Below are positions 1 through 64,000 of a stretch of 64,000 nt of DNA, one piece after another. Where the stretch lies: NCBI GenBank assembly GCA_038087875.1, contig CM075995.1, forward strand, positions 10,914,001 through 10,978,000, in the 5' to 3' direction. How positions within the stretch are numbered: the stretch's first letter is position 1; each line of letters begins with the position of its first letter. The DNA is from Malacoraja senta (Eukaryota). A model generated the notes under the pieces. The model ran no database searches and was not told the DNA's origin. It was given only the letters and a program-made list of their open reading frames with translations. The translations under genes were made by a program, and so were the position numbers.

Positions 1-1083
1 CTGATCTTCCCGTATCAATAACCCGTGCCTGCCTTCTCCCCATTTCCCTTGACTCCACTAGCCCCTACAGCTCTATCTAACTCTCTCTTAAATCGATCCA
101 GTGATTTGGCCTCCACTGCCCTCTGTGGCAGGGAATTCCATAAATTCACAACTCTCAGGGTGAAAAAGTTTTTTCACACCTCCGTCTTAAATGATCTCCC
201 CTTTATTCTAAGACTGGCCCCTGGTTCTGGACTCGCCCAACATTGGGAACATTGTTCCTGCATCTAGCTTGTCCAGTCCTTTTATAATTTATATGTTTCT
301 ATAAGATTCCCCCTCATCCTTCTAAATTTCAGTGAATATAAGCCTAGTCTTTTCAATCTTTCCTCATATGACAGTCCCGCTATCCCAGGGATCAATCTCG
401 TGAACCTACGCTGCACTGCCTCAATCACAAGGATGTCCTTCCTCAAATTAGGAGACCAAAACTGTTCACAATACTCCAGATGTGGTCTCACCAGAGCCCC
501 ATACAAATGCAGAAGAACCTCTTTACTCCTAAACTGAAATCCTCTTGTTATGAAGGCCAACATTCCATTAGCTTTCTTCACTGCCTGCTGTACCTGCACA
601 CCAACCTTCAGTGACCGGTGTACAAGGACACCCAGGTCTCACTGTACCTCCCCCTTACCTAACGTAACCACATTGAAATATTAATCTGCCCCCCTGTTTT
701 GCCGCCAAAGTGGATAACCTCACATTTATCTATATTATACTGCATCTGCCACGCATCTGCCCACTCACTCAATCTGTCCAGGTCACCCTGCAACCTCCTA
801 ACATCCTCTTCACAGTTCACACTGCCACCCAGCTTTGTGTCATCCGCAAACTTGCTAGTGTTGCTCCTAATTCCCTCTTCCAAATCATTAATATATATGG
901 TAAACAGTTGCGGCCCCAACACCGAGCCTTGCGGCACTCCACTCGCCACTGCCTGCCATTCTGAAAAGGACCCGTTCACTCCTACTCTTTGCTTCCGGTC
1001 TGCCAACCAATTTTCTATCCATGTCAACACCCTACCCCCAATACCATGTGCTCTAATTTTAGTCACCAGTCTCCCGTGCGGGA
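1..1083 (-). mobile_element. CR1 LINE, 3' part of ORF2 (RT) and 3' UTR, degenerate
   Basis: ORFs 659-1138 and 282-599 contain [18 protein letters not shown] and RPHLEYC. Closely similar to the copy at 34284-35360. Confidence 0.92.
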
Positions 1084-1560
1084 CCAGTTGGAAATGAAAA
1101 GGTCTAAAGAAGGTACAGGACCATCGGGGGGAGTCCAAGATGAGGGGGTTCGTTGCTGACGCGAGAAGGGGTCATCACTGGGTGGTGAGGATTCCTTCCC
1201 ATAGAAAAAGGCCCAGAGGCGGAGGCAACGGAAGAAGAGCTCTACATCATGGCGGACCCGGAACTCATTAAGGTGAGGGCAGACGGGAACAATGGTGAGG
1301 CCTCTGCTGAGGACAGATTGTTCTGTATCAGAAACGGGGAGGTCAGGGGGATGGTGAACACACGGCAATGGTGGGGTTTGGGGTAGGAGGAAGGCAGGTG
1401 AGTAAATGGAGTCCGAGGCGATGTCTGGTGGGGGTGGGGTGATGGTGGGTGTTTGGAGAGGAGGGGAGCACGAGGACTATTGTATGGGTGGGGAGTATGT
1501 GTGGCCGCCTGGCTAAAAGGGGAAAAGGAAGAACCAGTGGAACCCCAACTGATGCACCCT
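1084..1560 (-). mobile_element. Penelope-like element fragment (N-terminal part of the RT ORF)
   Basis: ORF 1063-1368 (SVLSRGLTIVP...DVELFFRCLRLWAFF...WTPP) matches the N-terminal region of PLE RT proteins. Confidence 0.75.
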
Positions 1561-1574
1561 CTCTGTTTTTGTAT

Positions 1575-1930
1575 CCAGTCCTCTTGTTATGAATGCCGGC
1601 ATTGAATTTGCCTTCCTTACTACCAATTCGACTTGGAAATTAACTTTTTAGGAGTCCTGCACCAGCACTCCCAAGTCCGTATGCGCCTCCGTTTTTTTGG
1701 ATTCTTTTCCATTTGGAAAATAATCTGCACCTTTATTCTTATTACCAAAATGCATGACTGCACACTTTACTATATTGATTTCATCTGCCACTCCTCTGCC
1801 CACACCGCTAACCTGCACAAGTCCTTCTGCGGAGTCTTTGCTTCCACTACACTGCATAAACCTCCACCTATCTTAGCATCATCTGCAAACTTGGACACAA
1901 AGCCTTCAACCCTCATCCGAATCATTAATA
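1575..1930 (-). mobile_element. Degenerate CR1 RT fragment
   Basis: FVSKFADDAKIGG and KCAVMHFG in broken ORFs. Confidence 0.75.
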
Positions 1931-1949
1931 TACAAATACATTGATATCT

Positions 1950-3345
1950 TGGTAGTCCCATCTACCTGCACTCAGACCATAACCCTCCATTCCTTTCCCG
2001 TCCATATACCTATCCAATTTATTTTTAAATGATAAAATCGAACCTGCCTCCACCACTTCCACTGGAAGCTCATTCCACACAGCTACCATTCTCTGAGTAA
2101 AGAAGTTCACCCTCATGTTACCCCTACACTTCTGTCCCTTAATTCTCAAATCTGTCCCTTAATTCTCTTAATGTCCTCTTGTTTGAATCTTTCCTACTCT
2201 CAATGGAAAAAGCTTATCCACGTCAACTCCGTCTATCCCTCTCATCATTTTAAAGACCTCTATCAAGTCCCCCCTTAACCTTCTGCGCTCCAAAAAATAA
2301 AGACCTAACTTGTTCAACCTTTCTCTGTAACTTAATTGCTGAAACCCAGGCATCATTCTATTAAATCTCCTCTGTACTCTCTCTATTTTGTTGACATCTT
2401 TCCTATAATTTGGCGAACAAAATTGTACACCATACTCCAGAATTGGCCTCACCAATGCCTTGTAAAATTTTAACATTACATACCAACTTCTATACTCAAT
2501 GCTCTGATTTATAAAAGCCAGCACACCAAAAGCTTTCTTTACCACCCTATCTACATGAGATTCCACCTTCAGGGAACCATGCAGTTATTCCTAGATCCCT
2601 CTGTTCAACTGCATTCCTCAATTCGCTACCATTTACCATGTACGTACTATTTTGATTTGTCCTGCCAAGTTGTAGCACCTCACACTTATCAGCATTAAAC
2701 TCCATCTGCCATCTTTCAGCCCTCTCTTCCAAATGGCCTAAATCTCACTGTAGACTTTGAAAATCTACTTAATTATCCACAACACCACCTATCTTAGTAT
2801 CATCTGCATACTTACTAATTCAATTTACCACACCATCATCCAGATCATTGATGTATATGACAAACAACAGTGGACCCAACACAGATCCCTGAGGCACCCC
2901 ACTAGTCACCGGCCTCCCACCTGACAAACAGCCATCCACCATTACTCTCTGGCATCTCCTATTCAGCCACTGTTGAATCCATCTTGCTACTCCACCATTA
3001 ATACCCAACAATTGAACCTTCTTATTGTGGAACCTTGTCAAAGGCCTTACTGAAGTCCATATAGACAACATCCACCACTTTACCCTCATCAATTTCCCTA
3101 GTAACCTCTTCAAAAAATTCAAGAAGATTAGTCAATCATGACCTTCCAGGCACAAATCCATGTTGACTGTTCCTAATCAGACCCTGTTGATCCAGATGCT
3201 TAAATATATTATCTCTAAGTATCCTTTCCATTAATTTGCCCACAATTGACGTCAAACTAACAGGTCTATAATTGCTAGGTTTACGCTTAGAATCCTTTTT
3301 AAGCAACAGCACAACATGCACAGTACGCCAATCCTCCGGCACCAT
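1950..3345 (-). mobile_element. CR1 LINE, subfamily B (KYADD type), RT plus 3' end, frameshifted
   Basis: Fragmented ORFs [34 protein letters not shown]. Same subfamily as 20093-21935 and 58304-60331. Confidence 0.9.
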
Positions 3346-4225
3346 TGCTGGGTGGCAGTGCGAACTGAGAAGAGGACGCTAGTAGGTTGCAGGGTGAGTT
3401 GGACAGTGTGAGTGGGTGGGCAATGCATAGCAAATGCAGTATAATATGGATAAATGTGAGGTTATCCATTATGGCGGCATGAACAAGGAGGCAGATTATT
3501 ATCTCAATGGTTCAGATTAGGAAAAAGGGAAGTGCAACGAGACCTGGGTGTCCTTGTACACCAGTCACTGAAAGTAAACATGCAAGTAGAGCAGGCAGTG
3601 AAGAAAGCTAATGGCATGTTGGCCTTCATAACGAGGATTTGAGTATAGCAATAAATAGGTCCTCTGCAGTTGTACAGGGCCCCAGTGAGACCACATCTGG
3701 AGTATTGCGTGCAGTTTTGGTCTACTAATTTCAAGAAGGACATCCTTGCTATTTAGGCAGTGCAGCGTAGGTTCACGAGGTTAATCACCGGGATGGCGAG
3801 GAAAGATTGGAAAGAGTGGGCTTGTATTCACTGGAATTTAGAAGGATGAGAGGTTATCTTCTGGAAACATATACAATTTTAAAAGGACTGGACAAACTAG
3901 ATGCAGGAAACATTTTCTCAATGTTGGAGGTCCAGAACCAGAGGCCACAGTCTAAGAATAAAGGAGAGGCCATTTGAAACTGAAATGGGAAAAAACCTTT
4001 TCACCTTTTTTGTGAATTTGTGGAATTCTCTGCCAGATCGCGATAGAAGCCAATTCACTGGATGAATTTAAAAGAAAGTTAGATAGAGCTCTTGGGGCTA
4101 GCGGAATCTAGGGATATAGGGAGAAGGCAGGCACGGGTTACTGATTGTGGATGATCAGCCATAATTGCAATGCTGGCTCGAAGGGCCAAATTACCTCCTC
4201 CTGCACCTATTTTCTATGTTTCTAC
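3346..4225 (+). mobile_element. CR1 3' fragment with terminal (TTTCTATG)-type tail
   Basis: CR1 ORF2 C-terminal nucleotide similarity, ending ctcctgcacctattttctatgtttcta. Confidence 0.85.
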
Positions 4226-4229
4226 GGAT

Positions 4230-5010
4230 GATGCAAATATCTCTACAAGGGCCTCAATTTCCTCCCTACCTTCCCACAAACACATTTATCGGTTTTAAAA
4301 CCACATATATATCTTCTGTGTATATGATCTACTACATCAAAATTCCTATGCCTCAATTCTTGGCTTCCACGATTGTCTCTTCAGTGAAAGCTGGAGAAAT
4401 ATTCATTTGACATTGCCCCCATCTTGCAGCCCTGCATAAAGTCACCCATTCTGATCTTAAGCAGGCTATTCTCTCCCTCACCACTCTTTTACTCTTAATA
4501 CACCCATAGACTCTCTTTGGATGCTCCTTTACCTTATATGCCAGCTCTATTTCATGTTGCCATTTTGCCCTCCTGAATGCCTCCGCAAGTGAACTACACT
4601 TTCTTCTAAAGCATAGATTTGATTGAACCCGGCTGCCTGTATCATCCTTGAGCAGAGCCTCAACATCTCTGATAACCAGCTGACCATCTTTGTCCTTCAC
4701 CCTATCAGGAACAAGGTCTCCTTATCCTCTTGTTAGCTCATGGTACTAAATGGTTGTCTGTTGTTTGGATCAGGATTATACTCATTTTCGCTCACCATCA
4801 GAAGCATTTGAGCAGATATACATCTCGCTATCATTCAATCCACTTGGGAGTTCAATCCAAGCATACGTGAGGATAAATATTAGGGGAAAATATACATTAA
4901 ATGTAAAACCCCTTAACACGATTGATGTACAGAGAGATCTTGGTGTCCAAATCCAAAGCTCCCTGAAAGTGGCAACACAAGTAGCTGGACTGGCAAAGAA
5001 TGTGCATGGC
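4230..5010. mobile_element. Old degenerate CR1 fragments in both orientations
   Basis: Minus-strand KVKEHPKRVYGCIKSKRVVRERI and plus-strand VQRDLGVQIQSSLKVATQV. Confidence 0.6.
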
Positions 5011-5029
5011 ACAGAAGGTGTGAGACAAA

Positions 5030-6350
5030 GGGATTGAAGATTTGCAAATTGTGAAGCTAGAGGAAGAAATGAAGATGGAGGGGGAGTGAAGAAATAGGTG
5101 CGAGTTCAGGTGCGGAATTGGGGGTGGGGAGGGGAAAAGGGGAGTAAGTAATGACAACAAGGAGACAGGATATGATGGAAAAAGGGAGAGGTTCTGGCAG
5201 TTATTAAAAATTGGATGATTGAATGTTCATGCCGTTGGGTCGTAAACTACCCAAGCAGAATATGAGGTGTTGTTCCTCCAGTTCGCGTGGACTTCACTCT
5301 GACAATGGATGAGGCTGAGGGCAGAAAGGTCAGTGTGGGAATGGGAAGAAGACTTAAAATGGTTGGCAATAGGAGATCCAGCAGACCTTGGCAGACCAAG
5401 AGTAAGTTTCAGCTAAATGATCTGAGTCCATGCTTGGTCTTGCTGATGTACAGCAGACCACATCGGGAACACTGGATATAGTAGTTAGAGGGGGTGCATG
5501 CAATTCTATGTCTTACGTGGAAGGACTGCTGGTGTTCCTGGATGGAGGAAGTATAGGGACTGGTGTTACATCTCTGCAGTTGGAGGCTAAAGTACTTGGG
5601 GAGGGGCTGGTTTAAGTGGGCAAGGAGTTGCGGAGAGAGCGGTCACTGCAGAAGGCAGAAAGGGGTGGAGATGGAAAGATGTGACTGGCGGTGGGATCAC
5701 ATTGGAGGTGATGGAAATGTCAGACGATGATGTGTTGGCTTCAGAGGTCAGTGTGCTGAAAGGCGAGGACCAGGCGGTCTCTATCCTTGTTCTGATTGTG
5801 GGGGTTGGGAGGGGGAGAAGCAAGAGCAGAACTACAGAACACAAGGAGCCATCTTTGACAGCAGGAGGAAATTCCATTTTTATGAAAGAACATCTTGAAT
5901 GTCCTAGAATGGAAAGTCTCATGTTGGGAGCAGATGCAATTGAAATGGAGATATTGAGAATAGGAGATAATGCAACAGGCAAGGAAGTATCATCCAGTTA
6001 AGTCTGGTAGTCGGTAACGTTTGTAGATGATAATTGATAGTCTGTCCTCTGTGAGAGAGACTGAGAGATCAAGAAAGTGTAGTGTGGTGTAATAGATAGT
6101 CCAGGTTGAAGGTTAGTCGTAAAGTTAATGTTATCAGTTTGGTGTGGGTGCAGGAGGCAGCCCCGATGCAGTCAAGAAAGAGTTGGGGGATGTGCCAGTG
6201 CACATTTGGAAAAAGGACTCCTCGACGTACCGACAAAAAGGCAGGCGTAGCAGGGGCCAACGTGAGTGCCCACAGCTACAACTTTAACTTGGAGAAAGTC
6301 AGAGGAGTCAAATGATAAGTTGCTGAGGGTGAGGTCAAGTTTAGACAGAG
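5030..6350 (-). mobile_element. Degenerate Penelope-like element (RT C-terminus, GIY-YIG region, 3' flank)
   Basis: Nucleotide similarity to the reverse complement of 46970-47800 and to 41700-42540. Confidence 0.7.
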
Positions 6351-6749
6351 TGGAGTGTTGGTAGAGGGAAATTAGTAGAAAGATCCAGTTGTGGTGGTCA
6401 ATGCTGGTACCAATGACGTAGGTAGATTGAGGAAAGAGGTTCTGCTAAGGGGATTTGAACAGCTAGGCACCAAATTGAAAAGCAGAATCAAGAAGGTAAT
6501 AATCTCTGGATTGCTACCTGAGCCACATGCAAATTGGCATAGGGTTGAGAAGATTAGAGAGTTGAATGTGTAGCTCTAAGACTGGTTTGGAAGAAGTGGG
6601 TTTGAATTTGACAGACAATGGCACCAGTATTGGAGAAGGAGGGAATTGTCCTCACTGGTGGACTCCACTTGAACCTGGCTGGGACCAGAGTCCTGGTAAA
6701 CCATATAACCAGAGCCGTATATAGAGCTTTAAACTGAGTGGCGGAGGGA

Positions 6750-7300
6750 TAGAAACATAGAAACATAGAAAGTAGGTGCGAGAGTAGACCACCAGGCCCA
6801 TCGAGCCCGCACCGCCACTCGCTCATGGCCGAACACCAAACAGACACCCCTACCCACAAACAGTAGACACAAGACACAGAACACAAGACACTACCCTCCC
6901 CTTTATATCGCTATCACCCCTCTCAACCCCAAGAACCGCGTGATCTCCTGGGGGAGGCAAAAAACCGGATAAAAACCCAGGTCCAATTCGGGAAAAAAAT
7001 CCGGGAAATTCCTCTCCGACCCCAATCCAGGCGATCGACACTTGTCCAGGAGATCACTCAGGTCTTACTATACTAACCATACCTAGGTCCATATCCCTGC
7101 CCTCTCCCCGTAGCCCCTTATCCCCTTGGCAGCTAAAAAACCATCTATTTTAGACTTAAATATATTTAATGTTTCTGCTTCCACTGCTCCCTGGGGCAGT
7201 GAATTCCATAAATTAACCACCCTCTGGGTGAAGAAGTTCTTCCTCATCTCAGTTTTAAAAGAGCCCCCTCTTATTCTACAACTATGTCCCCTAGTTCTAG
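6750..7300 (-). mobile_element. 5'-truncated CR1 3' end with long 3' UTR and (TTTCTATG)n tail
   Basis: ORF 7083-7313 (SRTRGH...FFTQRVVNLWNSLP). The tail reads agaaacatagaaacatagaa at 6751. Confidence 0.85.
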
Positions 7301-8015
7301 ATGGGGTCAACAACGTGGATATGTATGGGCGGAGTTAAAGGGAGAGAGTGCAGGAACGTTTACAGAAGTTTCCAGGAGCAATAGGACAGAAGGTTTATGA
7401 GGGATAAGAAAGTAAAATCAGTGTGAGAGGGGGGATGGTGAACACCAAATTAAAGGTGCTATATTTGAATGCACGTAGTATAAGGAACAAAGTTGATGAG
7501 CTTGTAGCAGTTAGAAATTGGTAGGTACGATGTGGGCATTACAGAGACGTGGCTGCAAGAGTATCAGAGCAGGGAGCTGAATATTTAAGGTTACACGTCC
7601 TATTGGAAAGTCAGACTGGTGGGCAGAGTGGCTGGGGTAGGTCTGCTGGCAGCGAATACAATTCCGTCCTTAGCAAGGGGTGACGTAGGATCAGAAAATG
7701 TAGTCATTGTGAGTAGAGCTGAAAACTGAAAAGACCATGATGGGAGTTATCTACTGATCCCCAAACAGTAGCTGGAATATAGGGTACATTAATCAGGGGA
7801 TACAATCTTGAAATCTTCAAAGAAAATCACTGTTACGGTGGTCATGGGAGATTTCAATATGCAGGTTGACTGGGAAAATCAGTTTGGTACTGGAACCCAA
7901 GAGAGGGAATTTGTAGAATGGTTTCTTGGAGCAGCTTGTAGTAGAGCCCACCAGGGAAAAGGCATTTGTGGATTTAGAGTGCAATGAACCGGATTTGATA
8001 AGGGAACTCAAGGTA

Positions 8016-8838
8016 ACGACACAATCCTGATTGGACTGATCCAGGTTGGGGAGGAATCTGCCTACAGACAGGAAGTGTCACAGCTGGCATCCTGGTGCCG
8101 TAGCAACAACCTAGAGCTCAATGCTCTTAAGAGTGGAATTGATTGTAGACTTTAGGAGAGCTCCCCCTCCCCTCACCCCACTCACCATCAACAACACCAC
8201 AGTCACATCTGTGGAGTATTTTAAGTTCCTGGGAACCATCATCTCCAAGGACCTTAAGTGGGGGGCTACCATCGACTCCACAGTCAAAAAGGCACAACAG
8301 CGGATGTACTTCCTGCGGCAGCTGAGGAAGCATAATCTGCCACAGGCAATGATGGTACAATTCTACACGGCCATCATAGAGTCTGTTCTCACCTTCTCCA
8401 TCATGGTCTGGTTTGGCTCAGCCACCAAGCACACCTGGAGGCTGCAGCAAATCGTCCGCTCAGCAGAGAAGATTATTGGCTGCAACCTTCCCTCCATTGA
8501 TGAACTGTACACGGCAAGGGCCAGGAAGCGAGCGGGCAAGATCATTTCTGACCCCTCTCACTCTGGCCACAAACACTTTGAATCACTTCCCTCTGGAAGG
8601 TGACTCCGGATTGTCAAAGCTGCAACAGCCAGACATAAAAACAGTTTTTATCCACGAGTAGTTGCTCTACTCAACAGCCAAAAATCTGTAGCCTCCCTTT
8701 GATCTGGTATTTTGTTGGTTCAGATGCTTGATCAATGGTGTTTTATCATTAATGTCTTATTATTATTAATGTTTAGTGGTTTCTGAATCATTCGTAACTG
8801 TCACTGTATGTCATGTTGTTACTTGACATACTTACTTA
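8016..8838 (+). mobile_element. Rex1/Babar-type LINE 3' fragment
   Basis: ESAYRQEVSQLASWCRSNNLELN, then ELIVDFRR, FKFLGTIIS, KKAQQRMYFLRQLRK and FYTAIIESVLT, with a (TACT)-like tail. Confidence 0.85.
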
Positions 8839-9453
8839 AAGGAACCACTAGGAGGAGGCAACCACAATATGATAAGATTCAACCTGCAATTTGAAAGGGA
8901 GAACATGAAATTTGATGTGTCAGTATTACAGCTGAGCAAAGGGAATTACAGAGGGAAGAGGAGCTGGCCAAAGTTGACAGGAAAGCGACCCTAGGAGGAA
9001 TGACGGTTGAACAGCAATGGCAGGAATTTCTCAGAATAATTTGGAAGATGCAGGATCTTTTCATTCCAAAGAGGAAGAAATATTCTTGGGGTAGAATGAG
9101 GCGACCGTGGCTGGCGTCAAGGACTGCATAAAATTAATACAGAAAGCATATAACAATGCAAAGATTAGTGGGAAGCCAGAGGATTTCGGAAGCTTAAGAA
9201 CAACAGAAGGTAACTTAAAAGGCGTTAGATACATAGATACATAGAAAATAGGTGCAGGAGTAGGCCATTCGGCCCTTCGAGCCTGCACCGCCATTCAATA
9301 TGATCATGGCTGATCATCCAACTCAGTATCCCGTACCTGCCTTCTCTCCATACCCCCTGATCCCTTTAGCCACAAGGGCCACATCTAACTCCCTCTTAAA
9401 TATAGCCAATGAACTGGCCTCAACTACCCTCTGTGGCAGAGAGTTCCAGAGAT

Positions 9454-12400
9454 TCACCACTCTCTGTGTGAAAAAGTTTTTTCCATCTCGGTCTTAAAGG
9501 ATTTCCCCCTTATCCTTAAGGTGTGACCCCTTGTCCTGGACTTCCCCAACATCGGGAACAATCTTCCTGCATCTAGCCTGTCCAACCCCATAAGAATTTT
9601 ATACGTTTCTACAAGATCCCCTCTCAATCTCCTAAATTCTAGCGAGTATGAGCCAAGTCTATCCAGTCTTTCTTCATATGAAAGTCCTGACATCCCAGGA
9701 ATCAGTCTGGTGAACCTTCTCTGCACTCCCTCTATGGCTATAATGTCCTTCGTCAGATTTGGAGACCAAAACTGTACGCAATACTCCAGGTGTGGTCTCA
9801 CCAAGACCCTGTACAACTGTAGTAGAAACTCCCTGCTCCTATACTCAAATCCTTTTGCTATGAAAGCTAACATACCATTCGCTTTCTTCACTGCCTGCTG
9901 CACCTGCATGCCTACTTTCAATGACTGGTGTACCATGACACCCAGGTCTCGCTGCATCTCCCCATTTCCTAATCGGCCACCATTTAGATAATAGTCTGCC
10001 TTCCGTTTTTTGCCACCAAAGTGGATAACCTCACATTTATCCACATTATACTGCATCTGCCATGCATTTGCCCACTCACCCAGCCTATCCAAGTCACCTT
10101 GCAGTCTCCTAGCATCCTCCTCACAGCTAACACTGCCCCCCAGCTTAGGGTCATCCGCAAACTTGGAGATGTTGCTTTCAATTCCCTCGTCCAGATCATT
10201 AAAATAAATTGTAAATAGCTGGGGTCCCAGCACTGAGCCTTGCGGTACCCCACTAGTCACTGCCTGCCATTGTGAAAAGGACCCGTTTACTCCTACTCTT
10301 TGCTTCCTGTTTGCCAGCCAGTTCTCTATCCACATCAATACTGAACCCCCAATACCGTGTGATTTAAGTTTGTATCCTAATCTCTTATGTGGTACCTTGT
10401 CGAAAGCCTTCTGAAAGTCAAGATACAACACATCCACTGGTTCTCCCCTATCCACTCTACTAGTTACATCCTCGAAAAATTCTATAAAATTCGTCAGACA
10501 CGATTTACCTTTCGTAAATCCATGCTGACTTTGTCCAATGATTTCACCACTTTCCAAATGTGCTGCTATCCCATCTTTAATAACTGACTCTAGCAGTTTC
10601 CCCACTACCGATGTTAGACTAACTGGTCTGTAAATCCCCGTTTTCTCTCTCCCTCCCTTCTTAAAAAGTGGGGTTACGTTTGCTACCCTCCAATCCTCAG
10701 GAACTACTCCAGAATCTAAAGAGTTTTGAAAAATTATCACTAATGCATCCACTATTTCTGGAGCTACTTCCTTAAGTACTCTGGGATGCAGCCTATCTGG
10801 CCCTGGTGATTTATCGGCCTTTAATCCATTCAATTTACCCAACACCACTTCCCGACTAACCTGGATTTCACTCAGTTCCTCCATCTCCTTCGACCCGCGG
10901 CCCCCTGCTATTTCCGGCAGATTATTGATGTCTTCCTTAGTGAAGACGGAACCAAAGTAGTTATTCAATTGGTCCGCCATATCCTTGTTCCCCATGATCA
11001 ATTCACCTGTTTCTGACTGCAAGGGACCTACATTTGTTTTAACTAATCTCTTTCTCTTCACATGGACGGGAAAGGAATGGAGGGTTATGGTCTGAGTGCA
11101 GGTAGATGGGACTAGGGGGAAGTATTTATTTTTAATTAAAAAAAAAAAATTAAAAAAAATGTTCGGCACGGACTTGAAGGGCCGAGATGGCCTGTTTCCG
11201 TGCTGTTATGGTTATATGGTTATATATATCTATAAAAACTTTTGCAGTCAGTTTTTATGTTCCCTGCCAGTTTCCTTTCATAATCTATTTTCCCTTTCCT
11301 AATTAAGCCCTTTGTCCTCCTCTGCTGGTCTCTGAATTTCTCCCAGTCCTCTGGTATGCTGCTTTTTCTGGCTAATTTGTACGCATCATCTTTTGCTTTG
11401 ATACTATCCCTGATTTCCCTTGTTATCCACGGATGCACTACCTTTCCTGATTTATTCTTTTGCCAAACTGGGATGAACAATTTTTGTAGTTCATCCATGC
11501 AGTCTTTAAATGCCTTCCATTGCATATCCACCGTCAACACTTTTAGAACTAATTGCCAGTCAATCTTGGCCAATTCACGTCTCATACCCTCAAAGTTACC
11601 TTTCTTTAAGTTCAGAACCGTTGTTTCTGAATTAACAATGTCACTCTTCATCCTAATGAAGAACTCAACCATATTATGGTCACTCTTGCCCAAGGGGGCA
11701 CGCACAAGTCTGCTAACTAACCCTTCCTCATTACTCAATACCCAGTCTAGAATAGCCTGCTCTCTCGTTGGTTCCTCTACATGTTGGTTTAGATAACTAT
11801 CCCTCATACATTCCAAGAAATCCTCTTCCTCAGCACCCCTGCCAATTTGATTCACCCAATCTATATGTAGATTGAAGTCACCCATTATAACTGTTTTGCC
11901 TTTGTTGCACGCATTTCTAAATTTGTGTTTGATGCCATCCCCAACTTCACTACTACTGCTAGGTGGCCTGTACACAACACCCACCAGCGTTTTCTGCCCC
12001 TTAGTGTTTCGCAGCTCTACCCATACCGATTCCACATCCTCCAAGCTAATGTCCTTCCTTTCCACTGCGTTAATCTCCTCTCTAACCAGCAACGCTACCC
12101 CACCTCCTTTTCCTTTCTCTCTATTCCTCCTGAATATTGAATATCCCTGGATGTTCAGCTCCCAACCTTGGTCACCCTGGAGCCATGTCTCCGTGATCCC
12201 AACTATATCATAATCATTAATTGCTATCTGCACGTTCAACTCATCCACCTTATTATGAATGCTCCTTGCATTGAGACACAAAGCCTTCAGGCTTGTTTTT
12301 ACAACGCTCTTACCCCTTATACAATTATGTGGAAAAGTGGCTCTTTTTGATTTTTGCCCTGGATTTGTCTGCCTGCCACTTTTACTTTTCACCTTGCTAC

Positions 12401-12782
12401 CTATTGCTTCCGCCCGCATTTTACACCCCTCTGTTTCTCTGCTCACCCATTTAAGAACCCCACCACCTCTTATTCTCTGTTTATTATTGTTTTTTTCTTT
12501 TCCCCCTACATGTTGGGTCTGAGTGCTTTCCATCTCTGCCTCCTGCCTCACACACTGTCTAACAGCTTTCTCTATTTGAGTCCCTCCCCCCAACCATTCT
12601 AGTTTAAAGTCTCCCCAGTAGCCTTTGCAGATCTCCCCGCCAGGATATCGGTCCCCCTCAGGTTCAAGTGCAACCCATCCTTTTTGTACAGGTCGAACCT
12701 TCCACAAAAGAGATCCCAATGATCCAGAAATTTGAATCCCTGCCTTCTGCACCAGTCCTTCAGCCACGCATTTATCCTCCAC
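9454..12782 (-). pseudogene. CR1 ORF2 (APE endonuclease plus RT), interrupted
   Basis: NARSI, ITETWL, YRPP, GDFN and SDHN in 11220-12782. [20 protein letters not shown] and FADD in 9454-11062. Confidence 0.92.
11063..11225 (+). mobile_element. Short 3' end of a subfamily-B CR1 inserted in ORF2 of the young CR1, itself carrying an A-rich insert
   Basis: Matches 21809-21935 and 60193-60331. Absent from the paralogous site at 49041-49060. Confidence 0.9.
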
Positions 12783-13534
12783 CTCGCTCCATTCCTACTC
12801 TCATTGTCGCGTGGCACAGGCAGTAATCCCGAGATTGTTACCTTTGCTGTCCTTCTCTTTAACTCCCCTCCTAACTCCCTAAATTCTCCTTTCAGGACCA
12901 CTTCTCTTTTTTTACCTATGTCATTGGTACCTATATGTATCACAACCTCGGGCTCTTCTCCCTGCCCTTTCAGGATGTCTTGGACACGTTGAGACACATC
13001 ACAGACCCTGGCACCAGGGAGGCAAACTACCATCCGGGTCTCCCGACTGCGTCCACAGAATCGCCTGTCTGACCCCCTAACTATAGAGTCCCCTATTAGT
13101 ATTGCCCTCCTCTTCTTTTCCTTACCCTTCTGAGCAACAGGACCAGTCTCTATACCGGAGGCCCGGCCGATGTCGCTACCCCCAGGTAGGCTGTCCACCC
13201 CAACAGTGCTCAAACAGGAGTACTTATTGTCAAGGTGTACAGCCACCGGGGTACTCTCTAGCCCCTGCCTGTGCCCCTTGCCTCTCCCAACCGTGATCCA
13301 CTTGCCTGCCTCCTGTGGTGTTGGAGTGACCACATCCCTGTAACTCCTCTCAATGACTTCCTCGCTCTCCCTGACCAGACGGAGGTCATCGAGCTGCTGC
13401 ACCAGGTTCCTAATACGGTCCATTAGGAGCCCCATCTCGATACACCTGGTGCAGATGTGGACGTCTGGAGGGCTATCAGACTCCATGACTTCCCACATCT
13501 GACATCCAGAACAGTAAACTGCCCTGGCCCTCAT
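12599..13534 (-). CDS. CR1 ORF1p: N-terminal Cys zinc finger and coiled coil plus SGNH esterase domain
   Basis: CSGC...CTRC, a leucine heptad region, and the SGNH blocks GDSIVR, LPGA, HIGTND and DGLHL. ATG at 13532-13534. Confidence 0.85.
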   Translation of the reverse strand: MRARAVYCSGCQMWEVMESDSPPDVHICTRCIEMGLLMDRIRNLVQQLDDLRLVRESEEVIERSYRDVVTPTPQEAGKWITVGRGKGHRQGLESTPVAVHLDNKYSCLSTVGVDSLPGGSDIGRASGIETGPVAQKGKEKKRRAILIGDSIVRGSDRRFCGRSRETRMVVCLPGARVCDVSQRVQDILKGQGEEPEVVIHIGTNDIGKKREVVLKGEFRELGGELKRRTAKVTISGLLPVPRDNESRNGARWRINAWLKDWCRRQGFKFLDHWDLFCGRFDLYKKDGLHLNLRGTDILAGRSAKATGETLN

Positions 13535-13551
13535 ACTCCCCTTACCCTGGA

Positions 13552-13621
13552 TAGAATACAAAACAAACTGCTAGAATACAAAACAAACTGCTAGAATACA
13601 AAACAAACTGCTAGAATACAG
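13552..13621. repeat. 20-bp tandem repeat (TAGAATACAAAACAAACTGC), about 3.5 copies
   Basis: Read directly. Confidence 0.95.
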
Positions 13622-13742
13622 TACAATCAGCAGGGATCTGACTCCCAATCAGCTGCTCCCTCGTGTCTGCTTCCACCAATCAGCGGCTTCCTCAAACCCA
13701 CTTGTTTTTGAAGTGGAACTTGGAACGTTACAGATTTGGGTA

Positions 13743-14190
13743 CTCCTCTTTAACTCCTACCGCTCGGGTGTAGCTCCTCCCTCTGTGACCTCTCCAACGG
13801 CTCTCGGGCCTCTGTAAGGAAAAAGCCCCGCGCTCCTCTTTAACTCCTACCGCTCGGGTGTAGCTCCTCCCTCTGCGACCTCTCCAACGGCTCTCGGGCC
13901 TCTGTAAGGAACAAGCCCCGCGCTCCTTTTTAATTCCTACCGCTCGGGTGTAGCTCCTCCCTCTGCGACCTCTGCAACGGCTCTTGGGCCTCTGTAAGGA
14001 ACAAGCCCCGCGCTCCTTTTTAACTCCTACCGCTCGGGTGTAGCTCCTCCCTCTGCGACCTCTCCAACGGCTCTCGGGCCTCTGTAAGGAACAAGCCCCG
14101 CGCTCCTCTTTAACTCCTACCGCTCGGGTGTAGCTCCTCCCTCTGTGACCTCTCCAACGGCTCTCGGGCCTCTGTAAGGAACAACCCCGC
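13743..14190 (-). repeat. Five 90-bp tandem monomers forming the CR1 5' UTR
   Basis: The unit ctcctctttaactcctaccgctcgggtgtag... starts at 13743, 13833, 13923, 14013 and 14103. Confidence 0.95.
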
Positions 14191-15211
14191 TGGGGAGATA
14201 TACGAAGGTAAGGTAGCCAATGCTATAAAAGAGGATAGCAAGAGACATTGGACCACTGGAAAATGATGCAGGAGAAGTGATAATGGGGAATAAAGACAGG
14301 GCAGAGGATTTTAATAACTTTTTAGCATCAGTCTTCATAATGTGTCTTCACAATACCAGCAACGTGCCTGAAATTCAAGAGAGTCAGGGGGTGGAAGTTA
14401 GTGGAGTGGCTATTACTAAGGTGAGGGTGCTTTGGAAACTGAAAGGTCCGGAGGTGGATAAATCACTTGGGGGATAAATCACGGGGATGGACTGCACCCC
14501 AGGGTTCTGAAAGAGGTGGCTTTAGAGGTTGTGGAGGCATTGGTAATGATATTTCAAGAATCACTACAGTCAGGAGTGGTTCCAGACGATTGGAAAATTG
14601 CCAATATTACCCCGCTGTATAAAGAGAGAGCATAGCAGAAGAGTGGAAACTATAGGCGGCTTAGTCTGACTTCAGTGGTTGGTAAGATTTTAGTCCATTA
14701 TTATAAAGGATGAGGTTCATGATAAATTAGGCCGAAGTCAGCATGGTTTTGTGAAGGGGAGTTCTTGCCTGACAAATTGCTAGAATTCTTTCAAGAAAAA
14801 AGGACAAAGGAGAATCAACCGATGCTGTTTACCTAGATTATCAGAAAGTCTTTGACAAGGTGTCGCACGTGAGGCTGCTAAGGTAGATGAGGGCCCAAGG
14901 TATCAAAGGGGAGATACTAGCATGGATAGCAGATTGGCTGGGTGGCAGAAGGCAAAGTGTGGCAAAAAGTTGGCTGCCAGTGAGTAGCGGGGTTCCACTC
15001 GGGTCAGTGCTGGGGCTTCTACTCTTCACGTTGTATATTAATTATTTGGATGAGGGAGTTGAAGGCGTTGTGGCCAAGTTTGCAGATGAAATGAAAATAT
15101 CTGGAGGGGCAGGTAGTGTAGAGAAAGCTGGGACTCTGTGGAAGGACTAGGACAGGTTGGGATAGTGGCAGTTGGAATACAGTGTCGCAAAGTGTGGAGT
15201 CAGCTCTGTTC

Positions 15212-15930
15212 AATTTAGTTTAGTTTATTGTCACGTGTACTGAGGTACTGTGAAAAGCTTTTGTTGTGTGCTAATCAGTCAGCAGAAAGACAACACATGA
15301 CTGCAATCAAACCATTTAAAGTGTATAAGGGAACAACATTTAGTGCAAGGTAAAGCCAGCAAAATCTGATCAAGGATAGTGTGAGGGACATCAAAGAGGT
15401 AGATAGTAGTTCAGCACTGCTCTCTGGATGTGGTATGATGCTTCAGTTGCCTGCTGGGATGAAACTGTCCCCAAATCTGCGGGTGTGTGTTTTTACACTT
15501 CTATAATTTTTGCCTGATGGGGGAGGGGAGAAGGAGTGGCCAGGATGTGACATCCTTGATTATGCTGCTGGCCTTGCCGAGGCAGCATGAGGTATAAATA
15601 GAGTCAATAGAAGGGAGGTTGGTTTGTGTGATGGTCTGGGCTGCAATTCACTGCTAATTCTTGCTGTCTTGGAGGGAGTGGTTCCCAAATCAAGCTGTGA
15701 TGCATCCTTTCTATGGTGCATTGTAGAAGTTGTTGAGAGTTGTAGGGGACACGCTAAACCTCCTAAGCCTTCTACGGAAGTAAAGGTGTTGGTGTGCTTT
15801 CTCGGTCGTTCTCGGAATGGGTGGTCCAGGACAAGTAGTTTGTGATATTGATTCCTAGGAATTAGAAGTTTTCAACTATCTCTACTTCGGCACCGTCAAT
15901 GGAAACTGGGGTATGTGTACCGCTTCCTGT
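15212..15930 (-). mobile_element. Degenerate Rex/Babar-type LINE 3' fragment
   Basis: (TTTAG)n tail at 15214. The reverse complement resembles the Rex C-terminus (ENF*FLG, KAHQHLYFRRRLRRF). Confidence 0.65.
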
Positions 15931-16166
15931 ACAGTCATGCATTTTGATAGTATGAATAAAGACATTGACTATTTTCTAAATTGGGAGAGAATCTAGAAAT
16001 CGGAGATGCAATAGGACTTGGGAGTGCTGGTGTAGGATTCCCAAAAAGTTAATTTGTAAGTCGAATCAGTATGAAGGAAGGCAAATGCAATGCTAGCATT
16101 TATTTCCAGTGGACTAAAACACAAAAACAGGGAATGTAATTCTAAGGCTCCATAAGGTACTGGTTA

Positions 16167-16725
16167 TTGAGCTCATCTCAAAAGTCAATTTTTAATTATG
16201 GTTTAATAATAGCAAAAAAATTAATATTGAAATTTTGGAAAAATACACCAATACCAACGCTCAAAATGTGGATTGCAAGTATGTTGGATACCGCACATCT
16301 TGAGGAAATGCGATTCCTCCTAATAGATAAATTTGACCAATTCATAACGAGTTGGTCTCCATTTGTCGTCTTTTTGGAAACGTATGGTGCAAAACAGGTG
16401 TAAAAGCTAATCCGTGACTGCGGATGGTCAAGATTATAAATGATCTCCTTCTATTTTCTTTTCTTCTCTTCTTTTCTTTTATTCTCTTTCTTCTATTTTC
16501 TATGTCTCAACTTTCTTTTTTCATTCTTTATTTTTCTTTTTCACACACTATATCTCACATTTTTCTATTTTTCATTATCTAACTTTTTTCTTTTTCTTCT
16601 TTTTTCAAAAAATTTAAAAAATAAGAAGCTGTACATAAAAGGTATTATGAAAATATGATTGTATACAATTGTACTTACTTCTAATAAAATAAAAATTAAA
16701 AAAAAAAAAAAAAAATAAAAAAAAA
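16167..16725 (+). mobile_element. 5'-truncated L1/Tx1-clade LINE 3' end with poly(A) and 15-bp TSD
   Basis: IAKKLILKFWK...W C-terminus, T-rich UTR, AATAAA and poly(A). TSD ATAAGGTACTGGTTA at 16152-16166 and 16726-16740. Confidence 0.85.
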
Positions 16726-17469
16726 ATAAGGTACTGGTTAGGCCGCATTTGGAGTATTGCGAGTAATATTGGAGCCCATATCTGAGGAAGGATGTGCTGA
16801 CTCTGGAGAGGGTCCGGAGGAGGTTTACGAGAATGATCCGAGGAATGAATCGGTTAACATATGATGAGCGTTTGACAGCACTGGGCCTCTACTCGTTGGA
16901 GTTTAAAAGGATGAGAGACCTCATTGAAACATACAGATTCGTGTAAATCCTGGATAAAGTGGATGTGGAAAGAATGTTTTCACGAGTAGGAGAGTCCAGG
17001 ACCAGACGTCATAGCCTCAGAATGAAAGGATTTTCCTTTAGGAAGGAGATGAGGAGGAAATTCTTTAATCAGAGGGTGGTGAATCTGTGGAATCCATTGC
17101 CACAGAAGGTCGTAGGGCCCAACTCAATAGATATTTTTAAGGCAGAGATAGATAGATTCTTGATTAGTACGGGTGTCAGGTGTTATGGGGCGAAGGCAGG
17201 AGAAAGGGGTTAGGAGGGAGAGACAGATCGGCCATGATTGATTGGACTTGATGGTCCGAATGGCCTACATTCAGTTCCTAGGAAAGGGGAGAGACAAAAT
17301 AAAAGGAAGGGAGATGAAAGAGCAAGTGAGATAGCAGATATTCATAAGCGCAACTTGAAAGAGAATGGAGGTCAAAAGTGGAGTGGATTAATTACATGTT
17401 GAAGTAGGAATAGTTGATTGATGATGCATAAATAAGGAACTGGGGAAGCAAGTTCATAAAAAAAAGGCA

Positions 17470-17690
17470 AAGGGCTGGAAAAAATGAGTACGTCTGGCAG
17501 CATCTCTGGAGAATATTGATAGGAGATGTTTCAGGTCTGGACCCTTCTTCCTGCTCATCATTCAGGTTTCCTCCCCTCTCCCTCACCTCACAATCAATCT
17601 GAAGAAGGGCCCCGACCCAAAACCACCATCTATCCATATTCTCAAAAAAAGCTGCCTGACTTGTTGAGTCATTCCAGCACTTTGTGTATT
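17470..17690. mobile_element. Inverted pair of Penelope terminal-repeat segments (MITE-like foldback)
   Basis: Left arm gctgga...gacccttcttc and right arm gaagaaggg...ttccagc are degenerate reverse complements. Both resemble 47814-47905. Confidence 0.65.
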
Positions 17691-18039
17691 ATTATAGTTA
17701 ATGAAGTGTTAGAGTGAATGACAATGGCACTAACAATTTTTTAACAACTGTGCCTGTTCATCTGCATTCCTTAAGTTATTTGGTGGTTATTCACTGAATC
17801 TGGGGTGTATTTTAACCTGCAAAACTTAAGTCCCATCATTTTTATTAGCCGATTTACAATAAGTAAATTAGTAGAGCCCCAGAGTAAAAAATATTTTTTA
17901 TCAATGAATATACATCACTATCACCATGCACCATCTGAAATGTGGAGAGTTCACACGATCTCAGTAACCACAAAAGTAGGCACAAAATGCTGGAGCAACT
18001 CAGCCGGACAGGCAGCATCCCTGGATAGAAGGAATGGGT

Positions 18040-18070
18040 GACGTTTCGGGTCGAGACCCTTCTTCAGACT
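18040..18070 (-). ncRNA. Minimal hammerhead-ribozyme-like motif in a solo Penelope terminal repeat (17975-18072)
   Basis: The minus strand reads CTGAAGA-A-GGGT(CTCG)ACCC-GAAA-CGTC. Confidence 0.55.
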
Positions 18071-19669
18071 GATCATAACCAGGTAACAACTCAGTAAAAC
18101 CAAACGTGCACATTAAAGTTGTGAAATAACATGATGCTCCAAAAAGGCAGAAATGTCCTGGGGAAAATGCACAGAAAAATGCAAATTATGGGTTAAAATT
18201 GAATAGTTGAGAATTCTGCATATAACCCTAATACTACAACGTTTTCCTATTTAGGAACTACTCCCTCGAGTTAAATGATTGTGCAAAGCAGGTTTTCAGA
18301 TATAAATTATATGAACTGTGAACCCAGAGGAAGGGATGTAGGTTGAAGCAGAATGTGTGGGGGGGGTGATAAAGAAAGTCGGTGGGAGAAATGGGTACGC
18401 CTCCAGGCAGGAGGAAAGAAGAGGGAAGGGGATTGTTGGTTAGATACCTAAAATCGTTGATTGTAATGTTTATACACTTGGGTTGCTTACTATCCAATGG
18501 GATGAACATTGCATTCACCAGGCATGAGACAGGAAAAAACTGAAAAAAGAGGAAGAGAGATGGGGGTCCAGGGGGCATTGTCCCCTGGTAGGCTTCCAAG
18601 GGGCAACGACTCAGGCTGGGGTAAAAGGGGGCAGCTTGCCTTGTACCAATTGTACCTTGAAATGACACCGTTTTCTTGCCAGTTTACCCTTAATTTATAC
18701 TGTAATTTTTTTTTATTGTACCTTAAAATAACACATTTTACACAGAGAATTTGTGATAACCATACCTTAAAATGACACCAATTCCTTGCTTGTTTACTCT
18801 AATTAGAGGGAAGTATCATTTACCATTATATTTAAACGCCAAATGAATTTCAAATCCAACTCGTTACAGTTAGGATGAAAATGATGATCCATCTACTTCA
18901 AAGATGATCATGTTGTGCGACATAGCTACAGTCAAATAAAGTACGGTGGACAAAATATTAACATCTCAACCTGGAATTTAAGAAATTATTTGAAAATATC
19001 ACTTCACAAAATTTAAAATTAAAGATTTCATTTCTTTAAATCTATCGTCAAATTATTAAAAAAAAGAAAAATAAGCGAATAATCTTTTCTCTTCTTTTGA
19101 TTGATATTTTCTAACTGCCAGAATTTGCAGTCAGTGACTATTAAGGAATGCTAATTGCTGACTCAACGGCGAATCCAGGTTGGACTCAGAAGGCATCCCG
19201 ACGGCCAGAGGCTGTGAACTGGGAACGCGGCCAGAGGCCTTTATCGATGCGCCATGGTCTCGATGCCTCACGGAACGCCGCGTAGAAGCCCGGGTTGGGG
19301 CGTCTCGGGTAGAAGCCCGGGTCGGACGAAGCGGCCAACGGTGCCCATGGCTGGGGCGTGGTTCGGCACCACGGAGGCGTGAAGTGGGTCGTCGACAGCG
19401 GTGAGGCCTCGGCAGCAGTGAAGCCTCGCGACGATGGGGCCACGGTGGCGATGAAGCCTCGCAGCAGCGTTGATGCCTTACCAAATTTCAAAATGATCCA
19501 ATTTTAGGTAATTTTAGGTAATTAACCAACCACCACGGTCCGCCCCCTTTCTCCTCTTCCCTTCCATCCCATTAAGATGCGTACCCATTTCTCCCACTCG
19601 TCTTTCCCCTTCAACCGGTCTCCTTCAACCGGTCTGGCTTCACATTTTACAGTTATTCATTCTCAGAGC

Positions 19670-20092
19670 CAATAGACAATAGACAATAGACAATAGGTGC
19701 TGGAGTAGGCCATTCGGCCCTTCGAGCCAGCACCGCCATTCAATATGATCATGGCTGATCATCCCCAATCAGTACCCCATTCCTGCCTTCTCCCCATATC
19801 CCCTGACTCCGCTATTTTTAAGAGCCCTATCTAGCTCTCTCTTGAAAGCATCCAGAGAACCTGCCTCCACCGCCCTCTGAGGCAGAGAATTCCACAGACT
19901 CACCACTCTCTGTGAGAAAAAGTGTTTCCTCATCTCCGTTCTAAATGGTTTACTCCTGATTCTTGAACTGTGGCCCCTGGTTCTGGACTCCCCCAATATC
20001 GGGAACATGTTTCCTGCCTCTAGCCTGTCCAACCCCTTAACAATTTTATACGTTTCAATGAGATACCCTCTCATCCTTCTAAACTCCAGAGT
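19670..20092 (-). mobile_element. CR1 3' end with (TATTGTC)n tail
   Basis: ORF 19769-20074. The tail reads aatagacaatagacaatagac. Confidence 0.9.
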
Positions 20093-21935
20093 TTATCTGG
20101 CAAACAAATGCCCTTCACCTGTATACTTAGAGATAATATATATAATCATCTGGATAAACAGGGTCTGATTTGGAACAGTCAACATGGATTTGTGCCTGGA
20201 AGGTCATGTTTGACTAATCTTCTTGATTTTTTGAAGAGGTTACTAGGGAAATTGATGAGGGTAAAGCAGTGGATGTTGTCTATATGGACTTCATTAAGGC
20301 CTTTGACAAGGTTCCACATGGAAGGTTGTTTAAGAATAAGAGCAGGGAGTATAAGAGCAGGGAGGTTCTACTGCAGTTGAACAGGGACTTGAGAGGCCAC
20401 AACTGGAGTATTGCGTACAGTTTTGGTCACCAAATCTGAGGAAAGACATTCTTGCCATAGAGAGAGTACAGAGAAGGTTCACCAGACTGATTCCTGGGAT
20501 GGCAGGACTTTCAAATGAAGAAAGACTGGATAGACTCGGCTTGTACTCGCTAGAATTTAGAAGATTGAGGGGGGATCTTATAGAAATTTACAAGATTCTT
20601 AAGGGGTTGGACAGGCTAGATGCAGGAAGATTATTTCCGATGTTGGGGAAGTCCAGAACAAGGGGTCACAGTTTAAGGATAAGGGGGAAGTCTTTTAGGA
20701 CCGAGATGAGAAAATCATTTTTCACACAGAGTGGTGAATCTGTGGAATTCTCTGCCACAGAAGGTAGTTGAGGCCAGTTCATTGGCTATATTTAAGAGGG
20801 AGTTAGATGTGGCCCTTGTGGTTAAAGGGATCAGGGGGTATGGAGAGAAGGCAGGTACAGGATACTGAGTTGGATGATCAGCCATGATCATATTGAATGG
20901 TGGTGCAGGCTCGAAGGGCCGAATGGCCTACTGCACCTATTTTCTATGTTTCTATGTTAAGAAGGTTCAATTGTTGGGTATTCATAGTGGAGTAGCAAGA
21001 TGGATTCAACAGTGGCTGAATGGGAGATACCAGAGAGTAATGGTGGATAACTGTTTGTCAGGTTGGAGGCCGGTGACTAGTGGGGTGCCTCAGGGATCTG
21101 TGTTGGGTCCACTGTTGTTTGTCATACATTAATGATCTGGATGATGGTATGGTAAATTGGATTAGTAAGTATGCAGATGATACTAAGATAGGTGGTGTTG
21201 TGGATAATGAAGTAGATTTTCAAAGTCTACAGAGATTTAGGCCATTTGGAAGAGTGGGCTGAAAGATGGCAGATGGAGTTTAATGCTGATAAGTGTGAGG
21301 TGCTACATCTTGGCAGGACAAATCAAAATAGGACGTACATGGTAAATGGCAGCGAATTGAGGAATGCAGTTGAACAGAGGGATCTAGGAATAACTGTACA
21401 TAGTTCCCTGAAGGTGGAATCACATGTAGATAGGGTGGTAAAGAAAGCTTTTGGTGTGCTGGCCTTTATAAATCAGAGCATTGAGTATAGAAGTTGGGAT
21501 GTAATGTTAAAATTGTACAAGGCATATGTGAGGACAATTCTGGAGTATGGTGTACAATTTTGGTCGCCAAATTATAGGAAAGATGTCAACAAAATAGAGA
21601 GAGTACAGAGGAGATTTACTAGAATGTTGCTTGAGTTAGGGAAGATTCAAACAAGAGGACATGATTTGAGAATTAAGGGACGGAAGTTTAGGGGCAACAT
21701 GAGGGGGGAACTTCTTTACTCAGAGTGGTAGCTGTGTGGAATGAGCTTCCAGTGGAAGTTGTGGAGGCAGGTTCGATTTTATCATTTAAAAATAAATTGG
21801 ATAGGTATATGGACGGGAAAGGAATGGAGGGTTATGGTCTGAGTGCAGGTAGATGGGACTAGGTGAGAGTAAGTGTTCGGCACGGACTAGAAGGGCCGAG
21901 ATGGCCTGTTTCCCTGCAGTAATTGTTATATGGTT
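20093..21935 (+). mobile_element. Subfamily-B CR1 with a nested CR1 3' end (20337-20956)
   Basis: RT fragments are present. The nested copy is flanked by TTAAGAA at 20330-20336 and 20957-20963. Confidence 0.85.
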
Positions 21936-24881
21936 AATTGCGAGCGGTGCGAGGGGGGGAAGTGAAAACGGACGTCAAAGTGCTGTATATGAATGCGCGA
22001 AGTATAAGGAATAAAGTGGACGAGCTTGAGGCTCAATTAAAAACTGGCAAGTATGATGTTGTGGGAATTACTGAGACATGGCTGCAAGAGGGCCAGGGCT
22101 GGGAAATAGTAAGATTAAACGAGAACTTACCAGTTTGAAGTTTGATCTTTATTTTATGAGGAGTTACGTTGGTGATTACGTGAAGAACCCCGTCAGGGCG
22201 CATGCGCGTCAATCTTCAAAGCAGCGGTATGAAATCACAGACAACACCATAATTGAAGTAACATATTAAGATGATCAACATGAGAACTACCATTATGACC
22301 TTTTTTCTATGAGAGAGGGTTGGGCGTGGCGGGCACGTAATCACCAACGTAACTCCTCATAAAATAAAGATCAAACTTCAAACTGGTAAGTTCTCGTTTA
22401 ATCTTACTATTTTACTTCGGAGTCACGTGAGTGACTACGTGAAGATTTTAAAGCTCTGTGATTTTTATGCCGCAGATCAAAATCCCGGCTTCTCACTGCA
22501 TCGATTGACTCGGAGTATCATCAATAATGCTGTAAACATGACATTGCATATCATGCAAAAACAAAAGAGTTTTATTTTTGGTCATAAAACAACCAATAAA
22601 CCCTCTTAATGTAGGGCAACAAACGAAACAGAATGAAACAGTATTGAAAACAGACTTTAAACAATAGCAACAGCACTCAATATTGAGTTGGCAAACAGCC
22701 CTCCATCGGCAATCGGCCGATGGTAGTATTGCTGAAACACAAGTTCATTTTTCCAACCTGCGGCTTTTAATATATGGTCGATGGGAACGTCCATCGCCCT
22801 GGCCGCGGATGTTGCTACTGCGCTAGTGGAATGAGATGTAAACACATAAATGTTAATTCCTGCCTGAACCAATTCTTGCTTTAACCACCTTGAGATAGTC
22901 TGAACTGCCACTCTTTTATGTTGGCTTCTTGTAACTGAGAAATAATCCTGTTTCTTCTTGTCTTAAAGCCCTTGTGGCTTCAATGTAATGTAACAAATGT
23001 GTCCTTACACATAAACATGGAGCTGTATGATATGCTGAGAACACAATCTTAAAACCTGTCACACCTGGCCTGCTTTGTTTGAGCAGGTCAGAAATATAAA
23101 ACAGAACATTCTCTGTATTCACTTCCATTCTCTCGAACTGAAGTTTTTGGAAAGTCTGTACTCTCTGTACTGACACCAATGCCATTAGCATAGCCAATTT
23201 CATGGTTAATTTTAACAAAGTTATAGACGTGACAGGGACCCTATGACGAAGTATGTTACGAACAACACTTACCTCGCAGATTACCATATACCTAGGCTTA
23301 GGCGGTTTTGGAATTAAAGATTCCTTTCATCAACCTAGATATGAGAGGGTGAGAAACTATACTTTGTGTCCGTGTACCTATTACAAGATATGCCGACCAA
23401 GCACTTCTAGCTGTATTGATAGCAGTATAGCTAAGACCCTCATCATAATAAAGTGTATATAAACTCTAACACATTTTCAATAACTACAGTATCATATTGA
23501 ATATTCTTTTGAACACAATATTGTTCCCCTTTTTTTTTTTTTTTTTCATAAGTCATATACTGTTTTTGAGTACTGTTTCTCCAGGCTGCAGTGAGTATAT
23601 CCACCGTTGGCCTAGAAAGTCCTCGACCAATGTAAGGCATTCTTAAAACCTGCAAATTAACAGATCCATACCATCACATAACGGATGAACTTAATGCGTT
23701 ACTGGATGCTCCAGCTAATTCCTACTGTTTGGAATCAGCAAAAAGAGGTTGGATCGCTATCTGTAACATCAAAGGGAACCATGGTTGAATCAGGCAATTT
23801 GGTATCACCAAAACCCCTGAAGCAGCATCCTGCTTGATTTTCTCAAACACCGACCTATGAGACAGAATGGTGGGAAAATGTACACAAACATATCATCCCA
23901 ATTTAGTGAAAAAGCATCAATTGCCACTGCCCCTGGATCTGGTGCCTATGAAACATATTTTGGCCTTCCATATAGAAGTACTACATTAAGTTTCCTTGGT
24001 AGATAGATAGCTCCAATCCAAATCTCTCTATCCCTACTCCAGGTCCAATTGTATTTGCCAACCTGTCACATGATAACGATTTGATTCCACCCATGTGATT
24101 CATATCAGCAACTGCTGTAGTGTTGTCTATTTTGCACTGCACATGCAAACTAGTTTAGTTAGTGCCATAAGCCTTGAGTCCATAAAATACTCTTGGTTAA
24201 TTCCCCATGTTTGCAGAAGCAATGTTCATCTGTCTCCACCGCTAGATCTTGTATCAGTAGCACCCTACCCAAGTGCTCTGACATCTGTCTGCAAATCATG
24301 GAAGCTTGGTCCAATAACACTTTGGAACTACTAGTGGACACATGCTGAATCCACCATTGTACATCAGCAACAGCCTCTATTGATATAAGCATAGGTCTAT
24401 TATAATGACCCCAATGTATCCTCAATGCTTGTTCCTTTGACCTTTGTAATTGTAGATAATAAAGTGGCCATATTGAACTGCTGGAAATGCTGCGAGCCAT
24501 TACCACATCAGACTTGTCACCTGGCTAATTGAAGGCTGTGTGTCAGCAATTAACTTGATATAGCTCTTAATTAGCTCTACCCTTTTTTTTGCCTGGGCAA
24601 GGTCACAATGATGTTGATTAAGTCCATTGTGAACCCAACTAGTCAATTTGTGTCACAGGTATAAATTTAGATTTCTCTGGATAGCTTATAAAGCGAATGT
24701 CAAGAGATACAAAGTGGGACGGGGAGAGTGAGAGGTAGTTGGCCTCCCGGTGGAAATTGAGAGGGAGACGGAGAGGTGACTGAGTAGAGAGGTAGCTCCA
24801 GACCAGGACACTGAGAGTAGGAGAGAGAGTAGAAATTAATGACCGACCGTACGACCGTCCGGAGAAAGATTCTAGAGGCCC

Positions 24882-26081
24882 ATGGCTTCAGGGAGTGGTG
24901 GTTCTGAGGGTGGTGGGTGGCAGACTGTAGGTAAGGAAAAGGGGGGCTCTAAGAGAGAGGCATCGAGCGAAAGACCTGAAATGTCAGGAGATGAAGGAAG
25001 TAAAGTTAGGAGAACTAAAATTATTGAAGAATTCGTCGTGCTGTTTAAAGTTAAAGGAACAAATCACAGAGATGCAAGATTTAGAGCAGTGAATCCATTA
25101 AAAATTACCACCGCTTTGGAGAGCCAGATAGGTAGGGATTTTCAGGCCAAGATTCTGTATAATGGGATGTTAAGAGTTTGTTGCAAAGACAGAAAACAGT
25201 TTAATGACGCTAGGGGTGTGGGGAAGTTGGTGGTCAAGGTGGAGAGTTTGGTCCCTAGAGGAAGAGAGCAGGGAATAAAGGGAGTGGTGTATGGGATGTA
25301 TGATGGTTTGTCTGAGAAGGAGATCTTAGAAAATGTTAAGGGGGCCCAGGTAATTGATGTTGTGAGATTTAAGAGTAGGAATGGAGTCAGGGACCAGCCG
25401 GTCCTGCTTACGTTCAAAGATGGAGTACTGCCACAGAGAGTGTTTCTTGGGAGTATGGCGTATCAAGTGAGGGAGTACATTAAACCACCGTTGCGCTGCT
25501 ATAACTGTCAGAGGTTTGGACATGTTGCTGGGTCTTGTCGGGGTAAAAGAAAGTGCGCAAAGTGCGGTGGAGATCATGCAATACAAAATTGCAAGGCAGA
25601 GGCTCCTAAGTGCCCTAACTGTGATGGGGATCATGCAGCAGGGTTTCATGGTTGTAAGCGCTTTGTTCAGGCGAAGCGAGTACAGGAAGTGAAGGATCAG
25701 AACAACGTGTCATATGCAGAGGCAGCTCAAAGGGTGGCTAGAGAACGCGGAGATGTGAGCGCTGGGACTAGAGTGGTGCTAGGAAGCCAGATCACTGTGC
25801 CAAACTTGCCGTCGGCTTTTCCATCTGATATGTTGATTTTTAATAAGGAGTCATTTCTGTCTTTTGTTTCTGATGTGCTGGTAGGAGCTAAGAAAGCAGC
25901 TAACCGGTCAGATATCATCAGGTTAGTGGTGGGGGCAGCTGAAAGGTTCCTCAGTGTAAATCAGTTGCCAGAAAAGTTGCATCAATACATGACGGAGAGT
26001 CAGTGTATGGAGAGGTCACAGTTGTCGAGAGCTAGCAGTATGGAGTATGTCAGTGAGGTGGATGATGGTGATCCTCATTAA
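24882..26081 (+). CDS. Nimb/I ORF1p, gag-like with three zinc knuckles
   Basis: CYNCQRFGHVAGSC, CAKCGGDHAIQNC and CPNCDGDHAAGFHGC. Confidence 0.92.
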   Translation: MASGSGGSEGGGWQTVGKEKGGSKREASSERPEMSGDEGSKVRRTKIIEEFVVLFKVKGTNHRDARFRAVNPLKITTALESQIGRDFQAKILYNGMLRVCCKDRKQFNDARGVGKLVVKVESLVPRGREQGIKGVVYGMYDGLSEKEILENVKGAQVIDVVRFKSRNGVRDQPVLLTFKDGVLPQRVFLGSMAYQVREYIKPPLRCYNCQRFGHVAGSCRGKRKCAKCGGDHAIQNCKAEAPKCPNCDGDHAAGFHGCKRFVQAKRVQEVKDQNNVSYAEAAQRVARERGDVSAGTRVVLGSQITVPNLPSAFPSDMLIFNKESFLSFVSDVLVGAKKAANRSDIIRLVVGAAERFLSVNQLPEKLHQYMTESQCMERSQLSRASSMEYVSEVDDGDPH

Positions 26082-26088
26082 CACCATA

Positions 26089-29000
26089 ATGTTTTATATA
26101 CTTCAATGGAACGCCCGGAGTCTGATTGGAAATGGTCAAGAGTTAAAGAGATTTGTTGATGAATTTAAAGAAGCACCAGAATTAATATGTATCCAAGAGA
26201 CATGGTTAAAGCCCTGTTTAGATTTTGTAATCCCAGGTTATGAATGTGTGCGATTAGATAGGTCTGATAGATCAGGTGGGGGTTGTGCAACTTTTGTTAA
26301 GACTGGGTTGCAGTATAGGAAAGTTGATATTAATTCTAATCTTGAAGTTTTGGCTGTGGAAGTTTGGAGCAGCCAGAATTCTATCATTGTGATAAATTAT
26401 TATAACCCCTGTCAACCCTTGATATTGTCAGATTTTGATGAGATAATGGAGAAGGTAAGGTGTCCTGTTATATGGATTGGAGATTTTAATGCGCATAATC
26501 CTTTATGGGGTAGTGATCACAGGGATAAAAATGGTGTTATTGTTGAAGAATTTCTAGACAAGTATGAGTTGGTATTGTTAAATGATGGAAGGCCGTCTAG
26601 GTATAATATTGTGAGAAACACCTGCAGCCACATAGATTTATCAATTGCTTCATCAAATTTAGCAAGAATTGGTGAATGGGATGTAATGGATAGATATACA
26701 CTGGGTAGTGATCATTATCCAATTTTATGTAGGTTTGGTAGGGATTTGAGGAGAGAAGTGGAAAAGAAAGTCCCTAGATATAACTTTTATCAGGCCAAAT
26801 GGGATAAATTCCAAGAGAAGGCTCAAAGTTTAGTTGGAGAGGTTAATAGTGAGGGTTCTGTAGATAGTTGGAATACTTCCATTAGTCTCATGATTCATGA
26901 GGCAGCTTGTTGTACTATTCCTGTGAAGCAGGAACTTAGGTCCCGTATGTCTGTTCCTTGGTGGAATAAAGAATGTGATGAAGCTGTAAGGAATAGGAAT
27001 ATAGCCTATCGAAAATTAAGAAAGTATCCAATTTTGGTCAATGCAATGGAGTACAAGAGGCTAAGGGCAGTAGCAAGACGAGTTGTAAAGGATGCAAAGA
27101 GGAATAGTTGGAGGAAGTTTTGTGGTACGCTAGGCCCGGAAACTCCAGTAAGGCATTTGTGGTCAGCTGTGCGTAGAATGTCAGGAGTATATAAAAGAAG
27201 TTTGTTACCAGTGTTGCAGAAGGGTGAGGTGGTAGCAGTCACCAATAAGGAAAAAGCAGACATGTGTGTTGACAGTTTTCAAGCAGTGCATAGATCAGAG
27301 AGCATGGGAGTGGAGAGGTGTAGAAAGAGAACCGAGATGATGGCAGTTAATCAGTGGAAGCTGGAGAGGAGTTTAGTAAATGATAATACCTTTAATTTGT
27401 TTTTTACCATAAAAGAGTTGAAGGATGCAATTATGTCTGGGGCAAATACCACCCCGGGGAGAGATAGGTTGTCGTATGAGTTATTTAAACATCTGGATGA
27501 TATTGTACTTGATGAAATCTTAGCTTTGTTTAATACTGTGTGGGCAGAGGGTTATTTACCAAAGGAATGGAAACATGCAGTCGTGGTCCCTATTTTAAAA
27601 CCGGGTAAAGAGGCATCTGACCCTAGTTCATATCGCCCTATAGCGCTCACAGCAGTGCTCTGTAAAATTATGGAGAGGATGGTAACCAACAGACTAGTTT
27701 ATTTTTTAGAAACCAGAGGACTATTTGTTGATGTACAGAATGGCTTTAGGAATGGAAGGTGTACAATGGAGTCTGTATCAGTTTTGGATCAGGATATTAA
27801 AAGGGCATTTAGAAGCAAGGAAACAGTAGTGGGTGTATTCCTTGTTATTGAGAAGGCATATGATTCTTTGTGGAAGGAGGGATTAATGATTAAAATTTTT
27901 GACTTGGGAATCAGGGGACGAATGTTCAACTGGATTAAGGATTTTTTATTGAATAGAACAATACAAGTAATGGTTGGTAGTGTCAGATCGGAGTCTGTAG
28001 AAATAGAGAATGGAACCCCGCAGGGAAGTGTTATCAGTCCAGTTTTATTTAATATCATGATAAATGACATATTTTGTAAATTAGAGAGAGGATTTGGTCT
28101 GTCTTTGTTTGCAGATGACGGGGCCATCTGGAAAAGAGGTTGTAATGTAGAGTTTGTTTTAAAACAGATTCAAAGAGTGTTAGTGTCTGTAGAGGAATGG
28201 GGGAACACATGGGGCTTTAAAATCTCTGCCTCTAAGACTAAATATATGGTATTTGGTTTTAAAAGAAAGTTACCTAAGTTAGGGCTGTATATGTATGGGT
28301 CTCTATTGGAGAAGGTAAAGGTTTTTAAGTTTTTGGGTGTTTGGTTTGAAGAGCGTATGACTTGGGCTGTGCATGTAGGTAAAATTGTGTTGAAGTGTGA
28401 AAAAGTTCTGAATGTTATGAGAAGTCCGGTTGGGTGTGAGTGGGGGGCCAACAGGGAGACAATGTTGCTAATTTATCAGGCCATGATCAGATCTTCTCTT
28501 GACTATGGGTGTTTTGTGTATGGGTCTGCGTCTAAAACTGTTCTGGCTAGGCTAGATGTGTTGCAGGCAAAGGCTTTGAGGCTTTGCTGTGGAGCCTTCA
28601 GGACTTCCCCAGTCCCTGCCCTGATTGTTGAAATGGGAGAAATGCCCTTATGGTTAAGGCGCATTAAGCTAGGGTTACATTATTGGGCTAAACTTTGTGG
28701 GTGTAATGATACCTTCCCAGCAAGGTGTTTGTTGCAAGAGGTTGATGATGGTAACAAATATAACACATTTTTTGTCGTTATAAATCAGTGGGCTAGGAAG
28801 CTGGGTTTGGAACAAGGGGGTATTATAGAGCATACAATAAGGCTACCTGTGCCCTATTGGGTTCTTCCTGAACTGTTTATTGAGCTTGCTTTTCTTCAGG
28901 AAAAAGATAAGCGCGAGGTGACTCCAAGAATAGTGGAATATCTTAATTCAATCAGTGAGAGTACTTTGATTGTTTTTACAGATGGATCTAAAGATCCAGT

Positions 29001-29826
29001 TAGTGGGAGAGCTGGGTTTGGAGTGTATGTGGAGCAGCTTGGGTTGAAGATTGGCCGGCGCATTTCTGATGGAAGTTCTGTTCTCACGACTGAATTAATG
29101 GCAATTCAATGGGCTCTATGGTGGATTGAGGAAGCCAGTTTTAGAGAAGTCATTATCTGTTCTGATTCTGCAGCTGCTCTTGAAACTTTAAGAGTAGGGA
29201 AATCTAAAGCTCGTCCTGACATTCTAAATGAAATCTTGAGTGTGTTTTCTAGAATTGGGTTTGCGTGTAACATCACTTTTTGCTGGGTTCCCGGGCATGC
29301 TGGGGTGAGGGGGAATGAGCAGGTGGACCTCATAGCAAAGGAGAGTTTAAGAAGAGAAATAGATATCCATGTATCATTGGGGAGAGTGGAACTGAGAGAA
29401 ATAATTAAAGAGGGCGTAACAAAAGAATGGCAGAGAGGATGGGAAATGGAAGTCAGGGGTAGACACTACTTTTCTATACAATCTGAAGTTAGGAAAATAT
29501 GTTTCTGTACATCTCTGTCCCGTAGGGACTCAGTTAAACTGTGTAGATTGAGGTTGGGACACTGTGGGTTAAATTACTATTTGTGCATTGTAGGGAAACA
29601 TGTTTCTGGCTTGTGTGAATGTGGGAGTAATGAGACAGTTAAGCATGTTTTCCTAGAATGTAAAAAGTATAGGGTAGAAAGAAAAGTATTATTTGTTAGA
29701 CTGACAGGACTTGGAGTTGAGGCTTTTTCTGTTTTATCTTTGTTTGGACACAATGAGAAACATCAACTGATATCCAGGGCTGTTCTTCAATTCCTGCAAG
29801 TTACAGGACTGTATATAAGAATTTAG
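26089..29826 (+). CDS. Nimb/I ORF2p: APE endonuclease, RT, RNase H, C-terminal zinc finger
   Basis: QWNARSL, IQETWL, GDFNAH, SDHYP; YRPIAL, PQGS, LFADD; FTDGS, ELMAI, CSDS, WVPGHAGVRGNE; CECG...HVFLEC. Probable ATG at 26089 (the frame is open from 26047). Confidence 0.93.
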   Translation: MFYILQWNARSLIGNGQELKRFVDEFKEAPELICIQETWLKPCLDFVIPGYECVRLDRSDRSGGGCATFVKTGLQYRKVDINSNLEVLAVEVWSSQNSIIVINYYNPCQPLILSDFDEIMEKVRCPVIWIGDFNAHNPLWGSDHRDKNGVIVEEFLDKYELVLLNDGRPSRYNIVRNTCSHIDLSIASSNLARIGEWDVMDRYTLGSDHYPILCRFGRDLRREVEKKVPRYNFYQAKWDKFQEKAQSLVGEVNSEGSVDSWNTSISLMIHEAACCTIPVKQELRSRMSVPWWNKECDEAVRNRNIAYRKLRKYPILVNAMEYKRLRAVARRVVKDAKRNSWRKFCGTLGPETPVRHLWSAVRRMSGVYKRSLLPVLQKGEVVAVTNKEKADMCVDSFQAVHRSESMGVERCRKRTEMMAVNQWKLERSLVNDNTFNLFFTIKELKDAIMSGANTTPGRDRLSYELFKHLDDIVLDEILALFNTVWAEGYLPKEWKHAVVVPILKPGKEASDPSSYRPIALTAVLCKIMERMVTNRLVYFLETRGLFVDVQNGFRNGRCTMESVSVLDQDIKRAFRSKETVVGVFLVIEKAYDSLWKEGLMIKIFDLGIRGRMFNWIKDFLLNRTIQVMVGSVRSESVEIENGTPQGSVISPVLFNIMINDIFCKLERGFGLSLFADDGAIWKRGCNVEFVLKQIQRVLVSVEEWGNTWGFKISASKTKYMVFGFKRKLPKLGLYMYGSLLEKVKVFKFLGVWFEERMTWAVHVGKIVLKCEKVLNVMRSPVGCEWGANRETMLLIYQAMIRSSLDYGCFVYGSASKTVLARLDVLQAKALRLCCGAFRTSPVPALIVEMGEMPLWLRRIKLGLHYWAKLCGCNDTFPARCLLQEVDDGNKYNTFFVVINQWARKLGLEQGGIIEHTIRLPVPYWVLPELFIELAFLQEKDKREVTPRIVEYLNSISESTLIVFTDGSKDPVSGRAGFGVYVEQLGLKIGRRISDGSSVLTTELMAIQWALWWIEEASFREVIICSDSAAALETLRVGKSKARPDILNEILSVFSRIGFACNITFCWVPGHAGVRGNEQVDLIAKESLRREIDIHVSLGRVELREIIKEGVTKEWQRGWEMEVRGRHYFSIQSEVRKICFCTSLSRRDSVKLCRLRLGHCGLNYYLCIVGKHVSGLCECGSNETVKHVFLECKKYRVERKVLFVRLTGLGVEAFSVLSLFGHNEKHQLISRAVLQFLQVTGLYIRI

Positions 29827-30744
29827 TTCAAACTTTGACCTGTGGAGGGCAGTAATACGCTTAGCAGCGTCTACACTGCCGGAATCCTACAAGAAGAAGA
29901 AGAAGAAGCTTATAAAGCCCAATTAAAAAATGTTTTTTACCAACTGCCACTGATGCTTCAGCTGTTTCCTTTGATTGTCCTACAATCAAGATATTATCTA
30001 GCTAAGCCATGAGCACATGACCTTGACTTCTCATCATGCCTAGAATAGGTTTTAACAACTTTGTAATCCCTCTAGGAGCTGAAGAGAAACCATTAGGCAG
30101 TGGATTGTATTAGCATAATTGCCCCATCCAGCTGAATATGTGGCTGCCGTCTTAGTCTCCTCCTCCAGCTCCTTCACCTGCTGTGCGAAATCCTCGCCAA
30201 ACAGCTGTGCCGGTTGCACTGTGCCAGGCTGGCAGAGTGAAGCATATTTAGCATTGATGGTTGGTCTAATCGCATCTTGCGGAGGCAGTTGATCTCAAAG
30301 TGAGCACTCCACAATAGTGCCTTTTGTTGTCATTTGTCATGGCCTCTCCATCCACCATCCTGGCAAAGCTCGTTATACCAGATGCCAGCAACTTTAAAAA
30401 TATGCTGGAGCTTCACATGCTCCTGGGCTTTCATTAGTATGCCCATCTTGCCCCAATTCTTCCTGTTCCCTACAGGAACTTTTAACAGTCCACAGTTGAT
30501 TGGGGCTTCATACTTCGTTACTGTCTTATCCATTGTCAGCTCCTGTAGCTGATGTGAGACTTGGTAATTTATGCTGGTGGCAAGTTCCTCACCCAGAGGC
30601 TCACCAGCGTCCGACGACATGGCAAACCGTGCTGCACACGGTGTCAGCTCTGACAGCTGCCTGCCCTCCCTTTGGAAGTCGTCGGACTCAGGGTCAGAGC
30701 GTATCTGCCCTTCTGCACTCACCTCTTGCAAAGAGGGTGCTTTC

Positions 30745-30985
30745 AAGCAGGCCTCTACTAGGCACTGCCAGCGGAGCCGTCCCCACGGCCTCCCGCCTGC
30801 ACAACTCCTCCTGGAGTATGGCTTTATGAAGCAGACCTCTCCTAGGCACTGCCAGCGGAGCCTTCCCTTAGGCTTCCCGCATGCACTACTCCTCCTGGAG
30901 TGTGGCTTTATGAAGCAGACCTCTCCTAGGCACTGCCAGCGGAGCCTTACCTATGGCTTCCCACCCACACAACTCCTCCTGGAGC
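30745..30985. repeat. 84-bp tandem repeat, about 3 copies, inside the DIRS gag region
   Basis: ctaggcactgccagcggagcc recurs at 30758, 30842 and 30926. Confidence 0.9.
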
Positions 30986-32416
30986 GTCTCTGTGGAGCAG
31001 CCCCTGTATGAGCTGCTCCTTTTGGATAACCGCTGGGGCACGGTATCCTGTCCCCGACGGGACTCTCATGGCCCGACTCTGCGGAGTCTATAGCCCTTAC
31101 AGACTTGGGTTATGCCGACCGCCCGACTGGCGTTGGCTGTGTACCCGGCTGGGCACTTTGCCAAGTCTGTCGCCGCACCGCTACCGGCTTGCGACTCCCC
31201 CGAGGTGACAGGCTGCCTTTCAGAGACTGCGTCCCGCAGCTCTCTCTCTCCTTGTCGGCAGCAGACCTGCACCTTTTCCTTGTTCCTGTATGTGGGGAAA
31301 AAAGAACACAGAAACACTTTCTTACTTTTTTCTAACTCCTTGAAAGTCTCCCCGACTTTGGTGGAGCTGTAATTACTCACCTTGCAGCAGGAGCTCCATG
31401 CTCCCGCTGCCGTTCGCACCAATGCGTCAGAAGTAATGACGCGCATGCGCCCTGACGGGGTTCCTCACGTAGTTACTCACGTGACTCCAAAGTAAAATGA
31501 ATATTCAAGGGTATACCTCCTATCGAAAAGACAGACAGGTGGGCAGAGGGGGAGGGTTGCCCTGTTGGTGAGGAATGGAATTCAGTCCCTTGCAAGGGGT
31601 GACATTGAAGCAGGAGATGTCGAGCCAGTAATCTACAGGCCCCCAAACAGAGGCCTGGACATAGGGCGCAAGTTGAATCAGGAGTTAAAATTGTCATGTA
31701 GCAAAAGTAATGCTGTGGTTGTTATGGGAGATTTCAACATGCAGGTAGACAGGGAAAATCAGGTTGGTACTGGACCCCAAGAAAGGGAATTTGTAGAGTG
31801 CCTTTGTGATGGATTCTTAGAACAGCTTGTATTGGAGCCTACCAGGGAAAAGGCAATTCTGGATTTAGTGTTATGGAACAAACTGGGTTTGATAAAGGAC
31901 CTCGAGGTTAATGAGCCATTAGGAGGCAGTGACCATAACATGGTCAGGTTTAATCTACAATTGGAGAGGGGGAAGGGTAGATCGGAGGTGTCAGTGTTGC
32001 AGTTGAATAAAGGGCACTATGGGGCCATGAGGGAGGAGCTGGCCAACATTGACTGGAAAGATACACTAGCAGGGATGACAGTGAAACAAAAATGGCAGGT
32101 ATTTCTATGAATAATACAGAAGGTGCAGGATCAGTTCATTCCTAGGAGGAAGAACGATTCCAAGGGGAGAAAGGGATGACCAGGGCTGACAAAGGACATC
32201 AGGGACAGTATGAAAATTAAAGCGAAGTACAACTTAGCAAAGATGAGCGGGGAGCAAGAGGATTGGGTAATGTTTAAAGAACAACATAAGATAACCAAAA
32301 AGACAATACGGGAAGAAAAGATGAGGTACGAAGGTAAGCTAGCCAAGAATATAAAGCAGGATAGTAAAAGCTTCTTTAGGGATGTGAAGAGGAAAAAATT
32401 AGTTAAGACCAAAGTT

Positions 32417-35400
32417 TAGAGAGCTCGGAAAAATGCTGACAAGCAGGACCTCCAGGGTTGTTATCTCCGGTTTGCTTCCAGTTCCTCGTGCTGGCGAGAG
32501 CAGGAACAGGGAGATACGGGACCTGAATGCGTGGCTGAGGAACTGGTGCAGGGGGCAGGGATTTAGATTCTTAGATCACTGGGATCTGTTTTGGAGTAAG
32601 GGGGAACTGTACAAAAGGGACGGATTGCATCTTAACAGGTGGGGGACCAGCATTCTGGCAGGCAGGTTTGCCACTGCTACACGGGTGGTTTTAAACTGAA
32701 TAAGGGGGGAGGGGTGTCAAATGGGATAGTTGAGGATGGGGTGAAAGTGAAAGAGAGTAAAGGGATGGTTAATGACCCCACAATTAACGGGAAAGGAAGC
32801 TCACAAAGGGATAGGAGAGTATGGCCAAGTATAACAGGGATCGATGTGAAAGGTGAGATTCGTAAGGAATTAAAAGTATTGTATATGAATGCGCGAAGTA
32901 TAAGAAGTAGAGTAGATGAGCTTGAGGTTCAGTTAGAGGTTGGTAGATTTGACAATGTGGGGATTACTGAGACGTGGTTGCAGGAGGATCGGGCCTGGGA
33001 ACTTAATATTCAGGGTTATACATCCTATAGAAAGGACAGGCAGGTGGGCAGAGGAGGAGGGGTAGCTGTGCTGGTGAGGGATGGAATTCAGTCCCTTGCG
33101 AGGGAAGACATAGGGACTGATGAGGTAGAGTCACTGGATTGAGTTGAGGAATTGTAAAGGCAAGAAGACACTAATTGGTGTTATTTACAGATCCTCAAAT
33201 AGTAGCCCAGATGTAGGGTGTAAGTTGCAGCAGGAGTTAAAACTGGCATGTAACAATGGTAATGCCACTGTGATGATGGGGGATTCCAATATGCAGGTAG
33301 ACTGGGAAAATCAGGTTGGTTCAGGACCCCAAGAAAGAGTTTGTAGAATGCCTCCGTGATGGATTCTTAGAGCAGCTTATAATGGAGCCTAGAGAAAAGG
33401 CAATTGTGGATTTAGTGTTGTCCAATGGACCAGATATGATAAGAGAACTCGAGGTAAGGGAACCGCTTGGAGGTTGTGATCATAATATGATTAGTTTTAA
33501 TCTGCAATTTGAGAAGGAGAACGTTAAATCGGAAGTGGCAGTGATGCAGTTGAACAAAGCGGACTATGAAGCATGAGAGGGGAGCTGGCCAAAGTAGACT
33601 GGAAAGGGATCCTAGCAGGAATGATGGTGGAACAGCAATGGCAGGAATTTCTGGGAATTTCTGGAGACGCAGGATCATTTTATTCCAAAAAGGAAGAAAG
33701 ATTCTAAGGGGAGTAGGACGCAACCGTGGCTGACAAGACAAGTTAGGGATAGAATAAAACTAAAAGAAAAGATGTATAACACAGCAAAGAGTAGCCGGAA
33801 GCCAGAGGATCGGGAAACTTTCATAGGACAACAGAAGGAAACAAAACGGGCAATACGGGCTGAAAAGATGAAGTACGAGGGGAAGCTGGTCAGGAATATA
33901 AAGAAGGACAGTAAAAGCTTCTAGTGGACGCATTGGTGATCATTTTCCAATGTTCAATAGATTCAGGATCAGTTTCTGTAGATTGGAGGATAGCTAATGT
34001 TATCCCACTTTTCAAGAAAGGAGTGAGAGAGCAAATGGGGAATTATAGACCAGTTAGCCTGACTTCGGTGGTGGGAAAGATGCTGGAGTCAATTATTAAA
34101 GATGTAATAATGGGGCATTTGGATAGTAGCAAAAGGATTAGTCCAAGTCAACATGGATTTATGAAAGGGAAATCATGCTTGACTATTCTTCTGGTATTTT
34201 TGCAGGATGTGACAAGTAAAATGGATGAAGGGGAGCCAGTGGATGTAGTATATCTAGACTTTCAGAAAGCCTTTGATAAGGTCCCGCACGGGAGACTGGT
34301 GACTAAAATTAGAGCACATGGTATTGGGGGTAGCGTGTTGACATGGATAGAAAATTGGTTGGCAGACAGGAAGCAAAGAGTAGGAGTGAACGGGTCCTTT
34401 TCAGAATGGCAGGCAGTGGCGAGTGGAGTGCCGCAAGGCTCGGTGTTGTGGTCGCAACTGTTTACCATATATATTAATGATTTGGAAGAGGGAATTAGGA
34501 GCAACACTAACAAGTTTGCGGATGACACAAAGCTGGGTGGCAGTGTGAACTGTGAAGAGGATGTTAGGAGGTTGCAGGGTGACCTGGACAGGTTGAGTGA
34601 GTGGGCAGATGCGTGGCAGATGCAGTATAATATAGATAAATGTGAGGTTATCCACTTTGGCGGCAAAAACAAGGGGGAAGATTATTATCTCAATGGGGTT
34701 AGGTTAGGTAAGGGGGAGGTGCAGCGAGACCTGGGTGTCCTTGTACACCGGTCACTGAAAGTTGGCGTGCAGGTACAGCAGGCAGTGAAGAAAGCTAATG
34801 GAATGTTGGCCTTCATAACAAGAGGGTTTCAGTATAGGAGTAAAGAGGTTCTTCTGCAGTTGTATAGGGCTCTGGTGAGACCACATCTGGAGTATTGTGT
34901 ACAGTTTTGGTCTCCTAATTTGAGGAAAGACATCCTTGTGATTGAGGCAGTGCAGCGTAGGTTCACGAGATTGATCCCTGGGATGGCGGGACTGTCATAT
35001 GAAGAAAGATTGAAAAGACTAGGCTTGTATTCACTGGAGTTTAGAAGGATGAGGGGCTATCTTATAGAAACATATAAAATTATAAAAGGATTGGACAAGC
35101 TAGATGCAGGAAAAATGTTCCCAATGTTGGGCGAGTCCTGAACCAGGGGCCAAAGTCTTAGAATAAAGGGGAGGTCATTTAAGACTGAGGTGAGAAAAAC
35201 GTTTTCACCCAGAGTTGTGAATTTATGGAATTCCCTGCCACAGAGGGCCGTGGAGGCCAAATCACTGGATGGATTTAAGAGAGAGTTTGATAGAGCTCTA
35301 GGGGCTAGTGGAGTCAAGGGATATGGGGAGAAGGCAGGCACGGGTTATTGATAGGGGATGATCAGCCATGATCACAATGAATGGCGGTGCTGGCTCGGTG

Positions 35401-35441
35401 CCGAACGGCCTCCTCCTGCACCTATTTTATTAAATTATTAA
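32417..35441 (+). mobile_element. 5'-truncated CR1 (ORF1 C-terminus, EN, RT) with an internal deletion near 33922
   Basis: ORFs 32433-32699 (DGLHLN), 32639-33142 and 33924-35141. Flanked by AAAGTT at 32411-32416 and 35442-35447. Confidence 0.88.
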
Positions 35442-36406
35442 AAAGTTGGACCCTTGAAGACCGAACAAGGAAATGGCAGATGAGTTGAACAGGTACTTTG
35501 GATCTGTCTTCACTTAGGAGGACACAAACAATCTTCCTGATATAGTAGTGGCCAGATGATCTGGGGTGACGGAGGAACTGAAGGAAATCCACATTAGGCA
35601 GGAAATGGTGTTGGATAGACTGATGGGACTCAAGGCTGATGAATCCCCAGGGCCTGATGGTCTGCATCCCAGGGTACTTAAGGAAGTGGCTCTAGAAATC
35701 GTGGATGCATTGGTGATAATTTTCCAATGTTCTTTAGACTCGGGATCAGTTCCTGTGGATTGGAGGGTAGTTAATGTTATCCCACTTTTTAAGAAAGATG
35801 GGAGAGAGAATATAGTTAGCCCGACATCGGTGGTGGGGAAGATGCTAGAGTCAATTATAAAAGATGAGATAACCAAACATTTGGATAGCAGTAACAGGAT
35901 GGATGGATCAGCATGGATTTACGATGGGAAATTTATGCTTGACTAATTTTCTGGAATTTTTTGAAGATGTAACTAGGAAAATGGACAACGGAGAGCCAGT
36001 GGATGTAGTGTATTTGGACTTTCAGAAAGAATTTGGTAAGGTCCCACATAGGAGATTAGTGGGCAAAATTAGGGCACATGGTATCGAGGGTAGAGTGCTG
36101 ACATGGATAGAGAAGTGGTTGGCAAACAGGAAACAAAGAGTAGGGATTAACAGGTCCCTTTCAGAATGGCAGGCAGTGACTAATGGGGTACCGAAAGGCT
36201 CGGTGCTGGGACTGCAGCTATTTGCAATATACATCAAAGATTTGGATGAAGGGATTCAAAGTAACATTAGCAAATTTGCAGATGACACAAAGCTGGGTGG
36301 CAGTGTGAACTGTGAGGAGGATGCTATGAGAATGCAGGGTGACTTGGACAGGTTGGGGGAGTGGGCAGATGCATGGCAGATGAAGTTTAATGCGGATAAA
36401 TGTGAA

Positions 36407-39400
36407 GTTTTACTTCGGAGTCACGTGAGTGGGCTGGAGGCAAATCAAGGCAAAAAACATACCGGCCGGTTATGTCTCACTCCGATGAGGAGGACTCTCT
36501 GCCTTAGAGCGGCAGAGCTAGCTGCCTGAGCTGCATGGAAAGGCTCATGGAGCAAATGCTCCAGCGAGACTTGCTTCGGGAGCTGGAGCAGTCTCGCCAA
36601 GGGATCTCAGGCACTCCCACATCAGTGCTCTACAATGCACTGGCCATCGCTTTCCCCTCAGCCGAGGGCAGCGTTGGTGACCAGGGCTGGGCTGGTCAGC
36701 AACAGGGGTCATTGGCTGAAGATGTCGGGAGTACGCTTGGGGTACAGGATCAGAAAGAGCTGCTGGGTGTGGAGATTCGCTACGTTGTTACACCACGAGC
36801 AGGGCGGCCGTTGCAGCCAAATCTGGCGGCCAGCATTACCCACCTGTCCCTCAAACCCCTACAAAATCAGGGGGGGTATGTTGGACAGAGTATCCGGAGC
36901 CAGAAGCTAAAATTACAACGCATCCTCAAGCTCCTGATAACAGGGATAACATCCTATGCTCGTTCCGTGGATGGGGTGGATATGACCACAAACCAGCAAG
37001 ACACTCTGGCTCTGCTGTGCAACACCCAATATGAGATAAACAACCTCCGCAAGGAGAGAATAAGACCTGCCCTCAATCCCAGGTTTGCAGGACTGTATAA
37101 AACACCGGCCTCAGAGCCGCAGATCCTGTTATTTGGAAGGACAAGTGAAAGACCTGGAGGAAGAGTCCAAAGCATTTGGCCTCATGAGGGCAGGACCCGG
37201 AACGAGCAGACCCACACAAAAAACCAGACGGCAGTCCCCCACCGCGTCCACCAGTCGAGGTCAAATTTATGGAACTGGTGAAAGCTCGGGGTCCGCATAC
37301 TATCCCCGAAAGCCTTTTTAGGCCAGGGCCCAGAGCGGACCCCATGGAAAATGCGCCACCCCCAATCAGCAGTACATCCAGCAGTACAACGACAGATGAA
37401 CAAACGGAAGAAAGGAACACTACCATAACTATGGAGGTAGGTGGGTCTGGTTCCTACCAGCATGTAAAAGTGGGGGAACTGTACTAACAGGGGGGAGATT
37501 ACACCTGTTCATTGAAGCATGGAGGTGTCTCACGAATGATAGTTATATACTTAACAGTATTCGGGGATACAAAATAGAGTTCATTCAAGAAAACATGCCA
37601 CCAGTTCAGCACGTACCCCAAAGGGTCTTTACCCTCTCAGTCAAAGAGAAACTAGAGGCTCAAGCAGAACTGGTGAGGTTACTTACAAAGGGTGTCATTG
37701 AGAAATCCAAACATGAACCTTTGGAATTTGTCTCAAATATATTTACCAAAAGCAAAAAAGATGGTGGGTGTCGCATCATCATTGACTTAACTTCACTAAA
37801 TTCCTTTGTTAAGTATGTACATTTCAAAATGGAAACATTTGTAACTGCCAAACAACTGATTTCCAAAGGATACTTTATGGCAAGCATTGATTTAAAAGAT
37901 GCCTACTATTCAGTACCCATTCATAAGGGTCATCGCAGATACCTGAAATTTACCTGGATGGGGCAACTATGGCAGTATAAAGCGTTGCCTAATGGGTTGA
38001 CATCAGCCCTAGACTATTTACCAAGATATTAAAACCAGCCTTGGCAACATTAAGGAAACAAAGACACATTGTCATGGCATATCTTGATGATATCCTAATA
38101 GTAGGCAAAACCATGGAGTTGGCTAAATCAGCTGTATTAGCTACCAAACAATTGTTTGAAACCCTGGGTTTTGTCACACATCCAGATAAATCTAAGTTGA
38201 CGTCATCCACAACTATGGACTATCTGGGATTCACAATTAACTCAGTCCACATGTCTGTAACGTTGCCAAAAGGTAAAGCAGCAGAATTGGCACAGATGTG
38301 CAACAATTTAATGGTAAGCAATCGACCAACCATCCTACAAGTGGCAAGAGTAATTGGCAAAATGGTAGCAGCATTTCCAGCTACACAATTTGGACCCCTG
38401 CACTATCAGCACCTACAAAGGGCTAAAGTACAGGCGTTGAAACGACATGCAGGTCACTTTGACCGAACCATGAAACTACCCATTGAAGCAATATCAGAGT
38501 TACAATGGTGGATAGAACACATTTGGCATAGTTCCAGCCCTATCATCATCAATAACCCAACGTTAACTATACAAACAGATGCCAGTGCTCAAGGCTGGGG
38601 AGCAACTAAAACCATATCCAGCACAGGTGGTAGATGGACTAACCTAGAATCATCTTTACTACAAACACTGGGCATAAATTATTTGGAAATGTTGGGTGCG
38701 TTTTATGGTTTAAAAGCATATTTTAGGAATATGCACCATTTGCATGTTCGTTTACAAATTGATAATATCACCATGTACCAATGTATGTTCCTTGGGAACC
38801 ACACCCTGAGGCAGCAGCGATAGATGCATTCGCGCTGAACTGGGGGACCTATTTCTTCTATGCTTTTCCCCCCTTCTGCCTTAATCTGTAGGGTACTATG
38901 CAAAATACAGATGGACTCTGCTTCAGGTATTTTGATAGTACCAACTGGCCTACACAGCCATGGTTCCCAGTGGTCCTCGACATGGTCATCGAAACTCCTA
39001 TGATCTTTCCCAGTAGCCCAGACCTATTGACGCACCCTGTATCAGGCATAAGTCATCCATACCATGACAAAATTAACCTACTGGGTTGCAGATTATCAAA
39101 AGACCACTGCTGGGACTGGGCTTGTCTGACAGGACCATCAACATGATGACACCGTATGTCCACCAGGAAACAATACCTATCGAGCATCAGGAAGTGGGAA
39201 AGATACTGCTCGACTACTGGGACAACGTACTCATCTGCAACCATAACCAATGTACTGGAGTTCCTGGGGGGCCTTCACCATAATGAAGGATTGAGCTACA
39301 TCGCCATCAATACTGCCAGACGTGCGCTGCCAGCCTACTTAAAACAGGTGCCAGGACAACAGGCCATAGGGTCTCACCCGCTGGTGATCAAACTCAGGAG

Positions 39401-40545
39401 GAGTATAGTCAACTCCAACCCTCTTAGACCTAGGTATACCCAAATCAGGGATGTCAGTGTGGTCCTGACATATCTAAGGGGATGGTCCCCAGCCAGGTCT
39501 CTCACCCTGGAAAAGCTAACCCTGAAAACGGTCATGCTGATGCCACCAGTCTCAGCACAAAGAGTCCAGTCCCTCCACTTACTGCGACTGGACAACATGG
39601 TTATAACACCAGACCGGGTCTCATTCACCATTCAGGAGCTGCTAAAGCAGAGCAGACCAGGAACTTGAGTCCTAGTTATGGATTTCCGGGCATACCCACC
39701 TGACCTACGGTTGTGTGTCATGACTCACTTATTCACTTACATCAACACAACAAGAGATTCTGGAGGGAGAAAAAAGGAAGAAAAAAAAAAAAAAAGCCTT
39801 ATGGGTCAGCCACAAGAAACCTCATGGTTGGCTGTCGAGCCAAACCATCTCAAGATGGATCAAGCAGGTACTGGGAGCTGCTGGAGTAGATACTGATGTA
39901 TATACATCTCACTCCACCAGGGCAGCATCCACATCGGCGGCTAAAAGAATGAACATGGAGAAAACGTTCCAAACGTTCTACAACAAGCCACTAGCAGAAC
40001 CTGTGTTATTTGCAGAAAGAGTTTTAGAATCTGCAAAAATATATAATTTAAGCCCGGGGGAGCATTTTGTCTTTTGTTATTGTTTAATAGATACCATTAT
40101 TGTTTACAAACAGATTATGATTGATTACGATAACATACTTCCTCCCTTGAATGACTTCGGCAGCGAGTGAAGTATGAACTGTTACACGGTTTGAAATCAC
40201 AGAGCTTTAAAATCTTCACGTAGTCACTCACGTGACTCCGAAGTAAAATAGTAAGATTAAACGAGAACTTACCAGTTTGAAGTTTGATCTGTATTTTATG
40301 AGGAGTTACGATGAGGGATTACGTGCCCTCCGCTCCCACCCTCAATTATTGATCAACTGGTATCTTAGTTCTCCTTTTCTTTACTATGTTTATTTCAATT
40401 ATTGTGTTTCCTGTGATTCCACACCGCTGTTTGAAGAATGTCGCGCATGCGTGCTGGACGGGCTCTTCACGTAATCCCTTATCGTAACTCCTCATAAAAT
40501 ACAGATCAAACTTCAAACTGGTAAGTTCTCGTTTAATCTTACTAT
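36407..40545 (+). mobile_element. DIRS1-like retrotransposon (gag, RT/RNase H, MT-like, YR), frameshifted, 5' ITR mostly deleted
   Basis: SIDLKDAY, LPNG, YLDD, QTDAS, INYLE; AIDAFALNW...YAFPPF near 38815-38880; YR QRVQSL and SHSTRAAS. ICR at about 40200-40325 and 3' terminus at 40440-40545. Confidence 0.93.
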
Positions 40546-40962
40546 TATCCACTTTGGTAGCAAATACAGGAAGGCAGATTACTATCTAAATGGCGTCAAG
40601 TTGGGAAAAGGGGAGTACAACGAGATCTGGGGGTCCTTGTACATCAGTCTATGAAAGTAAGCATGCAGGTACAGCAGGCAGTGAACAAAGCGAATGGCAT
40701 GTTGGCCTTTATAACAAGAGGAATCAAATATAGGAACAAAGAGGTCCTTCTGCAGTTGTACAGAGCTCTAGTGAGACTACACCTGGAGTATTGTGTGCAG
40801 TTTTGGTCCCCTAATTTGAGGAAGGACATTCTTGCTATTGAGGGAGTGCAGCGTAGGTTGACAAGGTTAATACCCGGGATGGTGGGACTGTCATATGCTG
40901 AGAGAATGGAGCAGCTGGGCTTATATACTCTGGAGTTTAGAAGGATGAGAGGGTATCTCATT

Positions 40963-41277
40963 GATTGCTTACAAAAACTATTTGTTTTTCTCTTTTCCCT
41001 CTTTCTCTTTCTTCTTCTTTTCTAGGGTCTATTTCTTAACTTTTTTTCTTTTGTTTTTAATTTTGTTCTTATAGGGTCTTCGTTCTTTCTTGTTGTCACG
41101 TTTTCTACACTTTCACCTTTTCCTTCACTTTCTTCTTTCTCTCAATCTCATCCTTTCCCTTTACTAGTGTAAAAAACAAACGGAGTACATTAATTGTACG
41201 AAGATATATGTGACGAGTACTAATGTATGTGGTTGTAATGTAATGTACTTCTAATAAATAAAATTAAAAAAAAAAAA
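40963..41277 (+). mobile_element. L1/Tx1-like 3' UTR plus poly(A) insertion
   Basis: T-rich tract ending tacttctaataaataaaattaaaaaaaa, the same terminal motif as 16676-16725. Confidence 0.7.
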
Positions 41278-41652
41278 GAAACATATAAGATTGTTAAGGG
41301 TTTGGACATGCTAGAGGCAGGAAACATGTTCCCGATGTTGGGGGAGTCCAGAACCAGGGGCCACAGTTTAAGAATAAGGAGTAAGCCATTTAGAACGGAG
41401 ACCAGGAAACACTTTTTCTCACAGAGAGTGGTGAGTCTGTGGAATTCTCTGCCTCAGGGAGGCAGGTTCTCTGGATGCTTTCAAGAGAGAGCTAGATATG
41501 GTTCTTAAAAATAGCGGAGTCAGGGGATGTGGGGAGAAGGCAGGAACGGGGTACTGATTGGGGATGATCAGTCATGATCACATTGAATGGCGGGTGGTGC
41601 TGGCTCGAAGGGCCGAATGGCCTACTTCTGCACCTATTGTCTATTGCCTATT

Positions 41653-43803
41653 GAAAGATATGCAATAAAGTAACTATGATAAAGGAAACATGCCATTGTA
41701 AGTTGTTTGTAGGGTGAAAATGAGAAGCTAGTGCAACTTGGGTGGGGGAGGGATAGAGAGAGAGGGAATGCCGGGGCTACCTGAAGTGAGAGAAATCAAT
41801 ATCCATTCCACTGGGCTGTAAATATGAGATGCTCTTCCTCCAATTCACTGACAATGGAGGAGACCGAGGACAGAAAGGTCTGTTTAGGAATGTGAAGGAG
41901 AATTAAAGTGTGCAGCAATCGAGAGATCAGGTTGGGTCAGGCGGGCTGAGCGAAGGTGTTCCACCTGAAACGATCGCCCGGTCTGCGTTTGGTGTCGCCG
42001 ATGTATAAGAGTCCACATCTTGAACAATGGATACAGTAGATGAGGTTGGAGGAAGTGCAAGTGAACCTCTGCCTAACCTGAAAGGACTGTTGGGGTCCCT
42101 GGACAGAGTCGAGAGAGCAGGTATAGCGACAGGTGTTGCATCTTCTGCGGTTGCAGGGGAAGGTACATGGGGAGAGGGTGGCTTGGGTGGGAAGAGATGA
42201 GTTAACCAAGGAATTGCGGAGGGAATGGTCTCTGCGGAAGGCGGAAAGGGGTGGAGATGGGAAAATGTGGCGGGATCCCATTGGAGGTGGCGGGGATTTT
42301 GGAGGAATATGTTTGGCTGCGACGTCTGATGGTGTGGAAGGTAAGGACTAGGGGGACTCTGTCTCTGTTGCGACTAGGGGGAGGGGGAGCAAGGGCGGAG
42401 CACCGATGCGACGAGTGAGGGCCTCATCTACGATGGGAGAGGGCTAAAGAATGAGGACATCACCCCGTTGCCTGAAGAATGAGGACATCTCGGATGTTCT
42501 AGTATGGAACACATCATCATGGGCGCAGACGCGGCATAGATGGACGAATTGGGAGTAGGGGATATAGTGACTAAACGTCCATATCAGATGAGGGAGTGGG
42601 GGCTCGGCAAGCGGAAGTCATTAAAGTGACGAAGGCATTGTGAGGTATCTTGGATATAGGTTGGGAGGGATTGGACCATGGAGGATAGGATTGAGTCGAG
42701 GTACGTGGAAATAATTTCCGTGGGACAGGAGCAGGCAGAAACAATGGGTCTGCCAGGGCAGTTGTGTTTGTGGATTTTGGGGAGAAGGTAAAAACGGTCT
42801 GTGTGGGATTGGGAAACGATAAGGTTGGAGCCTGTAGAAGGCAGACAGCCAGAAGTGATGAAATCAGTAATGGTGTTTGAGATTAAGGCCTGGATCTCAT
42901 CAGTGGGATCATGGTCCAAGGATAAGCAGGTGGATGTGTCTGTGAGTTGTTGCCTGGCCTCAGCCCGGTCGAGGTCACTGCACCAGACTACCACGCCACT
43001 CCCTTGTTGGCGAGTTTGATTATAATGTCAGGGATGCTGCAGAGTGAGCGGAGGGCTGTATGTTCAGAGGGGATGAGGTTGGAGTGGAAAGGTTGAGACA
43101 TTAGATGTCCTCCATTGAGGACAGACCATTTCATATCAGAAAGGGGGAGGTCAGGGGGGGATGATGAAGACACGACAAGGGTGGGGGTTGGGGTCAGAGG
43201 AGGGCCGGGGAGTGGAGAAAGGCCAAGGCGAGGTCTAATCGGGGGATGGTGGGTGTTCAGACAGGAGGTGGGTGTGAGGACTATTGTATGGGTGGGGTGT
43301 GGTCGGTGTAACCTGGTTAAAAGAGGGGGAAGGGGAAGACCCACCACTACTGAGGTTCCCTGTAGGAGGGGGAGAGCAGTAGGACGCAGCAGAGTCAGAC
43401 CACGTGCTGTCGGAGTCTGCATCGTGGACGTTGTGGGCCTGGTGCTGAGCCTGGAACTCAGGTGAGGTGACGGCACCAGCCCACTGGTGGGGCAGTGGAG
43501 AGGCGAGGGTCGGCGGGTCGCTGCTGGAGGTCCGTGGGGGGTTGGAGTAGAGATACGGGTCTGTGGCAACACCAACGGTGGCCCCGGGGCAACAATGAAG
43601 GTCGGTGACAGCGGCGGCGGTGGCCCCAGGGAGGTGGTGAGAGTCGACAGCCGCAGATGTTTCGGTGATCCAGGCCTGGGTATGGTCGGCAAGACGGTGA
43701 AGGTCGGAGAGGCGCTGGATCGTCTGCTCTACCTATTACTTGCCTGGCTTTGTCCGACCAACTCATCTAGCTTTCTTTCACCAACTACAATTAGCCTGAA
43801 GGG
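41653..43803 (-). mobile_element. Penelope-like element (RT plus GIY-YIG, degenerate) with an inverted terminal-repeat piece at 43730-43803
   Basis: FYLLPKIHK...PGRPIVS and YIQDT in 42584-42994. FTCTSSNLIYCIHCSRC..YIGDT in 41937-42281. Confidence 0.88.
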
Positions 43804-43931
43804 TAACACACTCTTTTCACAAAGGATTGCCATATTAACCTTTGTGTCTGAGGGTCTTTCTCCATCACCATACTCAGGAGGAGTTTGGAACCATCGAGCC
43901 AATTTTCATTCTTCACTTGCTGAATGACTTT
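43801..43931 (-). pseudogene. NLR-like receptor exon (second half of the N-terminal death-fold-like domain), truncated by Penelope
   Basis: Acceptor ttctttgcag|AAA. Reads KVIQQVKNENWLDGSKLLLSMVMEKDPQTQRLIWQSFVK, resembling the SSKLLLSLVMEKGSRARRVMWETFVK-type motif I recall from elasmobranch NLR proteins. Phase 0 matches the upstream exon. Confidence 0.72.
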
Positions 43932-43949
43932 CTGCAAAGAATAACAATG

Positions 43950-44650
43950 AAGATATTGATGAGTAACTGGCTGGAGTTTTTATGGACATCTGCAACGTCT
44001 CATTACTAAAGTCCTAGGTTCCCACCTGCTTTAATAGAGCATCAATAATACTGGTGTCCAAGCGAGTAAAGTGACACACCTCAATGACTATTGAGCGGTG
44101 GCATGAATATCTGTGATGATCAACTCCTACCTTAGCAAGAACCTGGACCATAGCAAGAATTTGCCTACTACAAGAATGGATCAACAGAAGATGTGATCTC
44201 GCTGGCTCGCCACTTTGTGGTAAACCACTTGGACAATAAAAACACTTACGTCATCGATTATAGCTCAGCATTCAACACCTCATTTTGCTTGGGCAGCTCA
44301 AAACCCAGTGGTATGAGTATTGATTTCTCTACCTTCAAGTAAACCTTGCTTTCCCTCTCTCTGTGCCTCCCCCACCCTAGTTCTCCGACTAGCTTCCCTG
44401 TCCTCCTGATTAATTTTACTGTTTGTATGCCTCATTGTCACTTTCCCCACAGCCAACAATGCACCATTCTACATTTCCTTGATCATCTGCTTTGATCTGT
44501 TGTTTTCACACCTAACCCTTCTATATCTCAAGTTTCCCTCTCCCATGACTCTCATTCTGAAGAAGGGTCTCGACCCAAATGTCATCTAATTCTTCTCGCC
44601 AGAGTTGCCGCCTGTCCCGCTAAGTTACTCCAACATTTTGCATCTTTCTG
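43950..44650 (+). mobile_element. Degenerate Rex RT fragment followed by a Penelope 3' end and terminal repeat
   Basis: Rex-like gttcccacctgcttt...cctcaatgacta. The terminal repeat has ctgaagaagggtctcgaccc at 44557. Confidence 0.6.
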
Positions 44651-44689
44651 CAGTGTAAACCAACATCTTACATATTCCTTAAACAGTCA

Positions 44690-46270
44690 GTGGAGAGTCC
44701 GACTTGAGGAGGGACCATACTGGATCATGTATTGGGAAACAAGCCTGGCCAGGTGACTGGTGTTAAGATGGAAGAGCATTTTGGAGATGGTGACCACAAC
44801 TTTTAAGATTGTTTTCAATAGGGACAAGTCTGAATGCTGCGGGAAGGTACTTAATTGGGTAAAGCAGATTAAAATGTCATTAGGCAAGATCTCGGGAGGT
44901 AGATTGGGAACAGTTGTTATTGGGTAAGTGCACGTGGCATGTTGGAGTCATTTAGGGCAGTTGATCAAAGTGGAGGATCAGCATGTTCCAGTAAGGAGGA
45001 GGAGGAATAAGGACGGCGAGTTAAGGGAACCGTGGTTGACCAAGGAGATTGTAAACTTGGTCAGGAAGGAAAATGAAGCACATGTCAGATTTAAGAAGGT
45101 GGCATCAGATGGGGCCTATATAAAGCAAGCAAGAAAGAATGCAAGTGGGCCAAAAGCAGCCACAAAATGTAATTGTTGAGTTGGATTAAGAAAAATCTCA
45201 AGGCTTTTTATACATAAGTAAAAACCAAGGGGGTGAACAGGGAAATGGCAGGACATGGCAAGATGTAAGCGAGGTATTAAGCCAGTACTTTACATCTGTA
45301 TTCACTGAGGAAGACTTGGAGGATAGCGAGATCAGTGTGGAGAATACAAATTTACTGGGGCAGTTAGAGATCGAGAGGTGAAGGTGCTGAGGCTCTTGAA
45401 GAGCGTTGAGTGGATAAGTCCCCAGGGACTGATGGGATCTATCGCAGGTTATTGAGGGAGGCAAGAGAGGAGATTGCGGGGGCCTTGATGAGGATCTTCG
45501 TTTTTTCTTTACCCACAAGCGAGGTCCCACAGGATTGGAGAGTGGTCAATGTTGTTCCTTTGCTTAAGAAGGGAAGTAACAAGAATACAGGGAACAATAG
45601 GCTTGCGAGCCCCGTGTTAGTCGTAGGGAAACTATTGGTGAGAATTCTTCGAGATAGGATTTACTCCCATTTGGAAGCTAATTCAGGATAGCCACCAGTA
45701 CTACTTGGTACTGCAGTTTTTGGTTCTTTCCCACACTTGTTTTTTTGATGAGGTGAAGAATGAGATTGAAGAAGGTAGGGCGATGTATATGGATTTTGGT
45801 AAGGCTTTGGATAAGCTCCCTACGGTAGGCTGATCCAAAATGTTAAAATGTACAGAATTCATGAAGACTTGGTCGAATGGATTAGGAACTTGCTTATTAA
45901 TAGAAGTCAGAGGGTTGTGGTGGAAATTAGATAATCTCGGTGGAGGTCTGTGACTCGTGGAGTTTTGCATGGATCTGTGCATGGATCTGCTGTTTGAGAT
46001 ACATATAAAAAACCTGGACATAAATACAGATCAGTTCGTGAGCAAGTTTATTGATTACACCAAAATTGTAAGAGTTGCATACAGGGCAGAGAAATGATAG
46101 ATGGAATTTAAGCCAAGCAAGGAGTTGGGCTTTGGGATGTTGAATGCAAGGGGAAAGTATACACTTAATGGCAAGACCCTTAACAGCATTGACGGAACAG
46201 AGATCTTGGAATCTAAGTTCGTAGTTCATTGAAGGTGGCAGCATACATGGATCGTGTGGCAAAGAACGCA
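44690..46270 (+). mobile_element. Old degenerate CR1
   Basis: DKSPGTDGIY...PQDWRVVNVVPL in ORF 45410-45691. Confidence 0.75.
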
Positions 46271-46969
46271 TATAGATACATAGATACATAGAAAATAGGT
46301 GCAGGAGTAGGCCATTCGGCCCTTTGAGCCTGCACCGCCATTCAATATGATCATGGCTAATAATCCAACTCAGTATCCCGTACCTGCCTTCTCTCCATAC
46401 CCCCTGATCCCTTTAGCCACAAGGGCCACATCTAACTCCCTCTTAAATATAGCCAATGAACTGGCCTCAACTACCCTCTGTGGCAGAGAGTTCCAGAGAT
46501 TCACCACTCTCTGTGTGAAAAAGTTTTTTCCATCTCGGTCTTAAAGGATTTCCCCCTTATCCTTAAGCTGTGACCCCTTGTCCTGGACTTCCCCAACATC
46601 GGGAACAATCTTCCTGCATCTACCCTGTCCAACCCCATAAGAATTTTGTACGTTTCTATAAGATCAACTCTCAATCTCCTAAATTCTAGCGAGTATGAGC
46701 CAAGTCTATCCAGTCTTTCTTCATATGAAAGTCCTGACATCCCAGGAATCAGTCTGGTTAACCTTCTCTGCACTCCCTCTATGGCTATAATGTCCTTCGT
46801 CAGATTTGGAGACCAAAAACTGTGCGCAATACTCCAGGTGTGGTCTCACCAAGACCCTGTACAACTGTAGTAGAAACTCCCTGCTCCTATACTCAAATCC
46901 TTTTGCTATGAAAGCTAACATACCATTCGCTTTCTTCACTGCCTGCTACACCTGCATGCCTACTTTCAA

Positions 46970-47909
46970 CATCGGGAACGGGGGTTCCCCTCCTCTACCA
47001 TAGATGAGGCTCGCACCAAGGTCTCTGCCATACCCCGCAACACTGCTCTCTCTCCCCATCCCCCCACTCACAACAAGGGCAGAGACACCCTAGTCCTCAC
47101 CTTTCACCCCACCAGCCGTCACATACAGCAAGTGATCCTCCGTCAGTTTCGCCACCTCCAACGTGACCCCACCACTCGCCACATCTTCCCATCTCCCCCC
47201 ATGTCTGCCTTCCGCAAAGAATGCTCCCTCCGTAACTCCCTTGTCAATTCTTCCCTTGCCTCCCGTACCGCCCCCTCCCCGGGTACTTTCCCTTGCAACC
47301 GCAAGAGGTGCAACACTTGTCCCTTCACCTACCCCCTCGACTCCATTCAAGGATCTAAGCAGTCGTTCCAGGTGCGACAGAGGTTCACCTGCATCTCCTC
47401 CAACCTCATATATTGCATCCGCTGCTCTAGATGCCAGCTGATGTACATCGGTGAAACCAAGCGGAGGCTTGGCGATCGTTTTGCCGAACACCTCCGGTCG
47501 GTCCACAATAACCAACCTGACCTCCCGGTGGCTCAGCAGTTCAACTCCCCCTCCCATTCCGTATCTGACGTCTCTGTCCTGGGTCTCCTCCATGGCCACA
47601 GTGAGCAACACCGGAAATTGGAGGAAATGCACCTCATATTCCGCTTGGGCAGTCTACATCCTGGGGGCTTGAACATTGCATTCTCCAAATTCTGCTAGCC
47701 CTTGCTGTCCCCTCCCCTTCATCAGCCCTCTGGTTGTCTCCTCCCCTCCCCCAGATCTCGGGCTCCTCCTCCGCCTTTTTTCCTTTTTTCCTTTCTTCTC
47801 CCCACCCCCTATCAGTCTGAAGAAGGGTTTCGGCTCGAAACGTTGCCTATTTCCTTCGCTCCATAGATGCTGCTGCTCCCGCTGAGTTTCTCCAGCATTT
47901 TTGTGTACC
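46970..47909 (+). mobile_element. 5'-truncated Penelope-like element with open GIY-YIG endonuclease region, terminal repeat and 13-bp TSD
   Basis: ORF 47132-47698: CNRKRCNTC, NLIYCIRCSRC, YIGET, RFAEH, GLN. TSD TGCCTACTTTCAA at 46957-46969 and 47910-47922. Confidence 0.92.
47814..47845 (+). ncRNA. Hammerhead-ribozyme-like motif in a Penelope terminal repeat
   Basis: CTGAAGA-A-GGGT(TTCG)GCTC-GAAA-CGTT. Confidence 0.5.
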
Positions 47910-50900
47910 TGCCTACTTTCAATGACTGGTGTACCATGACACCCAGGACTCGCTGCATCACCCCTTTTCCTAATCGGCTACCATTTAGATAATAGTCTGC
48001 TTTCTTGTTTTTGCCACCAAAGTGGATAACCTCACATTTATCCAATCTGCCAAACATTTGCCCACTCACCCAGCCTATCCAAGTCACCTTGCAGTCTCCT
48101 AGCATCCTCCTCACAGCTAACACTGCCCCCCAGCTTAGTGTCGTCCGCAAACTTGGAGATGTTGCCTTCAATTCCCTCATCCAGTTCATTAATATAAATT
48201 GGAAATAGCTGGGGTCCCAGCACTGAGCCTTGCGGTACCCCACTGGTCACTGCCTGCCATTGTGAAAAGGACCCGTTTACTCCTACTCTTTTCTTCCTGT
48301 TTGCCAGCCAGTTCTCTATCCACATCAATACTGAACCCCCAATGCCGTGTGCTTTAAGTTTGTATACTAATCTCTTATGTGGGACCTTGTCGAAAGCCTT
48401 CTGAAAGTCCAGATACAACACATCCACTGGTTCTTCCCTATCCACTCTACTAGTTACATCCTCGAAAATTCTATAAGATTCGTCAGACATGATTTACCTT
48501 TCGTAAATCCATGCTGACTTTGTCCAATGATTTCACCACTTTCCAAATGTGCTGCTATCCAATCTTTAATAACTGACTCTAGCAGTTTCCCCATTACCGA
48601 TGTTAGACTAACTGGTCTGTAATTCCCTGTTTCTCTCTCCCTCCCTTCTTAAAAAGTGGGGTTACGTTTGCTACCTTCCAATCCTCAGGAACTACTCCAG
48701 AATCTAAAGAGTTTTGAAAAATTATCACTAAGGCATCCACTATTTCTGGAGCTACTTCCTTAAGTACTCTGGGATGCAGCCTATCTGGCCCTGGTGATTT
48801 ATCGGTCTTTAATCCATTCAATTTACCCAACACCACTTCCCGGCTAACCTGGATTTCACTCAGTTCCTCCATCTCCTTTGACCGCGGTCCCCTGCTATTT
48901 CCGGCAGATTATTTATGTCTTCCTTAGTGAAGACGGAACCAAAGTAGTTATTTAATTGGTCCGCCATATCCTTGTTCCCCATGATCAATTCACCTGTTTC
49001 TGACTGCAAGGGACCTACATTTGTTTTAACAATCTCTTTCTCTTCACATATCTATAAAAACTTTTGCAGTCAGTTTTTTAGGTTCCCTGCCAGTTTTCTT
49101 TCATAATCTATTTTCCCTTTCCTAATTAAGCCCTTTGTCCTCCTCTGCTGATCTCTGAATTTCTCCCAGTCCTCTGGTATGCTGCCTTTTCTGGCTAATT
49201 TGTACGCATCATCTTTTGCTTTGATACTATCCCTGATTTCCCTTGTTATCCACGGATGCACTTGCTTCCCTGATTTATTCTTTTGCCAAACAGGGATGAA
49301 CAATTTTTGTAGTTCATCCATGCAGTCTTTAAATGCCTTCCATTGCATATCCACCGTCAACCCTTTTAGAACTAATTGCCAGTCAATCTTGGCCAATTCA
49401 CATCTCATACCCTCAAAGTTACCTTTCTTTAAGTTCAGAACCGTTGTTTCTGAATTAACAAAGTCACTCTCCTTCCTAATGAAGAACTCAACCATATTAT
49501 GGTCACTCTTGCCCAAGGGGGCATGCACAACAAGACTGCTAACTAACCCTTCCTCATTACTCAATACCCAGTCTAGAATAGCCTGCTCTCTCGTTGGTTC
49601 CTCTACATGTTGGTTTAGATAACTATCCCACATACATTCCAAGAAATCCTCTTCCTCAGCACCCCTGCCAATTTGATTCACCCAATCTATATGTAGATTG
49701 AAGTCACCCATTATAACTGTTTTGCCTTTGTTGCACGCATTTCTAATTTCCTGTTTGATGCCATCCCTAACTTCACTACTACTGCTAGGTGGCCTGTACA
49801 CAACACCCACCAGCGTTTTCTGCCCCTTAGTGTTTCGCAGCTCTACCCATACCGATTCCACATCCTCCAAGCTAATGTCCTTCCTTCCACTGCGTTAATC
49901 TCCTCTCTAACCAGCAATGCTACCCCACCTCCTTTTCCTTTCTCTCTATCCCTCCTGAATATTGAATATCCCTGGATGTTCAGCTCCCAGCCTTGGTCAC
50001 CCTGGAGCCATGTCTCCGTGATCCCAACTAAATCATAATCATTAATAGCTATCTGCACGTTCAACTCATCCACCTTATTACGAATGCTCCTTGCATTGAG
50101 ACACAAAGCCTTCAGGCTTGTTTTTACAACGCTCTTACCCCTTATACAATTATGTTGAAAAGTGGCTCTTTTTGATTTTTGCCCTGGATTTGTCTGGCCT
50201 ACCACTTTTACTTTTCACCTTGCTACCTATTGCTTCCGCCCACATTTTACACCTCTCTGATTCTCTGCTCACCCATTTAAGAACCCCACCACCTCTTATT
50301 CTCTGTTTATTATTGTTTTCTTCTTTCCCCCCTACATATTGGGTCTGAGTGCTTTCCTTCTCTGCCTCCTGCCTCACACACTGTCTAATAGCTTTCTCTA
50401 TTTGAGTCCCTCCCCCCAACCATTCTAGTTTAAAGTCTCCCCAGTAGCCTTTGCAGATCTCCCCCGCCAGGATATCGGTCCCCCTCAGGTTCAAGTGCAA
50501 CCCATACTTTTTGTACAGGTCGCACCTTCCACAAAAGAGGTCCCAATGATCCAGAAATTTGAATCCCGGCCCTCTGCACCAGTCCTTCAGCCATGCATTT
50601 ATCCTCCACCTCGCTCCATTCCTACTCTCACTGTCGCGTGGCACAGGCAGTAATCCCGAGATTGTTACTTTGCTATCCTTCTCTTTAACTCCCCTCCTAA
50701 CTCCCTAAATTCTCCTTTCAGGACCTCTTCTCTTTTTTTACCTATGTCATTGGTACCTATATGTACCACGACCTCGGGCTCCTCTCCCTCCCCTTTCAGA
50801 TTATCTTGGACACGTTGAGACACATCACAGACCCGGGCACCAGGGAGGCCAAACTACCATCCGAGTCTCCCGACTGCGTCCACAGGATCGCCTGTCTGAC

Positions 50901-51418
50901 CCCCTAACTATAGAGTCCCCTATTAGTATTGCCCTCCTCTTCTTTTCCTTACACATCTGAGCAACAGGACCGGTCTCTGTACTGGAGGCCCGGCCGCTGT
51001 TGCTACCCCCAGGTAGGCTGTCCCCCCCAACAGTGCTCAAACAGGAGTACTTATTGTCAAGGTTAAAGTTATTGAGTACAAGAGTCAGGAAGTCAAGATG
51101 CCGCACTATATGTCTTTGATTAGGCTCCCTTTGGAATATTGCGTGCGGTTCTGTTGCCCCATTACAGGAAAGACTCGGAAGGTTTGGAGTGGGTCCAGGG
51201 TGCAACCAGAATGCTGCATGGATTTGAGGGTTTCATAAACAGGGAGAGGTTGGATAGACTTTGATTATTTACTCTGGAACGTTGGAGGTTGGAGGGTACA
51301 CTTGATAGAAATATATAAAATTAAGATTACAATTTTAATTATTTTTTCATAAATGCGCTATTCGATCGAGTAAAATTCTGAGATTCAATATAAATAATCA
51401 ATTTCTTTCCAACTCAAC

Positions 51419-51585
51419 CTGTTATTCTTGTCCACTGAAATATCTCTCGTATGTTAACATGAAGCTGACTTTGTCCACCGCTTCTTCTGTCGTCTGCTCT
51501 AGCCTCTCACGGTAATAATTTGTCAATTGAAATAGTTGATCATCATCCATCACTTTCAGGAGCTCAGTGATTATAGATATTGCAT
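51419..51585 (-). pseudogene. NLR-like receptor exon (first half of the N-terminal death-fold-like domain) with an in-frame stop
   Basis: Acceptor ttgcttacag| and donor CAG|GTTGAG. Reads (D)AISIITELLKVMDDDQLFQLTNYYRERLEQTTEEAVDKVSFMLTYERYFSGQE*Q, with TAA at 51422-51424. Confidence 0.78.
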
Positions 51586-52476
51586 CTGTAAGCAAAATGG
51601 GGGAAACCACAAAACATATTATCAAACTTATGTGGGCCGTAAGATTGCGTCTTTCAATGGAACCGCTCAAGGATGTTAGCAACCCTCGCATACAGAATGC
51701 AGTTCATTGATATGTAAAGTGGTCTTTGAGAGACAAGTTCCCTTGTCTCCCCTCTCCTCCAAGGTCCGTTTAACCTGGAAAATGTACCCAGAGTTGAAGA
51801 GAAGTAACTGGTCCTGGGGCTCCGATGATCATCTTTGATTGTTTTACATTTGTTCAGACTAGGCAGTGGGCCGAGGAGCTTTATTCCAGTGTTTCGTGAC
51901 CCAAGTCACCAAACTACATGAAATTTTAACATATTGTGTAAAAATATTATATACATCACACCTTAAACTCGTTATGAACAAGACTTGCACATTTTTTATT
52001 AAATTAGAGATAAACCGGAACATTTTCGGGTATTTGTAGTCCAATCAAAGCACGTTTAACATTGAGTTGTACGGCAGTTGGCCAATCACGCGCTTTGTTT
52101 CAGGCTAGCTAGGCAGGGAGCACTGAGAGTGCTTCACTGATGCCCGTTTTACTGGAGATTCCGATGAAGATTCTTTCTAGTTCTGTGGAATACATGTTGT
52201 GGAAACTTGCAGCAGGGTAATTGAATTTAGTGAGAAAAATTTAGTGAGAAAAGCATTAAGAAGTCTGAAGAATGTGCTGCTAAGTGGATGGAAGTGGAAC
52301 AAAGCCTTGAAAGCAAAGTCGCTGCTGAGGTGCTGCAACACAAAGGGGACAGCCAGGAATCAACTCTAACGGAAAGGTAAGATCTAAAGTCTGAATTTAT
52401 GAAAATCTATCTGTAGGGACTTTAATTAATTTAATTGCACCCTTTTATAATGTGAAAATGAGATTTGGAGGCTGTA

Positions 52477-52592
52477 CATTCACTCATTCATTCATTCATT
52501 CATTCATTCATTCATTCACTCACTCATTCATTCACTCACTCATTCATTCCCTCACTCATTCATTCCCTCATTCATTCACTCATTCATTCACT
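52477..52592. repeat. (TCAT/TCAC)n microsatellite
   Basis: Read directly. A second (TTCA)n tract lies at 54523-54565. Confidence 0.97.
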
Positions 52593-53059
52593 CAGCGGCG
52601 ACCCGAGCCCGGCAGCGGCGACCCGACTCGGGCTTGGAGCTGTGGCGGCGGCAGCAGCAGCAGGGCGACCCGACTCGGCCTCGGAGCTGTGGCAGTGTTC
52701 CAGCGGCAGCGGCGACCCGACTCAGTCATGGAGCTGTGGCGGCGGCAGCAGCAGCAGCGGCAGCGGTAGCGGCGACCCGACTCGGCCTCGGAGCTGTGGC
52801 GGCGGCAGCGCCGACGCGACTAGGCCTTGGAGCTGTGGCTGTGGCGGCGGCAGCGGCCCGACCTCGGAGGCTCGGCCGCGGGCCCGGCGGACTCGGCCGT
52901 GGGCCCAGTGGACGACATCGTCTGGAGCTCGCGGATCACAGGTTGGTGACCTGTTTTTCCGGAACTCCCGCAACGACAGCTTCGTCCGCTGGTCTGGAGG
53001 GCGGCAGCTTCGGCAGCTTCGACCAAAGACACTAGAGGAGCTATATAATCTTTGGAGGG

Positions 53060-53232
53060 AAGGGGGGGAGAGAGGGAAGGGAGGGAGGGAAAGAACGGAG
53101 AGAGATGGAGAGAGGGAGGGAGATCGAGAGAAGAGAGGGGAGAGAGAGAGATCGGGAGAGGAGAGGGGAGAGAGAGAGATCGAGAGAAGAGAGGGGAAAG
53201 AGAGATCGAGAGAAGGGGAAGAGAGAGAGATC
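53060..53232. repeat. GA-rich low-complexity tract
   Basis: Read directly. Confidence 0.95.
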
Positions 53233-53468
53233 GAGTCTGACTCCGCGGTGTTTTCGATCCAGCGCCGCCCGCCCGCGGCGGGACGCCCTCAGACCGCAGA
53301 CCGCAGACCCTCGATGTTGGTGGTCGGCAGACACAGCACTCCGGAGCGGCGACCCGGCAAGGCATCACCCGCTCCGTGTTGGTGTCCCAGCGCTGAGAGA
53401 GAGAAGGGGAGAGGGAGAGGGAGAGTGGAACGATGGCACGTTATAACGCGCAGCCGTCCCATTCCGAC

Positions 53469-53504
53469 CAAAGATTATAGAGCAGAGCTCCTCTAGTATC
53501 TTTG
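53469..53504. mobile_element. 36-bp fused-TIR remnant with perfect 8-bp TSD
   Basis: ATTCCGAC|CAAAGATTATAGAGCAGAGCTCCTCTAGTATCTTTG|ATTCCGAC. Confidence 0.85.
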
Positions 53505-53547
53505 ATTCCGACCGCCGCCGCCGAATCCCCCGCCCCACCATTGCACC

Positions 53548-53584
53548 CAAAGATTATAGAGCGAGTGGAGTTTTATAATCTTTG
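53548..53584. mobile_element. 37-bp fused-TIR remnant with perfect 8-bp TSD
   Basis: ATTGCACC|CAAAGATTATAGAGCGAGTGGAGTTTTATAATCTTTG|ATTGCACC. Confidence 0.85.
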
Positions 53585-53689
53585 ATTGCACCCTTCTTCA
53601 CGGCGGGTTGTGATCTTTGCTTGTGGTGTCTCCACAATTCGAGGGACATAACCGGTAACAGCCGCCGCGTTCTCGGACCCGAATGTGAG

Positions 53690-53748
53690 CTGGAAAAATC
53701 TCGTGGTGGGCCTAATGTGTCCCGCGGGCCATATTTTGGAGACCCCTG
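53690..53748 (-). mobile_element. Single hAT (Charlie/Buster-like) transposon end
   Basis: The minus strand begins CAGGGGTCTCCAAAATATGGCCCGCGGG, typical of vertebrate hAT termini. The partner end was not found. Confidence 0.55.
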
Positions 53749-53956
53749 CCTTACAAGAACAAAACCAAAAACGTACAGAAGTGTTAAAATTATTGACTTT
53801 ATTATTGGTAAATAAAGATCTATTAAAAATAATTCCAATAACTTTCTAATGTACCGACAAACCTAGTTTCCCAATGACCGTTGATGGGAGACCAGAAAAT
53901 AACATTTTCAGTTCAGAATAAAATCGACAGATGTCAAATATAATATATTTTCTCAC

Positions 53957-54066
53957 CTTTCTTTTTTATCGGGGAACCTAAAGAATGACAGGTCGGGTCG
54001 TTTACATTGACGATTAGAGCAATTGATAGCAGAGCAGTGAGATGAAGATTTAGATGTAGATGCCAT
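53957..54066 (-). pseudogene. First exon of a THAP zinc-finger transposase (orphan)
   Basis: MASTSKSSSHCSAINCSNRQCKRPDLSFFRFPDKKE(R): C-x4-C and FxFP THAP signature, then a phase-2 donor AG|GTGAGA. Confidence 0.8.
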
Positions 54067-54889
54067 GACTGTAGTCGAGGCACGCGGTAAAATGGCGTCA
54101 ACAATCACCCATGGCATACTACCCTTTTTTCGCTGAGTGGCGCATCTTGCTCCGCTATATAATCTTTGGATTCGACCACCCTGGGCGGTGGAGTTTGAAC
54201 CGGCCCGTTCGCGGAGCAGGGTTGAGCCGCGGGACTGACTTACTTTACCATCACCCGGTGGGGTCACAACATCTGAATTACCATCACCCGGTGGGGTCAC
54301 AACATCTGAAGCCTGGATCGCCTCGGCGCAGAGGGAAAACAAAGAGGAAGAGGCAGAGACTTTAAGGTTTTGCCTTCCATCACAGTGAGAAGGTGCCTGG
54401 TGAACTCACTGTGGTGGATGTTAAATTTGTGTTTATTGTGTGTTTTTGTCATTTTTATTATATGTATGACTGCAGGCAACGAAATTTCGTTCAGACTGAA
54501 AGGTCTGAATGACAAAAATAAAATTCAATTCAATTCATTCATTCATTCATTCATTCATTCATTCACAACCCGTTAATTAGGCTGGTTCAGGAGCAGGACC
54601 TCTGCGACAGTGTCATTAAAAAAACACTCACAATTATATTCATCATATTATTTTAATATAATATAATTATAATTAATTATATATGATTACAGTCATATTT
54701 ACAAGTTATAGTTTAAATGGACTGCATATAGTTTAAATGGACTGCAACACGGAAATAGGCTGCCCATGGTGTAATATGGGCATTGACAGCTAGATGGCGG
54801 TCACGTTCCCGATCTCATTTTCTAATTAGTTTAATTAATTAATGTGCAGCTTTTGGCAATGACGAGTTATGACTTCCTTCTCAATTATA

Positions 54890-55462
54890 TCCGTCCGTCC
54901 GTCCGTCCGTCCGAGATGGGGTAGGTGAGGGAGGGGGAAGAGTGTGGAGGGAGGGGGAAGAGTGTGGAGGGAGAAAGAGGAGAGACCCAAGAAGAAATAA
55001 CTGAATATGTCGAGGATCAACGAGAAAGAACACAAAACATGGCGCAAGAGACACAACAAAAATGAACATAACTGAATACATTTTATCTTTACCATTTAAA
55101 TTGTTGTATTTTAAGTTATTTACATTTTAAGATTTAATAAATCACGTTTCCACTTGCAGCGCCTGTCATCCGCTATCTCCCTGCTCTCTCTCTCTCTTTG
55201 ACCTTTATCTTTTTCTCTGCCCTATCTCTCTCTTCCACTCTGTCTGTGCACACTCTCTCTGCCCCCCCCCCCACTCTAGACGCACTTGAGAGGTAAGGGC
55301 TATTCGTCAGTGGATAGGGTGGAGATGGGATAAAAGAAGCCAATTAATAAAATTAAGATAATATCAAGGGGTGTGATGAGTGTGTGTGTTTGTGGGTGCA
55401 AGATTCCAACCCCGCAACCGTGCTTTGGAGGAACAGACCCAACGGGTCTGCACTTGGTCTAG
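54890..55462 (+). mobile_element. Putative non-autonomous Helitron
   Basis: 3' hairpin CAGACCC-AAC-GGGTCTG (55434-55450), then CTAG|T. Candidate A|TC start at the (TCCG)n tract; the 5' boundary is uncertain. Confidence 0.55.
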
Positions 55463-55629
55463 TTTCATCTAAATCCGTGGAAAATTTCATGTAGTTTGGT
55501 GACTTGGGTCACGAAAACTGATTTCTAGACACATTTTTGATGCTCGGCCCACAGCTAGTTCTCTGCAATCTTCCTTCCCTCACATATTCATCAACCCCAC
55601 CATCATTTTCCTCTCACTAACCTGGGCTT

Positions 55630-55811
55630 GAGGAAATTTATTGCAGCCAGTTAACCTGCCAATTAGCACATGATCTGGATGTGTGCAGAAAGGAGAGCGC
55701 CCGGGAGGGAGCCACGTGGTCATAGCGAGAATTCACCAATCCCACCAGGTCAGTGTCAGGTGGGTCATGGGACTGCAAGAGACAGCTGTACTGTGGCTGT
55801 GCAACTGTGCA
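55630..55811 (-). mobile_element. Degenerate V-SINE (HE1-like)
   Basis: Resembles the reverse-complement V-domain consensus (...gagcacccggaggaaacccacg...). Confidence 0.5.
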
Positions 55812-55869
55812 CAAGTCCCCTTTGGCTCATGAAACTCAAAACAATGATCCCATTTCTTAAACTTAAAAT

Positions 55870-56075
55870 ACTATCTCAATAATTCAGAGCAGCTATGTCC
55901 TAATGGGTTCCACACCATCATATTTTGTAAAAGTTCCTTCAAATTTGAATGTTTGACCAGGTTTTTGGTCACATTTCTGTTATTTCCATTTAATGCCCTT
56001 GACAGGTTATGGTTTTTCACATTGGATACGATGAACTTTAAGTGCTGTTGTGTTCGATAAATCACCGGATTCAAC
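55870..56075 (-). pseudogene. Probable second exon of the NLR-like pseudogene (Asn-rich linker)
   Basis: Open frame NPVIYRTQQH...NLSRALNGNNRNVTKNLVKHSNLKELLQ in unique sequence, on the same strand and in the expected order. Splice sites not clearly identified. Confidence 0.4.
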
Positions 56076-56154
56076 CAACAGAGTGTGAATAACTATTTAT
56101 TTTGTTACACTACCAAATAAGGCACATAAACAGGATGTTCCTGTTCTTGATCAC

Positions 56155-56437
56155 CTGGCACCGTTCGTGACACGGTCCAAGGTTCGGGCTCTCTCCTCAG
56201 AAGCGTGCCTGACATCATCCTTTATGGCATTTCTTATCTGAGCAGACCGTTCCACTGTCCCTTCCTCGAGCCAATTATAACCCCCCGTCTGCAACGTTTT
56301 TGCACTACTAGCGGAAGTCGCACATGTGGTCACCAAACTGTGTTTTTCTCAACAAAGCTACACTTTCCCAGGAATGGTGTGAGAAGAGTGAGACTTTCTC
56401 AGGCACTGTGAACAGGTGCAAGGAAATCTGAAGCCAT
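56155..56437 (-). pseudogene. Probable first coding exon of the NLR-like pseudogene
   Basis: ATG at 56437 (MASDFLAPVHSA*), TGA at 56399-56401, a frameshift, then SASSAKTLQ...NAIKDDVRHASEERART and donor AG|GTGATC. Resembles batoid NLR N-termini from memory. Confidence 0.5.
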
Positions 56438-57858
56438 GTCTGGGAAACATCTTATTTTCAAAGAGTTTAGAAAGTTTAGATTTAGTTGATCATTTTAGTT
56501 GAAATTGTCTGTTCAACCCGTACAATACAAGTGCACAATATATTTTAATGCAACTATTAGTTTTCATAATATTTTATTCATATTGAAATTCACAACTCTT
56601 TACTTGCCCCAAAATTAAACTGCCATGAACATTTTGATGGGTTTGGTAAATATTCCATCCCTTTATTGTATATATTAGATTATATCTCACAAACAGCTAT
56701 CTTTCCAAATGCATCGGTAACCTTAGCTAGGGTCATAAAATGATACAATGCAAATTGAGCTCATACAGCTCATCAAGTGCATTATTACATCCAATGACAA
56801 CCATTCTGCAAGGCTAAAGTTCCTCTTTATTGCACATTCCATATAATCCCTGCAGACCTGCAAGGACTGCAGCAGGTGAAGGAGTGCAGAGATTGGCTGA
56901 GAGGCAAGCTATTGAGAGTTTTCTCAGTGTTTCTTTTCAGTAGCGGTCAGTTTAAAAACTGGGCGGGAGCAGCTTAGAACACATACCTTCAAGAACGGCA
57001 GCAGTTGAAAGAGTGCAGGGATTGGCTGAGAGAAATGGCAGGCATGTTGGTGCAGTGTGTTTCCTGCAGGATGTAGGAAGTCAGGGACACGGCTGGTGCT
57101 TCTGGAAACAAAACCTGCAGAAATTGTGTCCTGAACAAACGTGTTAGGGAACTGGAGAAGCAGCCGGATGACCTCAGGGCCATCTGGGAAAACGATCGTT
57201 TCATGGACAGGACCTACAGTGAGGTTGTCACGCCAAGGATACAGGGAGAGCGAAGATGGGAGACTGTGAGAAAGCAGAGTAACCGTGGAGTGCAGGAGAC
57301 CCCAGTGGCTGTGCCAAATGAAAACAGGTACACCCTTTTGGGAGCTGTCGGGGCAGACGACGCTTCCAGTCCAAGTGGCGGACAGGTCTGTGGCTCTAAT
57401 CCTAGCGATGAGACTCGACTGGCGAGACCGATGTCAAGCAGAGCTATAGTGGTGGGTGACTCCAATGTCCGAGGTGCGGACTGGAGATTATGTGGAGGCA
57501 GGCGAGACTCGAGGATGGTCTGTTGACTCCCTGGTGCCATGGTTCAAGATATCACAAACCGACTTCAGAACATCCTCGAGAGGGAAGGTGAACAGCCGGC
57601 AGTAGTTGTGCACGTGGACGCAAACGACGTCGGGAAGAAGTGGATGGAGGCTCTGCAACTTGAGTTTAGAGTTAGGAAGAAGACTGAAACACAGGACTTC
57701 GAGGGTGGTTATCCCTGGATTGCTTCCAGTAACTCATGCTAATGAGGGCAGGAACAGGGAGATAGGGGATCTGAATGTGTGGCTGGGGGGCTGGTGCAAT
57801 GAGCAAGGATTTAGCTTGATAGACCACCGGGATCTCTTCAGGGGTAGGGGTGACCTGT

Positions 57859-57927
57859 ACAAAAGGGACGGGTTACACCTTAACTGGAGGGGGACCCTCC
57901 AGTTAAGGTGTAACCCGTCCCTTTTGT
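57859..57927. repeat. Perfect 33-bp inverted repeat with a 3-nt spacer
   Basis: ACAAAAGGGACGGGTTACACCTTAACTGGAGGG-GGA-CCCTCCAGTTAAGGTGTAACCCGTCCCTTTTGT. Confidence 0.97.
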
Positions 57928-58303
57928 TTCTTGTAACTTTCCCGAATTAATGGGAAAGAAAGTTTGAGAAGGGTTAAGAGAGTAAGGTCAGGGCTAATAG
58001 TGACCGGAGTGAGATAGGAGTTGAATACTGAAGTTAAAGTGTTGTATATGAATGCACGAAGTATAAGAAATAAAGTGGATGAGCTTTATGTTCAGTTAGA
58101 AATTGGCAAGTATGATGTTGTGGGAATTATTGAGACATGGCTGCAAGAGGGCCAGGGCTGGGAACTGAATATTCAAGAGAATACCTAGTATCAAAAAGAC
58201 AGGCAGGTGGGCAGAGGGGGTGGGGTGGCTCTGTTGGTGAGGAATGAAATTCAGTCCCTTGCGAGGGATGACATAGAATCAGGAGATGTAGAGTCAGTAT
58301 GGA

Positions 58304-60331
58304 AAGAGCCATGGTTTTCAAGGGAAATTGGACACTTAGTTCGGAAAAAGAGAGAGATCTACAATAATTATAGGCAGCATGGAGTAAATGAGGTGCTTGA
58401 GGAGTATAAAAAATGTAAAAAGAGTCTTAAGAAAGAAAGTAGAAAAGCTAAAAGAAGATATGAGTTTGCTTTGGCAAATAAGGTGAAAGTAAATCCAAAG
58501 GGTTTCTACAGCTATATTAATAGGAAAAGGATAACGAGGGATAAAATTGGTCCATTAGAGAGTCAGAGTGGACAGGTATCTGCAGAGCCAAAAGAGATGG
58601 GGGAGATATTGAACAATTTATTTTCTTCGGTATTCACCAAGGAGAAGGATATTGAATTATGTGAGGTAAGGGAAACAGGTAGAGTAGCTATGGAAACTAT
58701 GAGATTCAAAGAAGAGGAAGTACTGACACTTTTGAGAAATATAAAAGTGGATAAGTCTCCAGGTCCGGACAGGATATTCCCTAGGACATTGAGGGAAGTT
58801 AGTGTAGAAATAGCAGGGGCTATGACAGAAATATTTCAAATGTCATTGGAAACGGCAATAGTGCCGGAGGATTGGCGTACTGCGCATGTTGTTCCATTGT
58901 TTAAAAAGGGGTCTAAGAGTAAACCTAGCAATTATAGACCTGTTAGTTTGATGTCAGTGGTGGGCAAATTAATGGAAAGGATACTTAGAGATAATATATA
59001 TAAGCATCTGGATAAACAGGGGCTGATTAGGAACAGTCAACATGGATTTGTGCCTGGAAGGTCATGTTTGACTAATCTTCTTGAATTTTTTGAAGAGGTT
59101 ACTCGGGAAATTGATGAGGGTAAAGCCATGGATGTTGTATATATGGACTTCAGTAAGGCCTTTGACAAGGTTCCTCACGGAAGGTTGGTTAAGAAGGTTC
59201 AATGGTTGGGTATTAATTGTGGAGTAGCAAGATGGATTCAACAGTGGCTGATTGGGAGATGCCAGAGAGTAATGGTGGATGGTTGTTTGTCAGGTTGGAG
59301 GCCAGTGACTAGTGGGGTGCCACAGGGATCTGTGTTGGGTCCACTGTTGTTTGTCATGTACATCAATGATCTGGATGATGGTGTGGTAAATTGGATCAGT
59401 AAGTATGCAGATGATACTAAGATAGGTGGGGCTGTGGATAATGAAGTAGATTTTCAAAGTCTACAGAGAGATTTATGCCGGTTGGAGGAGTGGGCTGAAA
59501 GATGGCAGATGGAGTTTAATGCTGATAAGTGTGAGGTGCTACATCTTGGCAGGACAAATCAAAATAGGACGTACATGGTAAATGGTAGGGAATTGAAGAA
59601 TGCAGGTGAACAGAGGGATCTTGGAATAACTGTGCACAGTTCCCTGAAAGTGGAATCTCATGTAGATAGGGTGGTAAAGAAAACTTTTGGTGTGCTGGCT
59701 TTTATAAATCAGAGCATTGAGTATAGATGTTGGGATGTAATGCTAAAATTGTACAAGGCATTGGTGAGGCCAATTCTGGAGTATGGTGTACAATTTTGGT
59801 CGCCTAATTATAGGAAGGATGTCAACAAAATAGAGAGAGTACATAGGAGATTTACTAGAATGTTGCCTGGGTTTCAACAACTAAGTTACAGAGAAAGGTT
59901 GAACAAGTTAGGGCTTTATTCTTTGGAGCGCAGAAGGTTAAGGGGGGACTTGATAGAGGTCTTTAAAATGATGAGAGGGATAGACAGAGTTGACGTGGAT
60001 AAGCTTTTCCCATTGAGAGTAGGGAAGATTCAAACAAGGGGACATGACTTGAGAATTAAGGGACAGAAATTTAGGGGTAACATGAGGGGGAACTTCTTTA
60101 CTCAGAGAGTGGTGGCTGTGTGGAATGAGCTTCCAGTGAAGGTGGTGGAGGCAGGTTCGTTTTTATAATTTAAAAATAAATTGGATAGTTATATGGACGG
60201 GAATGGAATGGAGGGTTATGGTCTGAGCGCAGGTATATGGGACTAGGGGGGAATACGTGTTCGGCACGGACTAGAAGGCTCGAGATGGCCTGTTTCCGTG
60301 CTGTAATTGTTATATGGTTATATGGTTATAT
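58304..60331 (+). mobile_element. 5'-truncated young subfamily-B CR1 with open RT frame and 8-bp TSD
   Basis: ORF to 60168 with [12 protein letters not shown] and YADD. (GTTATATG)n tail. TSD AGTATGGA at 58296-58303 and 60332-60339. Confidence 0.93.
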
Positions 60332-61770
60332 AGTATGGATAGAACTGAGGAATTGGAAGGGTGAAAAGGCCCTAATGGGAGTTATCTTCAGGCCCCCAAA
60401 CAGTAGCCTGGATATAGGCTGTAAGTTGAATCAAGAGTTTAAATTTGCATGTCATAAAGGTAATGTTATGGAGGAAGAAAGATTCCAAGGAGAGAAAGGG
60501 ACGACCATGGCTGACAAGGCACGTCAGGAACAGTATATAAATTAAAGCGAAGTACAACGGAGCAAAGATGAGCGGGAAGCAAGAGGATTGGGTAATGTTT
60601 AAAGAACAACAGAAGGTAACTAAAAAGACAATACTGGGAGAAAAGATGAGGTACGAAGGTAAGCTAGCCAAGAATATAAAGCAGGATAGTAAAAGCTTAT
60701 TTAGGTATGTGAAGAGGAAAAAATTAGTTAAGACCAAAGTTGGACCCATGAAGGTGAATTTATTATGGGGAACAAGGAAATGGCAGATGAGTTGAACAGG
60801 TACTTTGGATCTGTTTTCACTAAGGAGGACACAAACAATCTTCCTGATATAGTAGTGGCCAGAGGATCTGGGGTGACGGAAGAACTGAAGGAAATCCACA
60901 TAAGGCAGGAAATGGTGTTGGATAGACTGGTGGGACTGAAAGCTGATAAATCCCCAGGGCCTGATGGTCTGCATCCCAGGGTACTTAAGGAAGTGGCTCT
61001 AGAAATCGTGGATGCATTGGTGATAATTTTCCAATGTTCTATAGACTCAGGATCAGTTCCTGTGAATTGGAGGGTAGCTAATGTTGTCCCACCTTTTAAG
61101 AAAGGCGGGAGAGAGAAAACAGGGAATTATAGACCAGGTAGCGTGACATCGGTGGTGGGAAAGATGCTGGAGTCAATTATAAAGATGAGATAGCTGAACA
61201 TTTGGATAGCAATAACAGGATCGGTCCGAGTCAGCATGGATTTACAAAGGGGAAATCATGCTTGACTAATCTTCTGGAATTTTTTGAAGATGTAACTAGG
61301 AAAATGGACAAGGGAGAGCCAGTGGATGTAGTGTACCTGGACTTTCAGAAAGCATTTGATAAGATTCCACATAGGAGATTAGTGGGCAAAATTAGGGCAC
61401 ATGGTATTGGGGGTAGAGTGCTGACATGAATAGAGAAGTGGTTGGCAGACAGGAAACAAAGAGTAGGGATTCAAAGTAACATTAGCAAATTTGAGGTGAC
61501 ACAAAACTGGGTGGCAGTGTGAACTGTGAGGAGGATGCTATGAGAATGCAGGGTGACTTGGAAAGGTTGGGGGAGTGGGCAGATGCATGGCAGATGAAGT
61601 TTAATGAAGAGTAAGATAAATGTGAGGTTATCCACTTTGGTAGCAAAAACAGGAAGGCAGATTACTATCTAAATGGCGTCAAGTTGGGAAAAGGGGAAGT
61701 ACAACGGGATCTGGGGGTCCTTGCACATCAGTCTATGAAAGTAAGCATGCAGCTACAGCAGGCGGTGAAG

Positions 61771-62648
61771 TGGCAGCGCTGCCCTAGTAACTGTGGCTCG
61801 CCTGCAATCTGTCGGTTTTTTCTTTTTGTTGTTGTTTTCTTTTGTCCTGTTTTAGTTACATTTATTTTTTTAGGTTGTGAATGTGTGGGGTGGGGGGGGC
61901 GGGGTGGGAGAAACATGTTTTTGGTCACTTCCTTCGAGGGAAGTCGACCTTTTCTTGTCGTATCCCCCGTCTCCGTCTGCACTGAGGCCTAATGGCGGAA
62001 CTGGCGGCCTCCAACTGGGACCGACCTCGAGGCTCCGGAGGCAGAGCCAGCCAGGACTTACCAACGCGAGGCTGGCCGACTTCGGTGCTGTGGTGGCGTT
62101 GCGGCGGTGGGCCGACTTTAGGGCTGTGGCGGTGTTCCGGCGGCGGCGGCCCGACTTCGGGGCTGTGGCGGCGTTCCGGCGATGGTGACCCGACTTCGGA
62201 ACCTCGGAGGGTCGGCCGTGGGCCCAGTGGACGACATTGCTTTCAGGTCACAGGTTGGTGACCTGTGTTTTCGGAGCTCCCGCAACAACGGCTTCGTCCG
62301 CTGGACTGGATGGCGGCAGCTTCGACCGCCCCGGGCCGCGGAGATTGAATCAGCCCGTTCGCGGAGCTCGGTTTCAGCCGCGGGACTGACTTACTTACCA
62401 TCACCCACAACATCGAAAGCCGAGATTGCCTCAGCGCAGAGGGAGACAAGGAGGGAAGAGACAAGGACTTTAAGACTTTTGCCTTCCATCACAGTGAGGA
62501 GGTGCCTGGTGGACTCACTGTGGTGGATGTTAAATTTGTGTTTATTGTGTGTTTTGTTATTTTATTCTATGTTATGACTGCAAAGCACGAAATTTCGTTC
62601 AGACCGAAAGGTCTGAATGACAATAAAGGATACTTATATTTACTTATA
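61771..62648 (+). mobile_element. Non-coding retroposon (about 880 bp) inserted into CR1
   Basis: Splits the CR1 sequence gtgaag|aaagcgaatgg. 3' hairpin TTCAGACC-GAAA-GGTCTGAA, AATAAA and a TACTTATA-repeat tail. Homologous to 52593-54565. Confidence 0.8.
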
Positions 62649-63297
62649 GAAAGCGAATGGCATGTTGGCCTTTATAACACGAGGAATCGAATATAGGAGC
62701 AAAGAGGTCCTTCTGCACTTGTACAGAGCCCTAGTGAGACCACACCGAGTATTGTGTGCAGTTTTGGTCCCCTAATTTGAGGAAGGACATCCTTGCTATT
62801 GAGGGAGTGCAGCGTAGGTTTACAAGGCTAATTCCCGGGATGGCGGAACTGTCATATGCTGAGAGAATGGAGCAGCTGGGCTTGTACACTCTGGAGTTTA
62901 GAAGGATGAGAGGATATCTTATTGAAACATATAAGATTGTTAAGGGCTTGGACATGCTAGAGGCAGGGAACAAGTTCCCGATTTTGGGGGAGTCCAGAAC
63001 CAGGGGCCACAGTTTAAGAATAAGAGGTAAGCCATTTAGAACGGAGACAAGGAAACACTTTTTAATCACAGAGAGTGGTGAGTCTGTGGAATTCTCTGCC
63101 TCAGAGGGCAGTGGAGGCCGGTTCTCTGGATACTTTCAAGAGAGAGCTAGATAGGGCTTCTTAACGATAGTGAAGTCAGGGGACATAGGGAGAAGGCAGG
63201 AACGAGGTACTGATTAGGGATGATCAGCAATGATCACATTGAATGGTGGTGCTAGCTTGAAGGGTCGAATAGCCTACTCCTGCACCTATTGTCTATT

Positions 63298-64000
63298 GGA
63301 AGCAAAGGCTGGAGGGGTGAAAGGAGAAACAGGAACTATTCTTGTTCCATCTGCGAGGTGTGGGCAGGTTGGTGGAAAAAACATGAGTAGAACTATGGGA
63401 CACATAGTTCCATGTGAGGGAGCCATCTATGACAGAAGATGGAAACCTATGTTTACTAAAGAAAGAGGGCATCTCGGATATCCTGGAATGGAAAATCTTG
63501 TTTGAGAGCAGGATGGAAGTTAGTGAACTCATTGAAATCCACGAGTTCTGGACAGGTAACGGAAGCAGTCCTCATGCAGTTGTCGAAGTAACGGAGAAAA
63601 AGATGGGTCATAGGGTCATTGTGTGCCTGAAAAAAAGATTGTTTGATGTAACCGACAAAAGGGCAGGTATAGCCGGGGGCCACACCATTCACTTGGAGGA
63701 AGTGAGGCCGAGTCAAAAGAAAAGTTGTTGAGGGGGTAGACAAATTCAGCCAAGCGGAGAAGAGCGTTAATAGAGGGATATTGAATGGGTCACTGTGGGA
63801 GGAAGAAACAATGGGCCGACGTCTTCCTTGTGGGGATGGAGGTGTAAGGGGATTGGACATCCATTGTGAAGATGAGGCAATGGGGGTCTAGAAATTGAAA
63901 GTTATTAAAGAGTTGAAGAGGTATGAGGTGTTTTGGATGTAGGTGGGATGGACTGAACCAGGGGGGGATAGGATGGAATCAAGTTCTTTGGAGACGAGTT
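63298..64000 (-). mobile_element. Degenerate Penelope RT fragment running off the window
   Basis: HFLQVNGVA...LFLRYFDNC (decayed YIDD) and FTNFHPAL. Confidence 0.75.

What the first reader, a model, noticed from the sequence alone, without database searches (positions are those of the whole stretch)
53024..54168. THAP-exon-bearing P-like element with asymmetric ends
Seen: a 1145-bp insert splitting a retroposon that is uninterrupted at 62317-62330. It has a 7/8-matching TSD, ends sharing only CAAAGA plus a loose extension, and an intact spliceable THAP first exon (54066-53957) about 100 bp inside one end. Inference: an internally deleted P-superfamily derivative. The retained promoter region and exon 1 lie in the same orientation as the NLR pseudogene, inside its intron, so it could in principle splice to downstream exons.
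Basis: partly seen in the sequence, partly recalled or inferred. Interest (0 to 1): 0.7.

Follow-up and report, generated by a model that had tools for sequence, protein, structure and literature searches.

The report
Skate P transposon carrying excision scars
A non-coding, multi-copy P-type jumping element, most likely from a skate, carries several tiny end-to-end remnants shaped like the scars fruit-fly P elements leave when they cut out, hinting that vertebrate P elements used the same unusual long staggered cut.

Summary
The 1145-bp insert is real: 7/8 target duplication, empty site at 62319-62326, THAP exon 1 (54066-53957) with a GT donor. Its relatives are P-superfamily transposases (skate 86-92%; Drosophila P transposase the only PDB hit), not hAT. 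The interior is a multi-copy family in 4 of 4 runs laid. This is the architecture of Drosophila P excision junctions (8-bp TSD + 17 + 17 nt + TSD). Contigs lacking the units exist. Best reading: a non-autonomous P family whose master copy collected excision scars. Whether a scar half was re-used as the left end is untested. Interest moderate.

The parts
53016..53023 (+). left copy of 8-bp target duplication GCTTCGAC
   Evidence: single copy at empty site 62319-62326
53024..53054 (.). unit 1, the left terminus: 17 nt of end type B joined head to head to 14 nt of end type A (inner half identical over 15 of 15 nt to the right terminus); no duplication of its own
53055..53235 (.). GA-rich imperfect tandem repeat (period 26-28)
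53236..53749 (.). GC-rich interior (GC 0.59, CpG o/e 1.02), multi-copy, origin unknown; holds units 2-4
53461..53512 (.). unit 2: ATTCCGAC + 36 bp (19 nt end A, 17 nt end B, head to head; 53469-53504) + ATTCCGAC
   Evidence: identical with flanks in one X19 contig; contigs lacking it in X1 and X4
53540..53592 (.). unit 3: ATTGCACC + 37 bp (two A-type halves; 53548-53584; 33 bp in some family copies) + ATTGCACC
   Evidence: contigs lacking it in X1 and X4
53607..53627 (.). unit 4 (candidate): 5-nt end remnant CTTTG (53615-53619) between two 8-mers that match at 6 of 8 here and at 8 of 8 in one X19 contig
   Evidence: positions; tables 3, 4, 8
53750..53956 (-). AT-rich start of intron 1 of the transposase gene (GC 0.29); at 53858 one X4 contig carries a one-sided 17-nt end remnant
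53957..54066 (-). transposase exon 1, 36 codons + 2 nt, first half of a THAP domain, phase-2 GT donor; exon 2 absent from the window
54067..54168 (-). 5' leader and right terminus (end A, CAAAGATTATATAGCGGAGCAAGATG read inwards); promoter activity not shown
   Evidence: 23 X1 contigs leave at 54169 into unlike flanks
54169..54176 (+). right copy of target duplication GATTCGAC (7 of 8)
52590..54520 (+). host retroposon split by the insert (approximate limits)
   Evidence: empty-site contigs X1 52, X4 38, X19 4, X23 4 at 54171
51422..51585 (-). NLRP3-like exon (phase-1 acceptor) with an in-frame stop; neighbour, not part of the element
43815..43931 (-). truncated next NLRP3-like exon (phase-0 acceptor); neighbour

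Best explanation
A copy of a non-autonomous P-superfamily family of skates. It kept the 5' end, leader, exon 1 and start of intron 1 of a P transposase gene, makes no transposase, and was moved in trans by cut-and-paste, making an 8-bp duplication in a retroposon (shown: anatomy, homology, copy spread; inferred: trans-mobilisation). The 31-37-bp units are excision scars: P copies hopped into this DNA, were cut out again with the long staggered cut that leaves about 17 nt of each end on the donor, and end joining fused the two tails between the two target copies (inferred from architecture). Units 2 and 3 were already in a master copy before it amplified, since other copies and other organisms carry them with the same flanks. 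The exon is a passenger: splicing to the NLR exons would give a 42-43-aa stub.
For: Homologues carry P-type HTH, RNase H and GTP-binding domains (P0009 86% over exon 1; P0018/P0020 82-84% to P0009); only PDB hit of the profile is Drosophila P transposase 6P5A, E 1e-52. All 30 bins covered in 4 of 4 runs; 23 X1 contigs leave the right end into unlike flanks. Units 2 and 3 have perfect, different 8-bp duplications, beyond chance. Published Drosophila donor junctions read TSD + 17 nt + 17 nt + TSD with variable trimming and filler (PMC2895639 table rows; cut position PMC7776569 section 7). Every long half here stops at or before GGAG(C), and none holds the AAGATG that follows in intact A ends; junctions differ from site to site (17+14, 19+17, 37 or 33 bp, 0+5, 17+0, and a 34-bp 17+17 form in 18 X4 contigs). 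Contigs without unit 3 or without both units exist (X1 4 contigs, X4 3).
Against: Two halves reach 19 nt, not 17 (they carry the 2-nt longer A variant), so a strict 17-nt rule is not met. The sequence that follows position 18 of end B in an intact element is unknown, so the stop at GGAG(C) could also be the natural end of the inverted repeat. Empty-site joints rest on 21-22 letters on the short side at 80% likeness, which the tool flags as weak; units 4 and the 17+0 remnant rest on one contig each. Unit 3 has two A-type halves. No full-length element with these ends was seen.
Confidence: 0.7

Rival explanations
1. The units are ultra-short MITEs made of two inverted repeats that inserted as 31-37-bp elements.
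For: Each of units 2 and 3 has intact ends and a perfect 8-bp duplication; similar units seem to stand at other loci (X23: 4 contigs leave 53504 into unlike flanks).
Against: Junctions differ between sites and include one-sided forms. With 17-nt staggered cuts a 34-bp unit would have no duplex left, so P chemistry as described cannot move it (inference).
Confidence: 0.12
2. The units arose without transposase cutting, by replication slippage or microhomology deletion across the hairpin formed by the two inverted repeats of an inserted element, or by aborted gap repair.
For: Units 2 and 3 fold as hairpins (z -2.7 and -6.9); the centre of units 1 and 2 can be read as a 2-nt GC overlap; microhomology miniaturisation of transposons is described (PMC3814204 abstract).
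Against: Such deletions should often keep sub-terminal sequence; 0 of 7 halves tested hold AAGATG. Three to five events within 840 bp fit repeated hopping and excision better.
Confidence: 0.1
3. The retained leader and exon 1 act as a promoter/exon trap that drives a THAP-NLR fusion.
For: Same strand, canonical donor, 1.44 kb from an NLR acceptor; CpG o/e about 1. Gene models in little skate fuse this family's N-terminus to host domains (P0004/P0005 B-box TRIM, P0016).
Against: Both joins are out of frame; NLR exon has a stop, next exon is truncated, no NACHT exon in the window. The skate fusions use about 200-250 residues, not exon 1 alone, are predictions, and the one Logan cluster member lacks the THAP part.
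Confidence: 0.05
4. The element belongs to hAT/Zaphod (THAP0/PRKRIR-like), which also has THAP and 8-bp duplications.
For: Source names read '52 kDa repressor ...-like'; the targets fit hobo's GTNCGNAC as well as P's GTCCGGAC; a stretch ending near 53749 resembles a Charlie-type end (recalled, untested).
Against: Domain content and PDB hit are P-type; hAT excision leaves flank-derived, not end-derived, footprints (recalled).
Confidence: 0.02

Closest known systems
Drosophila melanogaster P element and its NHEJ excision junctions (PMC7776569, PMC2895639)
   Same: THAP-HTH-RNase H-GTP-binding transposase in the relatives; 8-bp TSD; CA...TG ends; head-to-head end remnants of about 17 nt between two target copies
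   Different: 31-bp perfect TIR there, imperfect 17-20 bp here; remnants there come from laboratory crosses, here they are fixed inside an amplified family; halves here reach 19 nt
Zebrafish Pdre elements / zfTHAP9 (PMC10983969)
   Same: vertebrate P family with internally deleted copies and 8-bp TSDs
   Different: different TIR (13 bp CATACCTGTCAAC); sections 6 and 10 report excision with larger flanking deletions and do not map the cut; no scars described in the parts read
BuT5, P-associated MITE of the Drosophila repleta group (PMC3698922)
   Same: about 1 kb, non-coding, short imperfect ends, 8-9-bp TSD, interior unlike the master element
   Different: no transposase exon and no nested end remnants in the passages read
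Skate RefSeq THAP proteins XP_032900886.1, XP_032888604.1 (Amblyraja radiata) and Priapulus XP_014671368.1
   Same: 34, 32 and 31 of 37 residues identical to the exon
   Different: they continue into exon 2 and the P HTH/RNase H; annotated as host genes

Membership tests
P superfamily | 7-9-bp (typically 8-bp) target duplication | tested here: met
   outer 7 of 8, inner 8 of 8 twice; empty host sites
P superfamily | terminal inverted repeats | tested here: met
   imperfect, to GGAGC, with one 2-nt gap; right end is a true terminus in 23 X1 contigs
P superfamily | transposase with THAP, HTH, RNase H and GTP-binding insertion | tested here: met
   by homology only: this copy has exon 1; P0009 has THAP+HTH+RNase H N, P0017/18/19/20 the GTP-binding domain; 6P5A sole PDB hit
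P superfamily | these ends flank a full transposase gene in some copy | not testable with these tools
   no genome held; metagenome scans empty; indirect: leader peptide VDAIL shared with P0027
P superfamily | 17-nt staggered cleavage | tested here: inconclusive
   remnant halves of 14-19 nt, plus 5+0 and 17+0 forms; indirect only
P superfamily | GTP-dependent pairing; sub-terminal THAP-binding sites | not testable with these tools
   needs biochemistry
P superfamily | target motif GTCCGGAC | tested here: inconclusive
   19 of 40 positions over 5 sites, p about 0.002 against local octamers, post hoc; hobo shares GTNCGNAC
hAT/Zaphod THAP elements | hAT-type catalytic and dimerisation domains behind THAP | tested here: not met
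   0 of 15 protein scans
MITE / non-autonomous family | high copy number without coding capacity | tested here: met
   30 of 30 bins covered by many divergent contigs in 4 of 4 runs (depth is not a copy number); no exon 2 in the window
MITE / non-autonomous family | uniform size and shared left end | not tested
exon-trap chimera with NLR | in-frame splice to an intact host reading frame | tested here: not met

The most novel reading that the evidence does not exclude
Because a P-type cut leaves nearly the whole short inverted repeat of this family on the donor, excision scars stay usable as transposon ends: the outer half of a scar (unit 1) paired with a 5' end 1.1 kb away and carried the DNA between them, founding a new non-autonomous family. 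Scars would then be seeds for new elements and for capture of host DNA, and skate genomes would hold a readable record of the cut position of a vertebrate P transposase of a lineage that may have crossed between marine phyla.
Probability: 0.3. Interest if true: 0.7.

Novelty: new variant of a known kind. Interest (0 to 1): 0.45.

Why it matters
The 17-nt staggered cut is the signature of P chemistry and is established for the Drosophila enzyme; the zebrafish THAP9 sections read here do not map it. Natural scars in a skate would be in vivo germline evidence that a vertebrate P transposase cut the same way, and their length distribution would give the cut position without an enzyme. If scar halves can be re-used as ends, that is a route to new non-autonomous families that other superfamilies lack. 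The NLR fusion idea does not hold.

Tried and rejected
No own genome. Metagenome scans with P0009 and with alignment A3: 0 of 63 and 0 of 269 pattern matches confirmed. The 17-nt end in viral contigs: 10 matches, none with similarity to the insert or the proteins, taken as chance. No RNA holder listed; no loose end at the donor among the 24 of 447 loose ends shown: no verdict on expression or splicing. Pfam did not recognise the NLR exons (0 of 2) nor any NLR domain in 87 of 159 unique minus-strand ORFs given; ESM Atlas no usable hit; NLR identity came. NLR exon 1 not found in the window. Earlier scan findings: none by sequence, place or words. Paper searches listed nothing on skate P elements or natural vertebrate P scars; Repbase and Dfam could not be searched, so the family may be catalogued there. 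My first reading of unit 2 as exactly 17+17 at this site was dropped: the window and one X19 contig have 19+17, and the 34-bp form may stand at other loci. PMC2707370 and PMC12361510 passages gave nothing relevant.

Full report
Observation. The insert runs 53024-54168 (1145 bp) between GCTTCGAC and GATTCGAC; the host retroposon aligns on both sides to a continuous copy with one GCTTCGAC at 62319-62326. The minus strand has an ATG at 54066 and a 110-nt exon ending AG|GTGAGA. Pfam THAP scores 18.8 bits, under the cut-off. The source is not given; nearest named proteins are from Amblyraja radiata at 92% (THAP) and 94% (NLR exon), so a skate is inferred.

Family. A 41-residue query returned 8 proteins among 13 candidates: Amblyraja, Leucoraja, Priapulus, Octopus, Gymnothorax, Myxine. 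Their source names suggest PRKRIR or THAP2, but Priapulus P0003 and moray P0007 carry the P HTH, Amblyraja P0009 carries THAP, P HTH and P RNase H N, and four unnamed relatives carry the GTP-binding insertion; P0018 and P0020 are 82% and 84% identical to P0009 where they overlap. A profile of four of them hit one sequence of 177,635 in the PDB, Drosophila P transposase, E 1e-52. No hAT domain appeared in the 15 scans. Only exon 1 is in the window. At least five Amblyraja contigs hold near-identical N-termini.

Ends. Read inwards the right end is CAAAGATTATATAGCGGAGCAAGATG (type A) and the left CAAAGACACTAGAGGAG (type B). With a 2-nt gap they match to GGAGC. Loose ends in other runs show an A form without these 2 nt, which differs from B (as in unit 2) at 2 of 17 positions. 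So the ends are an imperfect 17-20-bp inverted repeat.

Copy spread. All 30 bins were covered in all four; 23 X1 contigs leave at 54169 into unlike flanks; 52, 38, 4 and 4 contigs show the empty host site. Depth is not a copy number, and the tables were cut (24 of 447 loose ends, 15 of 21 joints, 12 of 52 indels, 32 of 3620 pieces shown). Shorter derivatives exist: an A end joined to 53851 (X4, X19), the GA repeat joined to 53807 (one X19 contig).

The units. Three CAAAGA...TCTTTG pairs under 50 bp exist in the window, all in the insert: 53024-53054 (31 bp, B17 + A14, no own duplication), 53469-53504 (36 bp, between ATTCCGAC copies), 53548-53584 (37 bp, between ATTGCACC copies). A motif-free scan found the latter two and nothing else in 64 kb; 60 simulated windows gave 1 in all. 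Contigs carry units 2 and 3 with the same flanks (X19 53434-53525 without a difference; X4 53434-53606), so they predate amplification. Other contigs skip unit 3 (X1, 2) or both (X1 2, X4 3) and keep a single target; one X4 contig lacks unit 2 and has about 10 nt left of unit 3. These joints have only 21-22 letters on the short side. Variants: 2 nt fewer at 53483 (X4 18 contigs, X19 1, X23 2, X1 0), giving 17+17; 4 nt fewer at 53563, giving 33 bp. One X19 contig makes 53608-53627 a perfect 8-bp repeat around CTTTG; one X4 contig has exactly 17 nt of end A after GTACCGAC at 53858.

Mechanism. Drosophila P transposase cuts at the 3' end and 17 bp inside on the other strand (PMC7776569, section 7 and passages), leaving 17-nt 3' tails on the donor (PMC8951532 passage). 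Sequenced junctions read target + up to 17 nt + filler or overlap + up to 17 nt + target (PMC2895639, passages with table rows); remnants of 13, 36 and 38 bp are reported in revertants (PMC6086398 passages). The skate units have this form, differ from one another, and none of 7 halves contains the AAGATG that follows in intact A ends. Shown: anatomy, duplications, empty sites, homology. Inferred: that transposase cutting and end joining made them; that repeated local hopping explains their clustering. Against a strict match: two halves are 19 nt, as long as the longer A variant up to the same GGAG; either the cut is set by sequence, or there is filler, or the units are simply whole inverted repeats. 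A micro-MITE reading needs other chemistry, since 17-nt staggers leave no duplex in 34 bp (inference). The five targets fit GTCCGGAC at 19 of 40 positions (p about 0.002, post hoc), but hobo's motif is alike (PMC3276498 passages).

Left terminus. Unit 1 is itself a scar-like join whose inner half is identical over 15 nt to the right end, in the same direction. Either two elements moved as one composite and the inner one was later cut out at this locus, or the outer half of an older scar served as the left end of the family. The second is the novel case; it needs the left-end flanks of other copies, which I could not read.

NLR. Two minus-strand exons match skate NLRP3-like proteins (93% and 79% over the aligned stretches); the first has an in-frame stop, the second breaks off at 43815, and neither exon 1 nor a NACHT exon is in the window. 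Exon 1 of the element is phase 2, the acceptors phase 1 and 0; both joins stop after 7 and 6 codons. Exon 1 alone lacks the second Cys and His of the THAP zinc site (C2CH). Little-skate gene models do fuse about 200-250 residues of this family to host domains (P0004, P0005, P0016), so trapping may occur elsewhere, but these are predictions.

Spread across phyla. Skate P0009 and Priapulus P0003 share 71 of 92 THAP, 57 of 100 linker and 67 of 78 HTH residues. In a tree of 31 N-termini (126 columns, midpoint root) 14 rows from skates, priapulid, hagfish, octopus, moray, pipefish and one unnamed source form a clade (95/91), hagfish with octopus (95/87); Priapulus with a skate subfamily is weak (84/78). 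This suggests horizontal transfer but does not show it.

Known versus new. Vertebrate P families with deleted copies are known from zebrafish (PMC10983969, passages and sections 6 and 10; supplements not read); a 1-kb P MITE with short imperfect ends is known (PMC3698922 passages); movement of DNA next to a transposon is described for Ds (PMC1978519 abstract). Ten library searches listed nothing on skate P elements or natural P scars in vertebrates; the library lacks most subscription papers, Repbase and Dfam. Verdict: P membership about 0.95; scars about 0.75; recycled scar as end about 0.3; NLR fusion protein about 0.05. Interest 0.45.

Noticed in passing
window 51061-51118: A possible lone end of a related P-like family, ending CAAGATGCCGCACTATATGTCTTTG next to a break in a retroelement; no partner end or duplication found within 3 kb.
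   Followed up: partly
window 53710-53749 (-): Stretch beginning CAGGGGTCTCCAAAATATGGCCCGCGGG resembles a hAT/Charlie-type end (recalled, untested); no clear partner end or duplication.
   Followed up: no
window 24876-29826 (+): Non-LTR retrotransposon with two long open frames (401 aa and 1277 aa stop to stop), apparently unbroken, so probably young.
   Followed up: no
window 22500-24500 (-) and 36400-40200 (+): Broken tyrosine-recombinase (DIRS-like) retroelement pieces; phage-integrase Pfam hit E 0.0009 at 22660-22962.
   Followed up: no
P0004, P0005, P0016 (Leucoraja erinacea gene models): N-terminal 200-250 residues of this P family fused to a B-box TRIM or to a coiled-coil host C-terminus; candidate exon-trap chimeras, RNA support not checked.
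   Followed up: partly
P0006, P0014, P0015 (three Octopus species): The same THAP clade kept as a 399-406-aa protein in three species; possible domestication.
   Followed up: no
P0002 and P0180 (Amblyraja): A longer copy of this THAP family and the NLRP3-like gene lie on a contig of the same length with close accession numbers; whether they are neighbours was not checked.
   Followed up: no
window 53024-54168: CpG observed/expected is about 1 throughout the insert against 0.44 for the window: young or unmethylated. Two YY1-like motifs in the leader (recalled consensus).
   Followed up: partly
window 54245-54310: Perfect 33-bp tandem duplication in the host retroposon, absent from the copy at 62390.
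   Followed up: no

What the first reader, a model, noticed from the sequence alone, without database searches (positions are those of the whole stretch)
53461..53592. Candidate P-element excision footprints in a vertebrate genome: 36- and 37-bp fused TIR ends with perfect 8-bp TSDs
Seen: two tiny inserts, each flanked by an exact 8-bp duplication (ATTCCGAC and ATTGCACC). Each consists only of about 16-20 nt of one transposon end joined to about 16-19 nt of another end, all starting CAAAGA. The first insert's halves match the two different ends of the surrounding THAP-bearing element (CAAAGATTATAxAGCxGAGC and CAAAGAyACTAGAGGA). Established: Drosophila P transposase makes 8-bp TSDs and cuts with 17-nt 3' overhangs, so end-joining leaves about 15-17 nt of each TIR at the donor site. 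Inference: these are scars of full insert-then-excise cycles by a P-superfamily transposase with the same long staggered cut, in the germline of a cartilaginous fish or of an ancestral source copy. Vertebrate P elements are mostly known from domesticated THAP9 and fish relics.
Basis: partly seen in the sequence, partly recalled or inferred. Interest (0 to 1): 0.85.

Follow-up and report, generated by a model that had tools for sequence, protein, structure and literature searches.

The report
Fossil P-element scars mark cut site
This vertebrate genome holds over a thousand 22-56-base leftovers made of two fused P-transposon tips between target duplications; they are likely repair scars left when the elements jumped out, and their lengths suggest the enzyme cuts at a repeated five-base motif rather than at the fixed 17 bases known from flies.

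Summary
Both inserts and their exact 8-bp duplications are real. They belong to a genome-wide class: at least 1,188 loci of one end group. Of 101 independent sites checked, 94 keep the duplication, 61 sequences differ, and 91 are 29-38 bp. The cognate element exists: 7.5-7.9-kb P elements encoding a transposase with all three catalytic residues, plus a 595-bp MITE whose two ends are exactly insert 1's halves. The two flagged inserts were not made here. They are passengers in the P element's first intron, and the 37-mer is probably a mutated 33-mer. The likely local scar is the 31-mer at 53,024. Retained tips stop sharply at GAGC (18, 19 or 20 nt by end type; 2 of 202 ends go further), just before an AAGAT that repeats TIR nt 3-7. 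In 7 of 9 distant P families nt 3-7 recur likewise after 16-25 nt, with five different pentamers. Best reading: excision scars from a long staggered cut of variable length, positioned by that repeat, which fits the fold-back pairing seen in the fly transpososome. Not shown: a full element and a scar at one site, or cleavage in vitro.

The parts
53461..53468 (.). 8-bp target duplication ATTCCGAC, left copy
53469..53504 (.). 36-bp scar: 20-nt C-type tip plus 18-nt A-type tip sharing GC; passenger in the P intron
   Evidence: parent ends in the 595-bp MITE; same site in 15 of 91 loci
53505..53512 (.). 8-bp target duplication ATTCCGAC, right copy
53540..53547 (.). 8-bp target duplication ATTGCACC, left copy
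53548..53584 (.). 37-bp scar, probably a later-mutated form of a 33-bp scar; passenger in the P intron
53585..53592 (.). 8-bp target duplication ATTGCACC, right copy
53024..54168 (-). 1,145-bp truncated P element: 5' end, THAP exon, intron to a GA-rich repeat, then a capped 3' tip; flanked by GCTTCGAC (53016-53023) and GATTCGAC (54169-54176)
   Evidence: 90.5% colinear with the first 1,153 bp of P copy L073
53024..53054 (-). 31-bp fused scar forming the element's 3' end; junction found once in the genome, so likely made at this locus
53957..54066 (-). first THAP coding exon (MASTSKSSSHCSAINC...), followed by a GT donor
   Evidence: Pfam THAP positions 1-28, E 0.002, below the curated cut-off because only a fragment
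54135..54168 (-). full B-type 5' terminus; AAGAT at 54144-54148 repeats TIR nt 3-7 and marks the inferred cut
62212..62626 (+). paralogue of the host repeat without the 1,145-bp element (empty site, single target)

Best explanation
These inserts are likely donor-site scars of a recently mobile P-superfamily transposon: the transposase would cut each end in a long stagger, leaving 18-20-nt single-stranded TIR tips on the flanks, which end-joining would then fuse, mostly through 1-2-nt microhomology at the GC tip. Shown: the scars, their target duplications, their length cap, their parent ends and a cognate P transposase. Inferred: the non-transferred strand is cut at GAGC/AAGAT, immediately before a repeat of TIR nt 3-7, so that the transferred strand can fold back and pair there, and the loop between can vary in length. 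The two flagged scars arose once, when small P elements inserted into and left the intron of a master P copy, and were then copied with it. The window's truncated element likely records a later local excision with aborted gap repair.
For: Cognate element: 7.5-7.9-kb copies with 8-bp TSDs, 96-99% identical; Pfam PF12017/21787/21788/21789; D202/D292/E520 align with fly D230/D303/E531, E 2.5e-44 to 6p5a. Scars: 94 of 101 independent sites keep the TSD within one mismatch (shuffle mean 1.5, maximum 7 in 2,000), 61 distinct sequences. TSD base preference matches that of full ends (G 60 against 56%, T 73 against 75% at positions 1-2). Cap: 95 of 202 ends stop exactly at GAGC and 2 pass it; bases that cannot come from the partner end reach 18 and never more in 114 A-type ends, but 19-20 in 13 of 88 B/C/D ends. 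Two full blunt 20+18 joins exist genome-wide. Only 131 strand matches pass the cap within 60 bp; 12 of the 30 inspected have a TSD and 6 have one long end with the other capped. Further TSD-flanked one-offs of 49-367 bp show the same asymmetry, and two carry other inserted DNA, one copied from its flank. Junctions: 67 of 100 with 1-6-nt microhomology, 4 blunt, 29 with insertions or later mutation, the same classes as fly P donor sites (PMC2895639 Table 1). Empty sites: L008 for both flagged sites, window 62.3 kb for the surrounding element. Fold-back: in 7 of 9 distant P families nt 3-7 recur exactly after nt 16-25, with five pentamers; other pentamers 0-1 of 9; shuffle mean 0.36, 0 of 20,000 reach 7. 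The fly structure shows the transferred strand doubling back onto the 5' part of the other strand, with a disordered loop (PMC7776569 section 8).
Against: No site was found with a full element in one copy and a scar in another: none at flagged site 1. Identical scars recur at unrelated sites (one 31-mer 11 times, two 36-mers 7 times each), which a mobile micro-element would also give. Much of the genome-wide count is passengers: 154 rows collapse to 101 sites, and 25 D-type rows to about 10. Patterns demanded 11-14 intact bases per end and at most 56 bp, so short and decayed scars are under-sampled. The GC at the cap is a palindrome, which itself favours joins there. The nine distant TIRs have no visible TSD and are not all independent (three pairs share DNA similarity). 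In the fly TIR (PMC11368186) nt 18-22 match nt 3-7 at only 3 of 5 positions plus one wobble, and the base-pair register in the solved structure could not be read.
Confidence: 0.85

Rival explanations
1. The inserts are a family of mobile micro-MITEs, 30-36 bp long, copied from a few masters by the P transposase.
For: A few sequences recur identically at unrelated sites with fresh TSDs (11, 7, 7, 5, 5, 5 times among 101 sites). TSD preference equals that of full elements.
Against: 50 of 61 sequences are singletons, and the recurrent ones are those predicted by pairing of the GC or C tip. They lack the AAGAT...CCACTC segment carried by 2,475 full ends. A P-type stagger of 17 nt or more at both ends would leave such a unit with almost no duplex (inference from PMC7776569). 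Asymmetric one-offs tie the class to donor-site repair.
Confidence: 0.06
2. They are excision scars, but the cut is at one fixed distance (about 18-20 nt) for every end, and the cap at GAGC only reflects trimming to a favoured GC microhomology.
For: The 36-mer can be read as 18+18 and the 34-mer as 17+17 without overlap; most capped ends owe their last 1-2 bases to shared sequence. A few short joins's list can be read as A-type 19-20.
Against: 13 B/C/D ends keep 19-20 bases that cannot come from the partner, while none of 114 A-type ends passes 18. Blunt 20+18 joins exist. The pentamer repeat moves from nt 17 to nt 26 across families.
Confidence: 0.12
3. They arose without transposase, by deletion of the interior of resting elements between their inverted repeats (hairpin slippage or repair of random breaks).
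For: Long inverted repeats can promote deletion (general knowledge); junction microhomology fits any end-joining.
Against: Such deletions should keep variable parts of the roughly 32-bp conserved end on both sides, but retention stops at a fixed motif in 200 of 202 ends. In the longer TSD-flanked one-offs inspected, typically only one end is long.
Confidence: 0.04

Closest known systems
Drosophila melanogaster P element donor-site repair products (PMC2895639, Table 1; PMC7776569)
   Same: 8-bp TSD kept, TIR tips of both ends fused, short microhomology, templated insertions, incomplete gap repair followed by end joining; transposase homologous with D230/D303/E531 conserved.
   Different: Here seen as a natural fossil record of more than a thousand loci in a vertebrate. 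Tips are 18-20 nt and differ between ends, against a uniform 17 nt. The two ends of one element may differ within the tip.
Zebrafish Pdre2 / zfTHAP9 (bioRxiv 10.1101/2024.03.22.586318)
   Same: Vertebrate P-like element with TIRs, 8-bp TSD and internally deleted copies.
   Different: Pdre: about 50 copies, 13-bp TIRs of other sequence, excision but no integration in assays, larger donor deletions. Here 2,475 full ends, at least 150 transposase matches and 96-99% identical long copies.
P-associated MITEs such as BuT5 (PMC3698922)
   Same: The 400-bp and 595-bp families here are P-mobilised MITEs of that kind and are likely parents of many scars.
   Different: The 22-56-bp inserts lack the subterminal segment and are heterogeneous, so they are not read as MITEs.
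Domesticated human THAP9 (PMC7776569)
   Same: Same protein superfamily.
   Different: THAP9 lacks TIRs and copies; this is a mobile family. Its closest named relatives are mollusc proteins at 37-42%; the closer hits (56-81%) are unnamed.

Membership tests
P superfamily transposon | THAP, HTH, split RNase H with GTP-binding insertion | tested here: met
   PF12017, PF21787, PF21788, PF21789 above cut-off; THAP only as an exon fragment below cut-off
P superfamily transposon | Catalytic D, D, E as fly D230/D303/E531 | tested here: met
   D202, D292, E520 of the L061 frame
P superfamily transposon | TIRs and 7-8-bp TSD around the gene | tested here: met
   L061-L065 and L078 have matching 8-bp flanks and CAAAGAT ends
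P superfamily transposon | GTP-dependent cut-and-paste activity; complete spliced gene | not testable with these tools
   769-790-aa open frames exist; full splicing and activity were not established
P excision footprint | TSD kept on both sides of fused tips | tested here: met
   94 of 101 sites
P excision footprint | Retained TIR capped at the overhang length | tested here: met
   200 of 202 ends at or below GAGC
P excision footprint | Overhang of exactly 17 nt as in Drosophila | tested here: not met
   27 of 71 clean joins need 18-20 nt from one end; unambiguous 18 (A) and 19-20 (B/C/D)
P excision footprint | Heterogeneous junctions with microhomology or templated insertion | tested here: met
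   61 sequences at 101 sites; 67 of 100 with microhomology
P excision footprint | Same site seen with the full element | tested here: inconclusive
   none at flagged site 1; four runs on one other locus uninformative
MITE | Homogeneous size and sequence from few masters | tested here: not met
   50 singletons among 61 sequences, though six sequences recur 5-11 times
MITE | Complete ends as in the mobile elements | tested here: not met
   scars stop before the segment carried by 2,475 full ends
hAT transposon (also 8-bp TSD) | hAT transposase as cognate enzyme | tested here: not met
   elements with these TIRs encode a P-type protein

The most novel reading that the evidence does not exclude
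The 17-nt stagger of the fly P element is one value of a variable. Across the P superfamily the non-transferred strand is cut just before a direct repeat of TIR nt 3-7, which lets the transferred strand fold back, and overhangs range from about 16 to 25 nt. This vertebrate genome preserves over a thousand natural scars that map the cut to the base, and carries a P family young enough that a working vertebrate P transposase may be recoverable.
Probability: 0.65. Interest if true: 0.82.

Novelty: new variant of a known kind. Interest (0 to 1): 0.72.

Why it matters
The long staggered cut is the oddest feature of P transposition and, in the papers seen here, is measured only for the fly enzyme; how the ends reach the fold-back shape is called unclear in PMC7776569. 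These scars give a genomic read-out of the cut for a vertebrate P family, and a sequence rule that predicts the cut site in any P element. Both can be tested with oligonucleotides. They also give a natural record of germline end-joining outcomes, a way to count excisions against surviving elements, and a candidate vertebrate P transposase where the zebrafish enzyme failed to integrate.

Tried and rejected
Exact pattern for a doubly empty intron site: 0 matches; a diverged empty paralogue turned up in held locus L008 instead, with a less clean right flank at site 1. Full element at flagged site 1: 5 matches to the degenerate pattern, none with that TSD. Sequencing runs: 24 found; four laid on a locus with two scars. 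One run carries the 40-bp scar unchanged, no contig bridges the 36-bp scar, and no empty or full allele was seen, so no verdict. The 115-bp 'elements' among the 226 matches of 57-132 bp were checked as possible mobile units; they are internal parts of larger elements without their own TSD. The 18-23-bp class is partly chance (181 against 48 control; 6 of 15 inspected have a TSD within one mismatch) and was left out of the statistics, as was one nested row. A strict TIR-plus-TSD scan of 80 metagenome loci found nothing; long TIRs without visible TSD were then used. No scars were seen in those 80 loci. Ten paper searches listed no report of genome-wide natural P footprints, of P elements in cartilaginous fish, or of the repeat rule; listings only, and Repbase and subscription journals are not covered. 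Earlier scan findings: none. Rejected: hAT origin; formation of the two flagged scars at this locus.

Full report
Observation. Both inserts are as described: 36 bp at 53469-53504 between ATTCCGAC copies and 37 bp at 53548-53584 between ATTGCACC copies. A third fused insert of 31 bp lies at 53024-53054. It forms one end of a 1,145-bp element (53024-54168) flanked by GCTTCGAC and GATTCGAC. A paralogue of the host repeat at 62.2-62.6 kb lacks that element and has the target once.

The cognate transposon. A Pfam search of the genome scored 150 of 300 candidates for the P-type RNase H domain, all above cut-off. Fetched copies are 7.5-7.9 kb (one 5.0 kb), begin and end with CAAAGAT, have matching 8-bp flanks in L061-L065 and L078, and are 96-99% identical. 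The long frame carries PF12017, PF21787, PF21788 and PF21789 and aligns with fly P transposase (E 2.5e-44), with D230, D303 and E531 conserved. A THAP exon precedes it (below cut-off as a fragment). A complete spliced gene was not reconstructed. Full ends, defined by CAAAGAT...AAGATRSRCCACTC, number 2,475 (control 2). The part before AAGAT varies in sequence and length: 18 nt in 41, 19 in 11, 20 in 27 and 14 in 1 of 80 held ends. A 595-603-bp MITE (8 copies, 96.3-98.7% identical) has exactly the two ends that make up insert 1. The host's class was checked only through a CR1-type LINE, whose named relatives are bird and turtle proteins.

The flagged pair are passengers. Both sit in the first intron of the long copies and of their deletion derivatives, with the same flanks; 15 of 91 loci fetched are this one site. 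Insert 2 occurs as 33 bp (15 matches) and 37 bp (11) in held loci, overlaps not fully removed. The 33-bp form reads as a 20-nt tip plus a 15-nt tip sharing GC with one substitution, so the window's form is probably derived. L008 holds the same host segment with each target once. The window's own element is colinear (90.5%) with the first 1.15 kb of a long copy, breaks in a GA-rich repeat and ends in the 31-bp scar, a junction found once in the genome. I read it as a local excision with incomplete gap repair; excision between a nested and an outer end is an alternative.

The class genome-wide. Patterns give 456 matches for A+B/C tips, 1,188 loci for the wider A/B/C group and 1,880 strand matches for D tips, controls 0 each. 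I held flanks for 170 rows (listed matches only, weighted to the first contigs), dropped the 15 of the chance-rich 18-23-bp search and one nested row, and collapsed 154 rows to 101 independent sites; three merges look wrong, which makes the count conservative. TSDs: 72 exact, 22 with one mismatch, 7 worse; shuffled flanks give 1.5 on average, 7 at most. Lengths: 91 of 101 at 29-38 bp, with peaks at 31 and 36. There are 61 sequences, 50 seen once; six recur 5-11 times. Junctions (100 sites of the earlier clustering): 67 with microhomology, 4 blunt, 29 with insertions or later changes. TSD composition matches that of full ends. These are the classes reported for fly P donor sites (PMC2895639, section 7 with Table 1 read).

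The cap. Of 202 scar ends, 95 stop exactly at the GAGC before AAGAT and 2 go beyond. Counting only bases that cannot come from the partner end, A-type ends reach 18 (16 of 114) and never more, while B/C/D ends reach 19 (6) or 20 (7) of 88, with single cases of 21 and 25. Against the GAGCC subtype nine A ends score 19; I counted them as 18 because in most the extra C is also the partner's base. Two full blunt 20+18 joins exist. Only 131 strand matches pass the cap within 60 bp. Of 30 inspected, 18 lack a TSD, and 6 have one long end with the other capped. Among 25 longer candidates picked by eye, TSD-flanked one-offs of 49, 66, 79, 98, 109, 131, 328 and 367 bp show that same asymmetry, as expected from gap repair aborted on one side. 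A fixed 17-nt overhang cannot build 27 of 71 clean joins.

Why the cut would sit there. AAGAT after the cap repeats TIR nt 3-7, so the 3' end of the transferred strand could pair with the new 5' end of the other strand. The fly strand-transfer complex shows such a fold-back, required for transposition, with a disordered loop (PMC7776569, section 8 read). I noted this prediction before testing it. Among 80 metagenome loci encoding distant P transposases, nine families at 32-41% identity had long TIRs. In seven, nt 3-7 recur exactly after nt 16, 17, 20, 21, 22, 23 and 25, using AAGAT, GAGAT, CAGAA, TATAG and GGGAG; the other two match 4 of 5. Thirteen other pentamer positions recur in 0-1 of 9, and 0 of 20,000 shuffles reach 7. 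Limits: no TSDs confirm those ends, one TIR start was read from one side only, and three pairs of loci share DNA similarity. In the fly TIR as printed in PMC11368186 (one passage), nt 18-22 could pair in this register at 4 of 5 positions, one by wobble. The primary structure paper was not available, so the register is inferred.

Rivals. A mobile micro-MITE explains the recurrent identical copies but not the singletons, the cap or the asymmetric one-offs, and such a unit lacks the conserved inner segment. A fixed-distance cut with trimming to GC is harder to exclude but does not explain the 18 against 20 difference or the moving repeat. Transposase-free deletion predicts no cap. The direct proof, one site with a full element and with a scar, was sought and not found.

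Comparison and verdict. The element is a member of the P superfamily by every feature testable here. The inserts work like fly P footprints but fail the 17-nt criterion. Zebrafish Pdre2 (bioRxiv 10.1101/2024.03.22.586318, passages) and BuT5 (PMC3698922, passages) are the nearest described relatives in kind. Ten searches of the held library listed no account of such a fossil record or of the repeat rule, but Repbase and the key structure paper could not be checked. New variant of a known kind; interest 0.72.

Noticed in passing
L061:8410-8445, L063:8026-8066, L065:1176-1221; L140:1501-2095: The long P copies carry a third scar about 135 bp from the 3' end with a variable number of 5-bp units (36, 41, 46 bp), and the 595-bp MITE carries further scars and half-tips: these elements seem to insert into each other often.
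   Followed up: partly
window 53337-53355 and L072:1146-1166: The window holds the empty form of a site at which P copy L072 has a 21-bp scar.
   Followed up: partly
L013-L016 (G000:C1:121779077-121779462): A 31-bp scar has become part of a tandem repeat unit of about 90-100 bp (five copies).
   Followed up: no
L009:1383-1532: A 150-bp TSD-flanked insert has two capped tips around about 105 bp of unrelated repeat DNA plus an extra tip: possible capture of foreign DNA during repair.
   Followed up: no
L182-L184, L188, L195, L181, L085 and similar: Several high-copy host repeats carry D- or A-type scars as passengers, which inflates genome-wide counts and could date those repeats relative to P activity.
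   Followed up: partly
L301:4934-4969 in runs X21 and X2: Contigs from runs of two other coded organisms hold the same 36-bp scar sequence at other sites, so the family is probably shared by related species.
   Followed up: partly
G000 small contigs: Most of the 150 scored transposase matches lie on small unplaced contigs rather than the large ones.
   Followed up: no
window 51422-51703 (-): A 93-aa open stretch that does not look like the surrounding LINE pieces may be an exon of a host gene next to the element.
   Followed up: no
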